Below are positions 1 to 64,000 of a DNA stretch of 64,000 nt, piece after piece. Each line of letters starts with the position of its first letter. The first letter of the stretch is position 1. A program made the translations under genes and the position numbers. The notes beneath the pieces are model-generated. The model saw nothing but the letters and a program-made list of their open reading frames with translations, was not told where the DNA came from and ran no database searches. The stretch spans positions 254,156-318,155 of the forward strand of contig MU004194.1 of the NCBI GenBank assembly GCA_010093605.1, in the 5' to 3' direction. Source of the DNA: Lophium mytilinum (lineage: Eukaryota).

Positions 1-2013
1 TCCACGCTGCTCAACTGGCGTGCTAATATTACGTTGAACTCGTCGATGTGCTCTTTCGCCCACTTGATGCACGCGGACATCATGACGTGCGGGAAGCAAT
101 TCTGGTAGATATGTACCGTATTCTTGATGATGGTGAAGTAGATGAAGGAGATTTGGTAGATATACTCGGGAAGGTGGCCCTCGAATATGCATTGTCTGGA
201 AATGATTAGTCTTGTGCCGGAGAAAGAAGACATTGGGCAGTGTTCACCTAGATCGCGTCTTGATTACGGCACTCCTTGCTTCAAGATATGCATCCCTAGC
301 TCTATCCTCAAAGCCGAGCCTGGAAACCCAGTGGACGTGAGTCTTCGCCGACGTCAACCACGAATGATTCTCGACCAATTGGCGTATCAGTACTGTTGCA
401 AGTTTCGCGGCTCTTTCGTTGACTTTGAAAGTGAGAAGGTTCTGAGCAACGGCATTGCTTTTAATGTTCTTTGCCAATGACTTCAGCTTCTCCACTCTAG
501 ACACAGCCTTTTCAAAGCGTTGGAGAGCAATGTCGATGTCCAGATCATCCAGCTGGCTTTCCACCCATCGAATGCTCTGTTGCTTCCCATCCACATCCAC
601 AAACATACTCGACCTATGATTCACTGTGTTCTCGGACAAACTCTCTAAAAGATCGGCCTTCTTTAGAATGCTCAGATCCCTGGTGGCAAAATAGTTGACA
701 GAGTCTTGCTGCTTTCCTCGCTCTTCAGTCTCGACCTCCATAGTCCTTCGAAGGTCCTCCAAGGTTTTGCGGTAGGTAGAAAGTAGCGTGTTCTTCTCGC
801 TTACATCAGAGCCGTACACAGCAAAGGTATACGATTCTGTGCCGACACGAATATTAATTGCATCCGTTGTTCCCTTTCCTTCACGTTCACGACCTCCAGG
901 AGCAGACCGAGAAGACAAGTCTGCCAGCTGAACATCCTGAAGAGGCCAACACCGTTGCGCGACTAGTTGTGTCTGGATTTGATTCTTCTTCTGCTTTACG
1001 TCTCGCGGATTTTGCCCTGCCATATCCGCTCTCTTCTTCTCCGAGGCCACTAGAAAGTGGTCATTAAGCAAGATCAAGTGGATCCGCCGCCTGATCTTCC
1101 AAGTAGCAGCGTTCAATTCTACCCATTTCCCGGATTCGTGGATTATGTGCCGCCCAGGTATTGCGGGCAAATACTTCTGCGATCCTTCGACGCGTTTCCA
1201 TAAAGTTTGAAGATGCGAGTTCCACAGAGCCTCCAGATTGGCAACGGAGCTCCTATTGGCCTGCTTTCTTGCGGTAATGGCATCCCCTCCCAATCCAGAT
1301 GCAGATGTAGTCTGTCCCAACGTGCTTGTCAGCTCAGACATCAAGGTCCTAAGCATCCGCATTTCGCCCTTCAGCTTCTCTGCCTCTTTACTAATCTTGA
1401 TGAACTGGGTTCGATTCTGATACACATTGTGCTGGAGGTCGGTCGAGGTGCGGTTCTTCAATTTACGTAGTTTGTCCTGGTAATCTCGAATGTCCTGTTC
1501 TGAAGCATCTGAGAGCAACGTGGCAACATCTACGGATAGTCAGTAGACGGAGCGTGCAAACAATAATAGCCACCTACACTGCTCAGGGCGCAAGTTTGGA
1601 TCCCTCAGTGCCTTCTCGTCGACCTTCACCCGCTGCCCATCAGAGCTTCCAGGAGGCCTCCCATCCCTTGATGGCGGCTGGCTTGCATACTGGCCTGGTA
1701 TCCCAGGCATTGTGGGCAGTGGCGGAGCTCCTGCGCCAAAATCTGTAGGCAGATTGGTGAACCGCGTTGAGTACCTCCTCTTCACCAAATCCGCCGTCTT
1801 CTCGCCCTGCGGTGGACGCTGGCGGGGCGCGTCCAATTTCCTAGGCCCAGAGCCATCGCTCGGTCGCAGGCGCTCTGCTCCTATGCCTGAAGAGAGGGTT
1901 CCGGCGGCCAGTCCTGTAGGCATGGGTGCGCTGATCTGCTTCGGGGCGCTGATTTTGGGGCGTACGGAGCGCTTCTTGCGGAGGGAAATCCCCTTGCTCT
2001 TTTCCTCTGACAT
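1..2013 (-). CDS. EXO84: Exocyst complex component Exo84; 3' end runs off the window
   Basis: ATG at 2013 (MSEEKSKGISLRKKR...KISAP); introns 1530-1577 and 196-247; LQHNVYQNRTQFIKISKEAEKL coiled coil followed by a PH-like region (HLILLNDHFLVA). Confidence 0.9.
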
Positions 2014-2291
2014 CTTGCCGGCAAGATATTTGTCTTGATTTGGTGTGGGATAGTGTCGCAATTGCGAAGGTTGTAGAGAGTCGTCGGCAATCACCTCGAC
2101 GTTGTCGAAGCCACCACCAAGGGCGACTGATGACGCTCGGACTCCTGAACGTCGAACCTCTTTTTTTGTGACCTCCCCAACCCACGAGACCGTCACCCAT
2201 CACCCCCATCAGTTCTTCCTCTCCGCCGCAAGCGCCTGATATTTTCATATAATTCCTCGTCTTCTTCTGGTTCTCGAAAATCGCTTTTAGC

Positions 2292-2921
2292 ATGTCTGCC
2301 CCCCTCAAATCCTCCACCATCGTTGCGGTGAGCGCCGGCGCAGTCGTCACCGGCCTGCTCGCATACGCCGTCTACTTCGACCACCGGAGGCGAACAGACC
2401 CAGATTTCAGGAAGGCGCTGAAGAGGGAATCAAAGAAGCAGGCCAAGGCCGCGAAAGAGGAGGCCCAGCTACAATCCGTGCAGCAGAAGAAGCTTGTTCG
2501 GCAAGCCGTGGACGCGGCGAACGAGGAGGGGTTCCCGACTGATGCGGAGGAGGTCGAGGCATACTTCATGCAAGAGGTTGCGCGTGGAGAGCAGCTATGC
2601 CAGGATGGTATGTTGCTGTATTCCTTGTGGCGCTTAGATTCAATTACTGATCTGCTTTATAGGCGCAGAAGCGATAGATGCAGCCTTGTGCTTCTATCGG
2701 GCCCTCAAGGTCTATCCTCAGCCAAGAGAGCTCATCACCATTTACGATAAGACTGTCCCCAAGGTAAGAATCTGTGGTATACGCTCATAATTGTTCTACA
2801 CTAACGACTACAGCCGGTACTTGACGTCCTCGCCGAGATGATTGCAGTGGACTCTAGCATTCCCATTGGGAAACCTACTCCTACAGGCTCGGCAGGCTCT
2901 GCAGATGGAGAAACCGATTAG
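2292..2921 (+). CDS. TOM20: Mitochondrial import receptor Tom20
   Basis: N-terminal TM followed by [36 protein letters not shown]; exon 2 [15 protein letters not shown]; two introns; TAG at 2919-2921. Confidence 0.93.
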
Positions 2922-3565
2922 GCCGACACTTACTCTATTACTCGGTTCTCGTACAACGTCCCAAACGATACCGAATCACACCACTCGAAGTTACTCCCAC
3001 CTCCCTTTCGTGTAACATCGTTGTACATATAAGTTCTTTGCTTTCTGGAGTCTGGGCCGGGGGAAGATGCTAGGCATCTGTTGTTTGAATAGACGAGGTG
3101 AGGGCGAGTTGTTGGCGAGGCTTGGCCGTCCTCAAAGTGAACCAGGGGCACATCAAAGCATGCAGAAACGGAAACTCGGACAGACGAAAAGCTACGAACC
3201 ATTCAGCGGACTATAACCCCATTCGGTGGACAGTCTACACATTTACCGCAATATGCTTTACGAGAATAAACGTGTCCAATTCTAATGAATTTGCAACATC
3301 ACTTCAGGGCATAGACTCTCAAAAGTAATGTCATCCATTGAGTTTACAATAGCGTAAGACGCGCGAAAGAGTCCATATACTACAAGTTTATGCAATCCCC
3401 GGACCTTGCTTCATGCCTTTCCCACCCTTCCAAAGACGCCATGCTACAAAATTTGGCCCCCAAGATCCATGGATGACTGGAAAAGAGACCCATGAGTTGA
3501 TTACGCTAGTGTTTCTATGGTCGATTCGATAAAGGAGATAGCACGTCCATGCTTTCCGAAGTGTT

Positions 3566-4535
<970 letters not shown>

Positions 4536-5260
4536 TGTAGAGTTTGCCGGCGACGGATGGTAGAGAGCGAGGGTACGTTCAGCTTCCTTCGGGGTCGAAG
4601 GGCGGAAAGTTGGGTTGGGTGAAGGGGTCAAGGAGTCGCCGTCTATGGAGATTCTGGAAGCCTTAATGGATCACGGAGACGGCGGGCAGGGTTGGCCTGT
4701 TCGGCACGCCGTAGTGCCAAGAGACCCACTGGCTTGTTTGCGGAACTTCTCGATCCACGCCACGGCTATCATATGTTCCATCCACAGTCGCATTTCTTAA
4801 TTCACTGGCATCAACGACGAGGCGCATATCAAATAGTCGCCCAATTAGTACACAGTAGGCTGGAGGCATCCGCAATCTTCGTAGTCATTCGTTAGACGCT
4901 CTTATCCTTCATTGCACTCTCTCTGAGCTCAGGCATTGCAGAATTTCGATACCTTCGTACATTATCGAGCTTAAGTTACTGTATTTCTACTGTCGTTATT
5001 GCAGCGAGTCAGGCAGGTTACTTGGTTCTATATAATCTCATCGCACATATACCTACCCATCAATTATACTTTCAGATGCAAGTCAGATACTCCTAAACGA
5101 GGCTCCATACCCCCTGTCTTCGTGAAAAGGTTAGCTTCCCGCCCCACCTCAGACAACCGAACCACCACTTCCACATCCGCGATTTTGAATGCCAACCTTT
5201 CAGAGGGCATTTTGAGTCTCCGCTATGAAGGAACTTATTCCTTGCCGCCCCCAATAGACA

Positions 5261-5333
5261 GGTTCCGTGGTGTAGTGGTTATCACGTCAGTCTAACACAC
5301 TGAAGGTCCCCGGTTCGAGACCGGGCGGAATCA
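5261..5333 (+). tRNA. tRNA-Val, anticodon AAC, intronless
   Basis: Acceptor stem GGTTCCG...CGGAATC-A; anticodon arm TCAGT-CT-AAC-AC-ACTGA; T arm GGTTCGAGACC; Pol III terminator TTTTT immediately downstream. Confidence 0.96.
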
Positions 5334-5876
5334 CTTTTTGTTTGCAGTTTATTATTACTATTTAGTAGTAGAAAGCCTTCTTTTTTGATTACAACTACTG
5401 TATATAGCCTCTCCAGTGAATTGACTATCTCTGTGTATCACTTTTTGATTTAGTAGTTCGGTGGATCAAACACTCTTCGTTCATTTACCAAGTCTTACAG
5501 CAGACTTGCAACGGAAACTACACAAGAAACTGCTAGATAAAGCTGATCTAACCGTGCGTAAAGAAGCATTTGCAAGTTAAAGGACCGATATTGACGCAGT
5601 CCCCTGAGATCCACTTCGATACATACATAATGACTTCTTCGTTCTGTTCACAGAGAAAGCTCTCCGTTCCGTGCAATTGCACCTGAGCCATAAGGTGTAA
5701 AAGCCCTTGCAATCAACCACCTTCTACTAACTCTTGATTCGACGCTTGCCCGAAATCTTGGCACGCACGTGACCCCGAAAAATGGGCCAACCGCGGCAAC
5801 CTCAAAATTTCTATCGATATTCCCTAACCACAAACACCCCGCAACCTCGACCAGCAAATCCTCCAATCCCCCCAGA

Positions 5877-7283
5877 ATGGCGTCCTCAGTTGCCGCTCCG
5901 GCGCAGCACAAGCAACCATCTCGCAAAGGCAAAAAAGCATGGCGAAAGAACGTCGACACCACCGAAATTGAGCAAGGCCTCGACGATGTGCGAGATGAAG
6001 TGATTCTAGGGTAATTATCCCTTTTTAAGCCATCCGCACCCTCTGTCTCTCAATTCTAACCCATATCCAGCGGTGTAATATCCGAGAAGCCATCCTCCGA
6101 ACTCTTCTCCCTTGACACGACCGGCTCCGCCGGAATCAAAAAAACCTACAAAACCGGCAAGCCCCTCAAAGCCGACGAGATCATCGCTGCGCGCTCTGCT
6201 GTCCCCGCTGTTTCTATGAGAAAGCGGCCAGCGTCGAGAACTACAGATGGGATCATTGCGTCCAAGGGTAAGAAGCCACGGATCAGCAATAAAGAGTATG
6301 ACCGGCTGCGGGCGATTGCGTACGGTGGCGAGCAGGTGCAGAAGGATGTTGTGAGGCTAGAGGGTGCGACGCATGACCCCTGGGCTGCGGAAGAGAAAGC
6401 TCAGGATCCCAAGTTCTCGTTTCTGGAGGAGAAGAGGGCCAAGCGGGAGCCTGTTACGCTGAAGCGGGCGCCGGTTTCGCTGGTGGCGAGTGGGAAGGCG
6501 GTACCTGCGGTTACGAAGCCGGAGGCGGGGAAGAGCTATAATCCCAATTTTGAAGACTGGAAGGGTGTGCTGAAGAGGGAGGGCGATAAAGAGGTTGAGG
6601 CGGAGAAGAAGCGGCTTGAGAAGGCGGAATTCGACAGGGAAAGGCAGGAGAGGATTATGGCTATGGCAGCAGAGCCGGATCTGGTGTCTGATGACGGAGA
6701 AATTGCGTGGGAGAGTGAGTGGGAAGGCTTCCAAAGCGAGGTAGAGGAGGACTCGCTCAAAAAGAAGCGACCCGAGAGGAAAACGCAGCCAGAGAGGAAC
6801 AAGATGAAGCGTAGGAAGGAGGCAGAGAGGCTTGCCCTGCATGAGGCGAAGTCAAAGGAGAGGGACCGACAACATGCCCAGATCAAGGCTGTGGCGAAAG
6901 CCGTGAAGGCGGAGGAGAAGGCAAAAGAGGCTACTCGTGCATTAGTGGTGGTGGGAGAAGATGACTCGTCCGACGAAGGCGATGAAGTTCTGAGACGGAA
7001 GTCATTGGGCAAGGCTCGGTATGTGTATTACAATATACTCAACTGCAGTTCTAACATCCGAACCAGAATTCCAGAAGCACCCCTGGAAGTTGTTTTGAGC
7101 GACGAGTTGCAAGACTCATTGCGACTCCTCAAGCCTGAGGGTAATCTGCTTAAGGACCGGTTCCGCAGCATGATGGTCAGAGGAAGGATTGAAAGTAGGA
7201 GGCCAATCGCTTTCCACAAACAGCGAAAGATGAAGGCGACCGAAAAGTGGTCGTACAAGGACTGGAAGCTTCCACAATACTGA
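5877..7283 (+). CDS. NOP53: 60S ribosome biogenesis protein Nop53
   Basis: QPSRKGKKAWRKNVD; ELFSLDT motif; SYNP; C-terminal LQDSLRLLKPEGNLLKDRFRSM...KWSYKDW; introns 6011-6070 and 7019-7066. Confidence 0.93.
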
Positions 7284-7481
7284 ACTTAGGCGGTGTTGCG
7301 TTACGAACATGCACTACGGTAGAGATTTCATAGTTGATCACAATACAACGACTTGTATTGAATGCTTGGTTTACATTGCATATGATTCTATGGCTTTGAG
7401 CCGTTTACCGCGAAGCGCTTCCGGGTATTCTAGGCTGCCCTAGCCTCAGCTTAGCTGACCTGGTGTACTCTATCTCCGAAC

Positions 7482-8846
7482 TTATCGAACAGTGGCGCCC
7501 TTCAAGGTTACGACTGTACATAGACCAGCAGCAGTCTTCAGCTTGCTTAATCCAGTCTTTTTTGACTCGCCCTCGCCCGCCAATTGCGGCACCTCACCGA
7601 CCTCGAACCCAACCTCCAAATCATCAGTAGTAGTGAATCCAGGCTGAATGGTCTCCCAGACCTTCTTCTTCGGGTTCAGCACAAGTTCAGGCTCGCCCTC
7701 CCATCCTTCGAAGTAGACTCTGTCTCCAGCCTTTGAATCAGCCGGGGGATTGACCAGCTCAACGGGGCCCTTGTGGCTGTCTTCGCCTTCGGCAACCCGC
7801 GGTGATGCTGCGAGAACCATGGCAGCAGACTTAATACCGCGCATAGTGACTGGCTTCAGGTTGCAGACGGCGACGATCTTACGATTTTGCATCTCTTCCA
7901 GCGGGATAAGCCCGTTCAGCCCAGAGCACACCGTTCGCACGATTTGTCCCTCGTACTCAGACGTATTGTCCGTTCCTGCTGGATCCCCACAAGCAATTGT
8001 GCTGACGAAGAGGCTGTCGGCATTAGGATGCGTCGTAGCCTTGAGGATATGTCCGACTCGCAAATCAATCAGACACGGGGAAAGTGGCTTCTCGACAGGC
8101 GCCGCTTTTGGCGGCTTAGGCTGCTTCACCTTCTTTTCCTTCTTATTGCCCCCCTCTGCAGCCACTGGTGTCTCCTTGCCCACCGCCGCGGCTACAGCCT
8201 CTCCCGCCTGGTGTACCTTGTCCTTCGCCTTCTCCTTCTTGCTCTTACGTCCACCCTGAGATTCTGCCTGCTCGCCCGTCAAAGTGGTAGCGGTAGCTCC
8301 ACCGGCACCCACCGCTCCCGCGGCCGCAGCCTCCTTCTCTTTCTTCTTGCGCTCCTTCTCGGCCTTCGCGTCGATTGGCTTGATCTTGAAGAGGACTTCG
8401 TCCGTATCAATCGTGACCTTGTTGTCCAGCTTCAATCCGAAAACAGGTGCGTTCTGTACGAAGTCGACGAAGCGCACTATGTGATGGTATCCCTGCTCTC
8501 CAGTCCGCTCTTCCGCGCTCCACTTGCCAACAACGGGTGCCAGCTTCTCGTACAGAGCAACGTCGGCGACGGCCGGCTTGCTGCCCAGCAGGGTCGTGCG
8601 GGAGGACAAGTGCGTGTTCAGAGACGCGAGGCGCTCGTCCGTCTTCGCCTGGTCTTCGGTGGGGGAGGCAATGTGGCTGGCTGTAATGAGCCATTGGGTG
8701 ATTTCAGCCTTTTCAGCGTCGGTGTAGTGGGCGGCGGGGAAGATGGCGCCAGAGACTTTGACGGGATCGGTGGATGAGACGTCTGCAGTAGGGAAGGAGG
8801 TTTTGAGCAGGGAGACAAGGCTGCCATCGAGACTGGAGGACGCCAT
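7482..8846 (-). CDS. ARC1: tRNA-aminoacylation cofactor Arc1 (GST-like N-terminus plus OB-fold tRNA-binding domain)
   Basis: Single 454 aa ORF; IDLRVGHI, HPNADSLFVS, RTVCSGL, VCNLKPVTMRGIKSAAMVLAA, LNPKKKVWE. Confidence 0.9.
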   Translation of the reverse strand: MASSSLDGSLVSLLKTSFPTADVSSTDPVKVSGAIFPAAHYTDAEKAEITQWLITASHIASPTEDQAKTDERLASLNTHLSSRTTLLGSKPAVADVALYEKLAPVVGKWSAEERTGEQGYHHIVRFVDFVQNAPVFGLKLDNKVTIDTDEVLFKIKPIDAKAEKERKKKEKEAAAAGAVGAGGATATTLTGEQAESQGGRKSKKEKAKDKVHQAGEAVAAAVGKETPVAAEGGNKKEKKVKQPKPPKAAPVEKPLSPCLIDLRVGHILKATTHPNADSLFVSTIACGDPAGTDNTSEYEGQIVRTVCSGLNGLIPLEEMQNRKIVAVCNLKPVTMRGIKSAAMVLAASPRVAEGEDSHKGPVELVNPPADSKAGDRVYFEGWEGEPELVLNPKKKVWETIQPGFTTTDDLEVGFEVGEVPQLAGEGESKKTGLSKLKTAAGLCTVVTLKGATVR

Positions 8847-9364
8847 AGTGCGTGTTTGTATTTGTTCGGGCTCTGGTGGGGGTGGTGGAGTTGGAGTTGG
8901 AGTGGCGGCGTTGACTGCAATCCGCGGGGGAAGAGTCTTGGTATGCTTGAGATGGGGCGGCAGGCGGGTTCAATTCTCCGGCACACTCTTGAGAAAGCTG
9001 TGTTTGGTCGTTGAAGAATGGCTCTGGGCAGTGTGTGTCTAGTGGGGAAGTGCAGCTGCATCCTGACTCACCAATGATTCTGAGGTCAAAATTTGTCGCA
9101 GTCACCAAGCGAGTTGCACGTCGAAGCACCCCTGCACTGCCCTTGGGGGTATTTATTTATACCCACGGACCACTAAGTGTAGATTTACCAGTTCGAAGAA
9201 GACATTCTTTTCTGATTGTACGCTAACTATTTGTTCTCTTGCCAAAGGGTGCCTGTGCTGATACGGTAGACGAAAACGCTCACGTTGCCAATGCAAGCAA
9301 ATCTACCAGCTCTAACTGAGACTTTTCAAATGCAGACTGGCAGAATCCAGTCACAAGAGCCTCC

Positions 9365-10793
<1,429 letters not shown>

Positions 10794-11063
10794 GATTGCA
10801 ATTGGAGTGGAGGATTTGCGCGAGGTTTGTGGTGTTGGGCTGCGCTGCGGAAGATGCAAGCTTATGGACAGTCTGTCCAGACGTTGACGCTTGGATATAA
10901 AAACGAGAATGCAGGGCGCATGCAAGCAAAGCCCTGTGGCGGGGGGTTGTGCAGGGCGGATACGCTTCCCCAACAGGCCAAGTGTATGTCTCAGAGCAGT
11001 CTAGCCACATTCATTCACCTGACAAAAGACACGAGATGTGAGTTTTCAGTGACGCAGTGTAGA

Positions 11064-12520
11064 TCAGACTACTTTTTGGCTGGCCGGATATCTGCTAGCT
11101 GGGACACCTCCGACAGTGGTATCGAACAAGCAAAAATGGAGCCTGAGCAGCGGGATGTCTAGGTGCCCAAGTTTAGGTCCACGCCGTATAGATCGGACTA
11201 CCTTTTTCCTGGACGGTATCCTAGTAGTAAGGCCACTCCTGACAGTGGTGTCAAGCAAGCAAGAATGGAGCCTGGGTAGTAGTATATCTAGGTGCCTAAG
11301 GTTAGGTTCCTGATGTTGTATTTAGACTACCCTTTTCCTGGATGTTATGCTGGTAGCTGGACCTCTCCTGACAGTGGTGTCGAGCAAGCAAGATCGAAGC
11401 CTAATCAGTAGTATATCTAGGTGCCCAAACTTAGGTTCCTGCCGTCGAAAGTAGACTACCCTTTTCCTAAATGTTATACTGGCAGCTGGGCCTCTCCTCA
11501 CAGTGGTGTCGAGCAAGCAGGCAAGAAGCCTAAGCACACCCATTCAGCACTACTGGGTTTCCAGGACTCCAAGCTCAATCTAAATGTTGTGCCATTGGAA
11601 GCCGGACGACGCTTTGACTGGTCAGTAAGTTGCTAGCCGGGCTCCTCCTTACAGTGGCGTCGAACGAGCAAGATTGGAGCTTGAGCAGTGGTATATCTTG
11701 TCAACGTGCCTGAGCATATGAACTTCGACGTCTTTAGCGACTGTAAAAGTTAATGCATTGGGAATTGGACTTCTTCTTGACGAGCACGCACTCTACTAGC
11801 TAGACTACTCCATACAGTGCCAAGAAGAAAGCAAATTTAGGGGCTTCTTGTGCTAAATTAACCTACTTGCCTAAGTATACAAGTTTTTATGTCCTGGACG
11901 GATCTAAAGGTCAATGCATTGGGAATTGGACCACCTTTTGACTGGCAAGCACTCTGTTGGCTAAACTACTCCATACAGTGTCAAGAAGAAAGCAAAGTTA
12001 TAGCTTTCCTACGCTAAGCTGTGACGATGTGCCTAAGCTTATGAGATTTTGCGTCCTGGACGGATGCAAAGGTCAATGCCTTGAGGACTGAACTACCTCT
12101 TGACTAGCAAGCAACATCCTAGCTAGACCACTCCATACAGTGTCAAGAAGAACGAAAAGTAATAGCTTTTTTGTGCTAAATTGTGACTATGTACCTAAGC
12201 TTATGAGATTTACCTCCTGGACGGATGTAAAGGTCAATGCTTTGAGAATTGAACTACCTCTTGACTAGCAAGCAATATCCTAGCTGGGCTACTCCCTGCA
12301 GCGGTACCGAGCGAGCAAAAGCGAGGCGAGAACGGTAATATATACCTCTGAATGTCTCTGACTTCTCAATTTTGGGTCCTCGGAGTGTGTTTAGATTGCT
12401 GCAGTAGATATCAGACTTCCTGTTGATTGCTCGGCCGCATACTCGCTGGGCCACTCCTTGCAGTGGTGTCGAGCGAGCAAGAGCTAAGCCTAAACAGTGA
12501 TATATGCGGGTGCTTGCGCA
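11064..12520. repeat. Diverged tandem array of 10 units sharing a ~90 bp core; period 129 bp then ~162 bp
   Basis: Core anchor (A/G)CAG(T/C)G at 11113, 11242, 11371, 11500, 11651, 11814, 11975, 12137, 12298, 12460; consensus approx. GACTACC..TTGACTGG-N~10-TAGCTGGGCCACTCCTNACAGTGGTGTCGAGCAAGCAAG. Confidence 0.9.
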
Positions 12521-12839
12521 TGATACGTGGATTGGCAGCAATTTTGGCGTCTTTAATGGACCCTGGGGATGCAGGAAATACGCCGGCGCAAGGAGTCGCT
12601 GCAGGTGAAGTGGCGTAGATCCATCACGTGATCTGGAATTCCTCGGCGCGCAACAAAACATCCCCAGACGCGCCAGGTTAGACTGCCCTCTCGAACAAAC
12701 AACTGCCATCTCTCCATCCCAGCGCGCGTTGACATAAAGCGCCGCTTCATCCCCGCCTTCCATAATATGCCCTCCAGCTTTCTCTGTGCGCACGCCCAAC
12801 GAGAAAGACCCTGATTTTGGGGCGCGGAAAACGTCGCAG

Positions 12840-13390
12840 GTACGTGCCAGTTGATACGGAGCAGCGTGCCCTTCCTATTGTGCGCCTATTGTCACCACTT
12901 CACCTGTCAAGCCTATTGCCCGGTTGTTCACCGCCCCCACTGCTATTGTCCGATTGTTCCTATTGTGATAGCTTTCTATTGTGATAGCTTTCTACTTAAA
13001 CTCACCTCTTACCCAGTTTCTTCCTTCTTCAACCTTCCCCAAATCCTCCTTCTCTTCATCACTCCGTCACAGCACTCCCGCACTCCTAGTAGCACTCCAT
13101 AACACCACATCCTGTAAGTCCCCACAGTCGCATCCATCTTTCCAATTCTGTCGCGACTAGCGTCTGAACTAGACTGCCCCATCTCTACCCTTCTCGTCAC
13201 ATCCTGAATTCCATCGCGTTGTCGTTCGGTCTCGATTGGCGTCTGATTTAGACGGCCTCGACTTGACCATCCTCATCACCATGTCATCTCCTTCACGTCA
13301 TCTCCTTCACGTCATCAATTGTACCTGCGTTCCGACTCAATTGCACCCCACATGACACCGTCTGAAGGACCCCAGCTAACTTGCTCATAG
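12840..13390 (+). other. Probable 5'-UTR intron of the SUN-domain gene
   Basis: Donor CAG|GTACGT at 12840; branch site GCTAAC at 13375; acceptor TAG at 13390, 12 nt before the ATG at 13403. Confidence 0.5.
12875..12991 (+). promoter_or_regulatory. Cluster of CTATTGT motifs (HMG-box-like sites)
   Basis: CTATTGT at 12875, 12886, 12943, 12960, 12976 and CTATTGC at 12913. Confidence 0.4.
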
Positions 13391-13402
13391 CCACACAACG
13401 CA

Positions 13403-15292
13403 ATGGCTTCCAACACCCCATTCAGGCGCTCGAGCAGACTCGCATCAGCAACCCCGGCTCCAGCGAGGTCGGGAGCTGGTTCCACGGCTGGCTCCGTGAA
13501 CCAGAGCATCGCAGGCAGCAGAGCGACCCCGGGTCGCACCACCGGGGGGCGGGCTGGCCAACTGCCAAAGGTGGCAGTGAACCGCTCACACGCGTACGGA
13601 TCTGCGGGCCATGCCCGCCACGCGGAGGACATTGCTCCTCCGACGACCTCGTTCGACCAAGCCTTCGCGGCACACCGTACTTCGGCCATCGAACGTGACG
13701 TCTCTGCGGAGGGTTCGAGCTCCTCCAGTGCTTCCTCGAGGAGCCCCCAGCGCAGCCAGATCGACGGCCGGCGCAGCCAGATTCGCGAGCTGTCGCCAAC
13801 CCAGTCCGATCTCGCCACCCCTTTCGAGCAAACAACGCTCATTGACTCTTCAAAGAGTTTCGGTGTCATTCACGAGGCTGGCCTACACGCAGAGGCCAGC
13901 AATGGCACCATTCACGACCGCCATAGCCCAGCTTCTGACACGACGTCTCGAGCTGAAGCCACCCCTTCCTTCCCTCGCGTAGTCCTACGTGTCATCAAGA
14001 ACAACTGGCTCGACGTCCTCAAGGCTGTGGTTATGTTTGTCGGCTTCCTCTCCTTCGTCACCTTCTTCTACCACCTCGTCACCTCTACTTCCATCAAATC
14101 CAGCCCTATCACAGGCGCTGGTGACGCTGTGAGCTCTCAGCTCACCAGCACGTGGGACTACGTCAAAAATAGCGTCTCTTTCGGCTCTTCCGGTTCCTCG
14201 GACCTCTACCCCAGGGTCGTCAGTCTTGAGGGTACCGTCCACGACATCCAGCAACACCTCCCAGACCACGTCGTCGTGCAAGTCGATCAATCCACCGGCA
14301 AGCCTGTCATCAGCGATACCTTCTGGCGAGCTCTTCGCAGCAAGTTCTCACAGAAGGGCTTGTTCAACGTCGCCGACAAAGATATCGAATGGAAGGAATT
14401 CCTCGTCAACAACGCCCGGAAAATCGAGACTGCTATTGGCAACGACCGCAAGAAACTCCTGGCACACTTCGACAACACCTTCGTCTTGGCACGAAAGCAC
14501 CACCAGGTGTTGACCCGGGACGAGTTCGCGGAGCTAATGCAGAAAGACTACCTGGCGATGTCCGCTCGAGTTGAGCAGGAGGTCGAGCGAGTAGCTAAGC
14601 AGATCGGTACCGTCGCGATTCGCCAACAAATCAGACTCGAGTCTCTCGCCTACGCAAATCTTCTCTTCAACAGCGAACTCTCTCTTAAGACTGTCAACTT
14701 CTTCTCCCCAGGACTCGGTGCGAAAATCAACCCACGTCTCACCTCGCCCACTTTGTCGAAGGACATCACTTGGAAAGCTGCCGCCTTCAAGCTATTCTTC
14801 TGGGCACCCCCACGCAACGCACCCATGACTGCTCTCGAGCGTTGGGAAGAGGCGTCCGACTGTTGGTGCACGGCAGCCAGCTCCACCAAGCAGTCCCAAC
14901 TAGCAGTCCAGATGGCGCTCCCGATCTTTCCCACCAGAGTCACTATTGAGAACATCCCGAAGGAGGGTACCCTCAACTGGAAATCGGCACCGAAGGATGT
15001 TGAACTGTGGGTCGAGATTGACGATCCTGACAAACGTGAAGCAGTCGAGATCTCGTTCAACGAGCTTCATAAGCCTTGCCGGGGATCTGGTCCAGGATCA
15101 AAGTATGTCTGCATCGGCAGCATGATGTACGATATTCACGGCCCAAACCACGTTCAGACCTTCGACCTGGAACTCGATCTCAAGGCTCATGACGTTGAAG
15201 TTAAGAACGCGATCGTTCGAGTGATCGAGACCTGGGGCAGCGATTACACTTGTGTCTATCGCATCCGCATGCATGGCGAGCATTTGGAATAG
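13403..15292 (+). CDS. SUN-domain inner nuclear membrane protein (Sad1/Mps3/UNC-84 family, LINC complex)
   Basis: Single 629 aa ORF: disordered N-terminus, one TM (LKAVVMFVGFLSFVTFFYHLV), coiled coil, SUN domain (NFFSPGLGA, WEEASDCWC, SAPKDVELW, WGSDYTCVYRIRMHG). Confidence 0.88.
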   Translation: MASNTPFRRSSRLASATPAPARSGAGSTAGSVNQSIAGSRATPGRTTGGRAGQLPKVAVNRSHAYGSAGHARHAEDIAPPTTSFDQAFAAHRTSAIERDVSAEGSSSSSASSRSPQRSQIDGRRSQIRELSPTQSDLATPFEQTTLIDSSKSFGVIHEAGLHAEASNGTIHDRHSPASDTTSRAEATPSFPRVVLRVIKNNWLDVLKAVVMFVGFLSFVTFFYHLVTSTSIKSSPITGAGDAVSSQLTSTWDYVKNSVSFGSSGSSDLYPRVVSLEGTVHDIQQHLPDHVVVQVDQSTGKPVISDTFWRALRSKFSQKGLFNVADKDIEWKEFLVNNARKIETAIGNDRKKLLAHFDNTFVLARKHHQVLTRDEFAELMQKDYLAMSARVEQEVERVAKQIGTVAIRQQIRLESLAYANLLFNSELSLKTVNFFSPGLGAKINPRLTSPTLSKDITWKAAAFKLFFWAPPRNAPMTALERWEEASDCWCTAASSTKQSQLAVQMALPIFPTRVTIENIPKEGTLNWKSAPKDVELWVEIDDPDKREAVEISFNELHKPCRGSGPGSKYVCIGSMMYDIHGPNHVQTFDLELDLKAHDVEVKNAIVRVIETWGSDYTCVYRIRMHGEHLE

Positions 15293-15998
15293 GTGGAAAG
15301 AGTATGATGTTCCACATGCTTTTGGTTTCTTATTGGTTTTTTACTCTTGGTGGCATTTGCGTTCATTGGGATGATCTGGGTTTGTCTTGTATCCGCGGAG
15401 GCCATTGTCGATACCCTTTTCTCTTCCGCAGCTTGCATGGAAGGTGTTCGGTCTAGGGTCATTGTTTTCTTCTCTATATTCTCTCTCCTGCGATAAGATA
15501 CCCATGGAGTGTGTCTATTTCGCTCTCGGCGACGCCAGATCATATCTGTTGTCCTAGCTTCATTAAATCATTGGCGGCCTTTACTTTTGAGGAGCCTCAT
15601 ACTAGCATAGTTATTACCTGGTCAGGAATCGAAAAAGCGTTTGATTGAAGTCTTCGATCTCTCCTCTTGACTTAACAGTGACAGCGCGATAATCCACGGA
15701 TACTCTCAATTGCCTGAAGTCTCCACGTCTGAAGACTTCTGGTTCACAACTACGATCTTGAATTTTCACACCACAAACAAAAATTGATGCACAGCCTAAT
15801 GCTCTAGTACTATTTCGAGCTGGGCACTGTGTGTTTGTCACTGCCTGGGCTTGGCTGTCGTCAGACCGCTGCTGCCTCCTACCCCGCGACTTTCGCGGTA
15901 CATATGAACCGACGCGCTTCCATCCCTGGAGTCATACACTGCGCGCACTTCTCTACTCTTCATCTAACTAATTCACTGCCCCTTCCAGCTCCATCAAA

Positions 15999-16878
15999 AT
16001 GTCAGAATCAGGGAACCCAGATGTGCCTCAGAACAGGAAGAGGTTCGTTCCGCTTGGTGTGTTGTAACCCTCCTTGCGCTTCCTGCCCCAGAGTACGCAT
16101 GTATTAACGTGTGTTGCACAGAGAACAACCCTGAAGTCATGTCCGCGCTGGTGCACAAGCTAGGACTATCCGAAAAACTTGCCTTCCATGATGTCTTCAG
16201 TATCGACGATCCCGACTTGCTCGCCTTTGTCCCCCGACCTGCCTACGCCCTCTTATTGATCTTCCCGGTCAGCGACACATACGAGAATTTCCGCGTACAA
16301 GAGGACAAGGAGAAGACAGTGTACGATGGCAGTGGTCCCAATGAAGAGGTCATCTGGTACAAGCAAACCATTGGCAATGCTTGCGGTCTGATCGGACTAC
16401 TTCACGGGGTTTCCAACGGAGAAGCTCGCACCCATATTGGTTCGTTGAAACACTCAAACCTCCTGTATACTATCTTGGTCACTAATATCTCCCAGGACCT
16501 GAATCGAGCTTGGAAAAGTTGATCCAGGACGCTATCCCTCTCAAACCAGCCGAACGCGCTGATCTCCTCTACGAGTCCCAAACCCTAGAAAGTGCCCACC
16601 AAGCCGCTGCCGCCACCGGGGATACTGCTGCGCCTGCTGCAGAGGAGAAGGTTGACCTACACTACGTTTGTTTCGTCAAATCAAGAACCAACCATCTGTG
16701 GGAAATGGATGGTCGTCGCAAAGGTCCGCTCGATCGGGGCGAACTAGGTGCCGACCAAGACGTATTGAGCGAGAAGGCGTTGGATCTCGGTGTGCGCAGC
16801 TTCCTCAAGCGCGAGTCAGAAGCTGGGGGTGGAGATCTCCGATTCAGTCTCATAGTACTCTCACCGAGTCTGGAGTGA
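15999..16878 (+). CDS. YUH1: Ubiquitin C-terminal hydrolase, peptidase C12 (Yuh1/UCH-L3)
   Basis: RFVPL|ENNPEV; QTIGNACG (catalytic Cys); LHYVCFV (His); WEMDGRRKGP (Asp); two introns. Confidence 0.92.
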
Positions 16879-17682
16879 CGGGCGCATTGGACACTATCGG
16901 ATGGAGGGTTGCATTGGTCTGCATGGTCTGGCGTTATATCACAGTTCCCACGCTACTTGTCTCATCCTACTCGACAAAAAATCGAAGGTATAGACGCGCT
17001 CAGTCCAAGAATATGCTGCACTAACCTCAGATGGTTGCCATCCGCGCGGAAGCAGTGTGCCGTCCTAACCGCCATCCTCATGACTTCTCCGGATGCGCAG
17101 TGCTCCGCGAGTGACAATCGCCGAGCATAATCGAATGCAGATGAGACACCTTATGGCTCCGCGGCGCATCATCTTTGGCTATGTGTCTGGAATGCACAAT
17201 CCACGTGGAAAGCTGAGATAGACGCTGACCGAAACGCCCAACCCGTAAGAGCCCCAAAGCGATCTGAGTCGATGCTGCGAGCTTTCTAAGTGCAGAGCTA
17301 CATGGCACCCAGAAGTCTGGGTCAAATAGCAAGCCGTGATTGCAGACATAAGGTTTAGAATGGTTGGTTGTCTGAATTCAGGAAATGCTCTTTGTTGTCC
17401 TGTCTTACCGCATGCATGCACCGATTTCGTCTCTAGGTGAGCATGGTTGTTTGAAGCCGTGCAAGTGGGAAGCGTCCCCTCATTCCGAACTGCTTTAGTT
17501 TTCATCTGAGTCAATCTGCCATTCTCGGCAGCGTAATCTGTGCATCTCAAATCTTCAAATGGCTACTTCTACGCCCGTGTCGATTCCTCCGACTGTTCTT
17601 CCTGATCACGCAAGTTGAAAATGTGCTTTGGTCGTTACTGCATTAACTATCTTACACATGACTTACAATAGGAAGGCCCAAA

Positions 17683-20138
17683 ATGCCCGCCTTAAACACC
17701 TCAAGAACACCTCCTCATCCAACTACTCACGGTGGGCTCCCGGGGAGCTTACGCTTCTACCTCTTTACCTTCGCCCTAAGCGTCCTGAAACGATTCTCCT
17801 TCGACGACTTCGCTATACGCGATGGACCTTTGCTCCAAGGTGTTGATCTACAACACCGGGATCTTGACCCATCTCGCATCTTTAACATCTATGCTAAATT
17901 GATTGTCCAGTCCATCGCAGCGACCGCGGCCGCCATCAGTGTGGCAGCGACCCTTCTTGTACTCTATTGGTTTTGTCGGATGCACAAGCGATTTCGGCAT
18001 AGGTACACTCCCAGACTCCCTGTCCTCAGTCATCGTTAACCCAGACGGAAATGCAGACTTATCATGCTGCTGATCTTTGGTGATCTGATGAAGTCAGCGT
18101 GGTACTTCATATTCGCAATTGCGAGTTTCCGCCATAACGTGGATACGAAAACGCCTTTCTGCCAAGCCAGTGGATTCTTCATACAATATGGCACAGAGAC
18201 ATGTGGTTAGAATCTTCATCGGTTCTTATAGTTCAAGCATATCTTAACTATTGTGTCAGATTATGCGGTTCTCGTCATTGCAGTCCACAGCGCACTTCAG
18301 GTATTTCAGCCAGGCAGATCAGCCAGAACTGACGGTCTCTATCACTACCGCAAACTGATCTATCTGGGAGGCATCTCCATCCCTATCATCATGGCCGCCC
18401 TAGCATTCATCAATCCTACCGGCGGCTACATAGCCCAGGGCGCCTTTTGCACCCTTCCGTTGCGCCCATATTGGTACCGGCTTGCCTTGGCGTGGATACC
18501 GCGCTACCTAATTGCGATTATCATCATGGGCCTAGCCGCTGCCATATATACCGTCGTTGGCTTCGAGTTCCGACGCTTTGCGAGGACAACAGGAGACTCA
18601 ACCAGCTTTTCCGACTTTACAACAACGCCGAGAGCGTCGACCAATCTCGACAGTATCGACACGCCAGCAGCTAAGGTGCAGAATGTCAGCACATCTCCTC
18701 AAATCCGGCGAAACACGTATTGGGGCCCGGACACGCTGCATAGTCGTAGACCTTCGGTTGCGCTTTCCATTCCCGAAACCATATTATCTCAGCGCAGCTC
18801 AGCAGACTTCCAGAAGATGTCTACGGTGCCCTTCAGAATCGACGTTGGCGCTCAAACTGACGGATCTGATGTACGCCCATCCATCACAAGTTTAGGAACG
18901 GCAGACACGAGCATACTAGGTGAGTAAATTGAACAGGCAAAGACTCCCCGATGATATTTCAGCTAAACAAAACTCCAGGCGAGTCCAACGCACGTCGACC
19001 ATCTGTCGTCCGCATCGACCCCGACGCTATACACCCTTCGGACACCACCCCGCAGATAGCAGGCCATAGCATGACCGGACAGCGTGCCCGCATCCAGCGT
19101 CAAATCCGCCTCCAGTTCATCTACCCCCTCATATACGTTTGCATGTGGATCTTCCCCTTCACCCTACACTGCCTCCAGTACCAAGACCGCTACGCCCAAC
19201 ATCCACCGTTTGCCCTCTCCATCCTCGTTGTCCTATGCCTCACTTCAATGGGCACCGTCGACTGCCTCATCTTCTCTCTCCGCGAGCGCCCATGGCGCCA
19301 CATGCCGCGCTCCGATCATACCTTCTGGGGCAGCTTCGTCTGCTGGCACGGCAACCGCCACGGCGAGTACGCGCAGGGCTCCCGACAGGGCAGCCACGCC
19401 TCAGACGTCGATAGCCGTCGCTCGAGCGCGAATGCAGGCGGTGCGGTTCACCCCACAGCTGAGAGTTCTCGTCGAGTATCTGTTTTCATTCCACGCGCCA
19501 GTACAGCTCCAACGGCCATTCTGCCCGGTCGGACCTTCTCGAGATATAGCATTAGACCGCCTAAGCTGTTGAGTGGGCCGACGGAGCAGGAGAAGAACGC
19601 GGCTGAGATGGCGCGGGAGCGGCTCAGAGTTGAGCAGGAAGATCGGAGGCAGGCCAGGATTAGGGCTAATGAGAAGGCTGCCATAGCTGCGGCGGCTGCG
19701 GTGGAGAGGGTTGCTCTAGCTGAAGAAGAGAAAAAGGAGTGCGCGGGCGGAGGCGTGTGTTCGCAGTCGACAGGAAACGGCCGACTGGATCTGGAGGAGA
19801 TCAGTGCCGATGAAAAGGCCACGACCGGGGTGGCTGATAGAGCAGCTCTATCAAAGCAAGAACAAGAGAGGGACACGAGTGGAAGCTTGTATTCGCAATC
19901 GACAGGTGGCGTTCAACTGGATTTGGAGCAGATCGAAGCTGACGAAGAAACGATGGCGACAGTAATGGCAGGGCACACAGCTTTAGCATCCTACGCGCAA
20001 GAGGAGGAGACAAGTGGAAGTTCGTATTCGCAGTCAACGGGTGGAAACCCACGGATTGTGGAGCTGGGGGATACTACGGATGGCGGTGACAGCGGTAATG
20101 AGACAAGCAGTATGCCAGAGAAATTTGAGGAGGTGTAA
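17683..20138 (+). CDS. Git3/Gpr1-family carbon-sensing G protein-coupled receptor
   Basis: LYWFCRMHKRFRHR|LIMLL; FCQASGFFIQYG; GAFCTLPLRPYWYRLALAWIPRY; C-terminal RQIRLQFIYPLIYVCMWIFPF...GTVDCLIFSLRERPW; three introns. Confidence 0.85.
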
Positions 20139-20299
20139 TACACGGGCGATTGGTCAGTGGTAGTCTTGGTAATCGATGCGCTTTCCTCATTCCTCATCAC
20201 AAGGCGTCATGGAGAAGCTTCGAGTTGGTTTTCGGTTGTTCTCTATTGTAGCCCTCTATACCTTAATCCATTTCGGTTCCGTCATACCTTAACCTCCTA

Positions 20300-21455
20300 C
20301 TACGCCTTTGGTATTTTGCCTTCCTTCAGCGGCTGGAAGATTTCCGTCCACAGCTCGCTGGCTTCGCCTAGGTGATACGTCAAGCTCACGTCTGCCATCC
20401 CGACCTCCTCATCCATTTTGTCACCGAGAGTCTCCAACTGGCTGATGATATTATCGAGTCCGAGGGCCTTCCCTGTTGCTTGCGTGCTACCAGCTTCAAG
20501 TGACACATGCACGATATGGATGTGGAAGTGGTAGTAAGTAGGTTGATCTGCGTACCGCCATATCAGTGATCCCACGTGCCCATTTTAAGAGTTCATCGGG
20601 AACAATGGGTACTTACAGTGCACATAAAGCTTCAGCTGATCTTTCTCGAGCTCTGGATACAGCTTCACCGCCGCATCGAGCAACTTCTCGCGCATATGCT
20701 TGACCCACGTGATATGTTTCTTCTTCAGGTCGCGAACGGACCAGATCTCACGGCGCTCAACAAGACCAAGGAGATGCAGACTAGATATCGTTTTGCGGTC
20801 CCAATTCCTGAATGGCGCGCGTCAGCATCAGATTCACAACCTTGATCGCGCTCGGCTCACTCACAGATCTGGCAACAGCAGAAAGCCTTCCTCGCCGTGC
20901 TCCCGATAGATTACCTGCTCCTGTTCCGTGCGTCCTTCGATGATGTTGAACACCCAATTGAGCCTACCTTCCTCCCGCTTCCGCTGCATATACGGCCGTA
21001 CGTGAGCGGCGTAGATCTCAGGTGTCTCTGTCACCATGCGCATGCCCTGCTGCGAATACTTCTTGATGTGTGTCTCCGTGCACGGGTAGATGAGACTCAG
21101 CTTTAGATCTGGGGGTTGTGAGGCGGCTTTCGAGTTAGAGGATGAGCCTGAGGAGGCGAGGAACCAGCTATAGATGTCATTGGCGCCGAGGTTGGTGATA
21201 TTGGCAAGAGATGAGGCGAGGGCTGTGAGATGGTCTGAGTCGGAGGCAAAGGCGGCACGCTCGACGAGGAGGATGGCGGGCTCGGAGGCGATGTTGCCGT
21301 AGAGGACGATACGGCGGCCGGCCTGATCTGGTGCTGGCTGTTAGGCACGTGTTTGAGATCTTTGAAGATCGAGTGTTACCTTGGTTGAGCAGCTTTTCGA
21401 ACCGAAACTGGGGAATCCAGGTTTCTGCCACCTCAGCCAGAATTACCACCGCCAT
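20300..21455 (-). CDS. DCS1: Scavenger mRNA decapping enzyme DcpS (HIT family)
   Basis: PQFRFEKLLNQ; LIYPCTETHIKKYSQQ; RLNWVFNIIEGRTE; LLLPDL|NWDRK; YVHY|QPTYYHFHIHIVH HIT motif. Confidence 0.92.
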
Positions 21456-22384
21456 TTCCTTGGCTGGAGTGCTCTGGTTCAACAAGTGATTAGTTTCTAA
21501 GATTTGTAAGAGCCTGACAGAGGACTTCGAAGTATGAACGCGATATTAAGATGAATCCTGAACATTCTTCAACGCGCTAAAGGCGTCTTATCGGAACTCA
21601 ATGACATTGAAGCTGACCAACATCGCTAAGGAGTTGGGGCCATCGTTGACTCTGGAACTCTTTGGGAGATGGAAAAAGACAGCCTTTCAGATCTACATTC
21701 GTAGATAAGGTTACAGACTTGACATGGAGAGGGAATTGAGAGGTGTGCTGGCGAGAGTGGTTGCGAAAGTTGTGCTGGGAGTGGAAGTACTATATGTCCG
21801 TGAAGTTGAAAGAAGAGTGAGAGCAGCTTATCCTTACTCAAATGTACTTTCGATATTATAAAGAAAACCCTTGCGGGAAATTGGGCGATTAACGTCTTAC
21901 TTAGGAAGAAGGTTGTTGGTGCGAAACCGGTGTCCCTCACTTTCTATGGCGGTACATGAAATACCCTACTGGGCACATTTCATCACGCTCTGCCTCCACG
22001 AACCTCACGCGTCCTTCGAACACTCCACGCTGAGCATGAAAACAGTGGCACATCTCTCAAACAGCCTGTCTCGTGCACACTTGCTCGCCACTGCTTGTAG
22101 TGCCCTACTGAGTTTTCACATGGTCTAAATTGAACAGTACGCATGCATCACGTCTTGTTTGAAACGGGAGTGCCACCTTTTTTATGCCTCGCGTGCACTC
22201 AGAAGTTGATCTAAATGAGATAGCTCCCGTCACCTCGTTCCTGTGTCCAGCATGTAGGCTCGTCCTCGGTATGGGGTTACGTGCAGACCTTCCGGCGAGT
22301 GCTAGTCTACGCTATGATATTCTATCTAGAAAACTTTCCTCTATTTTCCATGGCCACAATACCTTCTCTAATCCTCTTCTTCTT

Positions 22385-24317
22385 TCACCAGCCAAACGTT
22401 TCGGTATGTAATGAGACGAGCTCTGACTCTCCTCTCATCACCCTACTTTGCAGTGCCGCTGCAGTATTGGATAGATCAATCCTCATACTTTCCGGTCCAC
22501 AGCCTTTTATACTAATTAGTATTGTAGCCTTCTTGGAGTATGTTGTGCAGCTCTTACCTAGAATCACAACACGGCGACCAGCGACCAAGCACGGCAGTAG
22601 AGTACCCAATAAAGGTCTACCTTTATGAGAAGTGCTCAAATCGGTTGTTGATGGCGAAGAAGAAGTCGGCACCCCCTCATTCTTAACGTCGGCGTCAATG
22701 GCTCTATCAAGCGAATTCCGCTCTCCGCGTGTCTGAACCTCGCCTTTCTCGGTGACAAAGAAGCTCAGCTGGAGACCTCCCTCAGGCACAATGTCCTGAA
22801 GCGCTCGTAGCTCTTCAGAGATCCATTGCAGATGTTCTCCCTCGCGAACAACCCACACGAGAGTCATGGTTCGTACGTTCGCAACGCCTTGTGCCATTGA
22901 TCTACCAATTTGCAACATCCAAGGTAGGCATGCAGTAATGCCGCCGCCGCCAGCCACAAATATCGCCGAGTCATACTGGACGGGTATGTTCTCAGCGACG
23001 TCGCCGTACGGACCATCCACCCAAATTGTAAAGGGTTTTAGGTCGATATCGCTCTTCGTGGCAGCAAAAAGCTGGTTAGTCAGTCCACGATATGACCTCA
23101 CGTAAAAGGTCAATATCTGGCCATCGACTGCTTCCTGTTCAGTCGTAACCTGGGGGATTGACGCAATTGTGAAGGGATGATTCTGAAGTTTCGCTATGTT
23201 AGGGAAGCGCAAGAAGCAATGCTGGCCAGCGGTCCAGTGGAAGTCCCTCGGAGCAAATACTTCGACTCGAGTCATGTCACTTCCCACAGCCTTGATAGTC
23301 GCAGGCCACCCGCTCAGCCACTGTCTCTGGATGTTCATTTGCTGGCTCTTCACGAAGACGCGAGCAAGAATTGACACCCCCCATATCGCCAGAGTGGCCC
23401 ATAGATATGCCCACGAGTCCAATTCTTGAGCCGCGTGCCAGAACATGAGTCCCAGATATACGATTGCTAGTCCAAGGTGAAACTTGTAGAAGAAGTTGTA
23501 GAAGTATTGGCGGATGTAAGGTATCGAGAACAGGACAATGGCAACGAGTATGACGAAGGGTGGGGTGCCGGTGTACTATATCTTCATGAGTATTAAACCC
23601 CTCTTTGAGTTTCAAGTCAAACTGGCTTACCTCCAGACCGCCGGTTTTGTAGTACTGCACGTGCAAAGCTTTGGCACCTCCATCCTTCAACGGCGCCACT
23701 ATGAATGGCACCGTGTGCACGATGCTCAGGAACAAGCACATGTAGGACGCCCACCTATGCACAACATTCAACTTCTCATGGCTGATTCCCGTCATTAGCG
23801 TGATGATGTTCGCCTTCCCTGCCAAAGCGACGATGATTGGCGTCAGAGCTATCGCCATCAGTCCAGTTCTGACCGCCAAAGGAGGCGACCCAAAACCTCG
23901 ATGGAGGCGATAGTACGGGCGCTCCGCGAACGTCAATATAACCAAGAAAGCCACCATTAACAGCAAGAATGCGAGCATCCCAAACGAAGGTAGCCCAAGT
24001 GCATCGCCAATGCGGCCTGAGAAACGCCGGTAGTGCAATGAGCGTGCAAATGCGAGCGCTTTGTATCGTATCGAGACGGGATCATTGCGAAGACCTGGCT
24101 TATGAGGGTATTGGTTTCGTATCAGACGATAAACGTATATGAGCGTCGAGAGTCCCAGGATGATGATGTAGTACCAGGTCGTCCAATGGCCATATTCGAA
24201 CTGGGAAGCCCATGATATCTGCGCCTGCGAAGCTTTATGGCCGGCTTTGTAGGCTAGGCAGGTATCATTGGCGCAGAGCGGGTCCGCGAGGGGGAGATTG
24301 GTGATATTGACTGCCAT
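22385..24317 (-). CDS. Ferric/cupric reductase transmembrane component (FRE family)
   Basis: HEKLNVVHRW heme His; FAD motif HPFTIAS; VDGPYG; NADPH motif VAGGGGIT; CGP; terminal HTETFGW; two introns. Confidence 0.9.
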
Positions 24318-25143
24318 GAGGAACGAACGCACTCAATTTGAGTCACAAGTCCGCAAAATCGAGAAACAGAAAAGACGAGCGCTGTGGAACATTATAAAGG
24401 AGCCAATTACTTGAAGCTTGATTGGATTTTCTCAGGCGCCGTACCTTGATGCATTAGGGCTAATATCTGGCCCACAAAAGAAAACTCTCACCGTACGATT
24501 CGGCCTCATATTCCGAGACATAGCTCGTGACTTTAGACATATTTCGACAGTTGGTGTAGAGGAAGCATGACTAATATGCTCAATTGAGCTCAACCTTGGA
24601 AGCTTTCCTCGCAGATCCTGTCACGCCGCATGGATTGAATGCCCTGGTTGTCGGTAGTCGCGTTGTTTCATGAGGGCATATTGTATGTGAACAAGGGAAG
24701 TGACTCGCGAGCAAGAAGGGCGGAAGTAACCACGCGGAGTGGGTTGCATTCGCAAGGGAATTTGAGAGTGTTAATCCAGATTGGTGTAGATAGCACGCTT
24801 TTGCAAGATATAATACATATGGATCTATTCAACACCAGCAGAAAAGCAACAGATAAGTATTTCAGGGTCCAGTAACACGATGCAGAAGAAAGTGGAGTAT
24901 CTAAGACGTGCCTTTGCAAGAAACGAAGTCGAGAAAACCCACGTGCCATCGTGCCTTCGCGTCACCCCTTCTCGCTTCCTCCAACTAGCGCGCCGCCACC
25001 TTTTCCCCATGGCAACGACATCACCACCTCGTCCCATCCCTGCGCCTATCCATCTCCAACATCTCTCCATTCATCCCCCACCCACGCCCTCGCTACTATA
25101 CCAAAAATCTCCAAACCAATTCCCCCTCCACTCAATCCCAACC

Positions 25144-25811
25144 ATGCCCCCCAAACGTTCCACGGGCCCTAAAGCCAGCGCCGCGCAATCCACCCTCGCC
25201 TTCCACGGCACCACCAACAGAGTCACCAAGCCCACCACCTTCCCGCGCAGCGCCAAGTCGCACGACAAAATCGACGACATCCTCCACGCCTCGAAACCCG
25301 ATCCCGCGACCACCGACATCGCGCCCGCCGAAGAAGAAGCAGCCATCATCCCGCCCCCCGCCCTCGCCGAACCCACCGCCCCCGTCAAGCCCGCAAAACA
25401 ACTCGACGCCGAAGCCGCAGCGCGCAAAGTCTCCGAGGCGCGGATAAAGAAGTACTGGGCGGCGAAGGAGAAGGCACGGCTGGCGCCGCGGGCGCATCAG
25501 GAGGAGCTGGGCTTGCACGAGAAGGTGTTGCGGGAGTGGGATATGTGTGGCGTGTATGGGGTACGAAATCCACCTCCTCTGTGACTTCGGTGTTATATTT
25601 TTGAAGAGGGAAATATGCTAACGTCTGCGGATTGTAGCCGGCGATCGGCAACTCGCGCCTAAAGCGCTGGAATCGCGCGAATCGGCTGAACTTGCACCCG
25701 CCTATCGAGGTCCTGGCGGTGCTGCTTATGGAGCAGGATGAGGGAAATGCTGGGGCGCAGCGGGCGCATGTGGACGAGCTGATGACGTCGCGGTTCGTGG
25801 TTGAGGCGTGA
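25144..25811 (+). CDS. POLD4: DNA polymerase delta subunit 4 (p12/Cdm1)
   Basis: QSTLAF PIP-like motif; LHEKVLREWDMCGVYG|PAIGNSRLKRWNRANRLNLHPPIEVLAVL; intron 25561-25638. Confidence 0.88.
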
Positions 25812-26925
25812 TTGGTATAGCGGGTACTCTCTTTCTTAGGGTCACACCTGGCGTTTCAATTTCTAAACTTGGTGTCCTATTGTCCTCGCAGATTCTGCGA
25901 ATTTTATACTGAGTCATGGAGTTGGGCGTTTGAGCAGGGGAACTGATCTTAGCCATCTAAAAGACGATTTGTATGGGTGGATAGCAGGCCTGTAGCTTAG
26001 TGATATGCTGAGTCTCACCGCACAAATCAAGCATCCATTGACCCCGTCTTCACAGCACCGATTTCGACTCCTGGAAAACATCATGCCATATCTACGCTAC
26101 ACTCAATGCTCACCCGTCGCCCGCTCGCAGCCGTACCAGCAAGGAGCAGCTCCAAGCGGGCTTCGAGATCCTTATGTGCTACACATGTGCCAATTAAACT
26201 CCCCATCATCGGCATCTGTGTCAGCCATAGCACCTAGCACCCTAAAGAAAACCCCCAACACCAACGCCAGAATCTCGATCCCAGTCTCATAAAGAAAGAG
26301 TAGAAGCAGTAGTCCCACACACGCGCTAGTGGACACAGTCGTCCCAGAAGAAATTAGGAGTGCAGAGCAAAGAGAACTTCTCGTCCCGAGAAGTATCCCC
26401 GTCCCTAAGCCCCAGGCCAATTCCAGGCACGCCGGCCACAAAGAAGAGAAAAGGGTGGTAAAAACATACACACATAGAACGAACAACTGGATGCATCCAG
26501 GATTCAGAACCCCTGGTCCACGTATTACAAATGCGAGTCGCCGCATTCGCCGTCGAGATCGATTTCGATCCCGCTCGAGAAAATCTCATGGGTCCAGCCG
26601 AGATGGAAAACCAGAACATCGTGTCGAAGGCTCGAATGGCCATAAAACGCCCGAAAATCCAGGAAAAGAAAGCCATGTCCAGCCTAAGAAGCCCAAGGAA
26701 AGAAATTCATGAAAAGCGCCTGATTTCGTATGGCGCCGTGCGTTAAAATCCCATGCCGTCGTGTCGTCAATAAGTTTCAGTCGTAGAAGCGTCAAAAGAG
26801 GTCGTATAGGTTCGGAGATATGCGTGTGCGTAGCTCGCACACGCGAGTAGGTAGAGAGGGGAGGTATTCGAAGTGGGAGCTGGCAAGCCCGAGAGAGCTG
26901 CTGGCCCGTCCCATCGCCGCTCTTT

Positions 26926-29281
26926 TCACCGTGAATACGGTTTGTTCATTAGTGCAATTTCGCGGGCGATTGTGGCCCATTCGAGTTCGCGGCGCAGCGG
27001 CTCATTACGCTTTTCACGCTGGAACTCCTCCCATTTTAGGAGTTCATATCTGTGTCGTTGTCAGTATGGTGGATTCACCGGACGGAACCGGCAGAGCTTA
27101 CGTGAATCGGAGATGAGGTTGGATGATGACGTTCAGGCGCCTGGCTCGAACAAAACAGCTACAATCACCATTAGCTAAGATGCTCAATCTTTGTGCAGAC
27201 CACGTAGAGAACCTACTAAGCTCTTGGAAACGACAGACCCAGCTCGTTCATGACCTCTGCAATGCAAATAGTGGCAGATCGAGAAACGCCGACTCGGCAA
27301 TGTACTAGTGTTGCCGTACCGTCGCGCTTACCGCGCTCTGTAGGAAAGGGTAAGTATACAATCAACTTCATTTGATGCTAATGTTAACTCACCAATGAAT
27401 CTTAGGCACCGATCGAATTCGTCCCACAAGGGATCCACGCCGTTATCCTGAACGCGATCGATGAAGAGGAAGTTTTCACTTGGCCAGGCCAGCTTTTTTT
27501 TCATGCCTTCCGGCCATGAGAGAGACTCTCCGACGCTCAAGATCCTGGTGATACCGAGTTCTTTGAGAAGCTCCGGGTTGTTGGCATGACCAAGGTTGCC
27601 CAGGTACATATAGGGTAGAATCCTGCTCGGTAGGCTTCCGTCGATACGAGACAGCCACTGTGGTTCCGACATACGAAGGATGTCCTCTTTAAAGCGTGGC
27701 GACTCTTGAAGAATCCGAGGCTGAATGGCAGTCAAAAGCGCCACGTCGGTCGGATACGCAAAAAAGTTGCGACCTTTCTCCCGGTGGAGCTGTACCCAGG
27801 CGTCGTGGACCGGTAGGCCTTCAGCATACATAAAGTAAGCCAAACCCAGCAATGACGATTCAGTATATCCATCTGTGCAATGAATCAAAACCTTTTGCGG
27901 CCGGGCAATGTCTAGCATCTCAATGTCACCATCATTGCTGCCAGCCTGTTCTTCTGGTTTGTTGACCTCTTGGGGATTTGCAATCTCGTATATCCACTTG
28001 CACACCTCCATTAGGCCATCAACCTCAGCATGCGACCAAGTCGGAGGCATGATGCTGCCAGAGGAAGGGAACTCGATGTGTAACGGAGGGTGCTTAGAGT
28101 CTTGGAGGGCGATTTTAAGATTCTTGAGAGACCGAGGATCAGGTACATGCGCGAGGTCGCTGGCCTCGATGTTTACGTCGATGGCCAGGCCTTGGGATGA
28201 TGAGCATTCGAGAGCCTCGTCGGGTGTGGGCCCAAGGTAGACATTGTTGCTGATCTCGGACGCTTTTGACATCTCGCACATTTCTAATCGTTCCCAGTAG
28301 ACTGCGATATCTAGTCAGAAAGAGATCACTGGAGTTTGCGTCAATGACTTACAGAAGTCCATAACTTTGCCCGTCATGCAACCTTTAGGATCGACCGCGA
28401 CGAGCTCAGGGTACTTTTGTTCGACGAGACGGAAATGGTCTGTCCAAGATGTCAGCTCCAATTGACAGAAAAAGAGCGTCTAATCTGAAATGGATGTCTG
28501 ATAAATTTGACTTACCGCCCAACATGAATGTATTAAAGAGCCCCCGCTGAATGCCATTCTTGGTTTCATATGCTCTCTGAGCCCGCGAGATCTTCTTAGC
28601 CAACTCAATGGTATCCCCAGGGCTCGTTCCGTCGTCTCCATATACAATTATGTCGGAAACAAGGGCCATTTTGCAGGCTTGAATCTGAAAGTTGCGTACA
28701 GAGAAGCCATCCTTGGGGTCCGGCTCAATGAATGCGCCGGCATCTTCCGACATGCATCGCCCCTGGAGCAGCTCATCAGGCGCAATGGCACCCTTCAGCT
28801 TAGAGACGCTAAGATCCCCACCCGTCTTGACGATTGTGATGCCCCGCAGGCATTTAGGCACCTTGCGGACGCTCTTCCGGCGCGACACGAAGAAGGCGAG
28901 CTGGATCTGATTCTCAGCATGCAGACCGTGCAGCCAGGGAAAGACTTGCTCCGGATTCGGTAGCGGTTGCGTCGAGATGTGCTCTAGGGCCTGTGCTAGC
29001 CTCTGTGCACTGATCATCCACACGGGTGGGTCATCAGAGAAGAGGCTGCAATGAGTGCTTGGCGGGTATGTGATGCTGGACGTCTCGATGAGGCCGTCCT
29101 TTGGCGGGCTAGCCGGGGGAGTCTCAAGACCCCTGTATGGTGCTGGGCCGGGCGAGCAAATGGGGATGTGCTTGTTTGGGATGGCGGCAGGGGTGCCTCT
29201 TGAGGACGTATTCAGAGTGAGATGTGGAGGCGGCGTCGAAGAGCGTGGCATGGGCGGCGCCCTGGCTACGGCAGCAGCCAT
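26926..29281 (-). CDS. PPS1: Dual-specificity protein phosphatase Pps1-like
   Basis: QVFPWLHGLH; FSVRNFQIQ; first DSP-like motif LIHCTDGYTESS; LPSRILPYMYLGNL; catalytic VHCRVGVSRSAT; five introns. Confidence 0.9.
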
Positions 29282-31049
29282 CGCGGCAAACGTGGGCGTG
29301 GCTTGAGGTGGTGAGGGGCGGGATGGGGTCTGACGGGAGATCCGCCGGGAGGAGTGGAGAGACGGAACGGAATTTGCGGGAGGAATTGGGCAGTCTTGGA
29401 AGAGTACAGGCGGGGGCTCGTGCGATGTTATCGCAGCATATGAGGGGCAAGCGGGTGGCTGCAGTAGTGATGGCGCAACACGCAGTGTCGCGTCTCCTGG
29501 TGCAAGTGGTGATGTTTTGGCGGAGGCGGCGGACGCGGGGGGCGGTGTTGTTCACACAATGACCAATTACGCTGGAATCGGACAGAGCGTCAGCATGATT
29601 GTGACAAATGGGCGATTGAAGGCGTGCTCTTACACCTAGAGATTCTCGTCGAGGGCACGAAGCGTGAGAGGGGTATTCGGACAGGTGAGCGGAGGCGTGG
29701 AGTGGAGGGGCGATAGCGGGGTACAACAAAGGTACACAATAGATCAAAGCGCGACAGCACACTGGGCAGCAGGCGGCGCAGAGGAGGGAGTTGAGGCGGT
29801 TCGGGATGGCATCTTGTGGGAGGAGGGGATGGAGCAGAGGGCGGAGGGTGATACAGAAGAATGCGTCTGGGTGGTTTTGTGCCCGCGACCAGCCATTCGC
29901 GCGAGAGATGCAGCAGCCAAAGGCCCCCCGGCAAGCACACGGTATCAGCGCCAACATGGGCTGAAGGCTGCGGGCCCGGTTGGCTGAGGCAGACGAATCC
30001 GACCGCGCCCGAAGCCGTATCGAGCGCAGTGTGGGCCGTTTGGCAGATGGGCTGGCTGCCGAGTGGTGTCGCTATTCAAGGCTGCTGCAGCTGCGAGCCC
30101 TAAGAAAGCACCTAAGCAGCGCCCCGGGATGCCGCAAAGTCCACGACGACGGCAGTGTGGCAGCGCTGGCGCCCGGGCAAAGGCCTCGCCGTGGGAGGCA
30201 TCGGGGCTTATCGCAACCCTCCCTGGGCTTCCAGCCACCGCGCCCTGCAGCCCGCGCCGTTCACGCACATCTCAGGGCGGCGAGGTCGAAAACATCTAAT
30301 TCGGGCGGGTTCGCACGCTTAAACACTGCAATGGCACGAATTGGCGGCACAGCGGCACAGACAGATCGCGAGCCATTTCCTGGGAGCGACGTTTGATGCC
30401 CCGCTCGACGGCAGCTATCGACCAAGCGGATACGTCTAACTGCATGTGGAGTGGTATATTACCCCACATTTTGGGCATTCAGTGGGCCAGACGTTTTGAT
30501 CGTCCCTTCGTCGCCTCCGCCACCTTTGACCATCTCCTCACCACCACGAGCCCCGATCTGCTGCGCTTTCCGTGATGCTCTGCGCCTCCGCCCGCTCCAC
30601 ACCTCGTCACTAAACCACAACACTTTCTACACCAGCTTCGAGAATAGAAACAGATGACCCAACGCAAGGGAGGCTGCTGAAACCACTGTGCCCCCCATGT
30701 TTCGCAACAGCCAGGGCACCCTGGAATCTGATATCACTGCTCAATATATGTGTTGACTGTCTTCTGCAATGCTTCCAATCAGATAAAAGACGGCCCACTT
30801 GTGGTTCCCCTCCTACCCCTGCATGACCTTAACATACACCTTGCTTACAGGATGCTATGCATGTGCGCCTCTGGGCGAACTGAGACCTGGAATGTTGTTT
30901 ATAGCGGGAACCTTTGGCGAGTTCGTGCTCGTAGAGACCATGCAAATGCTGCCTTGAGATGCCCTGCGAATCCGTCGCGTGGATCTCGATCTCACCCGGT
31001 GTGGCCATTGCTTGACCCTGCCCCTGCATTGAGCGGGAGTCTTGCGCCC

Positions 31050-33192
31050 CTATTCGGACCCAAACTCCTGGGCCTTGCCCTTCAACTCCGCAGCGAGCCG
31101 CTCTAGATAGAACTTTGCAATCTCAGTCGGCATTCCCTCAAAGGCCTTGGCCATCTTTTCGATCTCCTTCCTCCCGCTTTCATACGCCTGCAGGTCTCGG
31201 TTTCCGTACACGTCCCGCCCGACTGCGTAATACTTCTGCTCTAGGTTCCGGAAGAAGACGTTTACGGCAACACTCATCCCAGCCATTGGTCGCGCGGTAT
31301 GTGACCACATTGGAGGTATGAAGAGAACGTCTCCAGGACAAAGCAAGGCATCCTGGGGATGCGTCAAGGCAATAGACGGATGATCGTGCGTGAAGACGTC
31401 AATGTTTGAGCTTGAGCCTCCTGGTGGAAACTCCAAATGCATAGCATCGCTTGGTGGATATAACCGCAACGTTTTCGTTCCGCGGATTTGGCAGAGGACG
31501 TTAGCTAGGACATCGAAGTGTAGCCAGAGCGTCACAGGTCCGGAGACGCGTAGTGGTGAACTATGCATTGTTTCCCTCACCGGCGACAGGGCTTCTGGTA
31601 ACTGGAAGTCTCCAGCTATGCCTGGAAAGTCTCGCTCTAGTATAGTAGGATGCTTTCCGGGCTGACTGGTTGATACGGACCGCAGATAAGATTTCTCTCC
31701 CTGGCACACTCCTCTTATGAATTCTCCGAACGGTTTCTTTACGTACGTAAAGTTCTTGGTTCGAAACGTCAATCGATCAGCCTCGCATGAGTGTATTATG
31801 ACCGAACGATCGGTACCGACTTTCTGTTCCAAGTACTCTGGGGTCCATTGATGAGTACAAGAGCCCATATCTAAACCTTCTAAAACGCAAGGCCCTAGGC
31901 TTGCTACAATGTCCCGAAATTCGCTCTCGGACGTAATCCGAACTCGCCGGATAGACTCTACTCTTGGCCCGGAGGTCTTGTCTTCGGCTAGTCCATTAGC
32001 ACTTTCAGACGGCAGCGCTGCAGTTATAGGAGGTGAACTGATCTTGTCCCAATCCGAGGTAGTGTTAGTTCGCGCCAGGATCGTTGACTCTGCATTCTCC
32101 GGGGTATTCTTCGCTAGCAGTAGGAAGTAGAGTGACTCGAACAACGCGAGGTCTTCCGGCTTATCAAAGGGCTCCGTGGTGCCCAAACTTCGTCTCTGCT
32201 CGGCAGTCACGTACTGTGCATCGGTCCACAGCTCCCATAGACTTTGCACGTGAACTGATGGCCAGCCAAGATCAGTAAATCGATGTCGCTGATCGATGAG
32301 TGGTGGATTTAGAGACAGAGATTGAAGAGAAGTCTGGCATGAAGTAACGGGGTCGATCGTTGTTTGTGCGAATTGAGTTTCGGATCCGTTAGGCAGAAAT
32401 TGCTTCAAAAGACAGAATCGTGCTGGGAGATAGTAGGTCAGAAGAATGTAGAAGACCGGAAGCTAGATAACATACCATCGTTCAACGAAGCTGCCCACTT
32501 GATTAGCAAATCAGCAGCTTTCGCATCCTTACAACTTATCGAAGCTTCGGCCACGAACAGAATGGCTTGCTTCTCGAGATCAAATTCCCTCTTTAGTGCC
32601 TGTTCCAGGTCCGTAGTGTCTTGGGGGTCACAACCTATGGCTAAGTAATTATCATTGCGTAGTAGAAAGCAATGATCTGGTTCTTGCTCATGAAAAGCCG
32701 TGAAAGCGCCTTGTAAAAGCGGGCTGGAGAGGATGCATTCTTTCTTCTGCTCAATAATATTTGGGTTATCCACATCCACAAAAATTGTGTGGTTACTCAA
32801 TGCAGGATACCTATGCAAGATTCGAAACGGGAGAGGATCACTGCTCCTTGTCAGATTCATTGAGTCATCAAGTGCCTCTCCATGAGGAGTTTGCATAAAT
32901 TTACAATGAGGTGGTTGACGAGGAATCACGAACAGACTCACTATCCACAGCCTAGACTGACAACGACTTTTTCTTTTCCATTGTCTTGCTCGAGAAATTT
33001 GAGGACAGTGACCTCTATTGCTCGCATACGCAGCCAGTAGCCTTTATTGTGGAGTGGATTTTGTCTTTGAAGCTTCGTCACAAAGGGTTCGTAGAAGTCG
33101 GGTTCGTCAGGGGGACAGAGCTCCGCAATGTCATTTTTGCTGTTGTCGTTCGTCTGGCCGGCGCCAGGGCCAATGGATGGCGAGGTAGTCAT
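31050..33192 (-). CDS. Leucine carboxyl methyltransferase (Ppm2/Tyw4-like) fused to a JmjC domain, no Kelch repeats; ~662 aa
   Basis: Exons 33192-32942, 32840-32476, 32422-31050; GYWLRM, VVSLGCGYDPLPF, FVDVD; JmjC HSSPLRVSGPVTLWLHFDV...GDVLFIPPMWSH; YAVGRDVYGNRDL. Confidence 0.8.
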
Positions 33193-33799
33193 GTTGATGG
33201 CTCACAAAATTCCATGTCTGTGAAGCCAGTTACAAATTTGTCCGGGGTTCTTCACAAAGTACAAACAAGCTGGCGACGTGATAGAGACAAATATGGGCGC
33301 CGCAAAATCTCAACAGAATGATCTACCGCTTGCTATAGTCACTGTTTGGAAGAACTTGTTAGTATACGTTTGAACATTTCGGGTGTTTCACGAGATTGGC
33401 ATTGGATAAGTAAGGACATACTTCTCGTTGTTGCATCGAATTCCATTGGTCTTCCACTTAAGACAGTCTTTTGTATTAAGAGTCATATGCACAATGTATA
33501 GTAATTATTTTCAAGTGAGTGAAAAGGAATTTGCATGGTGTTTCGAGGTTCAGGGTTCCCTCGGCTTGCGAATTCAAGGCTGACCGGGATGCCCCACTTG
33601 CTATGGCTGGTACGTGCCCACAGACTCTCCGCCTGGAGCACCGCCCGCTCATTGCCAGCTTGTATTCACAGTTCAACTCTATGTCGCGCCTACAAAAACC
33701 TCGCCCAGAGTGGAGGTGACCCCAAACTTCTCCACCAGCTCACTTTGGCATCTACCCAGCGCGACACTTTGATCCGGACAGCTCAAGATCCGCAACACC

Positions 33800-35303
33800 A
33801 TGGCCACCATGAACTTCGTTACGTTCAACCAGGACCATAGTATGCTGGGAGTCGGTACGTATCTCCGCCTGTTCTACGAGCTGCTGCTAACACTTTTTGT
33901 GTCTTATTTAGGTACCAACAAAGGCTTCCGGCTGTATAATACCGACCCCTTCAGCAAACACTACGAATCGCCGGACGGAGACATCGCAATCGTGGAGCAG
34001 CTCTTCTCGACGTCTCTTGTTGCGCTCATAATGTCGCCTCGGGTTCTGCGAATACAGAACACTAAGGTACCAAATGACAGGTCCTGTAGTGCGACCGGTG
34101 GGCTGACAGCACAGCGTAATTCCACCATTTGCGAACTCACGTTTCCAACCCGCGTGCTCGCCGTAAGACTCAACCGGAAGCGGCTCATAGTGGTCTTGGA
34201 GGACCAGATTTATATTTACGATATCGCCAACATGAGGTTGATTTACACTGCGGATACCTCTCCTAATCCTCAAGGTATGAAGCATCGCTAGCCACGCTTA
34301 GGTCTCTACTGACCCCCATTTCCTAGCAATATGCGCCCTATCGGCCTCCTCAGATTCAAATTACCTCGTCTATCCCCTACCCATGAAATCTGGGCCCTCC
34401 GGATATGCGCCGCCATCGCATGCACCGCCAACAACAAATCATGTCTCGCCAACTAGCGGGGAAGTGTTGATATTCGATGCGACGAAGATGGAGGCAGTAA
34501 ACGTAGTCGAGGCACATAACTCACCGCTATCCTGCATAGCGCTGAACAACGATGGCACGCTGCTGGCCACGGCCTCGGAGAAAGGGACCATCATCCGAGT
34601 CTTCTCGGTACCGGATGCGACAAAGCTGTATCAGTTCCGGAGGGGTTCCATGCCGGCGAAGATCTTCAGCATGTCGTTCAACTCCACTTCAACACTCCTC
34701 TGCGTATCCTCAGCCACGGAAACCGTGCACATATTCCGCCTCGCAGCTCCCGGCGCTGGCCGACGGAACAGCATGTCCTCGCAGATGCGGCCACCTTCAG
34801 CCTCGCGAGACCGCAGCAACAGCCCGAGCAGCGAGGAAATACGGGAGACGTCAACGTACGGTGAAAGTACGGAAGCGTCGATGCCGGATAGGAAGCCGTT
34901 GAACCCTACCTTCGCCAGCATGATCCGGCGGACGTCTCAGAACGTTGGTAAGACGTTCGCAGCTACAGTTGGCGGGTACTTGCCCAGTACTGTGACAGAG
35001 ATGTGGGAGCCGTCCCGCGACTTCGCGTGGGTGAAAATCCCCCGGTCTCAGATTGCACCCACCTCCGGTCCAGTGAAGACGGTAGTTGCTTTGAGCAATA
35101 GCGGACCGCAGATCATGGTGGTGACGAACGAGGGGAACTTCTTCGTTTTCAACATTGATTTGGAGAAGGGCGGCGAAGGCACTTTGGTCAAGCAGTTCTC
35201 GTAAGTCTTAACTTCCGAGTGGCAAGAAAGCCACCGATGCTAACATGAACCAAGGGTGCTCGAGCAGAACGACCAGCTGGGACGCTCTCTGGTGGAAGAG
35301 TAG
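33800..35303 (+). CDS. ATG18: Autophagy-related PROPPIN Atg18 (WD40 propeller)
   Basis: [44 protein letters not shown]3P-binding [25 protein letters not shown]; four introns. Confidence 0.95.
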
Positions 35304-35936
35304 TCTCTTCAAGGTAGTACGGGATTTTTATGGCGTAGTCGTGGGATACGGATACTAACTCCATAATTTTAAGAGGTCAGGTCTCAGTGGAGTGGTCACA
35401 GTCGCATTTAGGGCGTTTGAATATCGTTAAGGATTTCGCATCGTCCGGCGAGACAGCGACATTGGGTATTTTGGGCTACCTTGGTACCTTCGTACTTCAT
35501 CAATTGCATGGCAATCTCAACTTGATAGATACTGCTTTGCAAGGCTGATGCTACATGAGTGCCCACGTCTGTGCTTAAGAGTTACCCTCCTTATGCGACG
35601 CAGCCAGCCCATCCTTTGCTATCAACTCACACCATTCGGATCGGCCATTGGCAGAAAAGGTTGGAGATGTTAGCACTGGCCTTCGGTCTCTCGATCTTGA
35701 CAAGCGTGTGAGTGCAATGAACGTTGGAAGCGGATGCTCGAAAAGAGGAAGAGTGACGCCACCCGTGTTGCCTTGCTCAGCCCCGCGTGGCCCAAGCTCC
35801 ATTCACGATCTTTAAATTGCATCTCTTGTCTCCACTCCCGCATTTACAACACCCTCAACATCAACCTGAACACTCCATCACACCGCTCAATCCAAACCCC
35901 CTACACCGTCAATACCAGCAAGAGAAATCCGCCGCC

Positions 35937-37145
35937 ATGGTCCAGGAGAATACTACGGGCAACCCGCTCGCCGCCGGCTCACTAGCCGTCTTCATGGCCG
36001 CGAGTCTGCCTAAAGGCGCGTCACCGCCTCTAAAGAATCCCTGGGACGCCATCGCGCTCGCCGTGCACGCCGGCATGATAGCTGTAGGCTTCAGGCTGGT
36101 CGGTCTCGGCGAGGATCATCGCATAGGTAACATCCCAAATGCTGTCGAGCTGCGTCACCATGCTGACCGACCTGCAGACGCCGCTTCAGATGCCCAAGAT
36201 CCAGAACCGCTCCCCTCGGAATGGAACGCCACTTCCTCCTATGCCTTCCGATACAGGCATGCACAGTCCTCTATGCAATACCTGGTCAAAGTGAACCGAC
36301 TAGGCAGCAAAGCCGTCGTGCTGGCCATGGCCGTTGGCGCAGACAAGACGACCACGTTCGAGGTGACGGTGAAAGACTACGTGTCCGAGTCGTCGATCCA
36401 ATCCACAGCCTTCCCCTCAGACGCGTCCACGGAAAGCATATCCAATACCCTGCGAGACGTTTTCATATCCGTTGGCCGCCTTGGCGACTTTGGTGCCCTG
36501 CTCAAGATCAGCGTAATCCAAAAGCTAGCGCCAGGATTGAATAAAGAAGGCTACGAAGACAGCACAGAGACTGCGTCTGCCTCAAGCAACAACCAGCGCC
36601 GTTCGCCGCCTCCGCGCCAGCCCCAAGCACCCCAGTACGACCCGCTCCGAGATGACCCTCAGCAACCTCCTCCAGCGCGACCATACCCTTTCAATGACCC
36701 TCTAGCAGTACCTCCGCGTCGCGGTCCACTTCCAGACCCAATGCCTGGCTTCGAGGACGAGTATGAAATCAATCGGCCGGCGCGCGGCTACGGTGTCCCG
36801 GGTGGCCGCTTCCCCAACCTAGGGGATAATGATCTTTACCCACAAGGCCTTGGACCGAATGATCCGCTGCGGCCGCACTTTGGCGGTGGACTGCCACGAC
36901 CGGGAGCTGGCGGCGGCGGAATGCATCCAACGTTTGACGACCCCATGTTTGGTGGGAGGGGCGGTGTTGGGGGCGGATATGACCCCATGGCTCCGCCTGG
37001 AGCGCGGTATGATCCCACCGGCCCTGGAGGTGCGCCTAGAGATGGAAGAGGTGGAATGGGTGGACCAGGATTCCCTGGAGGAGGTGGAATGGGTGGAAGG
37101 CCGCCGAACCCCTTTGGCGGCTATGGGGATGGGGACTTCATCTAA
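35937..37145 (+). CDS. Proteasome inhibitor PI31 (PSMF1/Fub1-like)
   Basis: AIALAVHAGMIAVGFRLVGLGE FP domain; YAFRYRHAQSSM; proline-rich tail GDNDLYP, GMHPTFDDP, PPGARYDP; ends GDFI; intron 36127-36177. Confidence 0.88.
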   Translation: MVQENTTGNPLAAGSLAVFMAASLPKGASPPLKNPWDAIALAVHAGMIAVGFRLVGLGEDHRIGNIPNAVELRHHADRPADAASDAQDPEPLPSEWNATSSYAFRYRHAQSSMQYLVKVNRLGSKAVVLAMAVGADKTTTFEVTVKDYVSESSIQSTAFPSDASTESISNTLRDVFISVGRLGDFGALLKISVIQKLAPGLNKEGYEDSTETASASSNNQRRSPPPRQPQAPQYDPLRDDPQQPPPARPYPFNDPLAVPPRRGPLPDPMPGFEDEYEINRPARGYGVPGGRFPNLGDNDLYPQGLGPNDPLRPHFGGGLPRPGAGGGGMHPTFDDPMFGGRGGVGGGYDPMAPPGARYDPTGPGGAPRDGRGGMGGPGFPGGGGMGGRPPNPFGGYGDGDFI

Positions 37146-37961
37146 GTCAAGATCGTGATAATGGGTTACGAAGTATGATAACGAAGTCATGATGTCAGTC
37201 ATGAGAAACCAAAAGAACTGGTCGTACAGCAGGTACTTGACAGTAAAAAAGTTGCTAGATAAGTTCTCGACAGCGAGGCCTTTATGGCTTGCTATCTATT
37301 GTATAAGGATGGCCTATGTATAAGTTATAATGTACTATAACTGAAGTTGGCCCTCTGCTCTCGAAAATATGCCTGAGTGCCTGGTGTTTTTCTTGTCGTG
37401 CTCAGAACGCCGTCGTTTTAGATAGCCTCATACTACTAAAATGCTGACATTAACTCTGTAACATCTTTAGTAGTGTGCAAAACCAACCGGCAGGAATCTT
37501 TCCCTGCACTTCTGTATTACAAGCACGCTCTGTGATCGTGCCTTGATATTTGTATGTTTCTGTTAGCGGCTACGCTCTGTACACAAGATCGAACGCGGTA
37601 TGCGTATCCAAGAGCGCGGATACTTTAGATCCTCTTAGAAACAGTCTACATAACACCACTAAATGTTTGCTTGGTCCTAAAGAGGCGGTAACACAATGAG
37701 GTCGAAGTCAAAGCTACCGAGGAGTCCTCTCAATCAAGAGCGCCAAGTTTGACAATGAACATCCATTCCTCGCACTCTGACCCCTCGGATCGATCATCAC
37801 CGACTAAACGAAGAAAAGAACAAAGCCAGAAGAGCTCACCTCACCGTGGTGGCCCCAACCCCCAAAACACCAAACACCTGTCCCCAATCACGTGCCATGC
37901 TCAACCCTCACCACCACCTCCCCACCAAACCCCCAAAACCCACCCAAATCGAATATCTAAA

Positions 37962-38273
37962 ATGCTACAATCCATCTTCTCCCTCCCTGAAAGCCTAAAA
38001 AACCCATCCGCCCTCTTTCCGCGCTCCACCCATAGCCCCATCCTCCCCCCAAACCTTCCCATACAAACCACCACCCGACGTCAAACTAAAGCCACGCTAA
38101 CGGCGCGCCTGCGAGCCAAGGTTGCCGCCCAGCCCCAAGGAACCGGCGCCAGAGTGCATGGGCCGCGTGTTGCAAGCGCGGCGCAGACGAGGGAGACGAG
38201 AAGGCGCGAGATGGCGCGCGGCCGGCGGCAGCCTGCGCGGATCTGGCGTCTAGAGGCGCGGCATAGCGGCTAG
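37962..38273 (+). CDS. Small basic hypothetical protein (103 aa)
   Basis: ATG in AAAATG context after a C/A-rich leader; Arg-rich ORF; no recognisable family. Confidence 0.3.
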   Translation: MLQSIFSLPESLKNPSALFPRSTHSPILPPNLPIQTTTRRQTKATLTARLRAKVAAQPQGTGARVHGPRVASAAQTRETRRREMARGRRQPARIWRLEARHSG

Positions 38274-41200
38274 GTTGTGGAACGAGACGCACGGGCGCCG
38301 CGGGCTGGGCGATCCTGGGATGCTGCTGGGGGTCACGGGCCAGGTGTTTGAGGGGGTGCGCACCTTGCATGCCACGGGGTGGTGTCAGCCTTATGGGGGC
38401 GGTGAGCCTCGAGGGTGTTTGGGGCTGGGTAATGCGAGGCTTTGCGGTCGAGGCTGGAGGTGTGAGTTTTGTGATGTCCTGATCGTTGTCGGGTGTGAGT
38501 ATGGAGAGGAGATTTGAGAGTATCACGTGGTGTCACGTGAGCTCCGCGGAGCAGAGTGCACAGCCTTGGACGGAAGTAGAGGTCCGCGGAGAGCACGGGA
38601 TGGATGGCTGAGCGCAATAGTAGATTTAGCTTAGCCATCGGTCACAGATATGTATATGCTTGTGATGCATTGCTTTATTGAATTAATTCAAAATTGGAGC
38701 GACGTGTCAATTGTTTGGTTTATATGTACATACCCGTCTCTTTCTGTTTGGACGAACGACTTTGCAACGTTTAAGACGATAAGAAGCACTACGGACGATG
38801 GGTCATTCCAAGAAACGGACAAACTGATTGCCGTATGGTTGGTACACTTGCATCAAGGCGTAGTATGGAGGTGGCTGAAACAGCACTGCCGTCGTTGTAG
38901 CGCAGCTGAAGGGACAAGTGACTCCAATATAGCGACCGCAGTAGTGCCATGCCAGCATTGCAGATGGTGGGGGCCGGAGCGTATTCTGTATACGCAAATC
39001 GGCTTGTAATGAAGTGAGCATGTGCCTCACGGCTTCCGCCAGGATCTAAAGTCGATTGTTGGTATGCGACATCGTTTTCTTCCGTCCAAATCTGGAGGAA
39101 TGAGGCAAAGTCGCGTGTTTACCAGCATGGCTATGTTGGATCGGTCCGAAGGCTGGCAATTAATTGGAGAGAGGACCAAAGGAACGAGAAATGAGATAGA
39201 TGTCCTGCTGTTGGGCCTCGAGAAGATGCAACGATGCGTGTTACATGAAGCGATCTCATGGGCTTTCATTGGATGGAATCGGAAACCGTTGCTGAGATGA
39301 CGTTATCGGCATAAGGGACGGTATTGCGCATGTAGTGCATGCTGCATGGCCTGGAACAGCTTGTAATTAGTACACATTCCCCATTTGGGCTCGACTTTGG
39401 CTGCTGCAAGGTAATGCATCTCCGCAGTATCCCACAGATCCGGCGCCCTACATTCAAACTCTAGAACCAACAGCTGTATTGATGAGTTGGCTCAATGGAG
39501 CTTCCTCGATGGTGTGGAAGACTTTCGTGACAGACCGGGGATGCCAAGCCCATGGGGGTTTCTGCGTCTGTCGATTATCGTGGCCTGAACCAATGAAAGC
39601 TAGTTCATTTCGCAAAGCGACTGCGGATCTTGGGCACGAGCCAGCCTATGAGATGGAACTGCTGGCCACCCACATCGAAGGGCCGTCGATGCCCGCAAAG
39701 ATTGCTACAGTAGTAGCGGAGGATGGTGGCCCAACCAAGGAGGCTGTACCGTACTTTGACAGGCCGCATACCACAACTGCTTTTGCTTTCGGGGTGGCCG
39801 GTAGCACTCTCAGTCGGTTCCCCGATGCTGGGTCGGAGGCTTGATGAGGATATGAGACAGGTCATGATGTGCAACGGCATGCACGGTTGCGTGGATGGCG
39901 TGAGCTGTGTTCCCTTGCCAGAGTCATGGACACACGGCAGGCGTCTCGGACTCGTCCAGCTCTTACCTCGTTTTAGAGCGTGCGGTGGACCCGTTAGGTT
40001 GGTGGCGTCGGGCTGGAGGCCCTATTCGTCGTCGGTATGATTGACGTCGCCTGGCGTGGACGTGGAGGCGGGCAAGGAGCGCGGGCATCGAGCATCACGC
40101 CCCGATCCGCAACGAACTGGAGGACCGGTCCGCACATGCCGACTCACCCGCAGCGTAGTGCGGTCATGTGCTTCGGCGGCGTTCAGCGAGGAGGGAATTG
40201 CGAGCTTGATGCCAGCCTCGAGCGCGCTGCATCGTGGAATCTCGAGACCGCCGGGGAGCAGGATGAGGCATACGGCCCCCACGACTCGGCGACGATTCCG
40301 CCGGTGGCGGATTGTACCTTGGTAAGAAGGGAGTTTTCCAGCAGTACGGAACGCTACAGAGCGCGAAGTCAGGCGACGGCGACTCGAGCTCAGCTGGGCG
40401 AGAGCGCGAGCTCCTGTGGCCGGGATGCCGCAGCGCAGACCGCGCGGAAGGGCAGGCGAGTGGGAGAGAGTCCCGAGACGGGGGGTTAGGCAGCAAAGAA
40501 ATGTGTCGATTCTTTGCGAGGTGCAGCAGAAAGCCAGCACACAGCGCTTCTCTTAAGCGCTGATTCGGCTGGCACAACGTGGGTCTGCAGACGGCACAGG
40601 GAAAGCCTTCCGAGACGAAACACCACGGGCTGCGAGACGAGGGGCTGGCGCTTAAACCCTGAGCCCGTATGCACGCCTGCGACAACGCCGGCGACCACCA
40701 TGCAGAACATCGCGCCCTGCTCCAACCACGGCACTTGACGCCCCGCCCTCAGAAGCAACGAAGATAGCTGCAATTAACGGCTGCCATTGACGCGGGTCGA
40801 CCTGCCTGGACGAGTCAGCGCCGGCCCACAGCGGGTATCACCTCGACGCAGCAGCGCATGCATGCTTGATGCCCGGCCAGAGTGCGCAGAGGGCGGCTGC
40901 TGCTCCCCACGAGCCAATCTCAACGCCCAGCGGCTAACTGCGATCCCCGGCTCGCGGGTCCAGGCAATCAAGATGGCTGTCGTGCCCTTGCCGCAGTGTC
41001 GCGAGTGTCAATCCTTTCCTTGCCACCATGCCACTCGGGCCCACCCCGACCAGCCAGAAGACGCCGTGGAACGAGTTTCGCGCGACTGGGAGCTTGTAGC
41101 AACCTGAATGAGTGATTTTGATTGAAGATGAGCCGCCGCTGGAGCGATCCAGCGGCGGGATGTGCGACCTCTAGAAACCAAGCAACCAACCGAACTGACC

Positions 41201-41421
41201 CGCCAACTCCAAAATGCACCGTAGCCTGCTAACTCCGGATTGTCCCCAATGGTATCGCACAATCAATACTGCCGCCCAACAATGGCCGCCCACATGCTGT
41301 AATAAATCAACCGTGTCTACTTTCCCGCGGTCCATGCTGCCTTGCATGTCCGCCCGCCTGACGCGCTCCCCCTCTTCTTAGTGCCCAAGTTAACCACGTC
41401 CAACGAGCCCTGTCTGTCCCT

Positions 41422-42774
41422 CTATAGTCGCGCAAAGTCTTCGGTCTTGAACAGTGGTGTGGCTTGGCCCGCAGGCGAACGTGAGTCCGCGGGGTTGTGG
41501 TACTCTTGGCGTACGGTAGCCGACGCGTCCGGGCTTCCGGCAGGTCGCGATGGCGCCGTGCGTAGAGGCATTATGTTGTGGTGGCCGACCTCGAAACGTC
41601 TCGGGCACCCGTCTTCTTCGTGCCTGATCCAGAGTCAGCAATGGCGCTTCATAATTAATAACGTGGTAGAGTAACGAACCTTCGGAGCGTGTCCCTTCGG
41701 GCGAAGTGTGCCTCGCATGCAGCGCACTTGAAGTTCTTCGTCTTCACATGCACCTGTGTCCGATTTTAGTAACGCTCGAGCAGGATTAGGAAGCTCACTC
41801 ACGCTCTGCTCGTGCCTCGACAGGTCCGTCTTCCTAACGAACCCTCTCTGGCAGCTTGGATATGGGCACTTGTGGGGATGCTCCCGCAAGGGGTCGTGCG
41901 TCGTCATGTGGGCCTTGTGATTGTAGCTGCGTTGGAACAGCTTGTGGCAGATCTCGCACGCGTAGTTTGCGTTCTGCGGCGTCGTTGGGTTCCGTCGGAT
42001 TCTTATGCGGTTGCTGCGACCGGCGAAGTGGTCTCTTCTACCCGAGCTCCTCCGTCTCTCAGGCGGAGCACTTCTGCTGTTCCTGTCTTCCATCTTGGCA
42101 GACTCTGCTGTGGCCTCCGACTCCATCATCTGGAATGTTGGCGAGCTGTAGTCGTAGCGATACGATAGACCGTTGTTTGACAGTCGATCTGGGGAGACGG
42201 TCAACGGCTGCTGACGAAGGACGCTGTGAGGAGAAATGTCTCCATCGTTGAGCCAGTCGTTGGGCGTTTCGAGCTTGACGTTGGGCGTGAATACCACCTC
42301 AGAACCGGCTCTTGAATACATTGACGTCTCGTTCGAAGATGACACGGAAGATCGGTGCGAGTAATGGTGTTGCGCGCTGAGGTTAGGAGAACGGTTGGGG
42401 TCAACAAGCCCGTTAGGAGGAAAAGCGTAGGACTGGTTCCAAGAAAGAGGCGAACGAGTGACGGGTGGATCGTACAGACTGGGCCACTGATCCGCCGAAA
42501 CCTCTGGCATGAGAGGAGATGTGGTGTTGCTCATGTGTGGGTTCCAAGCCTCGGTAGGCTGAGGCGATGGAGGGTACAGCGTCGACGCGTTCTGAGGCTG
42601 GCCTACCGGGAGTGCTATCGAGTAGTTGTACAGGCCGAGTGCGTCTGGAGAGTAATTGACCGCCGAGTCACTTCGTGCTGGAGAGGGATAGCTGGGCGAC
42701 TGGCCCAGAGTTTGTGACTTCATGGACTGTCGAAAATGGGAGCGCAAGGAGGGTGACGGGTGGGAAGAGTCCAT
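41422..42774 (-). CDS. C2H2 zinc-finger transcription factor (three fingers)
   Basis: CEICHKLFQRSYNHKAHMTTH, CPYPSCQRGFVRKTDLSRHEQS|VH, CAACEAHFARRDTLR|RHEEDGC; two introns; spliced frame ends FARL*. Confidence 0.88.
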
Positions 42775-43639
42775 GGTGTAGGAGAAGTACAGGATATGTA
42801 GGAAGTTGGATGGACGCCAAGCGAGGTGTGGTGCCGTGGGGCAGGACGAAGCGGCAAGCAGATATTGGTCCAACGAATGTGGGATGGCAGCAGGATGATT
42901 TATACAACGAGAGGGTGCAGCGGGATGGATGGCAAGGGAGGAGGATGGTTGGAGTCACAGACCGAACTATAAAGCAACGGCATTGGAGAACAGCCTCAGT
43001 ACATGGACACGCTTCATGTATTTTTACAATTGGTGCGGCGGTGTGGTGGCAGCAGAGTGCAGAAAGACGTTAGGAAGTTGGGACGAGGCAGACTCGGAAA
43101 TGACAAGTGCATGGTGTGGCACGCCGGGCGGCAGCGCCAGAGCGACCGGCATCCGTTCTCGAAGAGAGCCAGTGTCGTGAGGCTGCGCCGGGTTAGCAGA
43201 AATGTCGCGCAGACGCAGAGCGGTGCAGGGAGCGCGCGAGGGAGCGGAGAGAATGCTGGCGTCGGCCTGGAGCCATGCAGAACAGCCCTGGCAGCATGTC
43301 ATTGCGCGACCCGAGAGACTGGCACCGGATGGGGGGGGGGTGTGCCAGATTGCGCCAAGGTCGCTGCTCCGCCAACTTAGCCGCAATCGCCCCATGTGCG
43401 TGCGCCGGCCCCTGCATCGAGCCTTGTGCCCTCCTCGAAGCGCGCTGCTAGGGAGGGGGATCCGCGGTTGGTTGCCATGGGCCCCATGCTGATGCCAGAG
43501 TCTGCGATCGTTGCATTTGATACCATGTACAGTTGCGCGCGCAGGCGCCAGATCGGTGCACCCAGCAACGCAGAGACCGCGCAAGAGACAAATGAAAAGG
43601 CAGCAGCCGGGTGGCATGCCGTTGGATTGCTTCCCTGAC

Positions 43640-43740
43640 GCTCCCTGACTCCCCGATACTCCCTGATGCCGTGATGCCCTGATACCTGATACCTGATACC
43701 GTTATGCCGTGATGCTCCTGGCTGCCCCGATGCGCCCAAC
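43640..43740. repeat. Degenerate 7-8 bp microsatellite (CCTGATA / CCGTGATG)
   Basis: ccctgatgcc gtgatgccct gatacctgat acctgatacc gttatgccgt gatgc. Confidence 0.6.
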
Positions 43741-43768
43741 ACGCCCGATGCCTCCTCTCCCCGAGCAC

Positions 43769-46700
43769 CTACTCCGCGTCGGAGGGAGCGGTCCCTTGCT
43801 GGCCCTGCAGCTGCCCGACCATGGCAGTGAGCTGCTCTACCTGCGAACTGAGGTTGATGACCAATGATCTCAGCTGCGCATCGCCCTCGGACGGGCCCGT
43901 CGCCGTGTGCGGCCGATACCCAGCCGGAGATCTGCCCAGGTGGCCGTCGAGCGAGGCTTGGACGCCCGTTGCTGCCGCTAACGGACGTGGAGAGTTAAGC
44001 GATGACTTCAGCGGTGGCCGTTTCTTGGAAGGCGACGTCTCGGGGCCGCCCATCGACAGCGACGTGGCCGGGGCCTGCGCTCGATTTTTCCAGTAGTCCT
44101 GTCCATGCTCATACGCCCAGATTGCGGCAACGAACGGGAAATGTGTCCCCTTGAGCAGAACGATGCGTGCGCTCCTCAGTCGTTCCGCGGGGAGCACGAG
44201 TCGGAGGGGCCGAAGGACGAGAGCGATCAGGTTCTGCGGCGCTAGTCAGTCCACGGCTCGACAATGTGTTCGGTAGTAGTGTCGGGCACGCCATCGGGCT
44301 AGTAGGAGCTTCAGACTGAAGCAACGAATAGAGCCAGGAGCTGTGCACCGCCAACTCGACATCATCGAGCTCCTCAGCCTCAGCTACTCGAGCCAGGTGG
44401 GGCGACGGTGTGGAGAAGTACGGGGCCTATCCAGTCTGCCTTGAGAGTTCGCCACAGGACTCGAAGCCAGCTCCCCGAGCAGACGGTATCGTGCGACCGC
44501 CAGTCGCGATTGGAGGCTATGCAGCGGTCTCTGGGCGGCCGGCGGCTATCTGCGACGTTTCAAGTGTTGCTGAAAATAGGAAAACTCACGAGCGGCGGAA
44601 GATAGTAAGTTAGTCGGTTGGAAGTCGACGCTTCAAGCACGTAAACCGAATATCTGGCAAACATGCGGTCAGTGCTTGTGCGGTGAGGCCAGCCTCGAGC
44701 GAACGTACATGTAGAGGTATTCGTCACGTGCGTGGTCAAGAACCTACAACAACGGTTAGCGCATTTCTATTTTCGGCGTGCTGCTCAACATGCACACCGC
44801 GATGCGAGCGGGGGCCGAGCATCGCGTTCGGCGGTCGCATGGCCGGGAGTGTCGGATGGCAGCCTGAGAGCCTGAGGTTGAAGAGCGACGATGCAGGAAC
44901 TCGGCGCGCAGCAGAGTGAGGCTGGGGGGTGTGTTGCAACAAGGGTGGTGCTCGAAACGAAACGTCTCGTCCAATCGATTTTGCCAAGACCGCATTTTCG
45001 CTTGAAAGCCACCTTTTCCCGTGAAAGAAGTTTCCGCGCTATCCTTACCTTGGTGAGGCTGTTTGACAACAGCGATATTAGCGATGTGATGAGCAGAATG
45101 TTGGTTAAGGCCACGAAAATGAGCTGCGGCCCCGGTCAGCGGATCAAAAGGACATGTGGTGACAGTGTGCCGTGGAGTGCATACCATGACGGGTGGACCG
45201 AACAACGGGGAGCTGGAACACCAATTAGCACACGATGTATCCGTTCTAGAATGAGGCTTTACATTTCTTGCGCCACATCCTGCGATTGCACCGTTAGTCA
45301 CTGCGCTCTCGTGGGCGCAGCTATGCGTCCGGGCCATGGGTTTACTCACAAAGCCTAGATAGCTTGATCTGTCGACCGTTAGCATTCAGCGGTCAGTCAG
45401 GTAGAGAAGTGGAGCACCGCCACACCGCCACACACTCACCCGAAAAAGACTTTAATCAGTATCCAGGACATCTCCCTGGGCTTGATCTGGTCTCGGGCCA
45501 GTAGCGTAAATGTCGTTAGAAACCCTATGTGCATAAGCGTCATCGCCGTGAGGTTGCCCGAGCGGTGTGGCCTACCGAGATAGAGGATTACCACTAAGGA
45601 AAGGAACTTGCAAAAGTCCTTTGTCTGCAGATCGTTCAGTGTCGGTCAAGGCCACCGCCGGAGACTCCTGGGCCCACTTACCATCTCCTTCAGGCATGGA
45701 ATCTGTTCAAAGTTAGCCAGTGTTTTGGGTTGGCTGGAAATTGCACCGATGTGACCAGACGCGCTAAGTGCTGTGCCACTCTGGCCTAGAACACCCCTGA
45801 CTAGTTCCAGGCATTCGTACAATAGACACCAGACACAACAATTCGGAGCTGTTCAGGGAGAATCCAAATGCAAAATATCAACTGCAACTCACCAGTGTGC
45901 CAAAATAAGGATTCAGGCTTAACAAGGAAAAGATCCTAGCAAAAGTCAGCGCCATACCCACAGGGAGTGAGTGTGTACTGCATGGGACTCACCTAGGAAT
46001 CAGGAGCAGAGCCTCCAGCGCCAGTATGTCAAAGGCCATGTCCACCAGACTACTCGAATGTATGGATAACCCAACGATTCCTTCAAGGTCAGTACTGGAC
46101 AAGCAGTTCTTAGCGACCGCTAACTTACGAAGGACAAGAAATGCCGCGCCGAGGACGACAATACTTAGGTCCCAGAGAAACCAAAAGTCCGTTGTGTAAA
46201 AGGAAGTCTGTCCGGCATCTTGAATCTCGCCAAATTCGTCATACGCAAAGCCAGCTATCCAAATGTACAGGAAGATCTCCGCTGGGGTGATGTGGGTATA
46301 GTTTCGCTGGACAAGAACTGCATAGTAAAGCAGAAGAAATGTGGCGAAGAACAATGTCTCGAACGTCTTGAGATACCTAGGAACCCGCAGTCTGCAGAAT
46401 GGGTCGGCGCGCCTTCCTTCCGGTCAGCAACGCAGCAACATGGGGCTTGAAAGGGAACACGGGCGAACAGTTGCACTCGCCAACGTACCTACGGTTGTAC
46501 CGCTTCGCTTCCTTGACGGAGTCGAATCTTAGAGTTTCCCAAAACACAATATCACCCTAACGAGGTTAATGCTGTGACCGAACCACAAGCACGTTTAGAG
46601 CTGACTTACGCGCCATATACCATCGATGATCCTCTGAATGATCCGTTGGCTGAGAAACTTCTTCGAACCGGATACCGCGGCGATCTCCAAGGCACTCAAG

Positions 46701-47829
46701 TTGACGAATTGATTGGTGAAATCGTCACCTTGTGCAGCGGCGGTGACTTCGGTAACACTGTCGGTTCCGAAACGCTGATGCCCATTCGTACCATTGGACT
46801 CATTCAAGAGCGGCGTATCCTCGTTGGCTACATTTGATGCTGTGTAACCGTTGCTTCGAGTCAACACCCCGGATTCCGGATCTTGCTCCTGCGGTGTTGC
46901 AGGCTCCACTGGAGGCAGCTCGTACAAGAGGAACTCGATGGCTTCGCGTTCAGATAGGTGAGTGACAAAACGCCACGCTACTATCTCGCAAGCATACCCT
47001 CTAGCTTCATTGACCCCCCTATCGTCGTCAGACTCTAGCGCCGAAAAGTGTGTCTTGAGGGCTCTGTAATCGTTAGCGTTGCAATAGTGGCCAGAAAAGG
47101 TTTGTGCATCATCAAAGGTAGGACATCTTGTCATAGATCTGTGTAACCTCTTCTGAGACCAGGGTATTCGCAGATAACCACATATACCCCCACTCAACTA
47201 GCTGTCCCTATCCATATACCGCAGTCGGTAGTGGTCTAGTGACTAGGAAAGTGTTGCAACTGATGAACTTCCGACTTTTCAGACTTTCGGAAAGAATTCG
47301 AAAACAGTAACAATGCACCACCAACCCTACACAAATCTACGACGAAGCACTCTGTGCAACGGCACATGTAAGAAAAAGTACCCACAGTAGTGCTGACACA
47401 ATAGCAGGATGATGGACTTCGTCCGAGAGATACTTGATCAACGGTGACAAAACAATCCCTTTCGGAATTGACCGTAGCTCTTCGAAGGTATAAGGCGCTT
47501 CAATCGCCGAAGCGAAATAACTTTTTGAATCTCGGTTAGCACTTGGTAAATAAAAGCAGTGGTGTAGTTATTCTGCCCATTCACATGTCTTCTCTTTGCT
47601 GAGCGAGGATCTCCCTCCGCGATCTGAGCAATGCATCCAAGCCTCGTAAGAGATTTTCGTGGATGCCTCAAACATGTATAGAGGAAGACAAGAAGCCAAG
47701 TGAGGCCCTGATGCAAAGTACTCACAATGACAGCTTTTCGACGAGGTTAGAGAAAGGTTCGTCGTCGCTAATGGCTGGCACCTCGAGAACGTGCTCCTGC
47801 CACATCGGGGTTGTTGGTCGAGACGACAT
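43769..47829 (-). CDS. TRP-family non-selective cation channel (Yvc1/TRPY-like), many exons
   Basis: VPAISDDEPF...YTFEELR; EARGYACEIVAWRF; LSALEIAAVSGSKKFLSQ; RLRVPRY; WIAGFAYDEF; LEALLLIPR; pore GSSYLGFD; S6 LTNILLITSLISLLSNS; YYLPPL|NLI. Confidence 0.82.
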
Positions 47830-48169
47830 GACAAACTACAGTTGCAACATTAGGAGAAGATTGGTTTTCGACGAGAGTGAAGCCATCGAAGTAGAGACAC
47901 GTGCGGAATCGAAACTGACGTCGTCACGTCGTGATGAAAACCAAGTCGCGTTGGACTCACCAGGCTATTACGTTTCCGGCCGAACATTACCCGATGGCAC
48001 GTGCACTATGGCTCTTTACGTTCTCAACGTCCATCCAAACATCTTTCAGCCATCACCTGCATCTCACCTCCTAATAGCATTGGAAAGCGACCAGCTCCAT
48101 CCGCCGTGATATGGGACGATGATGGGGACATAGCGGCCGTCTTCAGCTCATCAACTGTTTCAAGCCACT

Positions 48170-51153
48170 ATGTCCAACTTGACTTCAGACGCAATCACAA
48201 TGCTGACCTTATCGTCTACTAACGTGTTCACTACTGTCGACGCGGCTACTTTCGAGGCATATCAGAATGCGATATCTCGTATTCCTCGTGAAAGGCCGAG
48301 GAGATCGCGCCGACGTAACCAGACAGCTAGTTCGAAACCTCCACGCGAAGATACTGACGGAGAAAGACTAGACTTCCCGCAAGATGGCATTGCCGATTCA
48401 ACTCGAAGCCTGGACCAGAGCATAGGGTCTGTCGGTCAAGCTGCTGTTCAACAAGATCATACTATTAGCGGAACAATTACATCTGAGGTGCCGACCGTGG
48501 ACTACAATGTCCATCAAAACAGCAGCATGGGGAGTACTGTCACCGTCGTGTATGAATCGAGCATCAACAGTCGAGGCAAAGCCGTCCCTCACCTCGAGCC
48601 CACTGGGCTCAATGAAGGCGGTATCGAAGAGGAAGCACATCACAAGAGCGTCTCCGGCCCTGAGAAGAAGCACGCTCTCTCTACTAAACTACTCCAGTTC
48701 TCTCCAGCAACTAATACATCTTTTCGAAGCACGACACAAGCGCTAGAGGCCGGTCGTCAATTTGGGTTTCCATATCATATTGAGTCAACCAAGGTAGCAT
48801 CAGGCATGAGTCTAGAAAATTCCTACAGAAGCTCTCCTGAGTTAGCCAGCCAAGAAGTCAGACGTCAATCCAATGTTATAGGCAATACCAACCCATTGAC
48901 CATAGAAGCCCGTCCACCTTCAGCTTCTTCCCTGGTTCGACAGCATGTATCGGAGCTGGGTGTCCTGGAGCTACAAGAAACCAGTGGTGACAACGGCGAC
49001 TTAGATGGGGACCTCTCTGCAGTTTCTCGACTGCGAAAACGTAAAAGACGACTTCCTGTTGACCAACTCATGCTCCTTCCTCCATTAGTCGGTGACGATG
49101 AGGTCACTTTTGTACGTTCTACAGTGCGTTGTCCACGTCCTAGAGGTTCGCACTCTCCTGCCACTGCTTGTGGCGCCTCGTGGTAGTTTCAGGATTCCGA
49201 ATCCAACGAGGGACCTACCTTTGAAACATATGGTAAACTCATGAGCCCAAGCAGCGCCAGAGGAATTCACGCATTGGTAATGTGCTACATCGTCCAAGAA
49301 CTCTGAAAATACCATGACGCTCCACAAGCGGTGGCTAAAGAGCGTGCGGATATCTGACATAGTAAGCAATTCTGTCATTGAATAGCGCTAATTTCATGTT
49401 TTCTCATTAGCCAGATCGACCAGACATCGAGAAAGACCCAATCGAGGAAACTCGATCTCAGCCTAGGAAAAGGTTCGCTTCAGCCGAGAAGCCGCTCCTT
49501 CCACGCTCCAAAACACATATGAAGAACCCCTCCAGGTTATTCCGAGTTGTGAAAACGCAAAGCAATCCGACTGTTGATCTTACTAGGTTCCGCATTCCAA
49601 AACGATGTCGCAGCAACGTGAGCGCTTCAAAAAGCTTGATCCACACAAGTTTTGCAGACGGATTCGAAGGTGCAGAGCTGAACATGCTTCCGAAGTTGCC
49701 CAGACGCATTCGTCGACGGCCTCGGCCTACGAATGGAAGCACGCTAGTTCTAGTGAAAGGTTTACTCCCAGCTCCTTGTTTTGCGAGTCTCAAGCAGGAT
49801 CATACTTTGGTGATGGGGATCACCGATAGCACTCCAGCCGAGCGATTAGATGAAGAACAACCCCGAAACGAGACTGGCCTAGAGAAACAGAACAATACTA
49901 CATCTCAAGGCATGCCTGCGTGCAAACAAGTTCAAGAACAGCAGTCTTCCTGCTCGGTGATCGACGAGGACGAGATCATGCCAGAGATACCAGACGCACG
50001 TGTAATGTTCATGGAGGACCACACATTTGGCGACGATGCTTTGGGCGAGGGCGAGATTGGAGGTAACGATGCAGACGATGAAGGCGGGTACCAAAACGAA
50101 GATTACGCAGAAGAGTTTGAGGAAGAAGTTGAGAGTGAGCTCGATGAGCCGTTGAGGGAGGATGGTCAAGGATTCGAGGAAGAGACCGATGGGGCGGGGG
50201 ACGACGCTGAAGACGAAGACGAAAGTACTGCGGATGAGATGACGGAGCAAGCTGATGAAGAGACTGAAAGTGGTGATGAGACTGTCGATAATGCCGAGGA
50301 CACAGATAAGTTTTCAGGTGATGAAACATCGAAAGGCACGGAAACTTATATCGATGAAAATCATGTCGAAAATGAAACGTTGCAGGACCAAGCCAGCTCG
50401 TCAGGCAGCACATGGGACGGCTTCTCAGAGCACGACGCTGCACCTAGGGAAGACAGTATTTTAGCAGAATCTGGGGTCGAACTCGCAAAGGCTATGCCTC
50501 AGAATTCTTCTCAGAACCCAGAACCAGACGATCTCGACGATATGCTATGTCGTCCCGGACAAGCATCACGGATGCGATCAAAACACCAGTGGATGGAAGT
50601 GCAAGATGAGATCCAAGACGACGAGCCAACTGACTTGTACGGCTTTTACCAGCAAAGGAAACGAGGTTCATCTCTCCCGAGGTCGCATACTACACCCCAC
50701 CGGCAGTTCCAAGACCCCGAGGAATCTATGGCGGCATTGTCTCTGGACCCAGGTGGCTACTTTGCCAACGCATCTCTGCAGCTCTCCGTCATACCGGAAA
50801 CCTCCTTTCCTTCTCCACACCCACACCAAGTTCTGCACGACGAGCCTGATTATTCAGAAGAGCAGGATGACGTCTTGACGGAGCTTAGCTTTCCTAGGAC
50901 AAAATCACTTGCCGCAAGCTCCTCTCAGCATAGCTTTCTTTCGAGAACGAGTTGGAGGAGGTATTCCACCGTGGTTGTGACCCCCTCAAGGAGTCTAAGT
51001 TCTTTAGCAAAGGTCACAAACACGTATTCGGGAACGACATCGGGAAAGCCACGCAGGACGCCGTCACTTCCATTCGTACCCCCATTTCTCAAAGAAAAGA
51101 CGTTCGGAAAGCATGTTGTCGCAGATCCAACGTCTATACCATCAAAGCGCTGA
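48170..51153 (+). CDS. Large low-complexity, acidic hypothetical protein; 5' end uncertain
   Basis: 338 aa and 544 aa ORFs can be joined through GT-AG introns near 49112-49190 and 49362-49410; long D/E-rich tract; C-terminal SLPFVPPF. Confidence 0.5.
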
Positions 51154-51370
51154 GCGTTCTGCCGGAGGGAGGCCATTGCAGGGGTGCTGCGCTCACAGAG
51201 TGTGTCTCTCAGTTTCCTTTCAACCTCATATACATATCTCAGATGGATCATGTCGGTACCGATAGTGCGGAAGCAGCGCCATAGCCTTCAAGCTAGAGTA
51301 GCCATGTTATCATACATAGTCTATAGCAAAGATATGCAACTATATGTAATTACAGCAACTCATATAGATC

Positions 51371-53150
51371 TCAATTTCCAACAAAGTACTCTGTAACGCC
51401 CCTTTTCGTCTTCCATCGCTGAAACATGCATGTCAAGGGAAAGAGCGCCGAGTTGACCGCGCCCCATGCAATCAAAATGCCGAAGTCGAGCCCGATGCGG
51501 GAATGGAGGTTGAATAGTATCTGGCGACTGCCCTCTACGACTACATAGCAACACGATCAATCAGTACAACTTCTCTCTACAGCAAAATGTTTGGAGAGAC
51601 CACTCACCCTGATGCAAAGGCCAAGCGTAGCCCCATCGATAAAACGCCGGTTCGATCTCAATGTCGTAGAAACTGGTAGACACGTTCGTAATCACCCAGA
51701 AGATCAACCTGGAGATGAGTTATCAGCTTTGCAACCCATGATAGCGTATGGGGAGTAGAGTCACACCATAGCCCCATCCACGGCTGCCCAACCACCATCG
51801 CTACATTCTCACACGCAAGCCCGAGCGCGATCATCCCAAAGAAGTTGAGCATCCAGTAGACTACAAAAGTACCGTGACCGTATGCGATAGGGTTGCCGTA
51901 CGCAATGTCTGTCGTCTGCGTTTCAGAGGTGATGGGGTTCGCGTGCGTGAAGTTGATCTGAAACGCCATGGAGACGAAAGAGTAGGCGAGGGAGAGGAAG
52001 AGGTAGGCAGACATCGTAGCGCAGTAGCGCCAGAGGATAAGCTGCCAGAACTTGAGAGGCGGGTGGCCTTTTGGGTTGAGGTATTGCATGTGGATTGGGA
52101 GGTAGAAGGAGAATGAGAAGAAGGATATGATGATGAGGTCTGGGTGTCATTAGCTTCGAATGATCTGAAGATAGGCAATAGTAGGTCTCTTACAGATTAG
52201 CCCGATGCTGACAGCCGGAATAGACGTGTACGGATAGAAAGGTCGGAGATTGAACTCTGAGAACCCAATCGCAGGACTGATGGCCTGAGGCGCCGCTTGC
52301 ATGTTCGCCAACACTGCTGGATCCGACGCGTTCTGCAATACCATCCCAGCCCACATCTTGCCCACCATACTCGTTGCCTGCGTTTGGAACATGCTGATCT
52401 GCGGGAGCAGGAAATCGTACCAATTGGTGTCGTCCCGGGAATCTTGGTACACCAGCTGGCAAGCCCCCATCGGGTCGTACGAAGCATTCCCGGTCGCGAT
52501 TGCGGAGTACAGCATAGCTGTAGCATTTGGGTTGATGATAATCGCGGCCCATGCGTCCCAGTTGTAGACAGCCTGGCGAACTTGCAGCGGGTCGTTGTTG
52601 AAGTGAGATGGAGGCAGGGAGCCGTACCCTAAGTGGGCCATGCCGGAGTTTACTGTTTGTTCTGCGAGCTGCACGATGGCTGGTCCTACGATGGGCGCAT
52701 GGCCGGTACTATCATATGGTGCTTGACCGTCGAAGTCCACTATGTAGACGACTAATTTATTTATTTTACTCTCCGGACCGTTGAGGTGGAAGAAAACGCC
52801 CCAGTCTGTGTCATCAGCATAAAATATCAATGGGAATGAGGACTGCTACTAACATATTGATAGCACAGCCAAGATGAAAGTCATCAGGAAAGTTGCTGAA
52901 GCATATACGTTAGCTGATTGAGGCTTCCATCTGATAGTTGCGAGCACGTACTCGTAATCGCCCACTTCTGAAACGCTCTTTTCCGGACGTGATCGAGACT
53001 CGGATGCCAGAAACCTACTGGCTGAGGCTGGCCTCCCGATTCATCACCTTTCTCTTCATTACTGCCATCGCGGCCGTCCGGACTGTTCTCTTTCGAGCTC
53101 CCATCTTGCTGACTTGCATCACTCTTCCGCTTTCGTAGTCGGTCAAACAT
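51371..53150 (-). CDS. Sng1-like multi-pass membrane protein (DUF3533 family)
   Basis: VYIVDFDG; WAAIIINPNAT; AVSIGLI; GTFVVYWMLNFFGMIALGLACEN; FYRWGYAWPLH; RIGLDFGILIAW. Confidence 0.8.
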
Positions 53151-53871
53151 TGTGAATAATGGAGAAAGCACTAGTATTACAGAGATACGAAGGAAAGAGA
53201 CAGAGGATCTGACATAACAGCTTTGCCATTCTTCAAAGCGTCTTTGACTACTTAAGTACGAAACGAAATGACGTCGACCATTTCACCACCCGAACGCACG
53301 TTAAAAGGTCCTCGGTGATGCGCCGTCCCATCGCGCCCGCGGCGTTAGGGAACTATACTATGTACATGACTAATTAAGTGCGGGAAGCTAACCGATCGCT
53401 CATGCGCAGGAACATTGCGACTGCGAATGGTGATGTCAACAAGCCCATCTCGGATGCTGCCGGCGATGAGCCGCAATTCGCCCCACCACGTGAATACGCG
53501 ATGAGAGATCTTCAGCCGCAAAGGTGATTGCCCAGTAACAGGCATCGAGTCCAAAGATCACAATCCAAACCCTTAGCGTCGCGTCGATTGAATATATTGA
53601 CTGCTGTAACTAAGTAATGGCTTTCTGCCAAAGTACCGCTCTGCTCTCAGTGCTGATGTTATGTAATTGAGACAAGAACCTCAGCGTACCCTGACCGAAA
53701 TCAAGTGATCGATTGACCAGCAACGAAAGGAAATGGGAAGCTAGCTGGGAATCCTCCTCATCCAAAGTCCTGGTGTTTGAGTCCAAGGGGTATATGTAAT
53801 AACGCCGAAAACACCGCAAAGCATCCCTCGTAAATCATCTCCACATGGCCCCCGTGGTGTGGACTGCAGGG

Positions 53872-55138
53872 TCAAGCATCAGGGTCAGTATCGGACCCGC
53901 TTGAATGCATCGACAACATGGGAGCCAGTTCCATCATTTTGTTGCGACAGTGGACGACCAGGATCGCGACCGCCAGACTGTTCCAGACATCGTAGTCGTC
54001 TTGGCCGTAGTCGAAGATGGCGATCATGCGAAGAGACGGCCATGGGGCCAAGATATCGTAGCAGACGAACGCCATGACGGTGTGACTAACAATGAGCCCG
54101 TACAGACTCGGTAGCTTGCAGGTGAACTCCTCCTCACTCGGCGGCTCCACAGACTCGGCGCCATCTTCGTCCCGCTCGACGCTCGAGCGAATGCGGAACG
54201 CGTCTTTGAATTGAGATCCCATGTAACTCAGCCGGGCAAGCATGTTGCTATGAAGCGTCGAGGTGGGCATGGTCTTCGGTCCTGACTCGAAAGCAAGAAT
54301 TGGGAGGTTCCAGGCCCCATCGACTTTTCCATCGGTAGTAGCCCACTTGAGGTAGGCCCAGACGCCACGACGGATGATGTCCTCGGGAGTACGCTGAGCA
54401 GCTGGTGAGATGATCGAGTCGCGGGTTCTCGGACCAAGCTCGAGGAGAGCTTTGAGCGCTTTTGTGCCTAGAACCAAATTAGCAAAATGCCACGAAGATG
54501 TCGGTGTGGGTGAGCGAAGGCTACATACCTCTGAAGTCGGTCCCAAGAGTAGGCTTGATAAAAGCTTCGTGACGATGGCTGGTAAAAAGATTGGATGGCA
54601 TCATGTCGAAATCTGAGGCCCATGACTTCGGCATGAGCGGCTCGAAGCCTCTCAGCTTGACCTTCTGGTAGACGAAGACGGCATCCTCAGCCCAGCCGGT
54701 CGAGCGAAGCTCACTGACCTCCTCCTCTCGTCGCTTGCGTTCGGCGATATTGGCGTGGGCGGCCTTGTTCAGCTCGTAGTCTCCATCGTCGACGACGATG
54801 GTCTCTTCATTGGCGTCCCAGGCATCTTCGTCGGGAATGTCCTCGATCAGCTGATCGATCAGCGTATCCCCCTCGAAGTCGGTGTAAGGTCTCTCGAGAG
54901 AAGTTGGGGTCAAAGTTCGGTCGAGCTCATCGCTATCGATAAGGCTGGGTGAAGTGGCGTTCAAATTCCAGCTATTCACTCGAGTCGCGGGGCTCATAGA
55001 ACGAGGATTGAAGCTGGAGCGTGGGACAGACTTGCGCGGCGTCGGGAGGGCCTTGAAGGGTTTGTCGCGGCGCTGTTGGGTCTTGCGAGGGGAGACGAAG
55101 CCCCAGAAGCGGTCGCTGATATTGCGCAGAAAGGCCAT
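53872..55138 (-). CDS. Hypothetical fungal protein, two exons
   Basis: ORFs 54521-55138 and 53872-54546 joined by an intron near 54468-54527; RGFEPLMPKSW, LPSLYGLIVSHTVMAFV, DVWNSLAVAILV, acidic end DPDA. Confidence 0.7.
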
Positions 55139-55656
55139 CGCGAGCGCTGCGCAGAGTCGAAAGGTTGAAGGAGGCGTGCGACAAGCCGAGCTAAGGGAGG
55201 CTCGTTGCGTGGTGGAAGAAGTGAAAAGCGACGGTTGCGGACGGTGGATGGAAACGAAAGAGGTTGAAAGGAGGCGACGTGGTGCACAATAGCAATTGTG
55301 GTCCCATAATAGCTATTGTCCCAACTCACCGCATACGGAGCTCGAGCTTCGAGGTGGCTGGGGAGGCCGGCGGGCGGTGAGCGCGCGAGTTGGAGCTAAT
55401 CCAGGAACGGACAGTGTCACATGACGCGGGAGTCTCGTCCATATATCTTTGCCATGAGCATACGCCAGGGCAGCCACGTAGACTCTGCCTTGGTAAGAAT
55501 AAGAACTTATGAGCTACATGTTCGATCTGCAGGGTGTGCAAGCTAAGCGTGCAGTAGCTGCACCGTGGTGGTTAGGGTGGCGCGAAATCAAAGACGCGGG
55601 GCATTTTTTTCTCAGAGCCTTACGATAAGATCTCATCCCACCATCACTGCAACACA

Positions 55657-56725
55657 ATGGCGCCCTCCGCGACCACCCCCGAGAAGAGTCTCGCGCCCAT
55701 TGATCCACAGGTTCTCGCCCTACGCAAAGTTCTTACCTCTGAGTCCGCACCTCTCGCCCACCGCTTCCGAGCTCTCTTCTCCCTGAAGCACCTCGCTTCC
55801 CTGTCGCCGCCGACTCCTCAAACACGCCCCGCCATCGACGCAATCGCTGCCGCCTTCACGTCCCCTTCCGCGCTACTGAAGCACGAACTAGCGTACTGTT
55901 TGGGCCAGTCGCGGAATGATGCAGCTGTGCCATACCTGCGCACGGTGCTGGAGGACCGGAAGGAGGACGCAATGTGTCGACACGAAGCCGCGGAAGCCTT
56001 GGGGGCTTTAGGCGACCAAGATAGCTTGAGTTTGCTCAGGGGCATGAGGGACGATGCCCAGGAGCTGGATGTCGTGAGAGAGACCTGCGAGATCGCGGTT
56101 GAGCGGATCGAATGGGAGCACGGCGTCACACGAAAGGATGAGCAACTCAAGCAGAGGTGTGACACACGACCAAATCTTGTAGACGACCAGAGACTAATTG
56201 GATGCTAGCGATTTTGCCTCTATAGATCCGGCGCCCCCATTGCCACAGGCCAGTTCCAAGCCTGCAATACCGGAGCTGCAAAAGACCCTTCTGGATACTT
56301 CGCTTCCGCTTTTCCAGCGGTACCGCGCCATGTTCGCGCTCCGCAATCTGTCCTCTCCGCCTGACCTTCCCACCGCGGTGCCGGCTGTCCAGGCGCTTGC
56401 CAGTGGCTTCCAGGATCCGTCTGCTCTCTTCCGCCACGAGATTGCATTCGTCTTCGGCCAACTATCCCATCCTGCGTCCATACCCAGCCTGACAGAGACA
56501 CTGAGTAACACCAAGGAAGCTAGCATGGTGCGACACGAAGCAGCAGAGGCCCTGGGTAGCCTGGGAGACGAGGAGGGAGTCGAGGAAACCCTGAAGAAAT
56601 TCCTGGATGATCCGGAGCAGGTTGTGAGAGACAGCGTGATTGTGGCACTGGATATGGCCGAGTTCGAGAAGAATGGGGAGACTGAGTACGCGATCATCCC
56701 AGAAGCAGGATTGGTTGACGTGTAA
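55657..56725 (+). CDS. LIA1: Deoxyhypusine hydroxylase (HEAT-repeat di-iron enzyme)
   Basis: RFRALFSLK; four HE motifs [48 protein letters not shown]; one intron. Confidence 0.95.
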
Positions 56726-56840
56726 CAGTCGATCAGAGCACTATGCATGCATTGTAGGCGTTCAAAAAGGGAGCTGGTGTGACAACGGGGTGGGGCATTG
56801 GGTTGGGTTTTGCGAAAACATGTTCCCTGGTCCCCTCAAT

Positions 56841-57352
56841 CTAGTTATTGTCGTTCCATCTGTAGAACAGGTTTAGCAGTTAGAAATGAAGACGGGAATT
56901 GCCACCTACTTGTAGCCACACTCGCAGGTGTAGAAGACGGTGGTGCCTTCGTCGGCGCCGCGGAGCTGCTGGGTGTAGTAGCGGACTTCGTCCCGGCCAC
57001 ACTTCTTGCACGTCTCCTTGATGGCTGCGCTTGTCTGCATATCCGCCTCCGTAAGCGTCTGGACTTCCGACCTCTTCGCGCGCAGAGCCGACGGGAATGC
57101 GGTCGGCTTGGACTGTGTGACGACGACCTTGGACGAGGTATCTAGACAGCGGTCAGCACCGGCTGGCTGCAGGTGAAGTCATGGCGACGAGAACCGGACG
57201 AGAAAGTGAAACACAGTGAGGAGGGGAGAGTGCGGACCTTTGCAGGATGCGCCGCAGACATCACAGGTGAGGATGGTCCTCCCTACGCCCGTGTTGCTGT
57301 CGAGGAGATTGCCGCAGTCGGTGCAGAAGACTAGGGACGCGATGGCCGACAT
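56841..57352 (-). CDS. RPA12: RNA polymerase I subunit Rpa12
   Basis: MSAIASLVFCTDCGNLL zinc ribbon; FPSALRAKRS; IKETCKKCG; QQLRGADEGTTVFYTCECG; two introns. Confidence 0.92.
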
Positions 57353-57783
57353 GCTGTCTAGCGATTCACGGTTTTGTAGGGCGAAGACGCGGGTTCACGA
57401 GGCGGGAGAGCTGGTGTTGAGGGTTCTGGGTTGCAGGCTGGAAGAAGGGCTATTTTACGCGATTTTCGCAGGCAGATTGAATAAATTGAGAGGTCCGGGC
57501 GTGCAGGCTTAACTTGGGCTCGGCAGGGCTGAAGCGCGTGGAGGCCATCCCGACTTCGAGGTGTGCCGTGCACTGTCACGACAAAGCAAACAGCAAACGC
57601 TGCACGCCGCCGCCGTCTGCACCTTTCCAGAACCCAGGCCCACCGTCGCCCATGTCTTGAGGCCCGAATGCCCGCAGAAGGCGCCCTCTATCTCCCGCGC
57701 GCCCTCCGCCTCCTCCCCCAATCGACGCCCATCCGCCTGGGGACCCTCCATTACCCACGTTACCTCTCCCTCTGCTCGCAACA

Positions 57784-60700
57784 ATGAACGGCCATCGTCA
57801 AACTGCCAATGGCGGCTCACTGCCGTTCCGTCCTCCGACTGTGGACCAAGCCTTTCAGCACTCACCCTTGACCTCAATCGTGCCCTTCTCGCCCGGTGAG
57901 TTCGCCAGCTATTTACTTCAACACCATATATACATTCCTACAGAATCATATATCTACCGCTTCTAGCTCTTTCTAACAGTTTCTGCCTTAAAGATACCAT
58001 TCCGTTCCCTTCGGCCAATCCTCCTAGCTCCTCCGCCGTTTTCTCCCATCCCGACCAGCGAACTTCTGCCCAGCGTGTCTTGGACTCCCTCAACTCAGAG
58101 GCGACCAGTCACCAAGATCAACAAGGCACCTCCGCGCGCCTGCGGAAGACGCTTCAGGACCTGAAGCAGCTACTGAGCGCCAACGAGCTTACAGAATTGT
58201 AAGGATTCGATGCACATGAGGATGCGTTTACTGTCTTGGCCACCGCTGACTTATGACCTAGCTCGTTCAAAGGCGCCCCTCCGCTACCGACCCCTCCTCC
58301 AGACTCTCCAACTGTGACCACGGCCGCCAATGGGTTTCTGAAGCACTCAGGAGAGCCAAAGCTTAGTCCCTTCGCTAAGATGGTTCTGTCCAACACAGAT
58401 ATTGCGCATAGATGTTCGTACGCAGGCAAAGCTTCATGAGGGAGAAAACTGACTGTAGGTGCTAGATCCGACACCCGATTCTCCGCTGGGTTCTGGCCGA
58501 CGCATGTCCTCGGCCAGAAAACCTCCCAGAGCCTCCCCTACTACACCCCACCAACCAGCCGCGGGCCGAAATCAAGTAGCAGTGAGCCAGAATGCGAAGC
58601 TTGGGCTACCTGGGAACAATGTGTCCACGCCGAAGAAAGTCCCCCAGGTCCTTGTTCCGGGATTGCCATCTTCCTCTCGGCGCGAGGATTATCAAAGCTT
58701 CGCATATCTCGACGAGCAAGACGGGCCGCTATCGCATAAGCGAAAGCGACCGGAAGCTGATGAAGATGCTGTCACTGTCACCTTCAACCAGCAACAGAAA
58801 GCAGATAAAAAGAAAGAGGAGCTTCAAACTCTGCTTGACGACATTTTTGAGGCCGAAGACATGTACGAATTCGAAAGCTCCCTGTCCCCTGAGGCGAGAG
58901 AATATATTACTGTGAAGGAGGTTGGGCATGTGGACGCTCCTGTTCTTACAAAAGACGCTCAAAGGACAATAAATACCAAGCTCCAACCTGTCTTAGACGC
59001 TGGCAGGTTCAGTGAGATTTCCGTGGACGACATCCTTCGACTCCAAAAGCTTTGTAAGAGAAGGATAGATTCAATTGATACTGTCTCGCTTGACATCGAT
59101 TCTGAACGGGAAGGAGAACGCCTCAAAGACTGGCTCTCTCAGGATGTGGAGCACGCACTGGAAGCTGCAAAGATCCTCCTCAAGACCATGACAGCTGGCA
59201 GAGTTGAGAAGAAGATATACTCTGAGGGTATGGTGGGGAGTGTTGTAAACGCTCTCAACCGCACGCTCGGGAGTATGATTATTATTGCTGAAAGCAGGCC
59301 CAAGTCAGCAATTTTTGACGTCTCCACCAAGCATGAAAAGGTTCCCGAACTCCTGCAAAAGAGTGGGAAAATCCTAGAATTGCTGGGAGAACTTGTCGTC
59401 ACTGTTCAAGTGGCGGAGTCGGCCGTCACAAGCACCGAAGATCTGTCAACGAGGCTTCTATTCGCCGAGAACGCGACTTCCGAGAAAGATTCAGCGCTTG
59501 GGATCAAAAGATTCGAGGTTGTTCGATCCATCGCTATGGATGTCTTAGCGAATATCTTTGCTCGATACGAAGAACGGCGATCGTCGGCTTTAACGGACGT
59601 CCTGAACTCCTTAGGCAAGCTCTCTGTTGATCGACGAAGTGCGCGACAGTACAAGATGGCAGATGGAAGGGCGATTCAGCTGGTGTCTGCACTCCTGATG
59701 CGTCTTGTGCAGACTAATGCCACAATATCCAATGCCCAACAGACTGGCAAGGGGCGTTTGATTCACAGTTCTAAGGAAGATGACGAGCACGAAGATGGAG
59801 AGGATAGTTCCAAGAGCTCAGATGGTGATGCTTCGAGGAAGAAAAAGCCCAACAAAGCTGCCAATCTTTCAAGTCTAAGCTTAGCCAAGATAGCAGGAAG
59901 ATTTCATGATGAAGCACAGATGGCTACCGATTTCGTGGTGAAGCACCTGGTGGAACGGGCCAAAGAAACGACCAAGTCTGCGGACCTGCCATTCCGGAAT
60001 CTTATGGATATTTTCACAGAGGATTTTCTCAATGTTTTAGGCTCACCGGAGTGGCCAGCTGCTGCAATCTTCCTGCATAAGCTCTCGCAATACATGACTT
60101 TCATCATTGTTGACAAAAAGAAGCAATACTCAGTTCAGGCTAAGACCATGGCCTTGGACATATTGGGTATCATGGGGTCAGGCCTCATCGATTTGCAGGT
60201 CCGTTTAGGAAAAGATGCCCAGAAGCTTGATAAGAGGCAGTCTACTCTTTCTGGGCTCTTGTCACAAGTCGGGGAACAGCTTTCAGAACAGCTCTTGGAC
60301 CAACTCTCGAGCCAACTCTCCGGTAATTCCTCAAAGCTGGATACATCCGTCACGATCCCTAGCAAGGCCGATCTCTTAGATTTCGAAGGACCGTACCGCA
60401 TTGTTCTAGAATACCTTCGTCATTCAACGCGGAGCGAAGATCGGAGAAGCGCACAGGGATGTTATACCCAGCGCTGGGCCTCTGACTTATGTGAAATGAT
60501 GAAAAGTCAAGAGACGAACGATGAAGAGAATCCCGCTCTAATTACGTTGGAGCAACGCCTAAAGCACATGATTCTTGACCCTGCTTGGCTGGCTGCAGAG
60601 TAGTAAGTTCAGCTTTCTTTGTAACGTGGAATCTCAACGAAACTAAACTCATTATAGCGACTTCGAACTCGTCTCAGAAGACCATGGCCGGGTTGCTGCT

Positions 60701-63526
60701 ATGATTGTTGCCCTGCACTCACCCTTCAGTCGATACCTACCATATATTGTGGGTTTCATACTGCAATCAATGTCCAATCCGGGTAAAATTAGAAGCCAAA
60801 GTTTGAAAAGCCTAGGGATGCTTATGGAGAAGAACCCGAGAATTCTGAACGAACGCATACTCGAAAAAATAACCGACTCTTTGACGGATGTCGGGGCTCA
60901 AGTTCGAGAATACTCACTACAGCTCCTCGACAAATGCCTGCGCTGGAACCCTGCGATCGAGACCCAATGCACATTGAAGATAATTCTCACAACGTACGAC
61001 CCGAGTCCCAAGATCAAGAAGAAGGCGATGGAGATTTTAAAGGGCATATACCTGCGCAATGAGACGCCAACTGTCAAAACCTCTATCGCGGATGCGCTGT
61101 TGAAAAAAATTCAAGATACAGACGAGGATGTCTCGAAGGAGGCTTGCAATTTGCTCGCAGGCATCTGGATTGCACCCTACTATGAGGTTGCAACTTCCGC
61201 AGACGTAAAGCTCCAACTGGCCCTTCGCGCTCAAGTGTCACTCATCATTCGGACGGTACGGACCCAACAGCAGTCTGGTGTGCGCCTGGAAGAATTACTG
61301 CGGCACATTCTTACCGATGATCCAAGATCAGCTGACCCGAACTTTCGTGTTTGCAAAAGCATGGTGGCCGAACTGTTTGAAGGCGTGATCGACAATGCCG
61401 TCCTCCCTGATAAGCCGGAACAATGGTGGATTGTGGAGACTCTTGCGGCCTTTGCGCACGCGAGTGGCAAGCTTTTCACAGTGGAGCAAATAGTGACGCT
61501 ACAGACTTTTACAAAGGACGTCAAAGACTCTAACGATTTGCGGACTCTGCGGGCCGTTATGGTTGTGTTCCGTCACGTCCTTCCACTCCACAGCATTTAC
61601 CCGGATAACTTTCTTCCCACTGTCAGAAGTGCCCTACAACAATCTCTAGGGAAAATGGGTAATCAGGAGATCAACGAGTGTGCTCAATGTTTCGCCATTA
61701 TTGACGGAATCTTGAAGGAGGAAGGTCAGAGACCATTTAGTACCATTATGCCCATGTTGAGGCAGGTTTTGAACATAGCGAATAAGCCCCTCGACGAGGC
61801 CAATCTTTCCAAACGGTTAGCCATCATTGGCTACTTCGGGAAACACTGTAATCTCGAGCATCGAATCGAGGACGTCAAAAAGAACGTCCCGGCTTTGAAA
61901 TTCGAGACAGTCGCGGACCTCCTTGTCAACGTCCTGCTCCCCTTCACACTAGAGAAGCATCCAAAAGGCGTTCGTCGACAAGCTCTCGAAGGTGTGGCCA
62001 TGATTTGCCACAGCTTTCCAAAACAGTACGCCAGAGAGGACGTGAACAAGGCCTTCGAGCTTGTATTTGCAAACGAAGACATCGGTCTGAAGTCCAGCTT
62101 ACTAGACCATTTCCTGGATGTCTTTGCTCATGAAGAGAACCGGTCGAGCGTAGGAGAAGGCATTTTCGTCAATTCTATGAAGGCAGATGAGTTCGGCGGC
62201 GTGCCTCACAAACTTGCACGGAAATTTAGACGCCATGCCATCCAAATCGCTCTTACTTCAACCGGTCTTATAGCACTTCAAGCAGCCAAATTCATTGCAA
62301 GTAGCAATCGCCAAGGCCTTATCCTTCCGATAGAGTGCTTGCCGGCCCTGGTTGCTCTGGAGACGTCACCAGACCCAGCCATCGCCAATGTCGCGACCCA
62401 GGAACATCGGAATCTCTGGAAGAAGAACAGCGGGTTGGACAAAGAGTATATGGAGGGAGTGTCTCTTGCCTTTGATCATCATCGTAACATCATAAAGGAC
62501 GCTAAAGGAGCCAGCATCAACGTAAAAGAAGGAAAATCCTCTTTTGTTCCCAAGCTCCGTCTATGCTACGATGTTCTATGCAGCGGCGAGTCCAGACCGA
62601 GAAAGAAATTCCTTTCAAATCTAGTCGATCGGCTCAATTTTCAGCTCTCCAAACTCGATACCAGCGGCGTCGAACCACGGCCTTTGAACTATGCGCGCTT
62701 TTGTGCAGAGAATCTCGCCTTGTTTGATTACACTCGTGTGGAAGAGGTAGTGCTTGTCACTGACTGCTTGCACAACGTGGTCATTGCTACTGGGAGCCTA
62801 GTGGCACAGGAGATCGAGCCGGATATTTTAGGCAACGGTCTCGACATTGAGCCCATCCAGCAAGAAGGAACAGCTCTAGCTACCACTCGGTATTCTAGCC
62901 TCGCGCACGATCCGAGTGCTCCCAATGATCTCACACCGACCGAAAAGAGCCTGCCTTCGAAGCCTCCGGTAAAGCCAATCGACGAGTCTCGGCTGCGCCA
63001 TCTCACCGTAGCCAGCATGATACTCACGCTCATGTGGGAGACGAAGAAATTCTTACGTCATTACTGGAGCCTTGATCGTAGCAAGTCCAGCGCCAAAATG
63101 ACGCCCAAAGAGCTCAACAGCCGGCCTACTAAAGCCACTTTCAGCACTCCTGATAAACACCTGCAGCGTATCGCAGAGATCATGTCTTCGCTCGACGACA
63201 CGGACGCCATGCTGGCGCGGTGCAAAGCCTTTGCCGACTTGATTTCCCACGACGACGAAGCCAAAAACAAGTCAGACGTCGAGGATGACGGGCTGCTAGG
63301 TCGGGTAGCAGATGGCTACGACACCCCTGTTGGCAGCGGAGACGAGGACAACGCCAGCAATCCGCCCAGTGGCAGCGGTAGGGGTCGCAAGAGGAAGAGT
63401 TCGTTCCCTGCTGGAGGAACGCCGAGGAAGAGGAAGACCGGCGGGACTGGAAAGCCGAGGGGACGACCGCGGAAGTCGAGGGGTGGCTCAGGGAGCACGC
63501 CTGACGCAGACGATGGGTGGGATTGA
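57784..63526 (+). CDS. SCC2: Cohesin loader Scc2/Mis4/NIPBL
   Basis: PTVDQAFQHSPLTSIVPF N-terminus; IQLVSALLMRLVQ; PFRNLMDIFTEDFLNVLGSPEWPAA; HEAT repeats; CLPALVALETSP; RFCAENLALFDY; ~1800 aa over five exons. Confidence 0.9.
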
Positions 63527-64000
63527 GTTTTTCTTTTTCGACGTTTCGGTCTTGATTCGCCGTGCATCTGGGAACCGATCCTTTGATCGATCGATACGTG
63601 GACCGGAGTCATCGGCAGCACTTTCATGGTTTGGGAGATACCCCTCTTGCATTATACTTTACGGTTTGCGGTTTTCAGCGAAGCCACTCGGCGTTGTTGG
63701 CGGGTTTTAGAACTGGCTCTTTTCTTTCTTCTCTGAACTGCCTTGCTGGCGGGTCTGGGGCTATACTTCTGGCTCTCTCGGGACGAGAGAATGCATGAGG
63801 CCTGATCGGATGGGAACTCCGCTTCTCAGGCACTGGCGTCTTTCATCGAGCTTCTGTCACCGCAGATCTCATGGATCGCGGTTAGATACTGTAAAATAAT
63901 TCCAGAATCGATTTAGCCAAGAATGGTTGGCGGAATCACAAATACACCTGCATATAGATCACTGTGCCTGAGACATTCCCGCTGAAGCGGTATTCGAATT

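Follow-up and report, generated by a model that had tools for sequence, protein, structure and literature searches.

A mosaic tandem array derived from a Tc1/mariner-type MITE in Lophium mytilinum, and the ladder of unit lengths in its family

The region between the divergent promoters of GAL10 and a SUN-domain gene, upstream of both, holds ten tandem copies of a short core separated by linkers of several kinds. What such an array is, and whether its position beside a SUN gene matters, is the question raised by this locus. A preliminary description, made from the letters of the window (the whole stretch of DNA analysed, 64,000 nucleotides), had proposed selection on a multivalent protein-binding platform or a repeated ncRNA module, with a speculative role in chromosome tethering or SUN regulation.

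The array and its neighbouring genes

Core anchoring placed the ten cores at 11107, 11236, 11365, 11494, 11645, 11808, 11969, 12131, 12292 and 12454, and exactly reproduced the spacings first reported (129, 129, 129, 151, 163, 161, 162, 161 and 162 bp). Expressed in helical turns these are 12, 12, 12, 14, 15, 15, 15, 15 and 15. The array is made up of the internal right half of a 227-bp Tc1/mariner-type MITE together with remnants of its right terminal inverted repeat (TIR). Its units were matched by a profile built from 22 TIR-selected copies from elsewhere in the genome, and lie mostly at positions 80-218 of the 231 in that model. The features of the region are listed below, in window coordinates.

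9300..10793, minus strand: GAL10 (UDP-glucose 4-epimerase-like), spliced, ATG at 10793, Pfam Epimerase; left neighbour, outside the array (9300 is the edge of the stretch examined)
11050..12507, plus strand: mosaic tandem array of ten MITE-derived units; the TIR-built profile matches 10/10 units (E 4.9e-15 to 7.9e-6)
11050..11169, plus strand: unit 1, model 93-210 of 231; next core at 129 bp, 12 turns
11166..11298, plus strand: unit 2, model 80-210; 129 bp, 12 turns; CCACT-N6-AGTGG perfect
11322..11435, plus strand: unit 3, model 107-218, including part of the right TIR; 129 bp, 12 turns
11433..11522, plus strand: core of unit 4, model 89-178; 151 bp, 14 turns
11518..11720, plus strand: linker 4 and unit 5, model 9-218; 163 bp, 15 turns
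11742..12205, plus strand: units 6-8, model 82-218; 161, 162 and 161 bp, 15 turns each
12224..12327, plus strand: unit 9, model 82-185; 162 bp, 15 turns
12389..12507, plus strand: unit 10, model 85-201; CCACT-N6-AGTGG perfect
12809..15292, plus strand: SUN-domain gene, Pfam Sad1_UNC; right neighbour, outside the array

Sub-arrays of 129 bp and 161 bp were detected by TRF. Pairwise identity among the ten cores is 50-87%, and units 6-8 have a 3-bp core deletion in common. Several details of the preliminary description were confirmed: the CCACT-N6-AGTGG inverted repeat is perfect in units 2 and 10 only, and there is no continuous ORF, each of the six frames of 11060-12520 containing 23-31 stops. 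The linker classes were also recovered (linkers 1-3 alike at 71-75%, linkers 5-8 at 60-84%, linkers 4 and 9 at 56% or less to any other), but these types are not unrelated, since six of the nine linkers show local matches to MITE segments (uncorrected p < 0.05; 300 shuffles, two tests per linker), the exceptions being linkers 2, 6 and 8. The matches fall on the right end or the left part of the MITE; linker 4 resembles the left part (p = 0.007, uncorrected), and over 110 bp linker 5 and a unit at another locus (L129) are 71% alike. Terminal repeats had been reported as lacking, which is correct for the ends of the array itself, where neither TIR gives a profile match, no intact TA was found and the sequence is decayed, but right-TIR remnants (model to 210-218 of 231) lie inside several linkers. 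The window array is a derivative of the MITE and not itself an intact one. Elsewhere in the window, a fragment of the left part of the MITE occurs at 22073-22142 (model 23-98, E 3.6e-5), and weaker matches are found at 2455-2484 and 61617-61661.

GAL10 has introns at 9772-9822, about 10273-10326 and 10563-10764, which are skipped in contigs. The SUN gene consists of a short 5′ exon to near 12836 and a main ORF at 13403-15292, with GT..AG joints from about 12836 in sequencing run X3, and its protein is 83% identical to one of Mytilinidion resinicola. In the same run, one GT donor is joined both to 13014 and to 13389 (window 12836-13389), and these two 3′ joints suggest alternative splicing of the 5′ UTR.

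A SUN- or LINC-specific role of the array was not borne out. The repeat has hundreds of dispersed copies and originates from a TIR transposon, and two relatives have no such array in the orthologous interval. In both of these (metagenome contigs L233 and L234), the order NOP53-ARC1-GAL10-SUN is kept and the GAL10-SUN gap has no core or MITE match, measuring about 820-835 bp from ATG to ATG vs 2610 bp here; the two are distant (SUN 43-44% identical) and, being nearly identical to each other, count as one comparison. Frames flanking other arrays had Pfam matches in 9 of 20 cases, all different (methyltransferase, ankyrin, G-patch, GFA, MoaC, kinase, Zn cluster, NCBP3 and RRM), and the arrays lie either 5′ or 3′ of these genes. 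As arrays adjoin unrelated genes, and the syntenic gap of the two relatives is without one, no SUN-specific role is supported.

The parent MITE family and its arrays

Dispersed copies of the repeat are abundant in the genome. A 17-letter core pattern, with up to one mismatch, gave 615 matches against 44 for the reversed pattern used as control; a TIR pattern gave 218 (some possibly right TIRs) and an inner left motif 181, both against 0 for the controls. With the whole window array as query, 45 matches were found in its own genome, on many contigs. Counts given here are pattern totals of the 43.4-Mb assembly, or come from 232 loci, some of them overlapping, that were selected on matches to the core, the TIR, the inner motif or a transposase.

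Solo copies are elements of 227 or 214 bp with 28-bp TIRs starting CAGT and with TA flanks. Single-core elements span 214-229 bp, with modes at 227 (12/29) and 214 (8/29). In 60 loci picked out by the TIR or the left motif, 42 elements have a left TIR, and the right TIR is also present in 33 of them. TA occurs on both sides of 23 of these 33 two-TIR elements, most of which were selected by a pattern containing TA; in eight elements selected by the inner motif it flanks the left end in seven and the right end in six. The consensus ends match at 27/30 positions, TA included, and beside the left TIR lies an inverted copy (17/21 match) of a 23-bp block within the core. Short (under 500 bp), uniform in length, non-coding, bearing TIRs and TA and dispersed in high copy number, the solo family is, by these sequence features, an uncatalogued Tc1/mariner-type MITE, its TA target-site duplication being judged from the flanks of the copies. 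Helitron ends, considered earlier, were abandoned on sight of the TIRs and TA.

A search for an autonomous partner was negative: this TIR was found in 0/14 DDE_3 and 0/10 DDE_1 loci, covering the best-scoring candidates with flanks of about 1.5 kb. One DDE_1 match is free of stops and sits in a 3.1-kb element whose inverted ends, of 46 bp, are not related to the MITE (L238, G000:C23:242771-246280), while the other nine hold stops, mostly TAG or TAA as after RIP. Three DDE_3 elements of about 1.3-1.5 kb (L070, L074 and L081) have inverted ends of 41-69 bp that are 91-100% complementary, and represent a different family. Differences among 30 solo MITE copies are rich in transitions (C>T plus G>A, 140/301) with a mild CpA bias (50/140), a pattern unlike that of the heavily RIP-like long transposons.

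Many of the sampled copies hold more than one core. Among 220 core clusters, a sample enriched by the way loci were chosen, 129 are single, 91 have at least two cores and 23 at least five. Two-core elements of 355-384 bp exist that are bounded by TIRs and TA. Two junction types recur, one at L047, L015, L036 and L099, the other at L048, L051, L101 and L131. An 11-core array (L250, G000:C17:977000-981500) opens with TA and a left TIR; it amounts to a compound MITE of about 1.8 kb, its right end being decayed. The longest member seen (L248, G000:C6:166000-172500) is an array of about 4.2 kb with 36 core hits, mostly in 107-108-bp units (10 turns), and another (L249) has 22 core hits. At least two turn classes are mixed in 23 arrays, and units of different subfamilies are mixed in L063 and L131. 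Direct left-motif pairs under 300 bp number 13, all at least 205 bp apart, and none is a tandem duplication of the left part alone. Taken with the profile matches, these data leave very little doubt that the window array is old, without TIRs and formed by tandem expansion of the MITE's inner right half, the MITE being a non-autonomous Tc1/mariner-type element that is abundant in this Dothideomycete.

Other arrangements of whole elements were also seen. At L034/L035 (G000:C4:1115364-1116200), three whole MITEs stand in a row with about 40-60 bp of unrelated DNA between them (spacings 291 and 270). Head-to-tail dimers of whole elements, spaced 224-227 bp, occur at L063, L141, L021, L104 and L135, and their joints are without TA and 1-2 terminal bases short. 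At L251 (G000:C2:1762000-1763500), two copies, one of them truncated, adjoin each other back to back through their left parts.

The claim that the core is kept above the linkers fails for the window array, where same-class neighbours differ by 0.26 in the core and 0.28 in the linkers, but it holds across the family, the 23-bp block being less diverged than the linker in 26/27 loci. In 108 pairs of neighbouring same-class units from 29 loci, mismatch is 0.254 in this block, as against 0.335 for linkers and 0.364 for the spacer next to it, values in which core conservation is somewhat inflated by weight-matrix anchoring and by seeding with core patterns. Single core positions fall to 0.07-0.16 vs about 0.33, and the two blocks flanking the 23 bp show no such excess. 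In 30 solo copies that were chosen without it, no inner part is better kept than this block. This conservation, and the inverted copy at the left TIR, suggest that the 23-bp core is a putative binding site.

Unit lengths and helical turns

Core-to-core distances in the family peak at 107-109, 129, 149-153, 159-164 and 171-174 bp, with minor peaks near 86, 118, 138, 205 and 226. A period of 10.75 bp (phase 0.3, R = 0.71) fitted the first 179 pairs best. Of the 239 spacings under 200 bp, 210 deviate by 2 bp or less from n x 10.75 + 0.3, against 38% of integers expected, and the remaining 29 are off phase (e.g., 133-136 and 142-146). When length classes are counted per locus, 91/106, from 69 loci, are within 2 bp of the ladder (38% expected). 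In loci fetched after the period had been fixed, the figure is 73 of 83 spacings under 200 bp, 26 of the 83 coming from the single array L153. The class means (107.6, 118.5, 129.0, 139.4, 150.9, 161.9 and 172.8) give a slope of 10.75 and an intercept of 0.4, and the five main peaks are at most 0.32 bp from multiples of 10.78 (null p = 0.001, counting those peaks alone). These statistics show that the length of a new unit is a whole number of helical turns, at about 10.75-10.8 bp per turn. The helical repeat of relaxed B-DNA is about 10.5 bp, and the array period of 10.75-10.9 bp exceeds both this value and the 10.2 bp of Paramecium IESs.

Units are not independent, as junction types are common to several loci. 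After single-linkage clustering of linkers, the phase test is significant at 70% and 62% identity (p = 0.0005) and not at 58% (p = 0.24, n = 12) or 55% (p = 0.70, n = 6), thresholds at which nearly everything is merged. The class of about 151 bp, on the other hand, has three or more junction registers (230 to 82, 206 to 57, and 212-219 to 65-70), and the same unit length from different junctions favours repeated origin. Nested insertion at an inner TA was rejected as the source of this class, since the junctions mostly lack TA and no left fragment lies upstream. An internal 11-bp subrepeat or microhomology was likewise rejected as the source of the ladder: autocorrelation in the younger subfamily, to which this check applies, gave p = 0.32, and 4-mer microhomology is equal on and off phase (0.51 vs 0.51). 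Duplications of other sequences in the sampled loci, a small, hand-filtered control set of 17, are in phase in six cases (R = 0.08).

The solo MITE itself is 21.1 turns long. Two-core elements of 384 bp measure 35.6 turns end to end, which is no whole number. Solo MITEs also drift little in length, so the sharp length peaks of arrays do not require ongoing selection, and compensating indels, considered as a sign of selection, are uninformative for the same reason. The helical ladder of unit lengths in this MITE family is well supported. The earlier idea of a kept spacing around a protein-bound core can stand at the level of the family, where both the ladder and the conserved block are seen, but not as a SUN-linked feature of the window array.

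Possible causes and comparison with known systems

Taken together, MITE origin, compound intermediates, the phase ladder and in-phase retention of a transposition-related core form the account that we consider probable, with some reserve. Internal duplications would have given rise to two-core compound MITEs that, with TIRs and TA retained, each spread as a single unit. Longer mosaic arrays may then have been built by more duplication, by unequal exchange and by exchange involving other copies, before they lost their ends and decayed. This route from MITE to mosaic array, by duplication and then exchange, is partly shown. The 23-bp core, with its inverted copy at the left TIR, would be a candidate site for the mobilising complex, either a secondary site for transposase or a site for a host cofactor, and duplications would be retained and multiplied only with the cores, and hence both ends, on one helix face. 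As a cause of the ladder, binding of the core by the mobilising complex, with only in-phase duplications kept while the element was mobile, is proposed tentatively, and we place its chances a little below even.

The protein bound might instead belong to the host. If the MITE core binds a host DNA-binding or chromatin protein, tandem in-phase copies could be kept at many loci as cooperative platforms, with no specificity for SUN. The lesser divergence of the core block than of the linkers between same-class neighbours (26/27 loci), the persistence of long, old, TIR-less arrays (L248 and L249) and the 23 arrays combining at least two turn classes are consistent with this, but the neighbouring genes are unrelated and have arrays 5′ or 3′ of them, the two relatives lack the array in the orthologous interval, and the window array shows no core conservation excess. 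Selection by the host seems unlikely on this evidence, and so, judged from sequence, does the suggestion that the arrays might be phased multivalent chromatin platforms, co-opted genome-wide from a fungal MITE and with whole turns (about 10.8 bp) under continuing selection at roughly at least 100 loci. A mechanistic bias would need no selection: excised MITE pieces could close into small circles or loops best at whole turns and recombine homologously into other copies, so that mosaic arrays in phase would result. A ladder phase of about zero, that is, whole multiples, fits such closure, as do the mixing of subfamilies within arrays (L063, L131) and the TA-less end-to-end dimers, which resemble circularised Tc1-family ends; Tc1-family ends joined in circularised form are described for Sleeping Beauty (PMC6943129). 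A general circle rule is unlikely, however, since the non-family duplications in the sampled loci are not phased (6/17). Closure would also leave the better-kept core unexplained and is at odds with the left part of the MITE never being tandemly duplicated alone (13 pairs, all at least 205 bp), and we regard it as rather doubtful.

The family could also be an ordinary satellite, whose few ancestral lengths happened to fall on the ladder and became widespread through transposition and recombination. Junction types common to several loci, a phase test that is not significant after aggressive clustering, and low indel drift, which preserves any starting length, would all agree with chance; but the five main peaks lie on multiples of 10.78 (p = 0.001), the ladder also accommodates the minor classes near 86, 118 and 205, and the same length arises from distinct junctions, so that this is very improbable. 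Least of all do the data favour a structured ncRNA in repeated copies or the decayed gene of a repeat protein, either of which would be most surprising. In run X3, guessed to be RNA from its spliced joints, three contigs match parts of the array exactly, at a depth of 4.5-6.6, although such contigs can neither rank expression nor exclude DNA, and those of runs X4 and X5 leave the array uncovered, which is no evidence against expression. Units 1-4 do hold a 43-codon register on the minus strand, its roughly 170 codons being broken by a single internal stop, but spacings of 151, 161 and 163 break the frame, the overlapping ORF has no Pfam match, and the parent element has TIRs and TA flanks. A protein-coding repeat, TAG read-through included, was rejected on the same frame breaks, the presence of all three stop types and the lack of a Pfam match. 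The ncRNA module proposed in the preliminary description did not find support: Rfam gave only two chance matches (E 1.2 and 1.9), and the RNAalifold consensus of the units reaches -1.35 kcal/mol, with 1/7 pairs doubly changed and without the CCACT hairpin. A ribozyme, snoRNA or 5S gene was set aside on the absence of an Rfam match and of a consensus fold. A run with another organism label (X6) yielded one low-depth 162-bp contig with a core-like stretch, corresponding to window 12445-12482, and family-like letters upstream of it.

The locus itself is ordinary, a decayed transposon-derived repeat. The family is of wider interest as a natural experiment on helical twist, in which dozens of independently located arrays with several junctions follow one 10.75-bp ladder. 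Such a ladder would show DNA geometry fixing the monomer length of a satellite at birth, and it bears on why satellite monomers have the lengths they do. No description of a helical ladder of MITE-derived unit lengths was found in the open-access literature searched. A 21-nt periodicity of fungal introner lengths was not found in the portion of PMC3609843 consulted.

The mimp (miniature impala) elements of Fusarium are MITEs of the Tc1/mariner superfamily (PMC5579170). The MITE described here resembles them, as presented in that source, in being non-coding and dispersed near genes, with TIRs starting CAGT, mimps being about 180-220 bp long. It differs in its 227-bp length, its inner inverted core, its tandem arrays and the failure to find an impala-like partner among 24 transposase loci. 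Identity with mimp was rejected, as the published 16-nt TIR pattern, compared by eye, departs after CAGTGA (PMC5579170).

For the arrays themselves, precedents are Tetris/TIR-220 of Drosophila virilis and Galileo, where internal tandem repeats of TIR transposons seed satellite-like arrays and have been proposed to add transposase-binding sites (PMC4079207). That account, in the sections available, makes no mention of phasing, and here, unlike in Tetris and Galileo, the repeats stem from a short MITE, their unit lengths are numerous and fall on a 10.75-bp ladder, and the arrays are mosaics found at dozens of loci rich in genes. Phasing is found in the IESs of Paramecium, short Tc1/mariner-derived elements whose lengths follow the helical repeat; this is read as a looping constraint and attributed to a transpososome-like complex (PMC3464196). 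As presented there, it is the length of an excised element that has the period, of 10.2 bp, and is selected for excision, whereas in this fungus it is the length of a tandem unit, with a period of about 10.75-10.9 bp. The proposal that the core is a site for the mobilising complex draws on both, Tetris and Galileo repeats being a precedent without phasing and Paramecium IES lengths one with it. Lastly, Bacillus has tandem repeats of constant length and variable sequence, of 20-21 and 52 nt, one class of which matches two helical turns (PMC8161180). As far as that source describes them, they are like the MITE arrays in that unit length is held while sequence drifts, and they differ in being bacterial, in having two lengths and not a ladder, and in that a transposon origin is not shown for them there.
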